From Camelus ferus (lineage: Eukaryota), in assembly GCF_009834535.1 (NCBI RefSeq), contig NC_045701.1, forward strand, positions 32,612,001 to 32,676,000: a DNA stretch of 64,000 nt, written 5' to 3'. A model generated the notes under the pieces. The model did not search any database. It worked only from the letters and a program-made list of their open reading frames with translations, and was not told the origin of the DNA. Made by a program: the position numbers and the translations under genes. Numbering within the stretch: position 1 is the stretch's first letter; every line of letters starts with the position of its first letter. Below, one piece after another: positions 1-64,000 of this stretch.

Positions 1-1194
1 CCTCATCCTACATCAAGACAAACCCAGAGTCCACAGTGGCTCTGCTGGCTGGCTGGGAGAGCAATGACCTCATGGTCACTGTTCTAGAAAGATCCAGAAC
101 CCCTTAGCTCTGCAGCCCCCTGTGTCCTCTCTGTGGGGAGGTGGGAGAAGGGGCTGGTGGGAAACAGAGTCTGTCCTCCTCGTGCTCAGGAGGGTTTTCT
201 GGAGGAGACAGGCTGACAGGGAGGAGGCTTGGCAGGAGAGGACCCAGAACAGAAAATAAGGGCCATCCAACAAGAAAGAATTTGAGAAAACACCTCACAC
301 TACAGTCTCCTTTTACAAATGGGCAACAGGCTTGGCAAGGCAAAGCAGGTGCGAAGACCACACAAGGCAGTCAGATACAGAAAGGGTAGAAAGCGCTAAC
401 GTTTGCTGCACAGCTACTTTGTTCCAGCCCTGCTGCCAGTCTAATCTGACTTCTCATCGGAACTTCCCAACCATCCTACATGGAATATCATCTCATATTA
501 CAGATAAGGACACCAAAGCTCAAAGGTGCAGAGAATTTGTCTAAGGGGACATGTCTAAGAAGTGATCAGGCTAGACTCCAGCCCGGGTCTGGCTGGCCCA
601 GAAACCCTGCATACTGCCCAGCCCACCACCTCCAAGAGCGGGGACCGGAACTCAGGTCTCCTGGTGCCCTGTGCCAGGCTGCTCCAGCTCTGCAGGCATC
701 GCGGGGTTGCACAACTCAGGGGGTACCGTTCACAGAGATGATTAAGAGGGAGTGGTCTGGCCAGAGACCAGAGGAAGAATGTAGGCTAGGGGAGGGCCAG
801 CTGACCCAGGGAGAGGGGAAGAGGTGGGGGGAGGGCGCAGGAGGGGCATGCCAGGCTGCCCGGGCCCTGAGTGTTAAGGTGGGAAGGGGATGAGGGAACC
901 GTTAGAGAAGAGATGGTACAGGGGGTCTAATTTTTGCAGAAATGTGTATTGCGGAAAGGAGACTCCAAGTTATGTCATCAGTGATTGTTTCTTAGGGCCG
1001 CGCTGGGTTATAGAAGCTGTTTTCTCCCTTAAACCTATTTAACCCTGATTGTTTTCTATGCTGTAGCTGTAACTCATGGTGAGCAATGGAACAGACATGA
1101 GAGGAACTTGGTGAACGTGAGACTACGTGTCAAAAAGAGAAGGAGTCAGGAGCTGGGTTTGCTCTGCTGCTGACTTAATGCTCTGTGCATGAGA

Positions 1195-1320
1195 GAAAGT
1201 CCCAAACCCAGCTGATCTGCAGCATCACCAGGGGAACTTTCAAAAATACAGATTCCTGGAATCTCTTCCCAGAATGTATGATGTGTCAGGTCTGGGGTAG
1301 GATGCAGAAATTTCCTTAAA
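1195..1320. mobile_element. MER5-like DNA transposon remnant in TGM1 intron 9
   Basis: Sequence 'gcagcatcaccaggggaactttcaaaaatacagattcctgga' resembles recalled MER5A consensus; boundaries approximate. Confidence 0.4.
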
Positions 1321-1759
1321 ACAACACAAAACAGAAACCTCCTGAGAGAAAATGGGGAACTTTTATATTTTACGTTATACAATTCTATACAATTAGTCAA
1401 TTAATTTTTTTTCCTTTTAAGCAGGTCTTCTAATAATGACTTAAAAAAATATATATATGTATCCTTCATTAATTATCTCCAGGACACGCAAATAAAAAAG
1501 TAAGCAGGAATAGTGTATTTCTAGAAGGAGGGAAACCTCTCACTGAATTTTCTTGAATCTTTGGATTTTTCAACCATCTAAGTATTGTAACCATTACAAA
1601 TAAATAAAATTTAGGCAAAGAATTCTGCAGAAAAGTGAAAGTAATTGAAGGGCCACATGGTGATTGCCCCATCCAGGACACTGGGGTTTGTTACGAAGGC
1701 TGGGGAGAGGGGGAGGGGCCCCGACTGGGGTCCAGGAGCCAAGCAGGGCCCCGTCTCAC

Positions 1760-5692
<3,933 letters not shown>

Positions 5693-6401
5693 TGTGCCTG
5701 GAAAGCGCAGGGAGGGTCTCATCACCTGTTCAGACCTCCTTTACCTAGGATGCACCAGTCAGCTAACTCAGAAACTCTCCATCCAGAGAGCTGATTCAGT
5801 CCCAGCCTGATGACCGCGATGATATGATCTTGACCCTGAGAGTCCCTCAGATCTATCCAGACACCTTTCCCAAAGACTCCTCTCAGACTCACCTGAGAAA
5901 CTTCCACATTATAGAGAAGAGTCTTCCCCGCTTACCATCACTTCCACCAAACCAGATGCCCAATCAAGAAACCTGTTCAAGGACCCATCCCAGGAAACGA
6001 ATGGACGCTCGTCACAGCCTCAAGATCTAGTAGCACAGATCATCCCGGGCCTGCTCCCTCCACCTGCTGGCTCCTCCATCTAGAGGTCCAGAGCCAGCCA
6101 CATCAAGGACCCATTTCTTAGCAGAGATCTCCCAACCAAGGCTCCTTGCAGAAGACAGGTGAGTAACATTGGTGACTTGGAGTCCTGGCATTCCCCACGT
6201 CGGGTCAAAGACCCAAGAGGAGCTGAGAGGAGGGGCGGGGTGCGGAGGTGCCAGGAGCCGGGCTTCAGGCCGTGGAGTCTCAGCGTTGGGGGCAGCCTCT
6301 CGGGCTGACAGACTAGAGCTGGCCCGCACCCCACCTTGCTGGGGCTGGGCCTCGGCGCGCGCGAGGCCCCCAGACCGCACCGCCCGGGCTCAGCACCTCA
6401 C

Positions 6402-6500
6402 CTGATAGAGGTGTTGGCGACGGCATCTCTGAGTCCCGCGGCCGGGGTGGAACAGGTCGGGACTGATGGGAATGGGACAGACACCGCCGCAAGAGTGGAA
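6402..6500 (-). other. TGM1: TGM1 non-coding exon 1
   Basis: Donor CAG|GTGAGG at 6402/6401. It lies just downstream of the CATAAA element. The exon 2 acceptor is tttccag|gcacaATG at 5698/5697. The TSS position is approximate. Confidence 0.75.
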
Positions 6501-6518
6501 GGTGTGGGGCGGGCCAGT

Positions 6519-6530
6519 AACTGGTTTATG
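6519..6530 (-). promoter_or_regulatory. TGM1 core promoter: TATA-like CATAAA overlapping a GRHL-type site (AAACCAGTT)
   Basis: Minus strand reads CATAAACCAGTT, about 25-30 nt upstream of the inferred TSS. GC boxes (ggggcggg) flank it. Confidence 0.65.
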
Positions 6531-7042
6531 AGGGGTAGGGCGGGGCCAAGCTGCTGGTAAGAAGGGGGAAGCGAGGTTGCTCCATCTCCCTCTGAGGGAG
6601 GAGGCCCAACCTCTGGGGGCAGTGTCTAGAGGTAGGGGCGGGAAATGAGGCTGGGCTGCACCCCTCTTTCCCCTTTCGAGGAATGAGGAACCGATTGGAG
6701 GCGGGGTGGGGCCTGGGCTCCGGAGAGGGCGGGGTCAGGGTCGGGGGTCTGTCACAGCTGAAGCTGGAAGGCCTGAGGGACCCCAAACCATGCTGATCCC
6801 TCCCAGACTGGCCTGGGTGGAGAAGCTCCGAGGACAATGGGGCAGGCTGCCCCATCCGCCCACACCCCTATCCAGCAGACCCTCTGTTCCCAAGTTCAGG
6901 CTGCTTGCTTCTGTCTCATTGGCCCCGGTTGCCAGGCTCTGGTGCAGCCCAGGCCAGGTTCAGCCCTGTGAAACTGCCCATGGGCCTGGTTCTGGGACTT
7001 GTCCTGCCGAGGGAGGTCCTGGGAACCCAAGCTACAGACTGG

Positions 7043-7050
7043 TGACATCA
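7043..7050. promoter_or_regulatory. CRE-like element TGACATCA/TGATGTCA about 0.55 kb upstream of TGM1
   Basis: Motif seen directly. Its position agrees with my recollection of a CRE-like site in mammalian TGM1 promoters. Confidence 0.5.
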
Positions 7051-8025
7051 GCAGCCAGGCCCTCAGACTGGCTCCACCAGCCAGCCCCTGGCCTGCCGGC
7101 TCTTCCAGATCCTCCTACCCCACCACCCAGCTGTCCCTCATTCCTCTAGCTACTCCACAGTTCCCTGCATGAGTGAGCTGGCCCCCTGCTTCCTGTATCC
7201 CTCCAAGTTTGGGATTGGCCCGGGTGTGTGTGGGCAGGGATCAGAGTAGGAACAATCTCGTTTCCTACCTCCCACCTATGCTCTAATGCTCAGGTGGGAA
7301 CTAAGACCACCTCCCCAGGCTGTAGAGTACCCGCTTCTCCGAGAGTCAGCTGGACTGCAGAGTTCTCCAACCTGCAATTCTTCCTGGGAATCCTGACCAA
7401 TTGGCTCAGGGCACCAGCCCCGACTCCACCCTGACACTGGGAGAAACACTGGGGAGGCCATCAAGAGAACCCCAAGGCAGAGGAGGTCAGGCATCTTCAG
7501 GAAGGCTGGGACCCTGTTCTTGGTGACTCTTCTCTCCATCCCACTGTTGTCCCAGCTCTGCCCATCAGCCACTGAAGAGAAGACAGTGAAAACAGGGTTG
7601 GCAAGAGGACACAAGGAAGCTGACTGGAAGAGAGGCTGAGTTTGGTGATGCATCCAGCAGGAAGGTGCCTTGGGGAGTGGGGACAGAGGCTCCAGGACCT
7701 GGTAGGGAGCCCTCCACACCCTTGCTGACCCTTTCCAGTCCAGGTCTAAGCCCCAGACCCTTCCCCTACCTCCAACACACTCAGAAGATGCACTAGCGGA
7801 AATCAAAATCCCAGGCAGGTATGAGGCAGGTCAGCCAAAGGGTTTCATCTAGGGACTGTTTGTGTATCACTATGGATACAGGAAGGGGCAGGGCCCTGAG
7901 AGTCTGTATGTGTGTGAGCACACGTGGGCCCAGGCAGATTCTGAAGAAAGCAGGAAAATGCCTTGTCACACTCTCTCCCTCTTGTCTCCATCAGTCTTTC
8001 AAATTTACCCCTACCCAGCCAGGTT

Positions 8026-8032
8026 TGACTCA
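8026..8032. promoter_or_regulatory. AP-1 site TGACTCA about 1.5 kb upstream of TGM1
   Basis: Perfect AP-1 heptamer. The distance matches the distal AP-1 site described for human TGM1 (recalled). Confidence 0.55.
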
Positions 8033-8118
8033 GTGCTCTCACCCCTTCACCCCTGAGCCACTCCCTTTTCCTCCCTCCAGGAGGCTTAAGTGCCTCAGGA
8101 CTTTCCAAGAAGGACAAG

Positions 8119-8120
<2 letters not shown>

Positions 8121-8162
<42 letters not shown>
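8121..8162. repeat. (GT)21 microsatellite
   Basis: Perfect dinucleotide run seen directly. Confidence 0.97.
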
Positions 8163-8164
<2 letters not shown>

Positions 8165-8837
8165 GTCCCAGAAGCAAGAACGTGAGTCTGGAATCCCAGA
8201 CTAAGGTGCAGAGACAGCTTTGGCCCCAGCACTCACGTCCAGCAACCTTGGGCGCGTCTCCACAGCCATTTCCTCATCAGTACAATGGATCTAGTCATCT
8301 CAGCCCGGAAAGCTTGTGAGGATCAAGTGGGATTAAGTATTTTCAAGGGTTCTTTCACCAGAGGAGGCGATTCACGGGGGACTAATAGTGTTGTTATAAG
8401 AGGGCGGAGTCAGGGCGCCCTGGCCCACTCCTCCTGGGAACAGCCTTCTCAGCTGTGGGGAAGGAGAGCCAGGGCAGAGAGGGCATCTGGAAGGGGTAGG
8501 GGTCACGGGAGAGACCTTTATGAGCCCTTCCAGTTGGACACGTTTATAGCTGCTCTGTAGCCCAGCTCCAACCAGAACCTGAACCCAACCTGATTCCAGC
8601 CTGAAACCTAGACTCAGCCAGCCCCAAACCAGAAGGTAGTCCCAAATCCAGTCCTTGTCCGGATTCTGCCCCAGACACTGAGGCTTTGGTTCTCCATGAT
8701 AGGGAACAGCAGGATTAAGCATAAAATGAAAGTAGAGGGGGTCCAACACACCCTAACTCTCTCCCTTTCTTTTCCAGGTGGCAGTAGTAACAGTGGTGGC
8801 GGGAGCAGCTTAGCAGCCTTTGGGGGCCACTTCGTTG

Positions 8838-8843
8838 TTTATT
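8838..8843 (-). terminator. RABGGTA polyadenylation signal AATAAA
   Basis: TTTATT on the + strand, about 43 nt beyond the stop codon. Confidence 0.8.
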
Positions 8844-8885
8844 CAGTTCCAATAAGTTAAAGGGCAAGGGTAGGGGCAGGGTGTC

Positions 8886-11800
8886 TTAGGTGAGGATGCT
8901 GCTAACTGAAGGCAGCAGCTCGGCCAGCTGCTCCGAGATGCCCGCTGCTTGGCACAGGGGGTTGCCCTGCAGGTTGAGGAGGACCAGCTTGGGGCAGGAG
9001 GCAAGAGGCTGGAGCACGGCAGGCTGCGGGAGGCCTTGGGCAGGAGTCAAGGAAAGCTCAGCGGGATCCCCCAGACCTGTCTGCTCCTGTACACCCATCA
9101 CTGTTTTCCCTCAAGAACGGGGACTGGTGCCCGGCAGCCTGGTTGATGGGCACCTTGTCTGCTTCTCCGGAAGGTGTAAGGCTCTAGTCTGCAAACACTT
9201 GCCGCCGGGGCACCAGGCAGGAAGCACAGGAGGCCTGCTGGATGCAGTACCAGAAGGAGTAATGGAGACTCTGGTCAAGGGGGAAGCTAGCCTTGGCTGC
9301 AGAGGCACCCATGACTCAACGGCCAAGGGTTGCCAAGTGGAAATTAGACCAAAGGGTGCTTTAACTTTCAGTTTTTAATAAGAATCAGAATTCTAAATTT
9401 TTTTAAAATATGAAACTTCCCGATTTAAAAAAACACGATGTGGTACTCAAGAACATCTGCAGGCTGCCGGTTTGTGAACTCTGGTTGAGGAAGTCATTTA
9501 CTTCCATCCTGCAAAACTCTCCTAGCCCAAGTCAACGCTAGCCCCATATAGCCCCAGGCTCTCCTCTCTCGTCAGTTTAGCCAGCCAGAGCCCCCTCCCC
9601 CGCCGAGGAGCACACCCACCCTGCTGGCTGCCTGTCCCTTCCTGGTGTGGCACCTCGCTCTACCTGCTGTCTGAAAGGCCCCCAAAAGGAAGGATACGGT
9701 TATTGCACAAAAAGAGCTCCTGCAGCCGGGGCAGGTTAGTGACACCATCCAGGGACTCGATAGCGTTATCATTGGCCTGCAGCACCTGGGGATCAGGAAG
9801 GGTAGGGAAGACAGGACAGGGCATGCAGCTTGGAATTGGTACAAGCAACTGGGGAACCCAGCATGATCAGCTTACAGTGCATGGAAGGGCTCCTGGGGTC
9901 AGGTGGGATGACAGAGGACAGGAAGGCAGGGGTCATCTGTTGGGGCTGAAAGGACCCAGACATCTCTTTGTAGGGTGAGTAGACTGCTGAGGTGAAGGAA
10001 GGGGAAAGGACCCCCCAGGGCACTGACAGAGGAGTGAGTGCGTTACCTCGAGGCAGCGCAGGGCTGCCAGGGCAGGGGGCAGGGCTCGGAGACGATTGTG
10101 CGACAGGTCGAGGTGAGTGACCAAGAGCAGCTGTTCCAGATGGCAGAGCATCGTCAGATCCTGAGGAGGCAGGAGGAGATACCCAGTGAGCCCTGGGAGA
10201 AAGTCCTCAGGCACTGCTTATCAGGCACTTGCCTGGCGTGCCCCACACAGGCCCTAGGGGACCCCAGCTGAGGAGAGGACGGAGCAGGTGGGAAGCTTAC
10301 CTGACAACCCATGGCAGTACATGCTCTGAGGGATGTGAGTGCTGGGGCTGGGGTGGCCCGTGGAGTGGAGGGAGTGGGGCAGGTACAGGGGATAAAGGAG
10401 GGCGCTGGGATAAACACAGACATGGGCAGGAGTGGGCCTGGTGAATCTGAGGGATCGGTTTGGTAGGAATAAAGGTGGGCAGCAGGGACATGATAAAACT
10501 AATGTGTTGGGAAGATTGATTGGGGAAGATTGATTCAAAAATCTCTGGAAAACTATTCAGGCTTTAGATGATGCGGCCAGCTCCAGGGAGAGAAGCAAGG
10601 GAATGAGTGGAGGAAGAAATGTTCAGCGGGGCACCTGAGACTGAAGGCAAAGCTGAGGACATGATGCGACCCTCGGCTGAAGCCCAGGGAGCAGATAGAA
10701 AGGCCACCCAGATCAAAAGAAAGAGGGAGGGTAAGCCAGTGGGGTGAGGGAAGGTGCATGCGCAGTCCCTACCTTGTGACCCAGGTGCAGCACGCGCACC
10801 TCCGCATACTCCATCTTGAGCACACTGTTCTCCAGCAGGAACTTGCTGCGCAGGTCATCCAAGTACGCTGCCCGCATTGGGTCCACAGCCTGGCAGGGAT
10901 TGGGCAGACAGGGAATGTGTGTCAGCTGCCCTCCGGGCCTCCCCCTTGCTGGCTCCCCCAGACCCTACTTGCCTTGAGGGTCTGGAAGTACTGCAGTGTC
11001 TCCTTCTCATACAGCAGGGGGTCCAGCGCCCGCATCAGCAAGATGATGGTGAGCAGGCACCCTGAGGAGAGAGCGAGAAAAGGATGGACTCTCTTGGATC
11101 TTTTTCTGCTCCCATCCTCTGGAGACCCTTTCTGATCTCCCCAAGGGGACCTCCTAGGAAGGGGCCTCCTGAGAAAAGCAGGAGCTAGGGGACGGGCCTC
11201 ACATTTATTCTCAGGCTCCAGCTCCTGCAGCTCCTTACAGGATTCAAGCTCGGACTGTAGCACTGTGGACTTCTCCACCGACAGTTCACACCTGGGGGGG
11301 GGGCGGGGTGGGGGAGGGGATGATGCCCACAGTCCTAGGGTACTGGTCATCCCCAGTATCCAGTCTCAGACCACCTGCTCAAGCCCCCAGCCTCCCACCC
11401 CAGATGCCTGATGCCCAGAGTCCAGAGTCCCTCCCCCTGTCTGTAGGCTTCCATGTCACTGTCACCTGAAGAGCTGTTCATCTGTGGCCGAGTCCCGGCA
11501 CCAGCACTCTTGGCGGCCTGAGAGAAAGAGTAGATGGTAGGAGGGGATGCCCATGAGAAGAACAGAGGGATGGGGGGCTGCTGCAAGGGGTGGAGGACGC
11601 AGGCTGTGTCACCTTTTAAGAGCACACACTCCTTCTGGGCATTGCCTGCTGTCCAAATGACACGAAATGTGTGTTGGGGCAACTGGTCATTGAGGGAGGC
11701 AGCGGGCAGGTCACAGAGCTGGAAGCATACGGTCAAGGAAATACCTGGCCTGCACCACTTTTCTGACTCCCCACCTCAGCCCTGCCCCAGCCCCCACTTT

Positions 11801-14163
11801 GCCCCACCAATCCTGGGATACCCAGACATGGCTAGGCTGGTTCCTGCCATCTGGGGTCCTCCATTCTACAGCCAGGGGTGACTCATCAACCATGAGCAGC
11901 AAGGTGTCTGTCCTGGAGCCCACCTGACAAAAGGGACAAAGGGAGACCCGTCACTCCAACAGCTCTGGGCCCACAGTCCATGATGCTCTCCAGCAAAAGC
12001 TGCAGGACTCACTAGGAGGGGCCGAGAGAAGGAGACAGTCAGACAGGCCTCGTCCCGGCTCACGTGCAGGCAGCGCAGGGCATCCTGGGGATCAGCTGGG
12101 GGGAGACACAGCCTCAGGTCTCCTTAAACAGTCTTCCATTCCTTCCAAGTCCTAATCACCCAGCCTCTTCCCCCAGTGCTCACCTCGTCCCAGGAGCCAG
12201 CGATGGTAGAACCAGGCACTCTGATCATTAGGGTCAGTGAAGAAGGCATTCTGCACCAGCTCCAGCTCTGCAGGGGACAAGGAGGCATGTGGCTGTGGTT
12301 AGGACCCTAGTGGGCTCCTGGCTGCCCCAACATCCCACCCTCTCCTCTGAGCACCTCCAGCCTTCAGTTTCACTTATGTACTGGCCTTGCACAGGGGCTG
12401 CATGTGTTAGTCTTATCTTCCCCATTGGACACTTGAGCTCTCCGCAGCCAGGGGCTGGATCTTATGCACCCTCAGAGCCAAGTATGTACTTGATAAACCC
12501 AAGTAGCAGATTCAGGAACAGGGCTAGGCATCAAGGCTGCAGAGCCCTCCCCAGCACCCCCTGGCCCTGTTTACCTTTGAGCAGCACATCCTCAGGGAGG
12601 CGCCCCTGGGGTCCAGAGTCTGGCTGGGGGTGCAGCTGGGGCAAGAGGCAGGAGCGGTAATGCCAGGAGGAGTAGTTGGAGAAGTTTCGGGTGATGAGGC
12701 TGTCAGTGAAGGCGAGCTCCTCTGCAGGGGGCACAGCTGCCTGTGCAGCTACAAATCGCCGGTAGTCCCAGCAGTGGACTAGGAGGGTGGGGAACACCAC
12801 ATTTCAGAAGCAGGGCAAGAGCTCCCTAGCTAGTACCCCTGGAGTTCCCTTGGAGATCCCAAGAAACACCTCTGTGCACTCCATGGAGGATGCATTTGGC
12901 TCCACCATCCCTTCTGCCATCAGCTCAGTGGGCTGGTCCTAGCCATCCCGCCCCACTCTGGGCCCTACTGACACCCTGTACCAGGGTGTGGGGCAGGTGA
13001 GCGTCGTAGGGACAAAATCTGCAGGCACGTACAGTTCCGTTCATCAACCTCGAGGAAGCGGGCACATAGCTCCAGCTCCCGGGTCCAGTTGGGTTCTGGC
13101 AGACGGCCCAGCAGCCAGCAGCGGTGGTGCCAAGTGCCGTAAGACTTGGGGTTCACCCTCAGACAGCTCTCCAGGAAGCCCAGTTCTGCCTTCACCAGAG
13201 CAGCCAACTCCTCGGGAGACCTGCACCCAGAGGGGAACGGGGGTCAGGGCCCTCCAACACCCAATCTCAGCTCACCCTGACTTTCTGCACCCAGCCCTCC
13301 ACTATCTTCTGCCTATGCCCCTGGTTGCCTCATTCTTCCTCTACCCCTGGACCGAGGTAGGGCAGGGCCAGGGCCATCTTCCCTGGGCCCCTGAACCCCT
13401 ACACACTTCTGGGCCTCCAGCCGCTGGAGCACCTCTCGTCGACAGTTCCAGAGGGTAGCAAAGTCAGGGTTGGCTCCCAGAATCTGGCTTGTCAGTTCCA
13501 GCACTGACTCATCCAGCTCTCCAGCCTGGCGCTGAGAAGACAGATAGCAGGGTCAAAGACGGTATCATTCTCCCACTACAGGGATAAGTAAATCTGTGAA
13601 TGCCATATTATAAAATAGATACTATACAAAGCACTTTACAGGTTTACATGTATTCTCACAATAGCCCTATACAGTAAGTGCAATTATTAGTCCCATTTTA
13701 CAGATGGGCAAACTGAGGCCCAAAGAGATTCAGTAATTTGCCCAAGGACATGCAGCTAGTAAATAATAGAACCCAGATACATATCCATACAGTCTGACTA
13801 TAGTGCCCAGCTCTTGGCCTCAGTGCTACACTAAGGGGCCCACTGCAGGAAGGGGCTACCTCTGAGGGCCCCACCTTCCGGAAGACAGTCTGGGTGGCTG
13901 ACTGGTATAGCTTCAGCTTCTGTTCCCGCTCTAGCCTCTTGGCTTCCGCTTGCTCTTCCGATGTCTTCACCTTCAGGCGTCCGTGCTACAGGGATGGGCG
14001 GGTTGGAAGAGTGCAGGCTGCTTTGAAGGGGCAGACACACCGAACCCCGACTGAGGAGCCCCAGGTTGACATCGGGCAATGAAGGCAAAGCCACGCGGGG
14101 AAAGAGCAAGGACATGAGCATGGGCATGCGGAGGTGAGGGGCTAGGTTCAGGGTTCTCACCAT
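8886..14163 (-). CDS. RABGGTA: Rab geranylgeranyltransferase alpha subunit, 567 aa, 16 coding exons
   Basis: Exons: 14163-14161 (ATG only), 13985-13875, 13531-13407, 13220-13033, 12778-12575, 12267-12184, 12095-12013, 11923-11822, 11718-11613, 11517-11466, 11291-11203, 11061-10973, 10889-10773, 10160-10047, 9785-9698, 9034-8886. Sum is 1704 nt. Protein starts [19 protein letters not shown] and has PFTA repeats, an Ig-like domain and LRRs. One intron is GC-AG. Confidence 0.98.
13620..13810. mobile_element. MIR SINE remnant in RABGGTA intron 2
   Basis: Core 'cccattttacagatgggcaaactgaggcccaaagag...tgcccaagg' matches the MIR core. Confidence 0.75.
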
Positions 14164-14199
14164 GGTGCTGGCTCAGGTTCAGGGCAGGGGAGGGGTCCA

Positions 14200-14800
14200 G
14201 TGGCGCCCGTGAAACCCGGAGAAAGAAGTGTCAATCATGGGAGCCCCGCCTCTGGTAGCACCGCCCGCAGCTGTTCCCAGGAAGCCGCAAGCGAGCTAGG
14301 GCGGAGACCCCTGGGGTGTTAAGGGGTCCTGGGATAGGCACTGCACGTCCAGAAGGCACCCACCCGGACTGGGAACTTGCACCCGTGCAGGCCCGCCCAC
14401 AGCCCGTTCCGCCGGGGCCAGACCCGAGCCGGGGCACTTAGGTGACGGGGACCACTCGCCGCCCAGGGGCTGCCGCTGCCCTCCCGCCCCGCGGCTCCCA
14501 AGCACTGCCGCCCCCCGCGGGCGGACCCACCTGTGCTGGGAGGAGGCGTGCGGGACGCGAAGCTGCAGCGCCCACCACCGAGCCCGGGCGCTGACTAGAG
14601 CGGCGTCACGCCCTGGCTCTCCGAGACTCAGCGCCCTCTGCAGGCCTAGGGAAAGGCCCACGGCGGAGCCGGTGGGCTCCGGAGGCGCGTGCGCGGGATC
14701 TCTGCGCGCGCCGTCCGGAAACGCCAAGTCCCTGTTAGCTCTCCGGTGCGGTGCGTAAGAGTGCGCACGCGCGACTATGGTGCTCCAGGAAAGCAACGCG
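14200..14800 (-). promoter_or_regulatory. RABGGTA CpG island, promoter and non-coding first exon (donor at 14531/14530)
   Basis: CpG-dense stretch with NRF1-like GCGCGTGCGC and ETS CCGGAA motifs. Strong minus-strand donor CAG|GTGGGT. Confidence 0.7.
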
Positions 14801-15049
14801 GACTGAAATTCCAGTCAGCTACTCAAACTGCGATTCAGTTGAAAAGTTTTCTCCAGCAGCCAGAAACCCACGCCCTCACCGCTACAGTGACCTCACTGTG
14901 GCCGCAGTGGCCACCTCTCAGTTGCCAAATGTAACGGATGGAATTTCCTGTCCTTATCTTCATTGACCTCTGCAGCATTTGATGCAGCTGACTTCCCTTG
15001 ACTTGATACCCTGTCCTGGCTTCTCCTCCCGCACCTTTGCCCCTCTCTT

Positions 15050-16190
15050 CTTGTCTGTTCACCTTCTCCTCCCCTAAATGTTGGTGATCACCAGCGTCCT
15101 TTCCTCACTTTTTCCCACTGCACACATTGCTCCTGGAGAATGTTCACATATCCAGGTGTTCAACTGCTTGGCGTAGGAGCTCCCAGAACTCTGTCCTGGG
15201 CTCACCGACCTTCCGGCCCACACTTTCTCTCGGTGACTTCATCCACACTCATGGTTTTAATTGCTGCCTCTAATCTGATGACACTCAAACTTGTATCTCC
15301 AGCCCAGATGTCTTGCAGACTTTAATAATGGAAAAAAATGTATACACACACGTTCACAAGCCTAATAGGTATCACCTGGGTGCCCCAGAGACACCTCAGA
15401 CTCTAAAAGTCAAAAGGTATCATTGTCTTGCCTCCTCCCAGTCTAAGCTTTAGGCTTTTATGCTTCCTATTTGAATGGGTGGCCTCCCCACTTTTCCTTA
15501 ATAGCTCTTAAATACCCTCTCCATTCCCACTGCACTAAGAATTTCAATTTATTCCCGTGATTGTTGAAAGTCTTTTCAATGTTCCCGTCTCCAACTTGTC
15601 TCCTCTTTCATCGGTTCATGTCTCTGCTGCTAAATCAATCTTTCTGAAATGCAGATTTGATGATATATCTCTGCCAAAAACCCTTGCGTAGTTCCCGACA
15701 GCTTTTTAGGTAAGACTTTTAATCTTTCAGGTTAGCCCATCAGGACTTTTGGCACATGGGCCCTGCCTACCCCTCTGGCCTCTTGTCCTGCCTGTCCCCA
15801 TTAAAAACTCTTCATTACAACTGGTACAGCATTCGCAGTTTCCCGAGCATGTTAACCTGTTCTCTCTTCTTTACTCTCCTTCCTCCACACTCTCTCCTTT
15901 GCCAGAGTAACTCCTGTTCATCTTTAAAATTTAACTCCAGTGTCACCTCCAGGAAGCTCTCCCAAATGCCTCAGTCTGATTTAAAAGACCTTCGTATGTG
16001 CTGTCAATGATAAAACATCTTCCCCTGTGCCTACTGTAAGTCTTGGTTTGTATGCCAGCATCTCCTAGGAGAGTCGAAGTTCCTGGAGGACAGGAACTTT
16101 AAAAAATTCTTTTTGGTGCTGCTTCTCCAATACCTGGCCCTGGTTCTTAGTAGTTATTGGGTAGTTATTTAAATGAATGAATAAAACACC
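15050..16190 (+). mobile_element. L2 LINE 3' region remnant
   Basis: 'catccacactcatggtttt...tgatgacactcaaacttgtatctccagcccagat' and the terminal 'aatgaatgaataaaa' resemble L2 consensus. Confidence 0.7.
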
Positions 16191-16878
16191 ACATAGTGAG
16201 GGCTGGCTTGGCTGGGCCTAATGGTGAGTGCTGTTGGCATTCAGGGATGGGAGAGATTGTGAGGCTTGGACCAGTTTAGGAAGGTTTCCTGATGGAGCCT
16301 TCATGGGTTCAAAGTGGCCACTGAATGTGTATGTGTGAGTGAGTGTCTGCAATGTATTTGTGAGAAGTGTGTGTCCATGTGGCAAGTGTATGTTTAATAC
16401 ACACATCTAGGTAAGAAAAGATGGCTTTAAACTCTTCATATTTCTTCCATAGCTTTATCAGGCTGGAAATATGTGTAAAGTGCCCACTCTGTATTCTATC
16501 CTTTCCTAGGCTCTGTAACAAGTTACAGGGAAAAAGAGACTCTTGTCCTGGCCATCGGTACTCGCAGTCCCAGTGAGGAAAGAGCCACACTGGTTGATGG
16601 TTATCTTTGTTCCAGGCACTGTGTCAAGAGCTTTGCACACACACAGGATTACGCGTGGGAGTCAGTAAGCAGACTGGTTACAAACATGGACTCTGCGGTC
16701 TGACTGCCTGGGTGGCAATCCTGACTTTGCCATTTATTAGCTGTGTGCCCTGGGGCAAAGTACCTAACCTTTGTGTTGAGTTTCTTCTGTATCTCAATTT
16801 CTTCAACAATAGCATAGGAAAAATAATGTTACCTACCTGCTATGGTTGAAGTGAAGATTCAGTTTAAAAATCTACATG

Positions 16879-16985
16879 GGGGGAGGGATATAGCTCAGTG
16901 GTAGAGCGCATGCTTAGCATGCATGAGGTCCTGAGTTCAATCCCCAGTACCTCCAATTAAAAAAAAATTAAAACTTTTTTTAAAA
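16879..16985 (+). mobile_element. tRNA-Ala-derived SINE (vic-1-like) inserted in a MIR (MIR about 16680-17060)
   Basis: A box TAGCTCAGTGG, B box GAGTTCAATCC, A-rich tail, 13-bp target-site duplications at 16866-16878 and 16990-17002. Confidence 0.85.
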
Positions 16986-17765
16986 GAAAAAAAATCTATG
17001 TGAAGTGCTTAGGACACAGCCTGCACTGAATAAGTGCTCAGTAAATAGTAATAGTGGTAATTTTTTAATTTTCATGACAAATATGCCAGGAAATGGAGGC
17101 TCAGAAAGGCTAAGTAACTTGGTAAGCACCAACCATGTAGTAAGTGGCCAAAACGGACATGTGTGTGATCTGGTCCAGCCCTCCCCCCACCTCATCAACT
17201 GCTTTGTTTTTGGTTACCATCTGCTCTTGCTTCCTGCTCTATAACCACTCACATGAACACCCAGATTCCTGGGAACACAGGTGCCCACAGGTGCAGATTT
17301 GCCAGGTACAGTCTTACATCACAATCAACAAGGGTGGAGGAAAGGGGGTGGAGGAAGGCTGAAGTTGGCATGACATATTTTCTAGTGATTAACAATCTTG
17401 AAACTGGGAAGTCTGAGTCAAGCAGGTTTAAGAGAGGAAGTGAGTCTCAAGTCTGCTTCCAAGAGGGCGGGGCCTGGTTTTGGAAGGAGGGCAGGAAGGG
17501 CATTTCAGATGTGTGCTGTGACAGGAAGGTGGGGGAGAGAAAGCCAAACAGACTTAGCTGGCTGGCAGACAGAAACTGAACCAGGTGCCTTTGGAGATAA
17601 GGGCAGTGGAGCCAGTGACAGCCCTCTTGCTTTAAGGCAAAAGGAGCTGTCAGGAGTTATTTTTGGCCTCCTGTGTGGGGTAAGTGGGATCCGTACAGGT
17701 GTCTGAGGGCCACAATCTGAATTATGTTTGAGGAAGAGATTTTACTGCCTTATTTTTAGGTTTAC

Positions 17766-17894
17766 TTTTTTTGGGGGGGGGAAGGTAATTCAGGGTTTAT
17801 TTATTTATTTATTTCTAGAGAAGGTACTGAGGATTGAGCCCAGGACCTTGGGCGTGCTGAGCATGTGCTCTACCACTTAAGCTGTACCCTCCCC
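17766..17894 (-). mobile_element. vic-1-like SINE, long-tailed form
   Basis: Minus strand GGGGAGGGTACAGCTTAAGTGGTAGAGC... followed by a (TAAA)n and C-rich tail. Confidence 0.85.
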
Positions 17895-18199
17895 TCTTGC
17901 TACCTTGTACGTAGAGAAAAGAATAAGCAATAACTGAGGACCAACTGAGGCCCAGACATCTTATCTGATATACTCAGTACCGCTGTGAAGTAAGTATGAT
18001 TATTTGACAATGAGGAAACAATGACGACAGAGGGTTCACAGAGGTTAAGTGCCTTGCTCAAGGTCACACAGCTGAGAGGGAACACAGCCAGTGAAACCCA
18101 GTCCCCCTAAAATCAAATTCCCTCGCCAAGTTTATGATTAATCTCTATCCAAAACTTTATTGCCTTTCTCGTGCCCTCTGACCTCAGTCCTGTGCTAAT

Positions 18200-18620
18200 T
18201 GAACACCGATCAACCAGAGTCAGATGACTAAGATTGCTGTTGTCTATGACATTGTTAATGTACTAAAACCGCTATTATAGATGGCATCATTCATGGACAA
18301 ACTCAGGCTGTTTCTCCAGGGCAAGAAGAGCTAACAGACCCCCCCAAGTCATGGACCTCCTGGCCAGAGAACCAGGAACCAGAGATATTCTGACTCCCAA
18401 AACTACAATTAAGAAAGGTCACAAATGTCACAAGATGATGACTAATCCCAGCTTTTTTTGTTCTTCCTCTTTAAAAACCCTCAAATTGAAAGACCAAATT
18501 GGAGTTGATCTGAGGCTTTTCTCCCACTCCCTTGCTTGGTGACCTGTGATTAACATTTTGCTGCAAACACCCAATGTCAGAGTTTGGTTTTCTGCGTGAT
18601 GGGCCCTTCACTCGGTTTCA
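18200..18620 (+). mobile_element. Probable solo ERV LTR
   Basis: LTR-like composition; the end 'ttggttttctgcgtgatgggcccttcactcggtttca' resembles class I LTR termini. The family is not identified and the boundaries are approximate. Confidence 0.45.
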
Positions 18621-18777
18621 CCAGAATTCAAGCCACACCCTGGGTGTCTCCCCACTGCAGAGGTGGAGTGGCCATTGCCAGAGGCTTGAACTTGAGCTTC
18701 CTGATGTCTGGAACTTGGTGTTTCTTAATGCTGACCACCTCTTCCCGGGCCGATCGTTCTCTACTCTCACTCCTCAA

Positions 18778-18808
<31 letters not shown>

Positions 18809-18841
18809 CACGCACACATGCACACATGCACACACACACAC
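18778..18841. repeat. Imperfect (CA)n microsatellite
   Basis: Seen directly, with CG and TG interruptions. Confidence 0.9.
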
Positions 18842-19144
18842 TTACAGTGCCTCTAGGACCCTGAGCCAGTCACAGACCAGAGATGGTTCGGAGAGAGGGA
18901 AGAGACCACGAGTACTGGGTTAGGGCCCCAGTCAAAGCGTGGCCTGGGATCTGGGGACTGGGAGAGTGAGGCGATACCAGAGCTAGTGCTGGACTTGTGC
19001 AGAGTGTGGAAGTACGTGCATTCATTCAATCTTTCGATATTTACTTAGCATCAGAACCAGACCTGAGAGTGTGCTGAATGCCAGGGATATGGTAAGGGAC
19101 CAGAAAGACTTTGTCTCTGTCTTCCTGGAGCTGAGAGTCTAGTG

Positions 19145-19345
19145 TAGCCCTATGCTAGACTAGAACGTTGTGCGATGTGGAAATACTCAATATCTGCACC
19201 ATCCAGTACAGTCACCACTAGCCCCATGTGGCTTCTGAGCGCTTGAAATGCTGGCTAGTGCAATTGAGGAAAAAATTTTTAATGAACTTAAATTTATTTA
19301 AATGTAAATAGTCACGGGGTTAGGGGCTGCATTGGCAGGACAGGT
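19145..19345. mobile_element. MER3-like hAT DNA transposon remnant
   Basis: 'ccactagccccatgtggcttctgagcgcttgaaatg...aaatttatttaaatgtaaatagtcac' matches recalled MER3 consensus. Confidence 0.65.
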
Positions 19346-21399
19346 CTCGTGGGTGAGACAGACATGTCGCCATGTACACTTGAGTCAGGCAGGGGCCCGT
19401 GAGACCCACGGAAGGGGCACCTGACCCAGACTAAGGTCAAGAGGAATTTGTTCTAGAGCTGGTGGTTTGTAATGATTTGCAATTTTTTCCCTTACCCTGA
19501 TGCTTCCTTTTGTTCTTCCTATAAAACTTGTCAATGCAGGGTAACAGGTATACTAGAAGTATGCAAATCATGAGTTACAGCTTTGAGCTCCTATTTTTAA
19601 CTCCCAGCCACAGGCATGGAGAACAGGTTCCAGAAATACAGGGATATCCTCAGGGATATTTAGGTAGAACCTGAAATCCAGATCCATGGCCCCACAGCCT
19701 TGCTAGGGAAGGGGGTGGGATGAGGAGCTGGGGTGAAAGTAGGGCTATTTCTGAGAAACAATAGACTGGGCTTGGTCACAGGTGGGACTGAGATGCAGGA
19801 ATAAAAATGACTTTGACGCAGACCAGCAGGTTGTAAAGCTGAGAGACTTGAGAACTTGTGGTGTCCACAGAGGTCTTGGAACATGGGTGGAGGGAGCAGG
19901 GTTATATGAGAAGGGAAAGGGCTATTTCTGATGTGTTTGGTTTGATGTGGAGATGTCCCAAAGGCAGCAAGAAATACTTGCCTGGAGAGGGGTTGAGAGG
20001 TCAAGGTAGAAGATGTCAGCGTGGGCACAGGATGCCCCGGCAGTAGTTCACCCAGCAGGGAATGGGGACTCCAGGAGGAGGAGATGAGGGACCTAAAACA
20101 AGCTTTAGTAGAGCCATGGTGAGGGCAGGACTGAGGATGTGGGGGAAAGAAGCCTCAATGGGAGAGCGAAGGAAGAAACAGACTATGAAGAGAGGTTCTA
20201 TGACCTTGAAGCCAATATTGATAATGACTAAATGCTTTACAGCCATGATACCAAGAAGCTGAGACTCTTCCCAAAGTCACAGGGCTTGTAAGCAATAGAG
20301 CCTGGTCTCCCACCCAGCTGTGGATTCCGGAGGATACTGTTACTCGTTTTCCCTCCACCTGGCTTGACAAATGTGCTCTGCTGCAGCAAATGCCAAGGTT
20401 AGGGGACAGAGAGAGGGGTGTGGAAATGCTGCGAGACTTTGGGAAGCTGGAGTGTGTGTGCTGGGGGGCCGTCTGGGGAGGGAGTTGCACTGAGGGGAAC
20501 TCAGACATGACAGTCTGGATCATCTTGGGGCTGTGGATCCACAGGGTATCGAGTGAGCAGCGATTAGACATCTGGGGGCACCCAGACACTGGAGGGAAAA
20601 CCAAATGTTGGGAAGTTTGAAGGTCAGTTTCAGTTGTGGAAATGGAGTTGCAAGCGGAAGAGCTGAGCCTGGCACCTGCTCTTCCTGCAGCAGGAAGGGC
20701 AGGGTCGAAGCTTCCCCACACATGAGCAGAAGTGCCCACTTCTTAGCTCTTGCAACGTGGACCCTCCTCTTCTCCTGCTTCATGACCCTCTCTCTAACCC
20801 TGACCACCTCAGAACAGGACATCAGAGCCAGAGAAGGCTTGACAGATCATCTGGTCCCTGCTCATTTCCCAGAGGCCCAAAGATATGTGGTGACGTGAAA
20901 TCACATACACATTGGTGGCAGAGCCAGGGCTGGAAACCAGGTTTCCCAGTGATTATCACAGCGCTTTTGCATCTGTCCAGCTCCATCTCAGAATATGTTT
21001 AGAGACAAAATGGTTAACTGTGGATGGGATGATAGGATAGTAGATATAGTTGTAACTGGTAGGACATTCATCTCTGAATAATGGTGGTTAATGTGTGTTT
21101 GTCAACTTGGAGGGAAGTCCCTAGTGGTGGCACTTTTCAGTGACATGTTGGATGAGCACATAGTCCTAGTCTCATAATTGAAGGTAGCTAACATGTAGCT
21201 GGGAGGACTGCTGGATGATGGGAACCTGGATCTAAACGTAATCTGAGGGCCCAGACTTGACCAGATGGCAGTGAACAGGGGCAGAAGTAGAGTCTGAGTT
21301 TTTGGTCCCCAAATTATCCTCTGCACAAAAGCACGATGTATGGGAGATGGAATAACACCAATGTGTGCAGACGGAGAGATTCTGGTTGGCACAGGGTTG

Positions 21400-21910
21400 G
21401 TAGGAGTCGACCCCGAGATTTGCTTGCCAGAGGCACTGACATGGCTTTGAACTGCATGAGAGAACTTTAGGACCCAGAATGATGGGGTACATAGGCCCCA
21501 GATCTGTGATGGTTAGACCTGTTAGGAGTGTGTGGTCCACTTTAAGAGGGACAAAGACAAACTACGAGGTCCAGAGGGAGAAATCAAGATGGTGAGGAGA
21601 GTCTTTGACCAGAGGACATGGAAATGTTGAACTGGGGGAGAGGACTTAAAGGACAGATGATAGTGGTCTTTAAACTCTTATAGGGCTTCTGGTTGGAACA
21701 GAAGCTATATTGATTCCATTAATCTCGATCCAAAGAACAAAGACCAGTGAGTGGATGTAGACTGGTTATGAGGGAAGACTTTCCTATACTTAAAGCTGTC
21801 TGAAGGTGGAATGGGCCTAAATGAGTGGTGGTCAGCTCACCATCATGGAAGGTAATCAAGCATGTGTTGGCCAACAATTTTGTGAGAATGTGGTAGAGAA
21901 CATTCCAGGA
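21400..21910 (+). mobile_element. L3/CR1 LINE 3' remnant
   Basis: Degenerate peptides HFKRDKDKL..KMVR and GQMIVVFKLL*G resemble the CR1 RT C-terminus (PHFKRDIDKLE..KMVRG; RGDMIxVFKYLKG). Confidence 0.65.
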
Positions 21911-24681
21911 CCAGAATGTTCCCCAAAGTTATAAATGAATCCGACCCCTGGGATAGACCAGGGGCCCAGAATGACTCAAAGCCCAAAAAGATCCTCTACA
22001 GTCACCACTTCTGCATGGTCCTAGGGTCCCTGATGCTTGTTCTAAGTGCTTGGACTTTTTTTCCTCCTCCTTGCTTCCTAGTTCCTTCTGCCAGGCTGGG
22101 GAAATTCCTTGATGGTCAGCAGTGTCACTACGTACCCATAGCTGGAGAAGAGGAGGGATGAGACTGGCCAGTGAGATGGAAGGGCAGGGCCTTAAGGCTG
22201 GGCCCAGAAGACAGAGCCTTAGAGGGAAAGTCCCTGTGATAGCGTATCCAGTCTCTCCCAGGGAGTGGTGTGTGCTGACTCAGGCTGGCATCTCTGGGGG
22301 AAGAGATGTAGGATAAGCAATCAGGAAATGGGGCTGAAAAGCTGGAAAAACTTCTTGAGCCAGACTTAGTCTCTTTTACGGGAGCCAGGTACTCCACGGT
22401 AGTTGGTGAAGTTGACAATGTTGCCTTAAAATTGCCCAGAGCACTGGTGGGGATGGGAACATGGCCAAGAAGCTTGCTGCCTGGCAGGGCCTAGGTGGTA
22501 ACCACTGCTGCACAGCTCCAGGGGGCGCCTTGGGTTTGTGGCATATACAATGTGGGTGGTGCCAGGAGGTAGCAGCCCTGAGATTCTATGCCTGCATGAG
22601 AAACAGAAGCCTTGAAACAAGGTGAGACTGTGAGTGGCTAGGGAAGGAAGGGATGCTCTGGCTGGTAGATGAGGACAGAGGACAGAGGACAGTCCCAGGA
22701 AGGAGGAGTTGCTCGCTTAGGGGAGGACCCAGACCTTACCCCTTTCCTGTCCCATTCGTTCATTCACAGTGACTGAGCGCCCCTGTGGTGGATGCCATGC
22801 TAGGCATCAAGGCCAAACACAAACACATGGAGTTGATGGTCCAGAGCGTGGCTGTCCAGTCAAACTTTCTGGATATTGGAAATAGCGTAGCAGTCAAGTA
22901 ATCCTATAAGCAAATGTGAAATTATAACTCTGCCCTCATGGAGAGGTGTGTGGTGCTGGGTGAGCTCCTCTCGGGGGTGGGCGCAGTTTCCCAGGGAAGT
23001 GAGCTTGGAGCTGGGGCTGCAGGGGTGGGGAGGAGCACCGGCTTGGGGCTCAGTCACACATCTCCTGTGTGTCTCCTCAGCAGCAGCTATGGTGGTGCCT
23101 GCGTTCAGCTCATCCCGTGGGGATGCAAAGCCCCTGCTTCTACTCCCACCATGAACTACCTAAGGAGGCTGGTTTGACTGCTTGTCCCCTCACCTAGCCC
23201 AGTGCCTGCACCATGGCAGTTGCTCAGGAAACATTTCCATCATTCAGCCAGTCAATCACCGAGCAACATTCACTGAGCACCAGTACAGCTTGCCCCACGG
23301 CAATGACCTGGACTGTCAAGGTCCCTGCTGTCACAGAACTTATGCTCAAGCTTGGGGACAGACCCTGTAGAAGCAAATACCCACAAAGATGATTCCATCG
23401 AGTTCTAAGTGCACTGACAAAAATTAAACAGGGTATCAGGATAGAGTTGTTGTTAGTAGTAGGGGTTCCTGGGAAAGGATGAATGAGTGAATGAATGAAT
23501 GGTGAGCCATGGCAGTCAGAGCAAGACTCACTGCACCCCACGGGGCAGGGAGTAGGAGCGGGAGCCTGCACTCTGAGATCCCAGAGCCGGGAGCTCAGGG
23601 TGAGGTGGGGAGGGGTGGTCAGGGGTGGCTGCACTTCAGGCCTCATGGCAGGGCGAGGTGGGGCGGAAGAGGACAGGGAGTGGTGAGGAACCTCAGAATT
23701 TAGCATAAAGGAGAACGCCTGGAATTGCTGACGGGAGCCACACTGTGTCTCTGAGTCCCCTTGGCACCTGACATGACTCAGGCTTGAATTCTGAGGGGGT
23801 GGGGTGGGGCAGTGAGGACCTGGAGTTGAGGTTCAGGGAGCTCGCAGGGTTGGCCAGCCTCCCCAGGGCCTGCTTCCACAGAAGCCCCTAGCGCCCCACT
23901 GCTGGCAGCCCTGCGGGCAGTCTTCTCTCAGATCCCGGTGCCCTGGGCAGGGGGCGGGGAGCTGAGGTGTAGCTGGTGGGGCTGAGCCCACGCAATGGGA
24001 AATGCTCAGGGTGGTGGTTCTGGGAGGGTCAGTCCAGGGGCACAGACACTGCCATTAGCTGGCCCAGCCCACCTGCCTCAGGGAGGGAGGGTGGGGCCCT
24101 CTCCAGTGGGTCCCACTAGGCCTGTGAGGTCAGCCACACCCTGGGTGGCTTGGATACTCTGTCTTGTGTGCAGGGTTCAAAGATTCTCTGAATGTGTGTA
24201 TTGGCAGGGAGGGAAAAGGGGCCAAGACCCAGCCCCTGACCTGGGCCAGGGGTAGGAGGTTGTCAACCTTATCGAGGGGACCAGATGAGGACTTCCATGC
24301 CTCTAATACCAGTCAAGAGCCAAGTGAATGTCACAGGTTTCTCAAAAGGCACAAGAGCAATGGCAGAAGAAACCAGAAGTTTCTCAGAGGTTGAGATGGG
24401 TCTTGTGGGAGGAATTCTGGCAGGTAGAAATGGGGCTGGGGAGGTAGTGGGGAGTGGGTGGCACGTCAGGGACCAGAACAAGTTAAGCAAAAGTGCAGAG
24501 GAATGAAAATGTGGTCAAACTGAGAGAAGGGCAAGTCTGAATTTGGCTAAGGGGATCCTTGGGCTGAGTGAACTTGGCAATGTGTTTACCATTCTGCCCC
24601 ATCCCTGACCCTCTCTGCCAAAAAGAAAAGCTCCTCCCAAACCAAACACCACTACCCCCCGCCCCCCGGCCATATAAGCAG

Positions 24682-24900
24682 CAGAGGCAGCCTGATGCAG
24701 GGGAAAGAGTTCAAACTCTGGAGTTTTATGTCTTTGGTTGAATCCAAATTTCGCTGTAGAGACTTGCAACTCTGGACAAGGACCTCAGCTTTTCTAAGCC
24801 TCAGTTTCCTTCACTGTAAGAGTACTTACTTCACATGGCAGATGAAAAAAGATGATGTCAGACTTAGGCAGAATGTTTAGGTCATTGCTGGCACACACCA
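24682..24900 (+). mobile_element. MIR SINE remnant
   Basis: Starts 'agaggcagcctgatgcaggggaaagag...ctctggagt' and includes the core 'gcctcagtttccttcactgtaa'. Confidence 0.65.
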
Positions 24901-27900
24901 AACACGAATTCTCTCCGCCCCTACAGCACGTGTCTCTGGCTGGCTCAGCTGTGTCAGCGTGATAGCGAAAGCCCAGTCACCTTCCCTCCTCTTGCACCAG
25001 TCCCTGCTGCAGCAGTATCTATTTGTGGAGTTCCAGCTTTGCCTGTTTCTTCTGGAACCACCTCTCCAGGAAGGAAGGGGAGCCAAGGCCTGACCACTGG
25101 GGACAGGAGCATATCTGCTCATACTTCAAACAGAAATGGCACAGAACTGACCCCACTTGCTCCCTCTGCCTCCTTCGTGGATGCCTGGAAGGCTCCTCCA
25201 TTTTAAGGACTTAAGGAAGGGTCCTTTTCTTTCCCAGATTCCCTCATCAAGTTAAGCACCGACAGCCCTGGTACCCTCCTCTTCTGGCACACAGGTCTGG
25301 GCAGGCCCAGTGATCCCTTGACCTTGCTCCCAGCAAGCCTGCACCAGGCCCTGGCTGGAGCTGGCCTGCTCCTGAGCTCCACAGAAGGCAGTGGCATCCA
25401 TTCAGGGAAGGTCCCTTCTATGGCTGTCCTCAGCCCCTGCTCAGTCCTGCCTCTGCAGCTCAACACGGGCCAGGTCAGCTCGGTCAAATGGGAGGTAACT
25501 CTGTGGATGATCCTGAACTGGGGCACCCACGGGGAGGTGTGTGTGTGGGGGGGGGCTGGCTGAGGTGGGCACCTGCATAAGAACCTGGGAAGGGGTGGGG
25601 CCTCTGGGCCCAGGGCTACTCCTTGCTTAGAAGTACTGGACACAAGAGCCAGAACAGGACTCAGAGCCTGGAAAATACAACCCCTTAGCTGGAAAGGGTC
25701 CAGATTTGCACGCAGTCAAATCTCTTCTCTGAACATGCTTGGCTATTTGCTTGCACAGGCATGGGCTCTCTCTGTGGCTACCCAAGAATGTGGTAGCACT
25801 GGCTGCCTCTAAGATGGGGACTGCACATTGGTGGGCAGGGATGGGAAGGGGACTATGCCCTGTCTGCCCTTCTATAATTTTTGGATTCTGAGCCATGTGA
25901 ATGTGTTAACTTCAGCAATGTAAATTAAAAAGTGCTTGTGAAAATCTCTTCTCCATTCCTCCGAGGGCTCCTTTGGGGGATTAAGCATCTTCTGGGGACT
26001 GGCCAAGCCCCTTAATTAGCTGTTGTGGGGGCAGCGGCTGCATCTCAGCCAGCCCGTGTCCCACCAGGGCTGACCTCAGGCAAGTTGGCATCTCTCACAG
26101 CTCCAGCTCATCCTTTCTTTCTGTGCCAGCTGCTGCTTTCATGGTCCCCCATGCCAGTGCAGTCCTGCACTAGCCCACCTCCTTTCCTACTTGTCCCGTC
26201 TGTTGACTGCCTCCTACAATCTCTCCTCAGCCCACACCTCCATGGGCATCACATCCCGGGATACTGGCCAGCCTCCAGGTGGCTCTTCCGATGCCTGCCT
26301 CTCCTCCCTCTGGTCCATCCTCCCCACAGCTCAGCCCCGTTGAGCTTCCTCAAATACAGATCTGTTCTCACTACTCTGCTGTTTAAATCCTCCTGTAGCT
26401 GCCGGTGTTAGTTTTATGCCCAGATTCCCTCAGATACCCTTTTCCATTTTTGTGCATGACGCCCCCTTCAGTGGGCTTTCAAGGTTGACACCTGAGGCTC
26501 TTTTGGAGGGCTGTCCTTGGCCTCCTAAAGCTGCTTCGGGTTGAAGTGTGACTGATGACTGCTCAGAGGTGGTGGTGGGGAATGAAAGCCTGGCTTCCTT
26601 GCCCCAGACCGGGCTACCCTGAGGCCTTACACTCCAAAGTTGTTCCCTGGGCCTCACGGGAAGCCACCCTGCACAGCTGAGCTACAACTCTTGCTTGGCT
26701 TCTCCTCTGCCAACTAGTCTCCCCTGGGAGCTCTTCCTTAAGAGTCATTCAGTGTCTAAGATGAATTCCTTCTTGGAAACCTATCACCCACAATTTAAAT
26801 CTTAATCATTGATCTTTACTCATTTCCTTTCTCCCTAGAAATTTATCCCATATCACATCTACATTTATGCTACACCAACTTCTAGTTGTCTTGCAACACT
26901 CTGTGTCTCAGTACCTGCTCTTTTTTGGTAAGTTAAAAAAAAGTGAAACCTTCCCTCTCCCCCTCCCTCCCCATTCTTTAAGACTCTTATCGGTATCACT
27001 TCTTTCGAGTCTCTAATAGAGCTAGTGGCTTCTCCTGTGCTCTCAGGGTACTGTGTAAACTCACTACAGCACCCAGCTCACCAAACTGCACTATCTTCCA
27101 TGCTGCCTAGCATGGTGGTGGGCAGATGTAGGCATCAAATAGATGTTTCTTTGGATGAATATCGATCCCCTAAATGCCCTAAGGCTCTCCGCTACTGGGT
27201 TTCTCAGATCGTGAATCTCTTCAACCCCCAGTCAGCACTCTGTCCGTGTTTCATGCCCTCAGAGCTCTACTCAGTTGCTTATGTTTCTAAGATTAACCCA
27301 GTCTTGTTGGAGGGAAGCAGGTGGTGACCTGTAAAGAACTCTGCTCCCTCTGGCTTCTTGGGATACCAGGACTGAGGTCGAACTCTGTGTGGTGTGGACT
27401 CCCTGGGCCCGTTTGCTGACTTCTTTCAGTAAGTGGAAGGTCTAGCTTCTAAGGTCTTCCAGGGCTGATATGAAAGTCCTCTGTGCACTGGGGCCTGGTC
27501 TGTCTTGTTCTCTGCTCTCCCAAAGCCAAGAATGGTGCCTGATGCAGAGTATACTCTTAAATATTTGTCAAGAGAAAGAACTGACAACTTCAGTGGCTAC
27601 CTATTGCTTGGTGCTTCATATGTGTTACTTCATTTAATTCTCAAAGAGCAGCCAGGATTTGTGTGCAGATTTGTATGTCTTTGAAGCCTGTGTTCGTCCT
27701 GTGATACCTGATGGCCTTCAGGGGACAAGGCCGTCATAAAAAGATCTGTTCCAATGATGACTTTTACTGATGACCGCGGGAGGCAGGAGGAGATCCTGAG
27801 GCCCTTGTTCTTCTTAAAGCATATACAGCCGCAGGGAATAAGAGGAATTGAGGGTGGTTAGTGGAAGGTGCTGAGAGGGCAGGGAGAAAATCTGATCCCT

Positions 27901-28908
27901 ATGATCTAAATGGGGTACCTGGGCAAATGGTGGAGTTTAGGTGCACAGTTCCAGGCATGTGCTGATAAGCCAGCTCTCTAGATAAAAAAGCTCTGCTTGG
28001 TAGCGTCTGTTGATTTCTTCACTGTGGCTGAATTCAAGCAACCAACATGAAGTCACTGCCTGCAGAGTTGGAAGGGATGCACACAACGAGCTCTCACAAG
28101 CCAGGAGCCGCCCTGCAGCTGGGGGCTGTCCCCAGAAAGCCACAGGAAGATCACAGCTCCTGTAGACCCTACGGGCAGCTCTGGGAAGCCTCAGCTCTCA
28201 CCCCACCTTTTTTGAAGATTAGAAAAGGTCTCTGCCATTCTGGTTTACAGCAGCTACCCCGTTACCTTGGTAGCCACCTAGGCTGCTGGCAAGAAGGCTC
28301 CCTCAGAGTGGCCTTCAGCTCTTCTTTGGATCATACCCCCTGCTGCCTTGCCTTGGACTGGGACAGATCCCCCCAAGCAGGAAAGGCAGCCCTACAGGAT
28401 TCTTGCAATCAGCTCATCAGAAAGCAGTTCACGTGGTGCCTTCCCAAGAGGAAGAATGCGAGTATGTGAGTGCCATTAACTACTCCTCCACCTCTCACTT
28501 GGATTTGGGTAGTACTTTCCTCCTAATTCCAGGAAATCATAAACACCAAGGAATTTGCCCTCCCTGGACTGGGCCTCAGGCAGAGATGAGGCCCAGATAG
28601 AAGTCAGCAGGCATCCCTGAAGAGATGGTGGAGCAAGGGTGGGAAAGCAGTGCGAGGCTGGCGCGTGCCTGCTTCTGGCTGCGAAGGGACACTGCTCCCC
28701 AGCTGGGGTATGGGAAATGGGCCTCACAGCCAAAGGGCAGGTGCCCTGAGATGGACAGCTCTACAGGGAAGAGGAAAGAAGCTTTGTCATGGGGATGCAG
28801 CTCCTTGAGAACCTGACCTGCGTATCGTTAGGTCTTTCTCTCAAGTACTTAGCACCTTGCTGAGCACAGAATCAGCACTCAAATATGAGCTGAAGGAGAA
28901 ATGAGACC

Positions 28909-28914
28909 TTTATT
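28909..28914 (-). terminator. DHRS1 polyadenylation signal AATAAA
   Basis: TTTATT on the + strand, about 215 nt beyond the stop codon. Confidence 0.7.
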
Positions 28915-29127
28915 ACCCCAGAGCATTTTTCAATCCTAAAGCAAAAAGGAAAATGCAGGGGCAAGGAAAACACAAAGAAGGACCTAGAGAGGCCACCAAG
29001 GCTCAGCCAGGACACAGCAGAGGCCTTCTCGTCAAGGGTACGCGGTAGGTAGGTGGAAAAGGACCCTCGTTCCACTGAGATAGGCCAACCACGCAGTCCG
29101 AAGAGGAGCAGAGGTGTGCCAGGAGGG

Positions 29128-32100
29128 TTAGAACTTGCTAGTATAGAGGGTCATAGCCCACTTGGGCACTCGGAGGAAGCTGGGCAAGTAGGAGGCCAGC
29201 CAGCCCAGGCTGGAGACACGGGAGAGAATGAAGCTCAAAGACAAATAGTCTTGGATGGGGCGGCCTGCAGATCACAGGAAGGGAAGAGGGTTAGACTCTG
29301 GTTTCCCACTCCTCAGACACCCCCACCCTGGCTGAAGAGACTGAGTGGGATGTGAGGGAGGAAGGAACGGGGAGACAGGGTGGGAGAAGTGAGTAGGGAA
29401 CAGAACGAAGAGAGGTCCAGGCTGGGGCCGGGCCAGAGCTCTTACCATTGACGTCCTGAAGGCCATAGCGCCGAGCGAGGTCACAGGACGGCAGCACCTT
29501 CCCACTCAGGCGTAGGATATTGGGGTCTGTGGGCACACAGACAGCTGAGATGGCGTGGGAGTGGCGCAGGGTGACCAGGCTTGGGCCCGATGGCACGGGG
29601 CGCCACTGAGACAGGCTTAGGAGCCCAGAATCATTTCTCTCTGTTCTAGGAAGGTTCCTGAGCCTCTTGCTCCTGGCCACACAGGCCTAGTTTCTGAGGC
29701 TCCCACTCCTCAAACTGGGCATTGGACCCTCTGGGTCTCCAAAAGGCAGAGGAGGGCGTATTTCTCAACCACATCCTGAGCCAGGACCTAGAAGTACCTG
29801 CCACCACCCTGCAGATCTTCTATGCCCTTTCTTGTTACCAGCTGCCCCCAACCTCATTACCTGTTGCCAAAGCCACCACACATTTGCCACTCATTTCTGT
29901 AGTCTCCGCAGATGAGAACTGAGATCTGATCTGAAACACAAGGGCAGAGAAGTGAGGGGTTAATTTCCAGGAGAACTGCCCAGTACCTTCCCAGTTTCAG
30001 CTTCTGTTCCAGAAGAGAGAGGCCCTCATCACTGCACCTGCAGAACTCAGCATCTTGGGTGGTGCAGGAGTGACTCCTCCCAACATCCAGCGAGCCCTGT
30101 AGCCCGACACCAGGACCCACTGCCTTTCTGCCTTTCCTAAGTGTAAAGATGTGGGGATGCCAACTACATCTGGACCTTCTAGATTAGTTCAGGGCAGAGG
30201 CTTTGGAGTGGGACAGTCTTCCTACACAGGGCATCCGTGACCTTGAGCAAGCTGCTTAAGCTCCCTGAGTTTCAGTTTCACCAACTGTGAAATGGAGATA
30301 CCATCTCCCTTACAGGATTAAAGGACATAACAGGTGTCGGTGCTCACGCTGCGCCTGCCACAATAAGCACCTGGGCATTTACCCTTTGTTGTTCCTGCCA
30401 TGTCGTTGCGGATGGAAAGGCCGATTCCCTGCAATCTCTGCCACCCTTGCCCTCCCTTTGCTAACCTGCTCAACCAGCGGATCAGCGGTGCTGTCTCCCT
30501 TCATCGCCTGTTCCTTCATCAGTTCTGTCTGTACAAACCCGGGCCACAGAGAGACGTAGCTGACTCCATGGCGCCGCAGCTCGTGGGCACAGTCAGCAGC
30601 CAGCCTGTCGCACTGAGAGGGTCAGAAGGCCAGGTGAGAACCAGGGCACCTGGTCATGTCACCTTCCTCCCCTGCCTTCCCTGTTTCTGTCGAGGATGCC
30701 CCAGACCCTTGGTCTTCCCAGAAGCCCGGGAGCCAGGGATCAGCTGTCCACTTTCCCCAGTGCACTGCCTACGCAGGCCAGCCAAGAGGGCCCCAGGCAA
30801 AGGAACTGTCCATGCAGGGGCAGAGGCAGAGGTGAGGGCCAGTCAGCCTTACCACTCTCACTGAGGACTGTATCTCCTGAGCTATGGGTACCATCCCTGC
30901 CCTATACCTCCCAATCCCTGTGCCATTGGGCCTCACCGCAGCTTTGCCCACACCATAGGGGACGTTGATGAAATAGTGCAGCCCCCCAATGGAGGAGATG
31001 ACCACGATGAGCCCCCGGCCAGCTGGTACCATCAGCCGTGCGCCATACACCGAGCACAAGTAGTGGCCTCTAGAAGGTGGGGCAAAGGAAGAGAAGAAAT
31101 GAAACACATTCAGGGCTGTTTAAGGAAGCTTCTTCTGCCCCCTAGTCATTTCTCAGCTGGGAGAACACAGCATAGGGCAGCTGCAAAGCTGGTGAATCAA
31201 GGGCTTGAGGCCACACTCTGAGAAAGACGCTGATAAAATCAACCACCAACGGATGAGAAATGGCCATCTTTAGAAGACATCATGGAAGAAACAGCAGTAA
31301 CAGAACTTAAATAGTTTGGGGGATAAAACATAATAAATAAATGATCTACAAGGGAAAACTATAAAGTTCTATTTAATATAAAAGAACAAGTACAGATATA
31401 ATTTGTTTAGAAGAATCAGCATATAAAACATCAGTGCTACTTAAATTAATCCATAGATTCAGTCAATTTGAGTTATATCTCAGACTTCTGAAGAAATAGA
31501 CAAAATAATCTAAGAGAATAAATAGGCAATGAGAATGTGGGAGAATAGCCGGGAAGACTCTGAAAAAGGAAGAATAATATCTTGTGGGTGAGAGGGATAT
31601 GCTCCCCTCCCCTCGCCACCCTGCACTAAAATATACAATGACGTGACAGTTAAAAGAGTGCAGGACTGTTATAAGAGCACGCAGGTAAGCCAATGAAACA
31701 AAACAGTCAATAATTAACCCAAGCGTAAATGCGAATTCAGCAAATTATAAAGGGAACATTTCAAACCAATGAGGGGAGATGTACCATTTAGCAAATGGAT
31801 TTGGGACAACTGGTCAGTTATTTAGTGGGTGGGACTGGCTCTCTACCTCATTTATTATTTTAAAATGCATTCCAAAAATATTTGAATATTAAAAAAATGA
31901 ATGTACAAAAGCAGTAAAAGAAAGCATGACAATGTGTTCATAAACCTGAGGTGGGGAAGCCTGTCTCCATATCACACTGAGACGGAAACTTGACTTCTAA
32001 ACAGTAAGACATATATACATAGATGTACAAACACATACGTGTATATACATTTAGGTATGCATAGATAGCTGTGGAAGGCACGCGTGCAAACAATGAGTAA

Positions 32101-35100
32101 TAAATTGGGGGAAATATTTGTAAAATACACATCAAAGGAATCTATTCTACAAAAATCTCTTATAAATTGATGTGAAAACACTAATTAAATAACACAAAGA
32201 ACAACTCACAAAAGAATAAGGAGCCAATAATAAAAGAAAAAAAAGCTCAACTTTTCAAATACTAAAGAAATGTGAATTAAAAAAACACCTTCAGAGATCT
32301 TACCATTAGAGTAGCAGAACTTGCCTGATCTCCTGGCCTGATATGTCTCGTATGACCGAGGACACAGGGAAACAGATGTTCTCCTTCACTGTCCAGAGCT
32401 TATAAATTGGTGGGGTCTTTTTGGAGTTTGATAATATTTATTACATCTTTAAGACGTACCTAAGAATTCCACTACTGCAACAGATAAAGGGTTTGATCAA
32501 TGAATTATGGTATCTCCTCCCAGTGGAAAATTTAAAAGAATGGCAGAATATATACTAGGCTATTAACAGTATACCATGCTTCAGGCAAGGGAGGAAGGGG
32601 TGGCGAGGAGGAGAATGAGATTATACTGGTCTTCACAGTATATTTTAAAAAAAATACATGAGAAAATCCTTTTTTTGTGTGTGGGAAACAGGACCCTCCA
32701 AATGAAAACAAGTAGAGAAAGTTATGGAATCAAAAGGAAGCTCAGCCTAAGGTAAAGCAGAGGAGAGGCACAGTGAATGTGTGTGTGGGAGGTGAGAGGA
32801 GGTGCCGCTGAGTTTCCAAGAGGCTCACAGAGTGAACTTCACCTTGGAGAATTCATCAGGGCTCAGGGGCCGGGGTCTGGGCCTTTGCCTTGTAGGCTCA
32901 AGACCCTGACCGGCAAGAGATGAGAGTGTGCAAAATGGCTTAAAGACTTAAATATAAAATATGACACCATAAAACTCCTAGAAGAGAAAGTAGGCAAAAC
33001 ACCCTCTGACATAAATCATAGCAATGTTTCTGTAGGTCAGTCCCCCAGGGCAATAGAAATAAAAGCAAAAATAAATAAATGGGACCTAATCAAACTTAAA
33101 AGTTTTTACACAGCAAAGGAAACTATAAAACAAAAAGACAACCTACCGACTGGGAGAAAATATTTGCAAACTATGCAACCCACAAAGGCTTAATTTCTAA
33201 AATATACAAACAGCTCATACAACTCAGTATCAAAAAAACAAACAACCCAGTCACAAAATGGGCAGAAGACCTAAACAGACATTTCTCCAAAAAAGACATA
33301 CAGATGGCCAACAGGCACATGAAAAGATGCTCAACATCGCTAAGTATTAGAGATAAGCAAGTCAAAACTACAGTGAGGTATCACCTCACACCAGTCACAA
33401 TGGCCATCATCAAAAAGTNNNNNNNNNNNNNNNNNNNNNNNNNNNNNNNNNNNNNNNNNNNNNNNNNNNNNNNNNNNNNNNNNNNNNNNNNNNNNNNNNN
33501 NNNNNNNNNNNNNNNNNNNNNNNNNNNNNNNNNNNNNNNNNNNNNNNNNNNNNNNNNNNNNNNNNNNNNNNNNNNNNNNNNNNNNNNNAGGGAACTCTAA
33601 TTTGAAAAGATACATGCATCCCAATGTTCACAGCACTATTTACAATAGCCAAGACATGGAAACAACTTAAATGTGAACTGAATAAAGAAGCTGTGGTATA
33701 TTTATACAATGGAATAGTACTCAGCCATAAAAAATAAAAAATAATGCCATGTGCAGCAACATGAATGGACCTGGAGATGGTCATTCTAAGTGAAGTAAGC
33801 CAGAAAGAGGAAGAAAAATACCATATGATACCACTCACATGTGGAATCTAAAAAGAAAGAAAGAAAGAAAGAAAAAGGACACTATAAACTCATCTACAAA
33901 ACAGAAACAGACTCGCAGACATAGAAAACAAACTCATGGTAATGGGGGGAAAGGGGTTGGGAAGGGATAACTTGCGAGTTCAAGATTTGCAGATACCAAC
34001 TACTATATATAAAATAGATAAATAACAAGTTTCTACTGTATAGCACAGGGAACTATAGTCAATATCTTGTAGTAACCTACAATGAAAAAGAACATGAAAA
34101 GGAATCTATGTATGTATATATATGACTGAAACATTATGCTGAACACCAGAAATTGACACTATATTGTAAACTGACTATACTTCAATACTTTAAAAAAAAA
34201 AAGTGGAGAAAAAAGAGAGATGAAAGTGTGGAAGGCCCCTCTCTTTGGAGGGCTAAGGATATACTCATTGCCAATTTCCAGCTCTTGGGTTTTCTTTTCT
34301 TGACTCTTAGCTGACCATCCCTCTCTGTCCTCATAACCTTAATTCCACTTTGGAAATCACAATTGGATTCTAATCCTGCTGCCCTGGGATTGCCACTAGA
34401 AGCCTTGGGTGTTCTTAAACGCTTTAGACAAGAAATTTGCATATAATGGATGGGTGACCCACACAGGTGGCTGATCACATCCATGCAGTGTAGTTTCTGA
34501 GAGGGTACTACAGTTCCAACAATAAACACAGACATAACTGGTGTATATCATGCTAGGTGAACTCTAAATGCTGCGTTTCATCTCACTCCTGTGCCCGATG
34601 TATGTGTAACCCCATGACACCCCTCCCTCCCAGCCTGGACCTAGGAGTGCCTCTCCTGTGGGTCTGGAGTGAGGGGGTGGAGGCTAAGATGGTGAGCACT
34701 CACTTTCTTACTGACCTTGTCCTGATGTAAAACAAAACAGTTTCTTCCTCTAATCATCTAGAAATGTTGACTACAGATGGTATGCTCTATTGAGGGAAAG
34801 AGGCTCCCTTCTGGGTCATGCGTTTGGATGGGCAGTGAGGCAGGAGAGAGGGCAAGGGCAAGTTCAGATGAGAATTACTGACAGAAACAAGGCAAAAGTT
34901 AACTTTCATGGCTACATATTCACCTAGATGAAACTTCTTCAGAGGTTAGTGGACAAATGGGACAGAAGGGAGAAGAAAGAGACAAGGAAGCACAAGGAGA
35001 CAAGGAGACAAGGAGACAAGAGGGAAAGGAGAGGACACCTGGGGAAAGGTCTGGGCCCTCAGCTTGGCTGAGTGAGTGAGGGGAGCCCAGGCCCTTGGGG

Positions 35101-36811
35101 TGGGGCGGGGAGGGGAACACCCACCTAAGCCCAACATTGTTGATATCATCCCAGATGGAGGCGGGGCTTTCCCAGAATGCCTTCTTAGTGTTGTTGAGGA
35201 TCACCTGGAAGGCACAGGGAGCGTGATGACTAGGACAATCTGAAGGCCGGAAGGTATGGGGGGCTGGACAATGGAAGGGACAATGAATGGGGATGAGGAC
35301 TCAGAGGTCACAGGGGAAAGGCAGGTGTGTGGAGCTGAAGTCAAAGTTCACAGAGCACCTGGACCCCAGCATAGGCGTTGTTGACCAGCACATCCAGACG
35401 CCCATGCTGTTCTTGAGCCACCTGTTCAAACAGGCTTCGCACTTCACTCTCCTGACTTGAATCGCATACCACAGGCATACATCGGCCCCCTCGAGATTGC
35501 GCCTGGAGAGGGACAGAGGGGATATGAGCTCAGTTGCACACGAGTGTGAGACCTACACAGCTCCCCTCAACTTCCAGCTTGGGTGTTGAGAAGACAATAA
35601 GGAATCACAGCCAGCAGCTGAAGGAACATGGTGGGCAATACTGCCCTCTGGTGTCTTTTTGAGGAGTTTCAGGAATGCTAGGTCCTCTCATCGTAGAGCA
35701 AGGTGGATGGGCATCTCAGGTTTAAAATCTACAGACATTTACTGAGGCCCACCATGTGCAAGGCACTGTATTCTGCATGTGGAGGGTGAGGGACAAATAA
35801 GGCTTGGAGGCTGCTCTTGAGAAACAAGTATCTTTTTCCTTGTTCTTACGGGCCCTTAGCTTCCACCCTTCACCACTCATGTGGAATCCCTAGTCAATCC
35901 CAGCCCTCTCAACCTTACTCCACCAATATTCCTGCCTGTTAAGTGAGAGATCAAAGTTCTCAGACACAAACTACTACTTCCTGACCTGCCTCACCCTCTA
36001 CAAATGTGCTCCCATCCTCTAACTTCAGAGAAAGTAGAGTACCTTATTCAAGAACAATCCTCATATTCTCCAGATCCATGCTCTGGGTCCCACTCTCTGG
36101 CCTCCATGCCTAACTGCTCACCCACACTTCCAGACAATTCTGTGCACAGTTCTTACTTACCATATTCACATTAATTACTCATCTCTTATCACTTACTTTA
36201 CTCACATCCCATTGAAATGATTCATTTCTGCCTTAGACTTCTTGCTGGACTCTATCTTTTAAGAGCAGAAGTTATGTCTTACTAATCTTGGTAATCCCAG
36301 TGCTTCACCTGGTGCTTAGCAAATCAAATGCACCTCGATATTTATTTAATTGAAATCCAGTAGAAAAATCAAGTGAAAATGTACAATTCAACAAAGTCTT
36401 ATCAAAAATAGAGGAAAAAACACAGGTCCACAACTTTTCAGATGCCACTCTAAACTTCCTGAAGCTTTTAAAATAAAAAATTCCCTCCGTAGCAAAATAT
36501 GACCTAATCTGAAGATATTTATGAGTTTTATTTATCCTGCTTTGAATAAATAAATATTCACATTTATTTAGGAATATTATGGTGTCAGGTAAGAGGAGTG
36601 GTTAATGGGAAGGGCTCCCTCAGGTGGTTTCCGCCCCTGGGGTCCCAGAGGAAGCACTCACTTCCTGAGCAGTGGCCTGCAGCGTGTCCAGATGGCGGCC
36701 AGTGATGTAAACTGTGGCACCTGCTTGGCAGAGCTGTAAAGCGATGCCGCGGCCAATACCCCTGGAAGCACCAGTCACCACACACACTTGGCCCTTCATG
36801 GGAGCTGCCAT
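29128..36811 (-). CDS. DHRS1: Dehydrogenase/reductase SDR family member 1, 313 aa
   Basis: Exons: 36811-36662, 35502-35359, 35204-35125, 31069-30937, 30612-30466, 29930-29861, 29526-29446, 29264-29128. Sum is 942 nt and all introns are GT-AG. Motifs [12 protein letters not shown] and YGVGK (YxxxK) are present. Confidence 0.97.
31240..32620 (+). mobile_element. Old L1 (L1M-type) ORF2/3' fragments in DHRS1 intron 4
   Basis: AT-rich sequence with decayed L1-like motifs ('aaatggatttgggacaactgg', 'ggggaaatatttgtaaaatacacatcaaagga'). Boundaries approximate. Confidence 0.6.
32931..34215 (+). mobile_element. 5'-truncated younger L1 (ORF2 C-terminus, 3'UTR, poly(A)), antisense in DHRS1 intron 4
   Basis: Peptide [27 protein letters not shown] is typical L1 ORF2. 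It has an A tail and 15-bp TSDs at 32916-32930 and 34216-34230. Confidence 0.92.
33419..33588. other. Assembly gap (170 N) inside the L1
   Basis: N run seen directly. Confidence 0.99.
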
Positions 36812-37099
36812 GACTCACAAGCAAAAGGGTTAAATCTGCGGAAGCAAAGACTTGCTCTGAGAAAAGCCTGCAGATTGTGTACGTGGAAGGGGGATCCTGA
36901 CAATGGTAGGAGGTGGAACCAAGGTTGAGATCCTTTGACGGGAGATAAGTTTCAGAAGGGGATAACTAGGGCAGGCCCCAGGACAAGGCTGGATGTTCCT
37001 TCTGAGAGGTAAAGGACTGAAGAAAGAGGCTGCGGGGGGGTGCTGTCCAGGCCGGCCACCTACTGGAACTCTGGGTGGTGGACTGTGGCCCGGCAGTCA

Positions 37100-37630
37100 G
37101 TCCCGGCGCGTCCATGCAGAGTCCTGGGCTATCTGGGGCTATGACCGCAGGCTCGGAGGCGCGGCTTCCGTGTCGGGAGTGGGCTCGAGTCCCCGGGACC
37201 CTGAGTCCGAAGTGTAAGGAGCTCATGCCTCTTACCTACCACCTTATGCTGCCGCTAGAGTCCTCGGGCCGCCTCTCTCGCAAAGTTCTCGGAGTCAAGG
37301 ACTTTAATTCTGGCCGAGGGGGAGGGACGAGGTGACAACGACGGGGTCAGAGTACGAGGCTGGGGTCGAAGTCCGTGTCTGGAGCGGTTTCACCTGGCGA
37401 CACGGACAGGAAAGTCAAACAGCTCCCTGCGCGTCGGATTCGGGGCCGGGGCGATTCGGCGACAACCACGCCCACCCTAGGTGGGCCGTCGCCGGCTTAT
37501 GACGTATAACACTGCGCCCTGAGCGCGCCGGCGTGTCTAAACTCGGCCAGGCCCCGTCCTGTACCGGGCTGTGTGAGGTTTCCCCTGCGACCAAGGAATC
37601 TTTCGCCCACGAAGAGGACCCAAAGCACCC
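37100..37630. promoter_or_regulatory. DHRS1/NOP9 bidirectional CpG-island promoter, including DHRS1 non-coding exon 1 (donor at 37236/37235)
   Basis: CpG-rich, between divergent genes. Minus-strand donor TAG|GTAAGA; CRE half-site TGACGT at 37500-37505. Confidence 0.75.
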
Positions 37631-40600
37631 ATGGGGCTGGGTCCGCGCTCCCCCCACCAGGCAGGGCGCCGGTTCCCAGCTGGAGGCAAACGAGGGCGCG
37701 GGGCCAAGGGGTCGGGGCGTCCCCCAGCAGGCCGCCAGCGACCACCCTGCCCGCCTCCGGACGGGCGCTCGGAGCCGGCTCCAGATGCATACCCTCACCT
37801 GAGCCCGGAAGCTCTGGGGTATTTCCGCCGGGCACTATCGGCGCTGAAAGAGGCCCCCGAGACGGGAGAAGAACGAGGTAGGGAGCAACTTCGGGGTGGG
37901 TCAAGGGATGGATTAGTTGGTCATATAATCCAGGACAGGCAAGGAAATGTTCGTGGGTCCTCAGGGTGTGGGGACCTAGTTTCATCTCCTGTATCCTCTT
38001 CTTGACTCGTCGCCCCTTGGTTAAGTAATGGGACATAATCTTATCCTCCTCGCATTCTCTTTGATATATTCCTTGTTTTTCCAGAGCTGATGGTGCACAA
38101 CATTTTGAAAGAAGTGGAGGCTCAGGCCCTAGCCTTGGCCACAAACAGGACCGGTAGTGAGATGCTGCAGGAACTGTTGGGGTTCAGTCCCCTGAAATCG
38201 TTGTGTCGAGTATGGGCTGCTCTGCGCTCCGACTTGCGTTTTGTGGCCTGTCATCGATGCGGGGTCCATGTATTGCAAAGTGCTTTGCTGCAGCTGCCTC
38301 GATTGCTAGGGAGCCCTGCAGAGGAAGAAGAGGAGGAGGAGGAGGAAGGGAAGGATGGTCCTTTGGAGACCCTAGAGGAGCTGGTCCTGGGACTAGCAGC
38401 AGAGGTGTGTGGTGATTTTCTTTTCTACTGTGGAGACACCCATGGCAGCTTCGTGGTCAGAACTTTGCTGCAGGTATTGGGCGGGACTCTTCTGGAGTCT
38501 GACAGAGCCAGGCACCGTGGCTCCCAGTCACCTGGTGAGTATTTCAAGAGAGGGATGTGGACCTAGTGGGAAGGAGAAAATAAGCAGAAGAATATTTCTT
38601 CAGGACCTTGAAGAATTGGCAGAGAAAGAAGGACAGGGATACCAAGCCAAAGATTAGTGTGCATAGAGGCCCAGGGGTGAGGATGCATAGGCGTGTTTAG
38701 AGAATAGCTGTTAGAAGAATGGGGCCAAGGAAAAGAGGTAATTCATTCCAGCATTGGACTTCAGCCACAACTTACAGTAAGAAAAAAAGTTTTTTTAAAC
38801 GTGACTCAACATACATATGTGTATATATACAAATATATTGCATGAGGTTTTTTTTTTTTCTTTATATATACACACATATTGGAGTCAAGCAGAAGTTCAG
38901 GAAACAGTCCCCTTACTACATGCAACCCACTCTGATATTTTCTTTACTTTTATTCTATTCTGTTGTGTTCCATTAAAAAATGCTTGTTGAGACCCACTAA
39001 ATTGATTTCATGATACACTCATAAGCAGCAACCTATATTTTGAAAAATGTTGGGAAATAACGTAGTGAGTTTAGGTGAGGCCTGATTTTGGAACACTTTG
39101 AATTCCTGGCTGAGGAGTTTGGACTATCACCTATGGGCCTGGTTGAAGTTTCTTAGAAAAATTAAAACAGAAACGTAGTCTCTCAGTTCAATCATCCAGA
39201 TGAGAAGAGACATTCAGTTGTACTGTATGTGTTCTGCATCTCCAAGCTGAATCCTTGTTCAGTTATGAAATTCTCCCTCCTGGATGGCAGTTTGTGATCT
39301 CACCACTGCATACGTTCTTTTTATCTATTTATTTATTTTTGTTGAAGTGTAGTTGGTTTACAATGTTGTGTTAATTTCTGGTGTACTGAATAGTGATTCA
39401 GTCATACACATATGTATATATCGCACACATTCTTTTTTTTGTTCTTTTTATTGTGCACGTTCTTGATCTGCCTTCAGAAGCACAAAGGGCTCCAACTCGG
39501 GAATGTAAGCCAACTGATTTCGAGGTTCCTGAAACCTTCTTGAATTGCCTTCAGGACGTGAGCTCCTGCTTTCTGAAGGACATTGCTGGTAAGGAGGGAA
39601 ATAGGAGGGTCTAGGGTCTACTTTTCTGGTGGTGATTGTCATCAGACAAGCCTCTTATTTTGAGCTGTTTTATTTGTCTTTTTTTTTTTTTTTCTGTATA
39701 GACCACTTATGTCCAAAGTCCATTGTACCTTGTTGTTTGAGGTTGTACAGGTTGTCTGGATTTTGAGAAAGCTGCTTTTATTTCTGCCCTCTCCTCACAG
39801 TGTTTATCACTGACAAGATCTCCAGCTTCTGCCTTCAAGTGGCCTTACAGATCTTACACCGCAAACGGCCCCAGTGTTGTGCCCACCTCTGCAATGCTGT
39901 GATTGGCTACCTGAGTAGCCGCAATTCCTCAGCAGATGGCAGGTATGGGCAGGGCCTCAGGATTTACCAAGGTTGATGGGCTGTGTGAAATGAATGACAT
40001 GATGTGGGTATTTTATTTGTTTGTTTTAAAAGACAAAGGTTTTCATTTTGTTTAATTTTTTTGTCATTTTATTTTATTTTGTCCCGTTTTATTGAGATAT
40101 GCTTGACATATGGCACTATATAAGTTTAATGTACATTATGTACAGCATAATTATTTGAGTTACCTCATGAAATGATTACCACAGTAAGTTTAGTGAGCAT
40201 TCATTGTCTCATATAGTTACAAAATTAAAGAAATAGAAAAAGAATTGTTTTCCTTGTGATGAGAACTCTTAGGATTTACTCTTAAAAGCTTTTATATAAA
40301 CATGCAGTAGTGTTAGTTACATTTGCCATGTTGTACATCACACCCCTAGTATTTATTTATAACTAAAAGTTTGTACCTTTTGACTGTCTTCATCCAGTTC
40401 CCCCTCTCCCATACCCTCCATCCCTCTGGTAACCACAAATCAGATGTTTTTTCCTCTGAGTTGGTTTTTTTGTTTGGTTGGTTTTGAAGTATGATTGGCC
40501 TACAACACCATGTTAGTTCCCATCATATAACATAATGATTTGATATTCCAATACACTTCAAAACGCTCACCATGATAAGTCCAGTGATGTGGGTATTTTG

Positions 40601-43385
40601 GATGAAGTGATCACCTCCTCCTTGTTCCCAGCCCCCTACTGTTATTTCTGCGTGATCAGACGAGCTCCAGACTCCTGGAGCAGGTGCTGCTGGTGTCAGA
40701 GCCCCCAAGGCTCCAGAGCCTCTTTGAGGATCACTTCCGAGGACAGCTGCAGACGCTGGCTGCACATCCTATTGCCAACTTCCCTTTGCAGCGTTTACTG
40801 GATGCTATCACCACCCCTGAGCTGGTGAGTTGGGAACTTGGCTGAGTCTGTTTCTGTACTCTGTTGTTGCTGTTAGTTCTTATTCATTGAGATTTGTTTT
40901 ATTGTGTGCCTGCCTCTGTATGTCTGACCGTGTGCTGGCCATTCCCCTTGAGAATTTATTCTTGGGGGTTTCCCAGAGCTTAGGGTGAAGGTGCCTTCTT
41001 CCCAGAGAGGATCTGCTGTGGCTTCTCTCAGGTGTCAGTGCCAGCAGGAGACTGGCTTAATCCCACTTCGCAGCATAAGCATCCATGGCTCGCTCAGTCT
41101 CTGGGTACTTGGCTGCAAATCCATATGAGCACTGGAGCTGTTGTTGTAGCTTCTCTTTTCCGTTGCTGCTTAGCGCCAAGGCATGCTTCCCTGGGGTCTC
41201 CTGGGATGAGAGTTAGAGTGGAGGGGCAGGTTTAATCCTCATCCTCCCTTCTCTCCAGAGTATGGCCATTTACAGTCCCCTCCCCACATGAGGCAGCAGC
41301 TCTCAGACTGCCCCTTTGTTCTGGAACTTCCTTATCCAGCCAAACCAAAGTCCTGGTATTGGCAGTGCTTTTATGTTTGATCTAGCATTTTTAGTTGTTT
41401 TTGACAGGAAGATTTCTCTGAATAAATTAGCCCACTGTTATCAAAACGCCAGATTCTTTATCCTGTTTCTCCTCTCAGCTGTCCCCCGTGTTTGAGGAGC
41501 TAAGCCCTGCCCTGGAAGCTGTGCTGGCCCAGGGTCACTCAGGGGTGGTCATTGCCCTAGTGGGGGCCTGCCGTAGAGTTGGGACCCACCAATCCCAGGT
41601 CCTGCAGCTGTTGTTGGAGGTGAGTGGGGGTTACCTGCAACCCATTTATGCCCTCGGTTCAAATTCTACCTGCTGGAACTTATCTAATCTCTAGTTGTTG
41701 TATCTCTGAACCCAAGAGGTCTCATGTGCAGGGAATTCAGAGATACAGGGGAAGATGAGTCTAAACCATCTCATGGCCCTGGAATAAAAATTGTCTCCCA
41801 GAACAAAGAGAGGAGTTTTTTTAAGGAATAAATGTTTATGCAGCCTTTGTTACATTTATAGAGGTTGGGGATACAGCAAGGCAGATGAGATCCTATCCAC
41901 ATGCAGTTTGCATTCTTGTGGAGTTAGGTGTTCTCATTTCTCCTGAATGCTTTCTTCTGACTGGGAAGTTGGGGTTAGGGATGAAGTAGTTTCAGTTTCA
42001 TCGTGTTCTGTCTTCCCTGCTAGGCATTCCACTGTGCAGAGCCCTCTTCCCGGCAAGTGGCCTGTGTGCCTCTCTTTGCTGCTTTGATGGCGTATGAGGT
42101 GTACTATGGCCTGGCGGAGGAGGAGGGGGCGGTGCCTGCAGAGCACCAGGTGAGGTAGGGGAGAGGCCAAACCTGTGAATAATTGGGGACCAGGCTTCCC
42201 AGGGTTTAGGAAGCCCCTCATCACTGAGATGGGGATGGTGAGATCTCTAGCTTCATCCAAGTTAGGGAGCAGTTTGGTGGCTGCCTCCTAATTCCCTGTC
42301 TCTGTCCTTCTAGGTGGAAATGGCCACAGCCAGGGACCTGGGGGAAGTGACAGTCCTTGGGTCTCTACTGCTCCAGCATTTGCTGCATTTCTCCAGTCCT
42401 GGTCTTATACTTCGAAGTCTGGGTGCCTTGACAGGACCACAGCTTCTGGCTCTGGCGCAGAGCCCTGCTGGTTCCCATGTGGTTGATGCTGTCCTGACCA
42501 GCCCCTCCGTGACGCGCAAGCAGCGCCGCCATGCGCTCAAGACCCTAAAGGTTAGAGTTCTGGCCGCTGCTCGGATTCCTCTTCCATTTAGATTCCTCTG
42601 CCTCCTACATTTAGAGAATGTGAGCTTCCCTCAGGACTGTCCTTCAGAGTCAAAGAGACCATACGTAGTCCCTAGACTGCTTCAGTCAACCTCTAAACTT
42701 CACCCCCCACCCCCGCCCCAACACACTTGTGAACTGCCCTAGAGGGACTTACCTTGCTTGTCTCAATGCAGGGACAGTATGTGGCTCTGGCGTGTAGTCG
42801 CCATGGCAGCCGTGTGCTAGATGCCATCTGGAGTGGAGCAGCCTTGGGGGCCCGGAAGGAAATTGCTGCTGAGCTGGGTGAGTACCAGCACCAATCTGTG
42901 ACCTTTCCATAAGTTCCCTTTTCTCACTCCAAAGAGCTGAGTGGCTGGGGAGTGGACCTAAATTCAGCAGAGACTTCAGTTCCAAAGTGTAGTCTTAGCC
43001 ACGGGTTCTTGGCAGGCTGCTCTCCGCTACCCCTCTGCTGAGTGTACAGCCCCATGTGCCCACCCCTCCTCCTGACTTCTGTTCTCTGGGCAGTTTGGTG
43101 TTAACTCTAGCCTGAAGTAGGCCCAGGGTCCCAGGAAAATGGAGAGACCTTCACCCCAAGTAGAGTCTCTTCAAGCTTGGGTGTGTGACTACATGGTGAC
43201 ACTGAACATGAATGTTTCCCTTTGCAGGGGAGCGGAACCAGGAGCTGATAAGAGATACTTTTGGCCACCATGTGGCTCGAAATGTGGCCCTGACTACCTT
43301 CCTGAAGCGGCGAGAGGCTTGGGAACAGCAGCAGGGTGCGGTGGCCAAGCGGAGACGGGCCTTGAACTCAGTACTTGAAGACTGA
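37631..43385 (+). CDS. NOP9: NOP9 nucleolar protein (PUF-repeat 18S rRNA maturation factor), 636 aa
   Basis: Exons: 37631-37877, 38085-38534, 39478-39588, 39801-39942, 40632-40824, 41479-41619, 42024-42149, 42314-42550, 42772-42877, 43228-43385. Sum is 1911 nt and all introns are GT-AG. Starts MGLGPRSPHQAGRRFPAGGKRGRG, has a poly-Glu tract, ends KRRRALNSVLED. Confidence 0.97.
39305..39435 (-). mobile_element. Short L1 3' end fragment in NOP9 intron 2
   Basis: 'ttgaagtgtagttggtttacaatgttgtgttaatttctggtgtac' is a typical reverse-complemented L1 3'UTR. Confidence 0.7.
40085..40590 (-). mobile_element. L1 3'UTR fragment in NOP9 intron 4
   Basis: 'ttttattgagatatgcttgacatatggcactatataagttt...gtgatgagaactcttaggatttactctt' is L1 3'UTR-like. 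Confidence 0.75.
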
Positions 43386-43497
43386 GACCCTGGATCAGAC
43401 TGGGTGTTGAGGGAGGGGGAAAGGAAGTATCTATATCATGACCTATTACTAGTTTAAATTGGAGTCAAAAGTCTTACTGATAAAACATTTTTGTATT

Positions 43498-43523
43498 TTT
43501 ATTGGAAACACTTTTGTTTTATT
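43498..43523 (-). terminator. Two tandem CIDEB polyadenylation signals (AATAAA)
   Basis: TTTATT at 43498-43503 and at 43518-43523. Confidence 0.7.
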
Positions 43524-43901
43524 TGCGGGGAGGGATACAAAGAAATAGAGATGTTGAGATAAAGTTAGAGAGGGCTGTTTTCAGGGCATGGAGAACTTAG
43601 GGACAGGAGGAGTTGTAAGGATCTCTACATGTAGCAGCAATCAGGGTGGGATCCAGATGCCTGGGGACAGGCTGTGGCCTTAAGAGTAAGTGGGAGGCTG
43701 GAAAGATGGCTAGGAAGAGAGCGTTCTTCAGGAATGGGCATAGGCCAGCGGTGTAGGGCATTATGCGGATGGGGCCTTTCATGATGGGGTCAGAGGACAG
43801 TGGGGAAATCAGGTGAGTTATCGGGTCTGCACTGTCTGCAGGCCCCCAAACCTGATGCTGTTTCTTGGAATGAGTCTAGGGCAGAAGCTCAGAGCTCCTT
43901 C

Positions 43902-46124
43902 TCAGTAGGGATGGAGGCGACCTTGCCGCTGCCACTGCTCAGCCCCTTCCACTGCATGGCGAAGGGTGGAGGAGAGTCCCAGCAGCACGTGGCCCAGGCC
44001 TTGCAGCAGTGCAGAGGCCCATCGGAGAAGCTCCCTGAAGGGCAGAGACAAGAAGTCGGATGGGTGGGGGCACCTGGGAGGAGGCCAGAGGTGGGCTGAG
44101 TTTTCCACAAGGGAGAGCGAACAGGGTAGGGGCGTGCAGAAGGAATTACGGAAACTGCAGCTGTAGGGGTGGGGAAGTGTGACGTGTTTGTCTCTGACCT
44201 GAGTATTTTCTTTGGGCCGAGTCCTTGGATGTCACAACTCATGGAGTAGAGCCCATAGAATGTGGCTTTGATGTTGAGGCTGCCAAAGAGGTCTCGAGGG
44301 TTTTGCTTGTACACGTCGAAGGTGATGCGCGCGATGTCCTTGCTGTGCCTGGGCTTCTCCCGGCCCAGGCCGTACAACTGCATCCCACTCTGTAGGGCGC
44401 CCCCATCAGTGCAGTGGACTCTCACGTGCTGACATCCACCACTAATCCCCATCAGCACTGGGACAGACCCACCCTTCCCCGGACTGTCCACGATACAGAA
44501 TCCTCGACAATTCCTCACCTCTCCCATTGCCTCTGCCCCCAAGATCAGGGTTAGGCAAGAGAAGAGGCTTGGGAAAGATACAAAGGATCCATGGCCTATA
44601 GCAGTCCCAGTGTGGGTCTCACCCTGCTGGGGCTCCAGTTCTGTCCCAACTCCAGCACCATCAGGCATGTGTCATCCTCCAGCAGCTGGAAGAAGTCCTC
44701 GCTCTCCACGGCTGTGCCATCCTCCTCTAGCACCAGTGTCAGCACTCCACTCAGCAGCAGAGCCTCCAAGGCCTGCCCAGTGGCAAGAAGCAGGAGGGAA
44801 GGGGCAAAGCTTACCTCACGGCTTGTCCCTATGCAGCTGCCCAGCACCCAACCGTTGGCCCTCGACGCTGGTTGATCTCCCAACTCTACTTCCTGGTGCT
44901 TTGTCATCTCTTCAAATGGCTCCAGCTCACAACATTCTTTAGTTGTTGGGGCTAGGGGCTGTCCTTTTCCTGCTTTGCTCCGACCATATCACTGTCATCT
45001 CTCCCAGCCTCCTTCCAAGCCATGCCTGCTGGCTGGGAATTGAAAAGCCAGCCAGGTTCTCTTGAATGGATGTAGACACTATGTTGATGGGGGCCTGTCG
45101 ATAGGGTCTTATCTCCAATGTCCTACCTCACTCTCTCCCGCCCTCTCAGCATTCTCCAGAGCTGTTTTCAGTAATAATTAATGACTTGTAACCTTTTTTG
45201 AGTCTTTACTCGAGTCAAGTATCTTTGTAGCACTTTACATACATTATCCATGTTTATCCCTTCCAACAGCCCTAGGAGGTAGCTGTCTTATTGTTCTCTT
45301 TTTCCCGGTGAAGAAACTGAAGTATTAATAGGCTGAATAACTTTCCAAGTTTTGACACTAGGAAGCAGCAGAATCAGGACTTGAATTTGATCTGTCATAC
45401 AAATTGCTATTCCATACTGAGTTCTGAATTCTATGCTTTCAACCCTATCTACTCCTTCCCCACCCCTGGAGAAAAGCCTGCTCTTTGAAAAAAAAGTGAA
45501 TTGACCCAAATGCAGCGGAAGTCATGGGGCTCACCCCGCTGCTCTCAGTCCTGAGGAAGTGGCAGCCCTGTAAACTCTGCCCTTTCTGGTCACCATTCTG
45601 AGGTCTCACTCTTCACTAGCTCCTTGGCTGCCCCTCAGTTGGAACCCAGGGACTTGGCTCACTCGCCTTGTCTAGCAGTTCCTGGCGGGTGGCGGCTGTC
45701 AGGCCTTTCCGGGTGCTCCTCTTGTGATCACAGACGCGGAAAGGTCGCTGGGGTGGTGAAGCTGAGGTCCAGACCTTACGGCCAAAATCTGAGCTCATAT
45801 TGGATACCGACCTGGTAGGTGGGAAGAAAGATCAAGGAGTGAGGGTCTTGGTGAATGCAATGGGGATGATGGGGGTGGCGTGGCTGGAGAATTAGGGAGG
45901 TTGGGAGGGAGGGATCTAGGTTTGCAGATCAGAGTAGCCTAGGGATAGAGGGAGAGACCATGGAGTAGGGATGGGGTGGTGGTTTAGGAGCTGGACAAGC
46001 CCAGTGTGGAAAGTGGGGACGGGGAGGGTGTGCCTTGCCCACATCCCCAGAGTTGGAGTGTGGACAGAAGGGTTAGAAATCACCTGAGCAGGCTGCTGGG
46101 GTTCAGGGCAGAGAGGTAGTCCAT
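43902..46124 (-). CDS. CIDEB: Cell death-inducing DFFA-like effector B (lipid droplet protein), 219 aa
   Basis: Exons: 46124-46084, 45811-45667, 44772-44623, 44389-44199, 44034-43902. Sum is 660 nt. CIDE-N (RPFRVCDHKR, LVLEEDGTAVESEDFFQLLEDDT) and CIDE-C (ARITFDVYKQNPRDLFGSLN) motifs are present. The intron after the second coding exon is GC-AG. Confidence 0.96.
45180..45430. mobile_element. MIR remnant in a CIDEB intron
   Basis: 'agcactttacatacattatcc...tgaagaaactgaag...ccaag' is MIR-like. Confidence 0.6.
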
Positions 46125-46299
46125 GGTGGAGGGAAGGAGTAGGAGAGTTGCCTCTCCCGGGAGTTCTGGGCTGGGTGGTTCTCTGTTGTGTTGGAGCTGA
46201 AGTGGTGGTGTTTTCTGTTACAGAGCTGAGATCTCAGCCCCAGTGAGGTGGGGGATGAGTCAAGCCTGGACTCTGGCCCCCCTGCCTGGCCAGTAAGAA

Positions 46300-46311
46300 G
46301 GGCAAAGTCCA
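46300..46311 (+). promoter_or_regulatory. HNF4A site GGGCAAAGTCCA in the proximal CIDEB promoter
   Basis: Canonical CAAAGTCCA HNF4 motif about 180 nt upstream of the CIDEB ATG. HNF4A control of the internal CIDEB promoter is established in human liver cells. Confidence 0.65.
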
Positions 46312-48688
46312 AGGGGAGGGAGGAAGGGAGGGGCCTAGACAGGGTCACCAAAGAAGGATCAAGGCCCAGAGGTGCCTGGCAAAAGCCATGGAAGTTTGTG
46401 TGTGTGCGTGTCTCTGGTGGTGGCGTGTGATGTGAGGGTAAATGATCTATGTAAGAGGATGGAATGTGGTCGCTGGTGTTTTTCTTTATATGGAGGGAAT
46501 TTCTAGGGCCGGTTTCTGGCTCCCAATCTGGAAGATGCAGCATTATGTGTGATTTGCTCTTTATGTGCTGCCACCTATTGAAAAAGCCATGAACTGCAGC
46601 TTTATGGAAAGGCAGGCGTTGCTGAGGATGGGCAGGGCTTGAAGAAAATAGGAGGTGGGGTGGTGTGCCTGGGTGGGGTGCGAGGGGAGGATGGGTCCTG
46701 ATCCATGCATATGGGGTCACCAAGATCCTGTCTGGGACCCTGGCCTTCTGCTTTTCTGCTCTTCCCTCTGTGGTCTACGGGAGGGGCTGGCTCAACATTT
46801 CTCTGCTTTCATTCTCTAGAACTGCCTGCTTCAGCCACACTGGATTAGTCACTCTCTCACATTTCTCCTTTGGCCACTTAATAGGCATGAAGGAGATGTG
46901 AAAGGGGAAGTGGGGGGTGCATCCCTTGATGGCATCAGGACTTTTGCTTTTGGGGCCCCGTGTCCTATCTCTGACTTCAGCCACAGTTGTGATGTACAGT
47001 TGTGTGGAAGCTCAGACTCTCATTGACAGTGAAGCCCTCACATGAGCACAAGTCTTTGTGCTTTCCTGCCTAGGAGTCTGATCTGAAGCTGTGGCAGCCC
47101 ACTCAGCCCCCTGACAAGTACAAGCTGCAGGTGTGTATAAGGGCATTCATGCCTCTAGGACAACTCCAACAATGGGGAATGTGAGCTGGGTGTAAGCGCC
47201 CCGGTCTTCTGTCTTTCTGGAAGGTATTCTCTGCACTCAGAGGTTCCTGAGGCCCATGGAAGAAGTTCAGCAACACACTTTTATTGGCTTTCTTCTTCCC
47301 TCTCTTCCCCTGCTTCCTGAGCTGACCTCCCCAATACAGGATTACCTGTACCCACACTCTCAACTCAGGTTCTGCTTTGGAGGAAATCCAACAATAATGG
47401 AGACAATAATGGTGTCCTGGCTCCCAAGGAGCCCCCTTCTGACTGTTGACAGGGCAGGAGCCTTTTTCCCCCTCCCTCAATTTTATCCATCTACCAAATT
47501 TCTTTATTTTCAAGCTTTGCCAGACCTCTACACCCAGAGAAGGCTGCTTTTCAGCCTGTCTCTACACTGCACCCTCTCTTTTGTCCTTGCCTTCCTGCCG
47601 CAGCCCAGGAGTGAGGCCCCTTCATGATTGTGTGTTGGGACTACTCAACCAGGTTATAAACCCCCGACACCTTTTTACACTCCGCCCCCATCCCCATCAG
47701 AACCTAGCACCATGCTGCACACTAAAAGCTGTCATGAGTATAAAATGACTGGGGCAGGGCCCAAGGCAAGAGGTGAGATGGATAGGTAGGAAGTTGAGGA
47801 AAAAGGGGGCTCAGCAGGGTCAAGAGTCTGAAAACAGGCTCTGATAGAGCAGTTGGGGGGAGTGAGCAGTTGGGTCACCTTCTCTGCTAAGTGCAGGCCA
47901 AGCAGCCAGAGAGCATGAGGGCTATAGGGTGGGAGGAGTAGGACCAGAGTGGGAGCAGGAATGAGTGCAGAAACAGGACCCAGGGGCAGCATCCAGCAGT
48001 GTCCCTTCTCACCCACATGACCAGGGAAACTTACCTGCACCCCTTCAGCTAATTCTGTTTCCTGGGGAGGCAGGCTTTCACACGCCTGAACATGTTAATG
48101 ATGGGAAGGAGCTGGGTGAGGGAGGCGCCCCAGGAAAGGCCCGAGAGGAGCCCCACCTTGTTCCTCCCCATTCTCGCCTCACTTGCTGCCAACCTCATAG
48201 GCACAGGACAGGAACAAGCACCTTGCCCACGGCCGCTTTGCCTTTCAGCTTCCCCGGGCTCCTCGGGGGCCCCCAACCCTGCTAGCTCCCAGCTGGGTAA
48301 GTAGATCTGCCCATGAGACTTTATTCCCCTCCACTCACTTTTGCCCTGAGGTATAAAGAACGGGGCTGGACAAAGAGGGAGAGGCCCGGCTAGAAGGGTG
48401 GAGGTGGAAGTAGTGACAGCCTGGGAGTCAAGACTAGGGAAGTCGGCTGACTGAGAGCAGGGGATTTGGGTTCCAAGAAGAAGTAGTGTTTGAGTTGATG
48501 CTGGGGTCCTCCAGGAAGAGACAGAAGCTCCTGGACAGGAGAGAGGCAGGCTGCAGAGAAGTGGGGGAGGCACAGTGCCTTCTCACCTGGCATCAGAAGT
48601 CAAGAGGGCTTTTTTGCTCCACCACCTGAATGCGCTCTATGGCCCTTTTCAGCCATCCCCCGTCCCCGCCCCCCGGAGGCGCAGAAGG

Positions 48689-49753
48689 ATGTCGCTCTGC
48701 TACCGTCCCCCAGGGAATGAGACGCTGCTGAGCTCGAAGACTTCGAGGGCCACAGGCGCTGCCTTCCTGCTGCTGGCGGCGCTTCTGGGGCTGCCGGGCA
48801 ATGGCTTCGTCGTGTGGAGCTTGGCGGGCTGGCGGCCGGCCGGGGGGCGACCGCTGGCGGCCACGCTCGTGCTGCATCTGGCGCTGGCCGACGGCTTGGT
48901 GCTGCTGCTCACGCCGCTCTTCGTGGCCTTCCTGACCGGGAAGGCCTGGCCGCTGGGCCAGGCGGGCTGCAAGGCGGTGTACTACGTGTGCACACTCAGC
49001 ATGTACGCCAGCGTGCTGCTCACCAGCCTGCTCAGCCTGCAGCGCTGCCTCGCCGTCACCCGCCCCTTCCTGGCACCCCGGCTGCGCAGCCCCGCCCTGG
49101 CCCGCCGCCTGCTGCTGGCCGTCTGGCTGGCAGCTCTGGTGCTCGCCAGCCCGGTCGCTGTCTACCGCCACCTCTGGGCGGACCGTGTGTGCCAGCTGTG
49201 CCACCCATCGCGCGCCCACGCCGCCGCCCACCTGAGCCTGGAGACCCTGACCGCCTTCGTGTTTCCCTTTGGGCTGGTGCTCGGCTGCTACGGCGTGACG
49301 CTGGCGCGGCTGCGGGGCGCCCGCTGGGGCGCCAGGCGGCACAGGACGCAGGTGGGCCGGCTGGTGGGCGCCATCGTGCTGGCCTTCGGCTTGCTCTGGG
49401 CCCCCTACCACGCCGTCAACGTCCTGCAGGTGCTCGCCGCTCTGGCTCCGCCCGAAGGGGCCTTGGCGAGGCTCGGCGGGGCGGGCCAGGCGGCGCGAGC
49501 TGGAACTACGGCTTTGGCCTTCTTCAGCTCCAGCGTCAACCCAGTGCTCTACGTCTTCACCGCCCGCGATTTGCTGCCCCGCGCGGGTCCCCGCTTCCTC
49601 ATGCGGCTCTTTGAGGGCTCTGGAGAGGCCCGAGGGGGCGGCCTCTCTAGAGAGGGGACCATGGAGCTGCGAGCTACCACTCGGCTCAAAGTGGCGGGTC
49701 AGGGCCGCGGCAATGGAGACCCCGGGGGCGGGGCGAAGGACAGTCAGGGATGA
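48689..49753 (+). CDS. LTB4R2: Leukotriene B4 / 12-HHT receptor 2 (BLT2), intronless CDS, 354 aa
   Basis: Starts MSLCYRPPGNETLLS; 7TM GPCR with GLPGN, LALAD, QRC (DRY position), WAPYH and NPVLY motifs. The CDS is a CpG island. Confidence 0.97.
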   Translation: MSLCYRPPGNETLLSSKTSRATGAAFLLLAALLGLPGNGFVVWSLAGWRPAGGRPLAATLVLHLALADGLVLLLTPLFVAFLTGKAWPLGQAGCKAVYYVCTLSMYASVLLTSLLSLQRCLAVTRPFLAPRLRSPALARRLLLAVWLAALVLASPVAVYRHLWADRVCQLCHPSRAHAAAHLSLETLTAFVFPFGLVLGCYGVTLARLRGARWGARRHRTQVGRLVGAIVLAFGLLWAPYHAVNVLQVLAALAPPEGALARLGGAGQAARAGTTALAFFSSSVNPVLYVFTARDLLPRAGPRFLMRLFEGSGEARGGGLSREGTMELRATTRLKVAGQGRGNGDPGGGAKDSQG

Positions 49754-51214
49754 GACCCTTGACATCAAACCCTGCAACCGGGCATGCTCTTCCCTATCCC
49801 CTTCCATCGCCCCCCAGAACTCAGGGAACCCCTCTGGAGGGTTTGGGGATCCTTCTCTGACCAGTTTGGCTCTGGCTGGGCAGAATTATTATATATCTGG
49901 GGCAGGCCCAAGTTCCTCCAGACTGAGGGATTGTGATGGTCTGGTCCGTGTTAAAGAATATCATGTACTTGCAAGTTGGTATGTGCCCAGGTGCCAAAGC
50001 TGTTTATTTGTTGCCAATAGCTATTGTGAAATACACTGGGCAGCCAATACATGATGGCTGAAGGATGCTCCCCCTAGTGGCTCACCACACCTGAGTTGTA
50101 CTGAGGCCATCTGTTTCCCTGCTGGGCCAGGCCAAGGCTGGGCAATGCCAGCTTTCAGTGGCATTTTGACCTGTCCTCTGCAGCCCAGGTGGCCTGGTTC
50201 CCCCAAGCTAACCCACAGAAACACTCTGGAAATAACGAGGGAAAGAGGAAGGAAAGGTATGGGTGCTTGGATGAGGTGTGGTGATAGGGTCCATTCTCTA
50301 GGGACTGTAAAAGCCGAGTCGGGGGAACTGGCTCTGGAAGGAGAAAGCCAACTGTGGGGTTTGAAAGGAAAGTTTTCCTGTCTGCCTAGTGGTTGGTACT
50401 GGGTGGGGAGTGGGGAGGGACCCTGGGAGTCTGAGACATAGCCTCTGAATCCAACTCTCCTCCCAAATGTCGCCTGACTCAAAAAGGAGCCCAGGAGCAG
50501 GCACTCACTTACCCAGGGGGCATCTGGAGTTGGAGATGAGGAGGATGGGGGATGGTGTGGATATCTGGAGGACAGGCAGGATTTTTCAGGGAGAGGACAT
50601 CTCTCCTTCCTCCCCCTCTTCTCTCAGCCAATTCTTGACTCCTCCCAAGACTGCTAACTGTTCTTCACTTCCTCCAATACTGCTCAGCCCCCATCTTTTG
50701 GAATCTCTCTGTTTCTAAGTCTTGAGACTGTTCTGGATCCTGACATTCTTGTGTTTGGGGATGTAGGATGGGGTCCTTTTTCAGGGCATGTCCATGGGCA
50801 CACACATGTGGTCACTAGGGTGACCAATTCATCCCCATTTGTGTCAGACTTTCCCTGTTTTAGCAATGCAAGTTTCCTGTCCCAGCCCCCTCAGTCCCAG
50901 GCAAACTTAGACGGTTGGCCATCACCCCAGGTTCTGGGGTGGAGCTCTGGACTTCGGGGGCAGAAAGTATGCTTAGAATGTCTAGTCTGAGGTGGAGGAG
51001 GAAAGGCCACTGAGAGGGATGGAGGTGGGGAGCAGCCTGGGAGAGGAGGCAGAGACAACCCAGTTCCTATTAGAAGGGGCCTCTGGTTGACCCTGGGGCT
51101 CTAAGCCCGTAGCTTTGATTCCCAAACACTGACTCAGGAGCCACTTCCTATCCTCACGCACCGGGGCAGAGGCTCCATGACTTCTATTACGTAGTCCCCA
51201 TCTCACACACCCTC

Positions 51215-51373
51215 TGCGGTCAGAAAGCCCTTCCTCATCTCTGCCTTCAGTTCTTACTGCGGTTTCAGCCCTTTTTGTTTGTTTGGTTTTTGTTATATCC
51301 TTTGCCTGAGAGCTGCTGGGTCAACTCTGCTCTGCCTTTTTTCAAAGCAGGGAAAGTGGAGTTACTGCAAAGG
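51215..51373 (+). promoter_or_regulatory. Candidate LTB4R myeloid enhancer or upstream exon: two RUNX motifs and a donor at 51373/51374
   Basis: TGCGGT at 51215-51220, TGCGGTT at 51258-51264, donor AGG|GTAAGG. Confidence 0.4.
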
Positions 51374-51823
51374 GTAAGGGACCTCAATGACCACGATTAC
51401 ACTCTGTGTCTTTGCTGCGAAGTGGCATTGTTGGAAGGGAAGCAAGAAGGCAAATGGTCACAGTGAAGGAAAGACTTTTCAGTTCTTAGCTTCTATAGGA
51501 AAGTTCAAGAAGAGGAGACTGCCCTCCTTCCAGGGAGAGGGGAGAGTGAGACTTCTGGAGGCTGTTTCCCTTTCCACATTCCTGGTTTCCCTCTTGGAAG
51601 GGCAGGCATAAGGTATCACTGCCCCCTCTCCCTCACACCTGCTCCCTCTGCTCAGCCTCTGCTTTCTCTGTGTGTCTAAGGTGGGACTGAACTGTGGGAA
51701 GGTAGGAAAGAGGTGGTGATGACCTCTGGACCCGATGCCCAGATTTTACATCCAAATTAACATGGCAGGGTAGCCACATGTGCAAGTGCAAGGCAAGTGG
51801 TTGGGGAAGGAGACGAAATTGTC

Positions 51824-51917
51824 TTTTCTTTTTTTTCAGTGGAGGTACTAGGGATTGAAACCAGGACCTTGTGCATGCTGAGCACGCACTCTACCACTAA
51901 GCTATACTCTGTCCCCC
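51824..51917 (-). mobile_element. vic-1-like SINE, short form
   Basis: tRNA-like head, T-rich tail on the + strand, TSD GA(A/G)ATTGTC at 51815-51823 and 51918-51926. Confidence 0.85.
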
Positions 51918-52007
51918 GAGATTGTCATTCTGTGTGATAACAGAGAGACCCTTTGGGCTTTGGCATCTGCCAAGTAGAAGGGAGATGGACCTAGAATGGA
52001 ACCAGTC

Positions 52008-52887
52008 TTTTTTTTTTTTTTTTTTTTTTTGAGTAAAGGTAGATTTATTTAGAGAGATACATACTACATAGAGTGTAGGCTGTTTCAAAAGCCAAGAGAA
52101 AGGCCATGAGGTGAGGGGGTTGGGTGCTCAGGTTAAAGTAAAAGTAGACACATACTCCATAAACAGAGTGAGGGCCATCTCTGAAAACAAAGAAGCGAGA
52201 GAGGCTGCGGGGCACAGCAGTGTTGCCAGTTTTTAATGGGCTCGATAGCTTCACATGCCAACAAGTGGGAGGACCATTCCTACTACCCTGGGAAAGGGGC
52301 TGGGATTCCCAGGAACTGGGCCACCACTCATTCTTTGACCTTTTATGGGCAGCCTGGAAGCTGTCATGGCGCCCGTGGGAGTGTCGTTTACCATTGCTAA
52401 TATTACAATGAGCATATAATGAAGCTCAAGGTCTACTGGAAGTCAAATCTCCCACCATCTTGATCCTCAAGACCTACTGGGAGTTGAGTCTTCCACCATT
52501 TTGGTGTTAACTGCTGTGTCATTCCTTGAATGGCTGTGCCCTGACCCCTTCCCTCCTGTCTCATTTTCCCCTCAGAGATTTTACTCCTATAATCTTACGG
52601 GTGTGCAGAGGGGTGACAGTCTGTCTTCCAAAACTACTTCCGGGCTGAGTAGGGGCATTGACCTTGCCTGGAAGGGAGTAAAAATCTCTTAATGCCTAAT
52701 CTAGGGGCCCCAGGGGCAGGACAGCCTTTTGTTTTTGCCTCAGATGGTGGTATGGCCTGGAACCCTCGCATAACCATCATGTGGGGCTGTTGTAACCCAC
52801 TGTTTCTATAGCAATGAATCTTCTTAAAGATGAAGCACCTTTGTAACAGCAGGTCAACTGTCTATGATGACAAAAGAATTAAAAGGC
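52008..52887 (-). mobile_element. L1-retroposed ERV 3' end: env tail, PPT, U3-R and poly(A)
   Basis: TSD ATGGAACCAGTC at 51996-52007 and 52888-52899; 23-nt poly(T) at 52008-52030; minus-strand AATAAA at 52044-52049; PPT-like AGGGGAAAA followed by TGAGACAGG (LTR start at 52563). Confidence 0.8.
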
Positions 52888-54197
52888 ATGGAACCAGTCC
52901 TTTTAAGTGAGGGAAAGGATGGGGGGGTTCTGGAAGAGGGCCCTCCCCATGAAACCCCAGTCATGGCCTGAATCCAAGCCAAAAACAGACTGCTGTCCTC
53001 TATAAATCATGATGCCACCTAACCCAAACCCAGAACCTAGCTACAGTGTCAATCCGCACTTCTATTAATCAAAAGTCTGCATTGTTCACAGAAGACAGAG
53101 AGATAGCCGACATTCTGGCCTCTTAATCTGAGCCCATTTCCCCCCTCCCAGCTTCCTTCCCCGCTTCTTCTGTATGACACAATTTATTCTTCTGTTCAAT
53201 TCTCCAGTCTAGACCTGCATCTGAGGCCACAACCCAGCCTACTCACTCCCCTCACCCATCTCTCCTCTCTTACTGCCCCTTCCTGGGCTCTCCTCTTCTC
53301 ATCCCACCCCTGAGGAGCCCTCCTCCCCACTGGGCTCTCCTGGGACACAAAGACTATCCCCTCCTCCTAATGAAGGGAGGTGGGTAGGAGTTTCAGCCCC
53401 ACCCTCAGGAAGACGTGTCTTCTCCCTCCGGTACTCTGTGGTACTTCCTCTCTGGCTGACTTAGCTGACAGTACCCAGATCCCAGGCCAGGCCCCTGGCT
53501 CCGACAGATCTGAGGATAGGCTACACCGCTGTACCTTCACCCTGGGATTGGCACCTACTTTGAACCAGTGTCCCGAAAAGCCTGTATGTAAGTATCCTGG
53601 GAGTAGAGGAGGTGGGGGTGGGGTGGGCAGGGTGCAGCCATAAGAGAAGGTCCAAAGGAATTTCCAAAGAAAGGCTGACTAGTGGTAAAAGGACTTGGGA
53701 GGATTTATTCTTGTCTCCTAGCCATGAAATCCTCCCCCATCCCTCTTATTCTTGGTGGACCCTGGACATCTCTGGGGCGAGTGGGTAGGTGATTGGAGGA
53801 AGTCAGTGGGACTGAGGGGGCTAAGGGCCTGGCAGGAGAGAAAAGGAGCTAACCTTTTGAGGGATGCAGCATTGGTAAGGAAAGCCCCTCATTTGGTTCC
53901 TAAGGGAAGGAGGCTGAAAGGATCTAGAAATACTGCTTCCTCTGTTGCTGTTTATTTTGTAACTGAGTCTGTGGGCAGGAAGGGGCCCTGTGGCCCAGTT
54001 AGGAAATTAATCTTTCTACTCAGATCCCCTTGAGACAGGTCAGTTGGCAGTGAGGAGGGCAGTAAACTGCAGAAGTGCATCTGATGCTGCTGATCTTGGA
54101 GAAAGACTAAACAGGCTAGGGGGTGTCCAGGCTGTCAGGAAACCCTTGATCCCTTACCCTCATGTACATGTCCACCCTCACTCTCCAGGTCTTTGCA

Positions 54198-55268
54198 ATG
54201 GCCACAAACATTACATCTTCTGCAGCACCCTCCTCGCCAGGTGTCATGTTCATCTCTCTACTGGCTATCATCTTACTGTCGGTGGCCCTGGCTGTGGGGC
54301 TTCCTGGCAACAGCTTTGTGGTGTGGAGCATCCTGGTAAAGATGCGAAAACGCTCTGTCACTGCCCTGCTGGTGCTGAACCTGGCTCTGGCCGATTTGGC
54401 CGTATTGCTTACTGGCCCCTTTTTCCTCCATTTCCTGACCCAAGGCACCTGGACTTTTGGACAGGCTGGCTGCCGCCTGCTCCACTATGTCTGCGGAGTC
54501 AGCATGTATGCCAGCGTCCTGCTTATAACGGCCATGAGTCTGGACCGCTCACTGGCGGTGGCCCTCCCCTTTGTGTCCCAGAAGCTTCGCACCAAGGCGG
54601 TTGCCTGGAGGGTGCTGGTAGGCATCTGGGTGGTATCTGTTCTGCTGGCCACGCCCGTCATCGCGTACCGCCAGGTGAACCTGGGACCCAACAATAGGAG
54701 CCTTATATGCTTTCCGAAGTACCCCAGCGAAAGACACAGGGCCTTCCATCTGTTCTTCGAGGTCTTCACGGGCTTCCTGTTGCCCTTCCTGGCCATAGTG
54801 GCCAGCTACTCCGACATCGGGCGGCGGCTGCAGGCCCGGCGCTTCCGCCGCAGCCGCCGCACCGGCCGCCTGGTGGTGCTCATCATCCTGGCCTTCGCCG
54901 CCTTCTGGCTGCCCTACCACGTGGTGAACCTGGCCCAGGCGGTCCGCGCGGTGGCGGGCAAGGTCGTGGAGGACGGGCCCGTGGGGCGGCGGCTGCACCT
55001 GGCCCGCCAAGTGCTCATCACGCTGGCTTTCCTGAGCAGCAGCGTGAACCCCGTGCTGTACGCGTGCGCCGGCGGCGGCCTGCTGCGCTCGGCCGGCGTG
55101 GGCTTCGTCGCCAAGCTGTTGGAGGGCACCGGCTCCGAGATGTCCAGCACCCGCCGCGGGGCCACACTGGTCCAGACGGTGAAGGGCGCCCCCACCCGTC
55201 CCGAGCCAGGCTCCGTGGAGAGCCTCACTGTCTCCACCAACCCTCTGGAGGGAAGCGAACCCAACTAG
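54198..55268 (+). CDS. LTB4R: Leukotriene B4 receptor 1 (BLT1), single coding exon, 356 aa
   Basis: Acceptor ctctccag|G at 54188/54189, then the ATG. Starts MATNITSSAAPSS; motifs GLPGN, LALAD, DRS, FWLPYH and NPVLY; C-tail LLEGTGSE. Confidence 0.97.
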   Translation: MATNITSSAAPSSPGVMFISLLAIILLSVALAVGLPGNSFVVWSILVKMRKRSVTALLVLNLALADLAVLLTGPFFLHFLTQGTWTFGQAGCRLLHYVCGVSMYASVLLITAMSLDRSLAVALPFVSQKLRTKAVAWRVLVGIWVVSVLLATPVIAYRQVNLGPNNRSLICFPKYPSERHRAFHLFFEVFTGFLLPFLAIVASYSDIGRRLQARRFRRSRRTGRLVVLIILAFAAFWLPYHVVNLAQAVRAVAGKVVEDGPVGRRLHLARQVLITLAFLSSSVNPVLYACAGGGLLRSAGVGFVAKLLEGTGSEMSSTRRGATLVQTVKGAPTRPEPGSVESLTVSTNPLEGSEPN

Positions 55269-55484
55269 ACCTGCAGGGTGGGGTGGGGGGTGGGGTGGGA
55301 GTGGGGTGGCGGTGGAAGGATGCTTGCTTTCCTCCTGGGGGAATGCCCCCACGCTGGCCTGACTCAATTCTGCACTCCCCCTTCCCCCAGGAGGAGAACG
55401 CCTGTCAGGGATGGAGCGGAAGAAAGGGAGGGGAGGGGCAAGTCAGGGCAGAGTGAGAGCCTGGCCCCTTTAGGCAGCTTTACA

Positions 55485-55490
55485 ATTAAA
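55485..55490 (+). terminator. Candidate LTB4R polyadenylation signal ATTAAA
   Basis: Variant hexamer about 217 nt after the stop codon. Confidence 0.45.
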
Positions 55491-56219
55491 ATTCGGTTCT
55501 GAAATGGGGTCAGCCCTGTGTGTGGGACTTGTGTATTATCTGATCCTGTTGTTGATCCTGGCTGCCCTTAAGGGGATCCTTCTCAATAGTTGAGGCATAT
55601 CTTTTAGTTTCCCATGATTTTCAGTTTGGAAGGGACACAAAGACAGACCTAGAAATCAGACCTCCTTCCCTCCCCTGCTGAGGCAGGTGGTCTGCACATC
55701 ATACTTAGAACAACACAGGTCTGCAGACAGCTGAAGGAGCTGGCCAAGGAAGACCACCCATGTGGGCTCCTCAGTCCAGATTCCCTGACTCAGCGGACCT
55801 TCTGAGAAAACAGCACTGCTGTGAGGTGTCTACCCTGAAGGCTGTGATAGGTATCCTTGTTAGCAGGACTCCAACTTTCTGCCAGTAATCTTTGTCTTTT
55901 CAGTGAGAGTGTCCTAGGGGATAGGGATTGCCTTCCTTCCCTCCATCTCCCAAGAGGCCTCACTTGAGAACCAAGTAATCAGATCTTATCCCCTAGAATT
56001 CTGCACATCAGCATTCTGCCAGCCCCTAAAAACAGACTATGGTGTAAGCTGGAGCTGAGGGCTCTCTGTGATGTGGTTACCCTTAGGAAACGCAGATTTG
56101 CAAGAGTGAGAAGGATGTCAGTCTTTCCTAGGGATGACTGCTGTCTTAGAAGGCCTTGGGCTGGCTGTGTTCTGGCAGCATTTTAGGAAGTAGCAGCAGT
56201 GTACTTTTGAATCTCTCCC

Positions 56220-56255
<36 letters not shown>

Positions 56256-56622
56256 CACTACGAGAAAAGCCAAAAATCCATGTGCAACATCTGCAACAAA
56301 TCTGGGGTGTCAAGATATTCCCCATGGACCCCGAAATATGAACAGGTGGCAATGAACCATGGATGCATCAAGACCCGTGTAATATCAGCATCTGTGCAGA
56401 AGGATGCAGAAGAAGACAAGGGGGCATCTGAGGGACCTGAGAACAGGAGACCCCCCAAGCTGTCTACAGGCCCTTGCTGGAAACATGGTGGATCAATCTG
56501 AGAACAGCAGCTGAAATGGGAAAGGACCTAACAGATTATTTCCCAGGCCTCCTGCCCATGTTACGTAGTAAGTACATAATAGGTACTTATTTAGTGTTTG
56601 TTGAATAAGTAAAGATCAAATG

Positions 56623-56755
56623 GGTGGGTAAGAATATAGCTCAGTGGTAGAATGTGTGCTTAGCATGCATGTGGTCCTGGGTTCCATCCCCAGTACCTAC
56701 ATTAAAAACAAACAAATAAATAAAGCTAATTACCTACACCACCCTTCTGCAAAAA

Positions 56756-56798
<43 letters not shown>

Positions 56799-56833
56799 GT
56801 AAATAAATATAAAAGAGAGAGAGAGAGAGAGCA
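56623..56833 (+). mobile_element. vic-1-like SINE, long form, with (TAAA)n and (GA)n tail
   Basis: A box TAGCTCAGTGG; TSD ATCAAATG at 56615-56622 and 56834-56841. Confidence 0.85.
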
Positions 56834-57176
56834 ATCAAATGACATTTTCCTGGAGATTCTTTCCAATATTTGTGGGTGGGGAACAGGAAAGGACAAATCT
56901 TTGTTTTGAGTCATGTGACTAAAATTGTTTATACTTCCAAGGGCACAAAACACTGGAATCAGGTTGACAGCCAGGTAGGGAGGCCAAGGCAGTCCTCTTC
57001 CTGAGCTTGTGAAAAAGAATCACTCTTTTCTAACACACTCATGCTCATACTTGTACACACATGAACACTCAGCTGGCCTGGGAAGAAGCCATCCTGCTGA
57101 GAGGTGAGGAGAAGATGATCCCCAGCTACACTAGCAGCTTCTGACATCAATTCTAACCCAGCCATACAGGAGTGTC

Positions 57177-57182
57177 TTTATT
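57177..57182 (-). terminator. ADCY4 polyadenylation signal AATAAA
   Basis: TTTATT on the + strand, about 42 nt beyond the stop codon. Confidence 0.8.
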
Positions 57183-57223
57183 AAGGATCTTACAGGTGGA
57201 GAGGAGGGGGTGGGGTTCTCAGC

Positions 57224-60200
57224 CTAGAGTGACGAGGGAGGTCCAGCTCGAGTCAAATCTGTGTTCAGGAAGTAGGTGCAGAGCTGCCCTTTGCCTTTGA
57301 CCTTGATGATGCCCCGGCTGTAGCAGGTATAGCCTAAGGACTGCAGGGCCCCAGCTGTCTCTTCAGTCACCTGCAATTGGAGAGGTGTGAGGGCGTGTGG
57401 CCGTGGCCCCATCTTATCGCCCGACCCCTATGCCCCCCATGTGACTTCCTTACTTGGATCTTTCCCAGTACGCCTGTACTCTCCATGCGGCTGGCCACGT
57501 TCACTGTGTTGCCCCAGATGTCATATTGTGGCTTCTGGGCCCCAATCACTCCGGCTACCACAGGTCCATGGTTTAACCCTGACAAGAGGTGTGGTAAAGA
57601 GGGGCCCTGAGGGGGAGGAATTTGAGAAAGGAGAGGGGAAGAGGAAGATCAAGAAACTAAGGTGAAGAGCTTAAGGGGTTTAGAGGGAAGGAGGAGGAGC
57701 CAGAGGAGTGCGGCTTAGGGAAGGAAGTGGGTGGGCATCGCAGCTCGGGCCCAGCAGCTTCATGCTCTGTCCCAAGGGGTGAGTCGGGAGGGGGCCCCCC
57801 GGGGTGAGCGTGGGAGCCACTAACAGAGGACTTGGAGGAGGGAAGGTTTGGGAAGGTGAGGAGGAGGTCCCAGACTGCCCCAGCAAGGGAGACCTCACCC
57901 ACACGCAAGCGGAAGTTGTTGAATGAGTGCTTGTTGATGACGTCCAGCTTAGATCCAAGGGCCACGGCAAACTCCACCATGGTGCCAAGGTGGCTGCAGC
58001 TCCGCTCAGAATCCTGGCAATGGGCCGGCCCACCAGGGTGGGTCAGTGAGGGCACAGGAGTAAGGCCCACTTACGGGCCCACCAAGGAGAGCCAGGCGAG
58101 AGTTGGGAGGTAAGGAAGGGATGCTGTACCTGCTGTGAGTCCTGTCCAGAGGTGGCATTTAAGCCTGTAGCTGCCATGTAGGTGCTGCCGATGGTTTTGA
58201 TTTTCTCTACTCCACTGAACTTGGGCTTGGAGAGCAGCTGTATAGAAAGTAGGTTGTGTCCCCAGTCTCTATTCCCCTTTTCCCCCCTTTTCCCAGAAGC
58301 CCAGCCCCAGGCTTTTGGAGGCTGAAGGACCAATTGTGGGGTCAGGGGTGGTGGCAGGAGGAGAGTGGGCAGCGTTGCTGGGGAGGGCAGAGCTGGGTGT
58401 CAGGGGAGAAGCAGGAGGGCTGGGGAGAGGAGGACAGGCCTCATGGCCAGGAGAGCAAAGTGAAAGGACGGACTGGTGGGACTTGCTAGAATCCAGGACA
58501 TAGGGCCTGGGGGACCCTTGGAGTTATCACCTCATCAAAATCAGCAATTATCTCATTGAGCAGCCGCAGACACTCTAGCCCCTCATGGTTGATGTTGGAT
58601 TCAGAGTAAAACTCCTTAAAGTCTGGGACTGAGGCGAAGAGGACGCAAACACACTCGTAGGACTGGTGGTAGAGGTCCTGGGAGGGCGGAAGGCGGGGGT
58701 GAGGGGCTATGTTCTTCCCCCTTTGGGGTCTACACGGGCTTTCCTCCCTGTGTCTACACTCCTCCCCCTCAGTTTAAGAAGGATTGGGAAGGAGGGAGAA
58801 GGGTAGAGCTAGGTTACCCCAGGGATGTGACTCAGGAGTTAAAGACTGGGTCCATTGAGATTCCAGGAGAGACAGAGATTCTGGGTCAGGATCACCAAAC
58901 AGCAACGTGAAGGGCGTCTTTTTTGGAACTTGGATCATGTCAATGGGAATTACCTTTACATCCTATCTCATTGCTGAAATGTGTTGTTACTTAAATCAGC
59001 TTACAAAGATAGTTACAATTTGGAAGATAAAGCAATAGTAGGGAAAAGGGACAGAGGGAAATAAGGAAAAGATGATAAAGACAGAGTCAAGTCTAGGTTG
59101 GTTCACACAATCCCTTGTTAGTCCTGGATTCTGGCTCTGAGCTTTCTGGTAGCCAATGTGAAGACAGAAACGGGATCAATTACCAGGTAAGTTACCAGTT
59201 ACCAGTTACCAAATAAGATGGTGCAGATATGTGAGTGACCTTCTGTTGGTTTGACTATAGCAAGATACTTGAGGATCTAAATTAGCATCATCCGATAGAA
59301 GTTTGTGTGGTGAAGGAAATGTTCTATCATATGTGCTATCCAATATGGTGGCCACTAGCCACAAGCAGCTGTTGAACACTTGAAATATGGCCAGTGTGAC
59401 CAAGGAACAGAATTTTCTATTTTAATTGGTTTAAATTTATTTATTTATGCTTTTTTGGGGGGGTAATTACGTTTATTATTTATTTTTAGAGAAGGTGCTG
59501 GGGATTGAACCCAGGACCTCACGCATGCCAAGCATGCACTCTACCACTTGAACTTTACCCTCCCCGCTTAAATTTAAATTTAAATGGCCACACAAGGCTA
59601 ATGGCTACCTTACTGGATAATGCAGGGCTAGAGAGATGGATGGACTGTCCTTCACATAGTCCCCATTGACACTCTGAAGGCTCTACAGTGGCCATGAATT
59701 GGAGTGCTCTTTCCAAGTGAGAAATTGCAAAGCAGGGATTCTGTGTTCACTAAAGACAGACCCTAAGATCTTGTGAAAATGGGGGTATCCGCCAGGCTTG
59801 GGTGGCCCCCCCGACCCACTGTGTGGGAGTCCAGAGAGAATGGGCTAAGGGCCAAGGCTTTTATCCAGAATTAGTCCCTATGGCATCTGGGGCTCAGAGC
59901 TGAAAGTGGGGAGTCACCNNNNNNNNNNNNNNNNNNNNNNNNNNNNNNNNNNNNNNNNNNNNNNNNNNNNNNNNNNNNNNNNNNNNNNNNNNNNNNNNNN
60001 NNNNNNNNNNNNNNNNNNNNNNNNNNNNNNNNNNNNNNNNNNNNNNNNNNNNNNNNNNNNNNNNNNNNNNNNNNTTCTGGGGAGGGTCACCAGGGGGCCA
60101 TGGGGAGACACGGTGCAGGGGAAGCCTCAGCTCCTGAGTGTTCACCCCCAACTCCATGGTGCTTAGAACCACATCACCACCACCCCCAGTTCAGAGATAA

Positions 60201-63200
60201 GGCTAAAGGTACAACGATCCCAGGGGAGATATGTTGCAACAAGATTCAAACTAGAGTGGACAAACTGGCAGCAGATCTTTTCTTAAGCATGTTTTCCTAG
60301 ATTGGGAGTGGGAGGGAGAAGGGGAGGGGAGAACTTGAGGGCACTCCCTTTGGGGAGTGAAGGGGAAAGAAAGGTTCACTTAGAAGCTTTCAGTGGACAC
60401 ACCATTTGGACTCAACCCTGGAGATGTGAGATTAAGGGAAAGGAGACCAAGTCACATATGTGGGGATTCTTGCCTCACCCTTCACAGGGAGGCCCTGGAG
60501 GGCTGAGCTGGGTGACTTACCTGCCGAGCCAGGACGAGGAGGGTGAAGAAGAAGATAAAGAAACAGATCGCTCCCATCAGTTTGGGCTCCTTCAGCACCC
60601 CTGGCCTGAGGAGGCCACAGATCAGGGCGGCCCCTTGTGCTACCACTTCCCCATGGCCTCCCCCTGCCCCCGCCCACCTTGGGCACCAGTGCCCATGTAG
60701 CCCTCGGCCTCCTTCTTCCTTCACCCTGTTGGTGGTTCAGGTGGTGAGGTGAGGACAGTTCAGCTCTGTCCTGTCCCAGCCCCATCCCGGAGGGCCTGGG
60801 CCCCTCCGTGCAGCTGCTGTGCGCACCTGGAGTCCAAGGGGCCCGGATAGAGGCGGGCGACGAGGCAGTCGGACAGCCACGCGTGGGAGTGCAGGAAGAC
60901 GGAGCAGGAGGCCACCAGCCACAGCAGGAGCAACAGCAGCTTCAGTTCGAAGCTCATGTGCAGGAAGAGGGAGCAGGAGAGGAGCCCCAGCACGCAGCAG
61001 TGCATGGAGTACTGGGGGACCAGGCAGGGTAGTCAGGAGGTGGGGCATGTTCCAGCGGCAGGGGCAGGGGACACCCCAGGGCTCCTGTCCTGCCCCTCCC
61101 AGGGCCCCGTCCTATTAGGGGGGCCGGGGGTGTCACCACACATATACCAAGTGTGAGTTATGTCCATCCCAGGCCACAGGATGGAGTGTTCAACTAAGGA
61201 GGTGGGGGAGGGGGCCAAGAAAGGCTCTGAAGAAGGAGATTCAGGGCAGTGAAGGACACTCACTGGGACACTGATGAGAGGCAGGGACCCAGGGAGCTCC
61301 CAGGAGAAGTTGAAAGCCACGGAGGACACATTGGGAGCCCGGAAAGGGCAGTTCGATGCTGCCGGTAGGAAGACCTGCCGAACGAGATGGGGTGCTGCAG
61401 CAGGCAGGCAGCTCCTTGGGCACAATGGTGGCTGGTGCTGAGTTTCAGCTGACCCAGGGATGAGTCGGGGCCAGACTCCCCCAGAGGGGCAGATTCTGCT
61501 ATTTCTGGTTGGTGAGGGGGCCTCAGCACTGGGGTCTTTGTTGGGGGACAGGGATTAGAGGAGTAGGTGTCATGAGCATTAGTCTGTCACGGATCCACTG
61601 TGTGATCTTTTGCCAGCCACTTAACCTCTCTGGGCCTCAGCTTCCTCTTCTGTAACTTGGCTGGAGGATGATTCCTAAGATGCCTTTCAGGGGTAGAATT
61701 CTAGGAATGGTTCTAAGGTCTGAAAAATCAGCCAAACTCAGCTTACAAAATCAGAGTAAGTAAACTAAGGGATGAAGATCTGTGCACATAGGGAAAAAAT
61801 AGGAAAGATTTCCACCAAAGTGTTTTTAACAAGGAGCATCTACCGGGTGGTAGACTGTCAGTGGCTGTGATTTTTTTTTTATACTTGTCCAACATTGCCA
61901 GCATCCCCTGGTCTTAGTCTAGTTATCCTCCCAAACCCAGGGGTCCCCTTTCAGCCTCTGGCAGGTCCAGCACGCCCTAACAGGGATCCACAGGGCCCCC
62001 TCTCCCTCACCAGGCTGGTAATGGCCATAGCAAAGACGAGCAGGATTGTGGCAGTGCCCAGGGCGACTCGCAGTCCGGGCTGTGTGGCCACCAGGACAGA
62101 GAGCGTGGGCAGCCAGTGCAGCATCTTGGGGCCTTTCAAGACACACTTCTGTGGAAGGAGCATGAGAGTTGTAGCCGTGGGACTGGGGCACCCACTGCAG
62201 GCCAGGTTGTGGTTAGGGCCCCAGCTCGCCACTCTGCCCCCAAAGCCCACCTCACCGTCAGGTGCTCTGAGAAGCAGACGAAGAGGAGGAGGAAGAAGAG
62301 GAGGAAGGTGATGCTATAGGTGATGGCCAGAGCTGGGGGCCTAAAGGGAGACAAGAGTGAGGCCTTGAGGAGCTAGAATAGGCTTCCTGTGTGCTGGGAG
62401 GGTGCCGTGCAATCTGGTCGAGAAACATGGAGAGAAGTGATCCTGGGGATTTGAACCTGCTGCTGATGGGGTCTGGGCTGATGAAAGACATTACGTGCTG
62501 ATGATCTGGGGAAGCGGAGAGGCCTAGGGCAGAGTTGGGATGAGGGAGGGACAATAGTGGGAGTGGGCAGGGGGCTCACAGGAGTGGCCGAGGCTGCATC
62601 GGACTGGTCTCTGAGCCTGCGGGCCGAAGCTCTTTCATGTGGCTGAGTTCTGAGCAAGACTACCCACCCCTCCACCGCCTCCTAGCAGTGGACTGGAAGC
62701 GAGGACCTACTTTCTAAGCTCATTTGCTGTGAGATTTGGGCTTCTCAATTGGAACAAAATCTCCTTTGTGGGAATGCTGTTAGAATCGAGAGACAGGCAT
62801 GTGAAAATATTTGGTTTATGTAGAAATCCTACAGGATGTAAGACAGTAAGACATGAGGGTTATGATTACCGGTTCCCCAAAACACGTATTTCCATTTCCT
62901 CTGTGGCTCAGTGCCCTAAGCCAAGGGGAAGTGGTCAGAGAAAGAAAGTGTCAGTCAGGGTTCTGGAAGAGCCATGGGGGTCTGTTTTGAAGAATCAGGG
63001 CTTCCCTTGCCTAAGACTCTCTCACCTGTTTGTTACCAGCATCTGGATGATGAAGTTGGAGAGAAAAACCAGGAAGGTGCAAGCTGCATAGTACTTGAAG
63101 GCGGGGAGTGCAGAGAGCCGATACTGGAAGGGAGAGGGTTGGATGGAGACGGGGCACTGGTGCTGCCTGTCACCTTGAGGGTGTCAATTCCAGGCAAGGA

Positions 63201-63967
63201 GTGGGTCCCCCAGCCTCACTGTCCCACCCTCCAGTTCCTTCCTAGGTGGCTCCTACCAGTTCTCCAAGGAGCTGCCCTCCTTCCTCCCATCACCACCCTG
63301 TAATTCAATTGATAGGGTGACTTTCCTTTTGGAGAGAGGCACCAGCCCTTTATTCACACCAGGATCACAAACTGAGCAGACCTGGGGAGGGGAGGTGGGA
63401 CCCCCAGGGCCTGCCGCCAGCTCCAGCCTACCTCTTTCTCCATCTCCTTCTCTCTGAAGTACAGTGTCAGAGGGTTGAAGTCCTTTGACTGTTTCCACTG
63501 TCTGGTGGGAGGTGGGAGCAGGAAGCCCCAAAGAGGAAAGGGCAGGGAGGAGGGCATGATCAGGTGAGTCTTTCAGTGAGCTGGAGCTGGGAAGACCCTC
63601 CCTTCCCTACAGGTTCTCAGGGGAGCACCTCCCTCCTCTACCACCTGAGTCCAGGCCCTCCAGCCCTCCCAGCCCTCTCAGCCCTCTTCTGTTTGCCATA
63701 CTTCTGAGAGTTGAGCTGTTCGATGACCTGGAAGAACTTGGCATCCCCAGTGTCCAGTTCATCATCCAGTCCCCGGGGGGTACGGCTCCTGCGCAGTGAG
63801 AGCCCAGCCTGTCACTGAGAAGACCCTCAAAAGCATATGGGCAAAGCAGGAGCATCCCCCCAGGAAGGACGGAGGTAGATCACCCGGACAGCCCCACTGT
63901 CAGAGTTGCTCAGGCCTCCTTACCGGTCCAGGCTCCACTGGGGGCTGAAGGAAGACAGGGCCCTCTC
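57224..63967 (-). CDS. ADCY4: Adenylate cyclase 4, last 15 coding exons (gene continues beyond the right edge)
   Basis: Exons: 63967-63924, 63788-63702, 63501-63432, 63123-63026, 62340-62256, 62148-62011, 61374-61264, 61011-60827, 60605-60521, [60075-59918, mostly N], 58677-58531, 58237-58130, 58013-57899, 57578-57454, 57370-57224. C2 motifs [14 protein letters not shown] and [16 protein letters not shown] are present. Confidence 0.96.
59290..59625. mobile_element. MER3-like DNA transposon interrupted by a vic-1-like SINE
   Basis: 'tccaatatggtggccactagccac...aaatggccacacaaggctaatggctacc' flanks the SINE on both sides. Confidence 0.7.
59440..59567 (-). mobile_element. vic-1-like SINE, long form
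   Basis: tRNA-like head on the minus strand; TSD TTAAATTTA at 59431-59439 and 59568-59576. Confidence 0.85.
59919..60073. other. Assembly gap (155 N) covering an ADCY4 exon
   Basis: N run flanked by acceptor ccccag|AA on one side and G|gtgact donor on the other (minus strand). Confidence 0.95.
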
Positions 63968-64000
63968 CTGCAGGGAGAACACAGGGACAGGGGAAGATGG

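Follow-up and report, generated by a model that had tools for sequence, protein, structure and literature searches.

A processed ERV1 copy and its R-only relatives in the wild camel genome

The closest described system to the element reported here is HERV-W. Its processed pseudogenes start with R-U5, end with U3-R and a poly(A) tail, and lie at TT/AAAA sites between long target-site duplications (TSDs), features also found in the camelid family described here (PMC5016936). In both cases the processed copies were made beside proviruses and solo LTRs, and in both a few copies lack an intron, which in HERV-W is the pre-gag one (PMC6995185). HERV-W has been called the only human endogenous retrovirus (ERV) group mobilised by L1, and the reviews consulted describe the determinants of this mobilisation as unknown (PMC5537654, PMC8554740). 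No processed copies were found in New World monkey ERV-W (PMC6995185), and the HERV-W set described in 2002 consists mostly of copies of 0–0.5 kb (PMC5016936). The camelid family belongs to another mammalian order and another ERV1 lineage, and the likeness to HERV-W is one of mode of action, not of membership. It also differs in that its commonest tailed product is R alone, and in that its intron-less form exists as two-LTR proviruses as well.

Other known systems share parts of this picture. The SINE-R portion of SVA originated from the env-U3-R part of HERV-K. Like the camelid copies, SVA ends in retroviral sequence with an AATAAA signal and a poly(A) tail, and is moved by L1 (PMC3287187). 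However, SVA is a composite element with propagating master copies, whereas the camelid family has neither an added head nor a single master. The U3 and U5 words of the family presumably resemble those of MER41-type LTRs. MER41_Vpa and the MER41-like LTRs of cetartiodactyls are likewise an ERV1 LTR family, with alpaca and wild camel rows in the supplement of PMC9435751, but the available part of that paper does not treat tailed copies. Promoter-proximal LTR polyadenylation in HIV-1 and foamy virus also involves a poly(A) signal in R that is silenced at the 5′ LTR by a splice donor (PMC3694450); that is an event at the RNA level, whereas the camelid family would hold its genomic fossils.

Our literature search returned no report of processed ERV copies in camelids or of R-only retrocopies, and tailed ERV copies are not mentioned in the available part of a camelid repeat survey (PMC8605555). 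A precedent for R-only copies may exist in Repbase reports or in the 2002 HERV-W set, since most of the latter is shorter than 0.5 kb. The copy at the present locus is of a known kind; what is new is the R-only majority among the tailed copies of its family, together with the intron-less proviruses.

Anatomy and insertion marks of the window copy

The window, by which we mean the whole 64-kb stretch of DNA analysed, contains a 5′-truncated, poly(A)-tailed ERV1 copy without U5 at 52031–52887 on the minus strand. It lies between two single-exon frames on the opposite strand (48689–49753 and 54162–55268), which we take to be the leukotriene receptor genes LTB4R2 and LTB4R, with CIDEB presumably further to the left; the end of the LTB4R2 frame is 2.2 kb from the element. 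A tRNA-like SINE, probably a camelid one, is found at 51845–51907 (minus strand), 90 nt past the tail. Its Rfam tRNA score of 28.1 bits is under the cut-off, and it has the very high contig depth of a high-copy repeat. The Rfam search gave nothing else adjoining the element. Read on the plus strand, which is that of LTB4R, the tail region (52008–52040) presents a T tract with AG behind it at 52033 and 52038. This might serve as a cryptic splice acceptor within the interval that corresponds to a 5′ intron of human LTB4R; no splice joint was seen at this acceptor among the reads mapped to the locus.

Read on the minus strand, the order is cactt, a 17-nt TSD, internal sequence, a purine tract, the LTR, 23 A and the second TSD copy. 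Every feature listed in the initial annotation (TSDs, polypurine tract, LTR, AATAAA, CA and poly(A)) is present in this reading. The 5′ TSD copy (52888–52904) is preceded by TT on the minus strand, giving the site TT/AAAA, while the last five bases of the copy behind the tail (51996–52012) are common to the A run. The two copies match at 16 of 17 positions, with one mismatch, and the pair is unique among the 2,523,780 17-nt windows spaced 870–909 nt in the whole 64-kb window. (The TSD is absent from the 20 largest repeat families listed for the window, and was tested directly instead.) At the 5′ junction, CCAT (52891–52888) is common to the TSD and the family sequence, a 4-nt microhomology of the kind usual in L1 truncations. 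In the DNA runs the right flank has zero depth and reads are cut at the tail; neither a joint across the element nor an empty site was seen.

The internal sequence amounts to 324 nt, reaching 52564. It consists of a 5′-truncated upstream exon (52797–52887), joined at 52796–52797 to the last internal exon (52574–52796), which was delimited by comparison with siblings and by a weak homologue as an env-tail remnant plus a 3′ untranslated stretch, and of the polypurine tract (52564–52573). The LTR opens with TGAGACAGG at 52563. Its U3, defined from the sequence and from siblings, is complete from the TG (52210–52563) and is followed by an R region of about 179 nt (52031–52209), with AATAAA at 52049–52044 and CA at 52031–52030. 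The CA is 13 nt past the AATAAA, slightly closer than the distance of about 15 nt first given, and the tail (52008–52030) begins at the A of this cleavage site. All of these parts lie on the minus strand.

One of the two observations that the initial annotation named as speaking against a processed copy was an LTR ending naturally at 52030, with the T run belonging to another element. That position is not the natural end, because the LTRs of siblings continue for about another 150 nt into U5. The 17-bp TSD, the TT/AAAA site, the 23 A and the missing U5, together with siblings that carry L1-type TSDs, agree with the processed, L1-type insertion originally proposed. The window copy is almost certainly the product of L1 target-primed reverse transcription of an ERV1 RNA. 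By itself this single copy is ordinary.

The family and its missing intron

The closest siblings in the same genome are 77–88% identical to the window copy (40 scored of 5357 candidates). A 7-kb sibling, L044, contains RVT_1, RNase_H, rve and MLVIN_C domains and a weak Gag_MA (Pfam), and its RT piece matches MMLV-type chains with an E value of 3e-29, compared to 3e-09 or worse for others. Judged from these sequences, the family is ERV1 and gammaretrovirus-like, since it has RT, RNase H, integrase and an MLV-type C-terminus, with an RT closest to that of MMLV.

At the point where the window copy ends, 23 of 29 sibling loci are A-rich and 6 continue into U5 (the query included 10 A, a small bias toward tailed copies). 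The check suggested at the outset, a search of the genome for siblings that have this poly(A) site, gave at least 142 exact matches to the end of R plus six A; the end of R plus the start of U5 gave at least 439, and the reversed control patterns 0. The first 70 U5-bearing copies in genome order comprise 65 solo LTRs, 2 copies with internal sequence upstream and 3 with R-U5-leader. Solo LTRs of the TG...CA type with a short, integrase-type TSD are present in the family: an exact 4-bp TSD flanks 26 of the 51 that were scored, and the remaining 25 had none under a crude script.

The tailed copies were sampled as the first 96 of the 142 matches in genome order (90 plus six long copies). TSDs of 9–22 nt flank 55 of the 90, TT/AAAA (11) and TT/AAGA (8) being their commonest insertion sites. 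The other 35 have no TSD at the score cut, and most of the short ones show a degenerate TSD. The TSD mismatch rate (18/404) is bounded by the one-mismatch rule and is not convertible to years. Two tailed siblings are 5′-inverted between their TSDs (L039, 7552–8990; L028, 1032–2173), as in L1 twin priming. Five long tailed siblings (L002, L015, L037, L043 and L044) have R as their first part and no U3 before it, and L093 and L102 likewise begin at R. Apart from short repeat-like matches, the tailed copies share no flanks, and they gave no 3′ transduction that would point to a source locus. In two further, rearranged loci, L032 (3207–3830 and 7626–9133) and L033 (5347–8470), inverted LTR or leader pieces adjoin a 3′ LTR.

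L1 trans-mobilisation holds for the family, since U5-bearing siblings show 4-bp TSDs while the poly(A) of at least 142 copies begins at the same base as that of the window copy. The original suggestion that the family spreads by this route needs to be narrowed, however: L1 copies are many, but most members were made by integrase, as the 65 solo LTRs among 70 U5-bearing copies show, and the L1-made copies look like dead ends.

Three siblings (L035, L036 and L039) carry an extra 382 nt at the point equivalent to 52797/52796, which starts with GT, contains a pyrimidine tract and ends with AG. Without this segment, which is carried by 27 candidates genome-wide, the junction in most other copies compared reads exactly as in the window. 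A second junction joins a leader donor to an acceptor about 10 nt upstream of the 5′ end of the window copy, exactly in L015 and one base off in L002. These two siblings (L015, 848–2361; L002, 876–2372), each between TSDs, are full processed copies of a 1.5-kb RNA that had been spliced twice and consisted of R-U5-leader plus the 3′ exons. We considered the possibility that the 382 nt were lost through a microhomology deletion, as GGT is found on both sides, but splicing is favoured because of the GT–AG ends, the pyrimidine tract and the second spliced junction.

The segment is also missing from two proviruses of about 6 kb with two LTRs, L040 (3066–9112) and L046 (3053–9070), which share two further deletions compared to L044 and whose LTR pairs diverge by 2.6% and 12.9%, respectively. 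It seems that RNA without the intron continued to replicate as a retrovirus does. Because the loss is found in these proviruses as well, it was probably inherited by the window copy and not produced by a new splicing event. An integrase-type copy of the unspliced form exists too: L117 bears the intron and runs on into U5.

The 382-nt segment encodes the stretch that precedes the env tail. The frame in L035 has one unnamed homologue (E 3.4e-05), the motif of which we take to be a gamma-type env tail. Neither the window peptide nor two frames from the intron-bearing sibling gave a Pfam env domain, a search for homologues among longer proteins came back empty, and the 17 intron-bearing loci contained no stop-free 60-residue frame with env motifs. 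The peptide first quoted as env-like can be accepted from LQQ onward; its first three residues do not belong to the env tail, because the frame holds only across the splice-like junction at 52797/52796.

R-only copies

The lengths of the 90 tailed copies are strongly peaked: 9 are shorter than 100 nt, 2 are 100–134 nt, 59 are 135–199 nt, 11 are 200–599 nt, 6 are 600–1489 nt and 3 are longer. With the six long copies added, the 135–199 nt class makes up 59 of 96. Measured from the conserved CATAAAA box, the TSD of these R-only copies stops at +27 to +32 in 27 of the 44 copies that could be measured. In 28 of 42 its end is no more than 1 nt from a GGCY start word, which is also where the five full-length processed copies begin. 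The R-only copies are whole R regions, from start site to poly(A) site, since their 5′ ends pile up at the start where the full-length processed copies begin.

The R regions fall into two subtypes that differ in a block of about 30 nt ahead of the poly(A) signal, present in one and absent from the other, and each subtype is represented among solo LTRs, long tailed copies and R-only copies. In a tree built from 105 R cores the R-only copies are scattered, with 32 changes compared to 34.4 ± 2.7 after shuffling. (Of 145 rows, 40 were dropped for an absent anchor or for length, and the R core was used since the CT tract inflates whole-R distances.) With both subtypes represented and no clustering on the tree, the R-only copies must have come from many sources rather than from a SINE master. 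A self-propagating, master-driven SINE was accordingly rejected: no promoter box is retained in the R-only copies, and on the tree they are interspersed with solo LTRs.

We propose the following sequence of events. A gamma-like provirus, probably already without the env-tail intron, would have been transcribed and polyadenylated at its 3′ LTR. The L1 endonuclease would then have nicked TTTT/AA, with the tail priming reverse transcription that stopped after about 860 nt. Retroviruses silence the LTR poly(A) site via a nearby splice donor (PMC3694450). The LTR of this family carries a promoter and a poly(A) signal about 180 nt apart, and LTRs with no splice donor behind them to silence the poly(A) site, namely solo LTRs and U3-R-poly(A) copies like that in the window, would yield capped, tailed RNAs of 150–180 nt. 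L1 would copy such a short R RNA whole, and the resulting R-only daughters, being without U3, would be dead ends.

We hold this explanation as a whole, an L1-inserted ERV1 RNA copy plus R-only copies from short capped LTR RNAs, to be quite probable. That most R-only copies derive from such short RNAs is a narrower claim, towards which the evidence leans. The furthest-reaching version is evenly balanced in our judgement: that a long-R LTR alone serves as an L1 source gene, that the R-only copies are SINE-like retroposons, that the family is the second heavily L1-mobilised ERV group after HERV-W and the first outside primates, and that the window copy is still firing.

The R-only copies might instead be "solo R" relics, left when the two R regions of an inserted full-length copy recombined, or when the L1 enzyme, while copying, jumped from the 3′ R to the 5′ R; the window copy would still be an L1 product. 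Such relics would have an identical structure, including the 5′ end, and the full-length processed copies from which they would form do exist (the same five long siblings; 3 of the 70 U5-bearing copies). The distances between R-only and long tailed copies equal those within each class. R-only cores are also slightly nearer to long tailed copies (0.127 and 0.082) than to solo LTRs (0.138 and 0.095), which would equally fit a younger source pool, and the R pairs of surviving full-length copies have diverged by 11–17%, as survivor bias predicts. However, most insertions would have had to be full length and then to collapse over only 150–180 nt of homology. Scaling the samples to the exact matches gives an estimated ~93 R-only against ~19 full-length 5′ ends, and present-day reads start at that same position and are confined to R. 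We regard such an origin as possible but doubtful, and continue to favour short LTR RNAs.

Start site, RNA reads and the meaning of the R-only copies

A TATA-like promoter box is located at 52230–52238 (minus strand), reading CATTAAAAA in the window copy and CATAAAAA in most siblings; the family box plus its next bases has 519 exact matches in the genome. The transcription start is placed at 52208–52209 on the same strand by the 5′ ends of R-only and full-length processed copies and by four RNA reads. The start had previously been sought near 52315, which these ends and reads contradict, the actual start being at about 52209 with its box at 52238. The CATAAAAG box that had been pointed out is present (52347–52340), but it is not the promoter box of the family.

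Twenty runs, from three organisms and one metagenome label, contain the stretch. In the single-cell RNA run X24, of which about 1% was sampled, 30 reads mapped to the locus. They reach a depth of about 4 with first mates on the plus strand, which in most libraries denotes minus-strand RNA, and cover R but not U3. Four of them carry about 31 unmatched letters beyond 52208, presumably the template-switch adapter that marks a capped 5′ end. Paralogues of 52090–52208 are 87–90% identical over most of the length, or 92% over 92 nt (best among 40 scored of 2248 candidates), and the 16-mer at 52208 is unique. Since the paralogues fall below the 95% cut and the 16-mer is unique, the four reads likely come from the window copy. 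They show where the RNA starts and not how long it is, because the genomic A run can prime oligo-dT. The U3 of the window copy likely still drives weak transcription from 52208.

Contig pieces identical to the window copy were recovered from organism A (315 nt), organism B (129 nt) and organism C (109 nt). As paralogues differ from it by 11–13.5%, the insertion is likely common to all three. Short deletion joints in the reads at the element were discounted, as they stem from short pieces of other family copies. Single-base differences at 52677 and 52763 in run X1, each also present in one X24 read, are likely alleles of organism A.

The initial annotation had further suggested that the LTR could act as an antisense promoter. 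The four reads starting at 52208 give this idea some substance, albeit a thin one, coming as they do from about 1% of one run. A co-opted promoter or enhancer for LTB4R2, LTB4R or CIDEB would be in keeping with the complete U3 and with these reads. In addition, TTC-N3-GAA at 52530 and TTC-N4-GAA at 52315 in U3 are candidate GAS-like words by sequence, MER41-like LTRs act as interferon-induced enhancers in cattle (PMC9435751), and the human locus uses several promoters around this interval (PMC3607986). However, GAS-like words are to be expected in any LTR, the promoter box of the window copy is altered, and AATAAA and the 23 A follow 160–180 nt downstream of the start. Moreover, X24 has no minus-strand depth from the tail to the SINE, and the LTB4R2 frame ends 2.2 kb away. 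Co-option of the window copy is therefore improbable.

The position of the start also bears on whether the R-only copies could be ordinary 5′ truncations, made when reverse transcription of long RNAs stalled at the CT-rich tract or at a hairpin. L1 truncation is common, a CT-rich tract does open R, and truncations elsewhere occur, as 11 of 90 tailed copies are shorter than 135 nt. Yet the R-only copies end just upstream of the tract, at the very base where full-length copies and adapter-marked reads start, and the R of the window copy folds no better than its shuffled versions (z −1.49), so stalling is a very improbable cause. As to the window copy itself, there is next to no chance that it is the remnant of an integrase-made provirus in which an unrelated A-rich insertion replaced U5: although most of the family was made by integrase, a single TSD pair encloses the whole element, and the same end point recurs in at least 142 copies. 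We thus return to an L1-inserted ERV1 RNA and short LTR RNAs as the preferred explanation.

For annotation, R-only pieces would pass for decayed LTR fragments and so distort copy counts and ages. Yet each represents an insertion of its own and records, to the base, the start and poly(A) sites of the LTR. If they are recombination relics after all, "solo R" would be an undescribed parallel of solo-LTR formation. If they come from short RNAs, the sufficient substrate for L1 shrinks to about 180 nt plus a tail. A second, independent ERV family copied by L1 makes the question of what determines the mobilisation of HERV-W testable.
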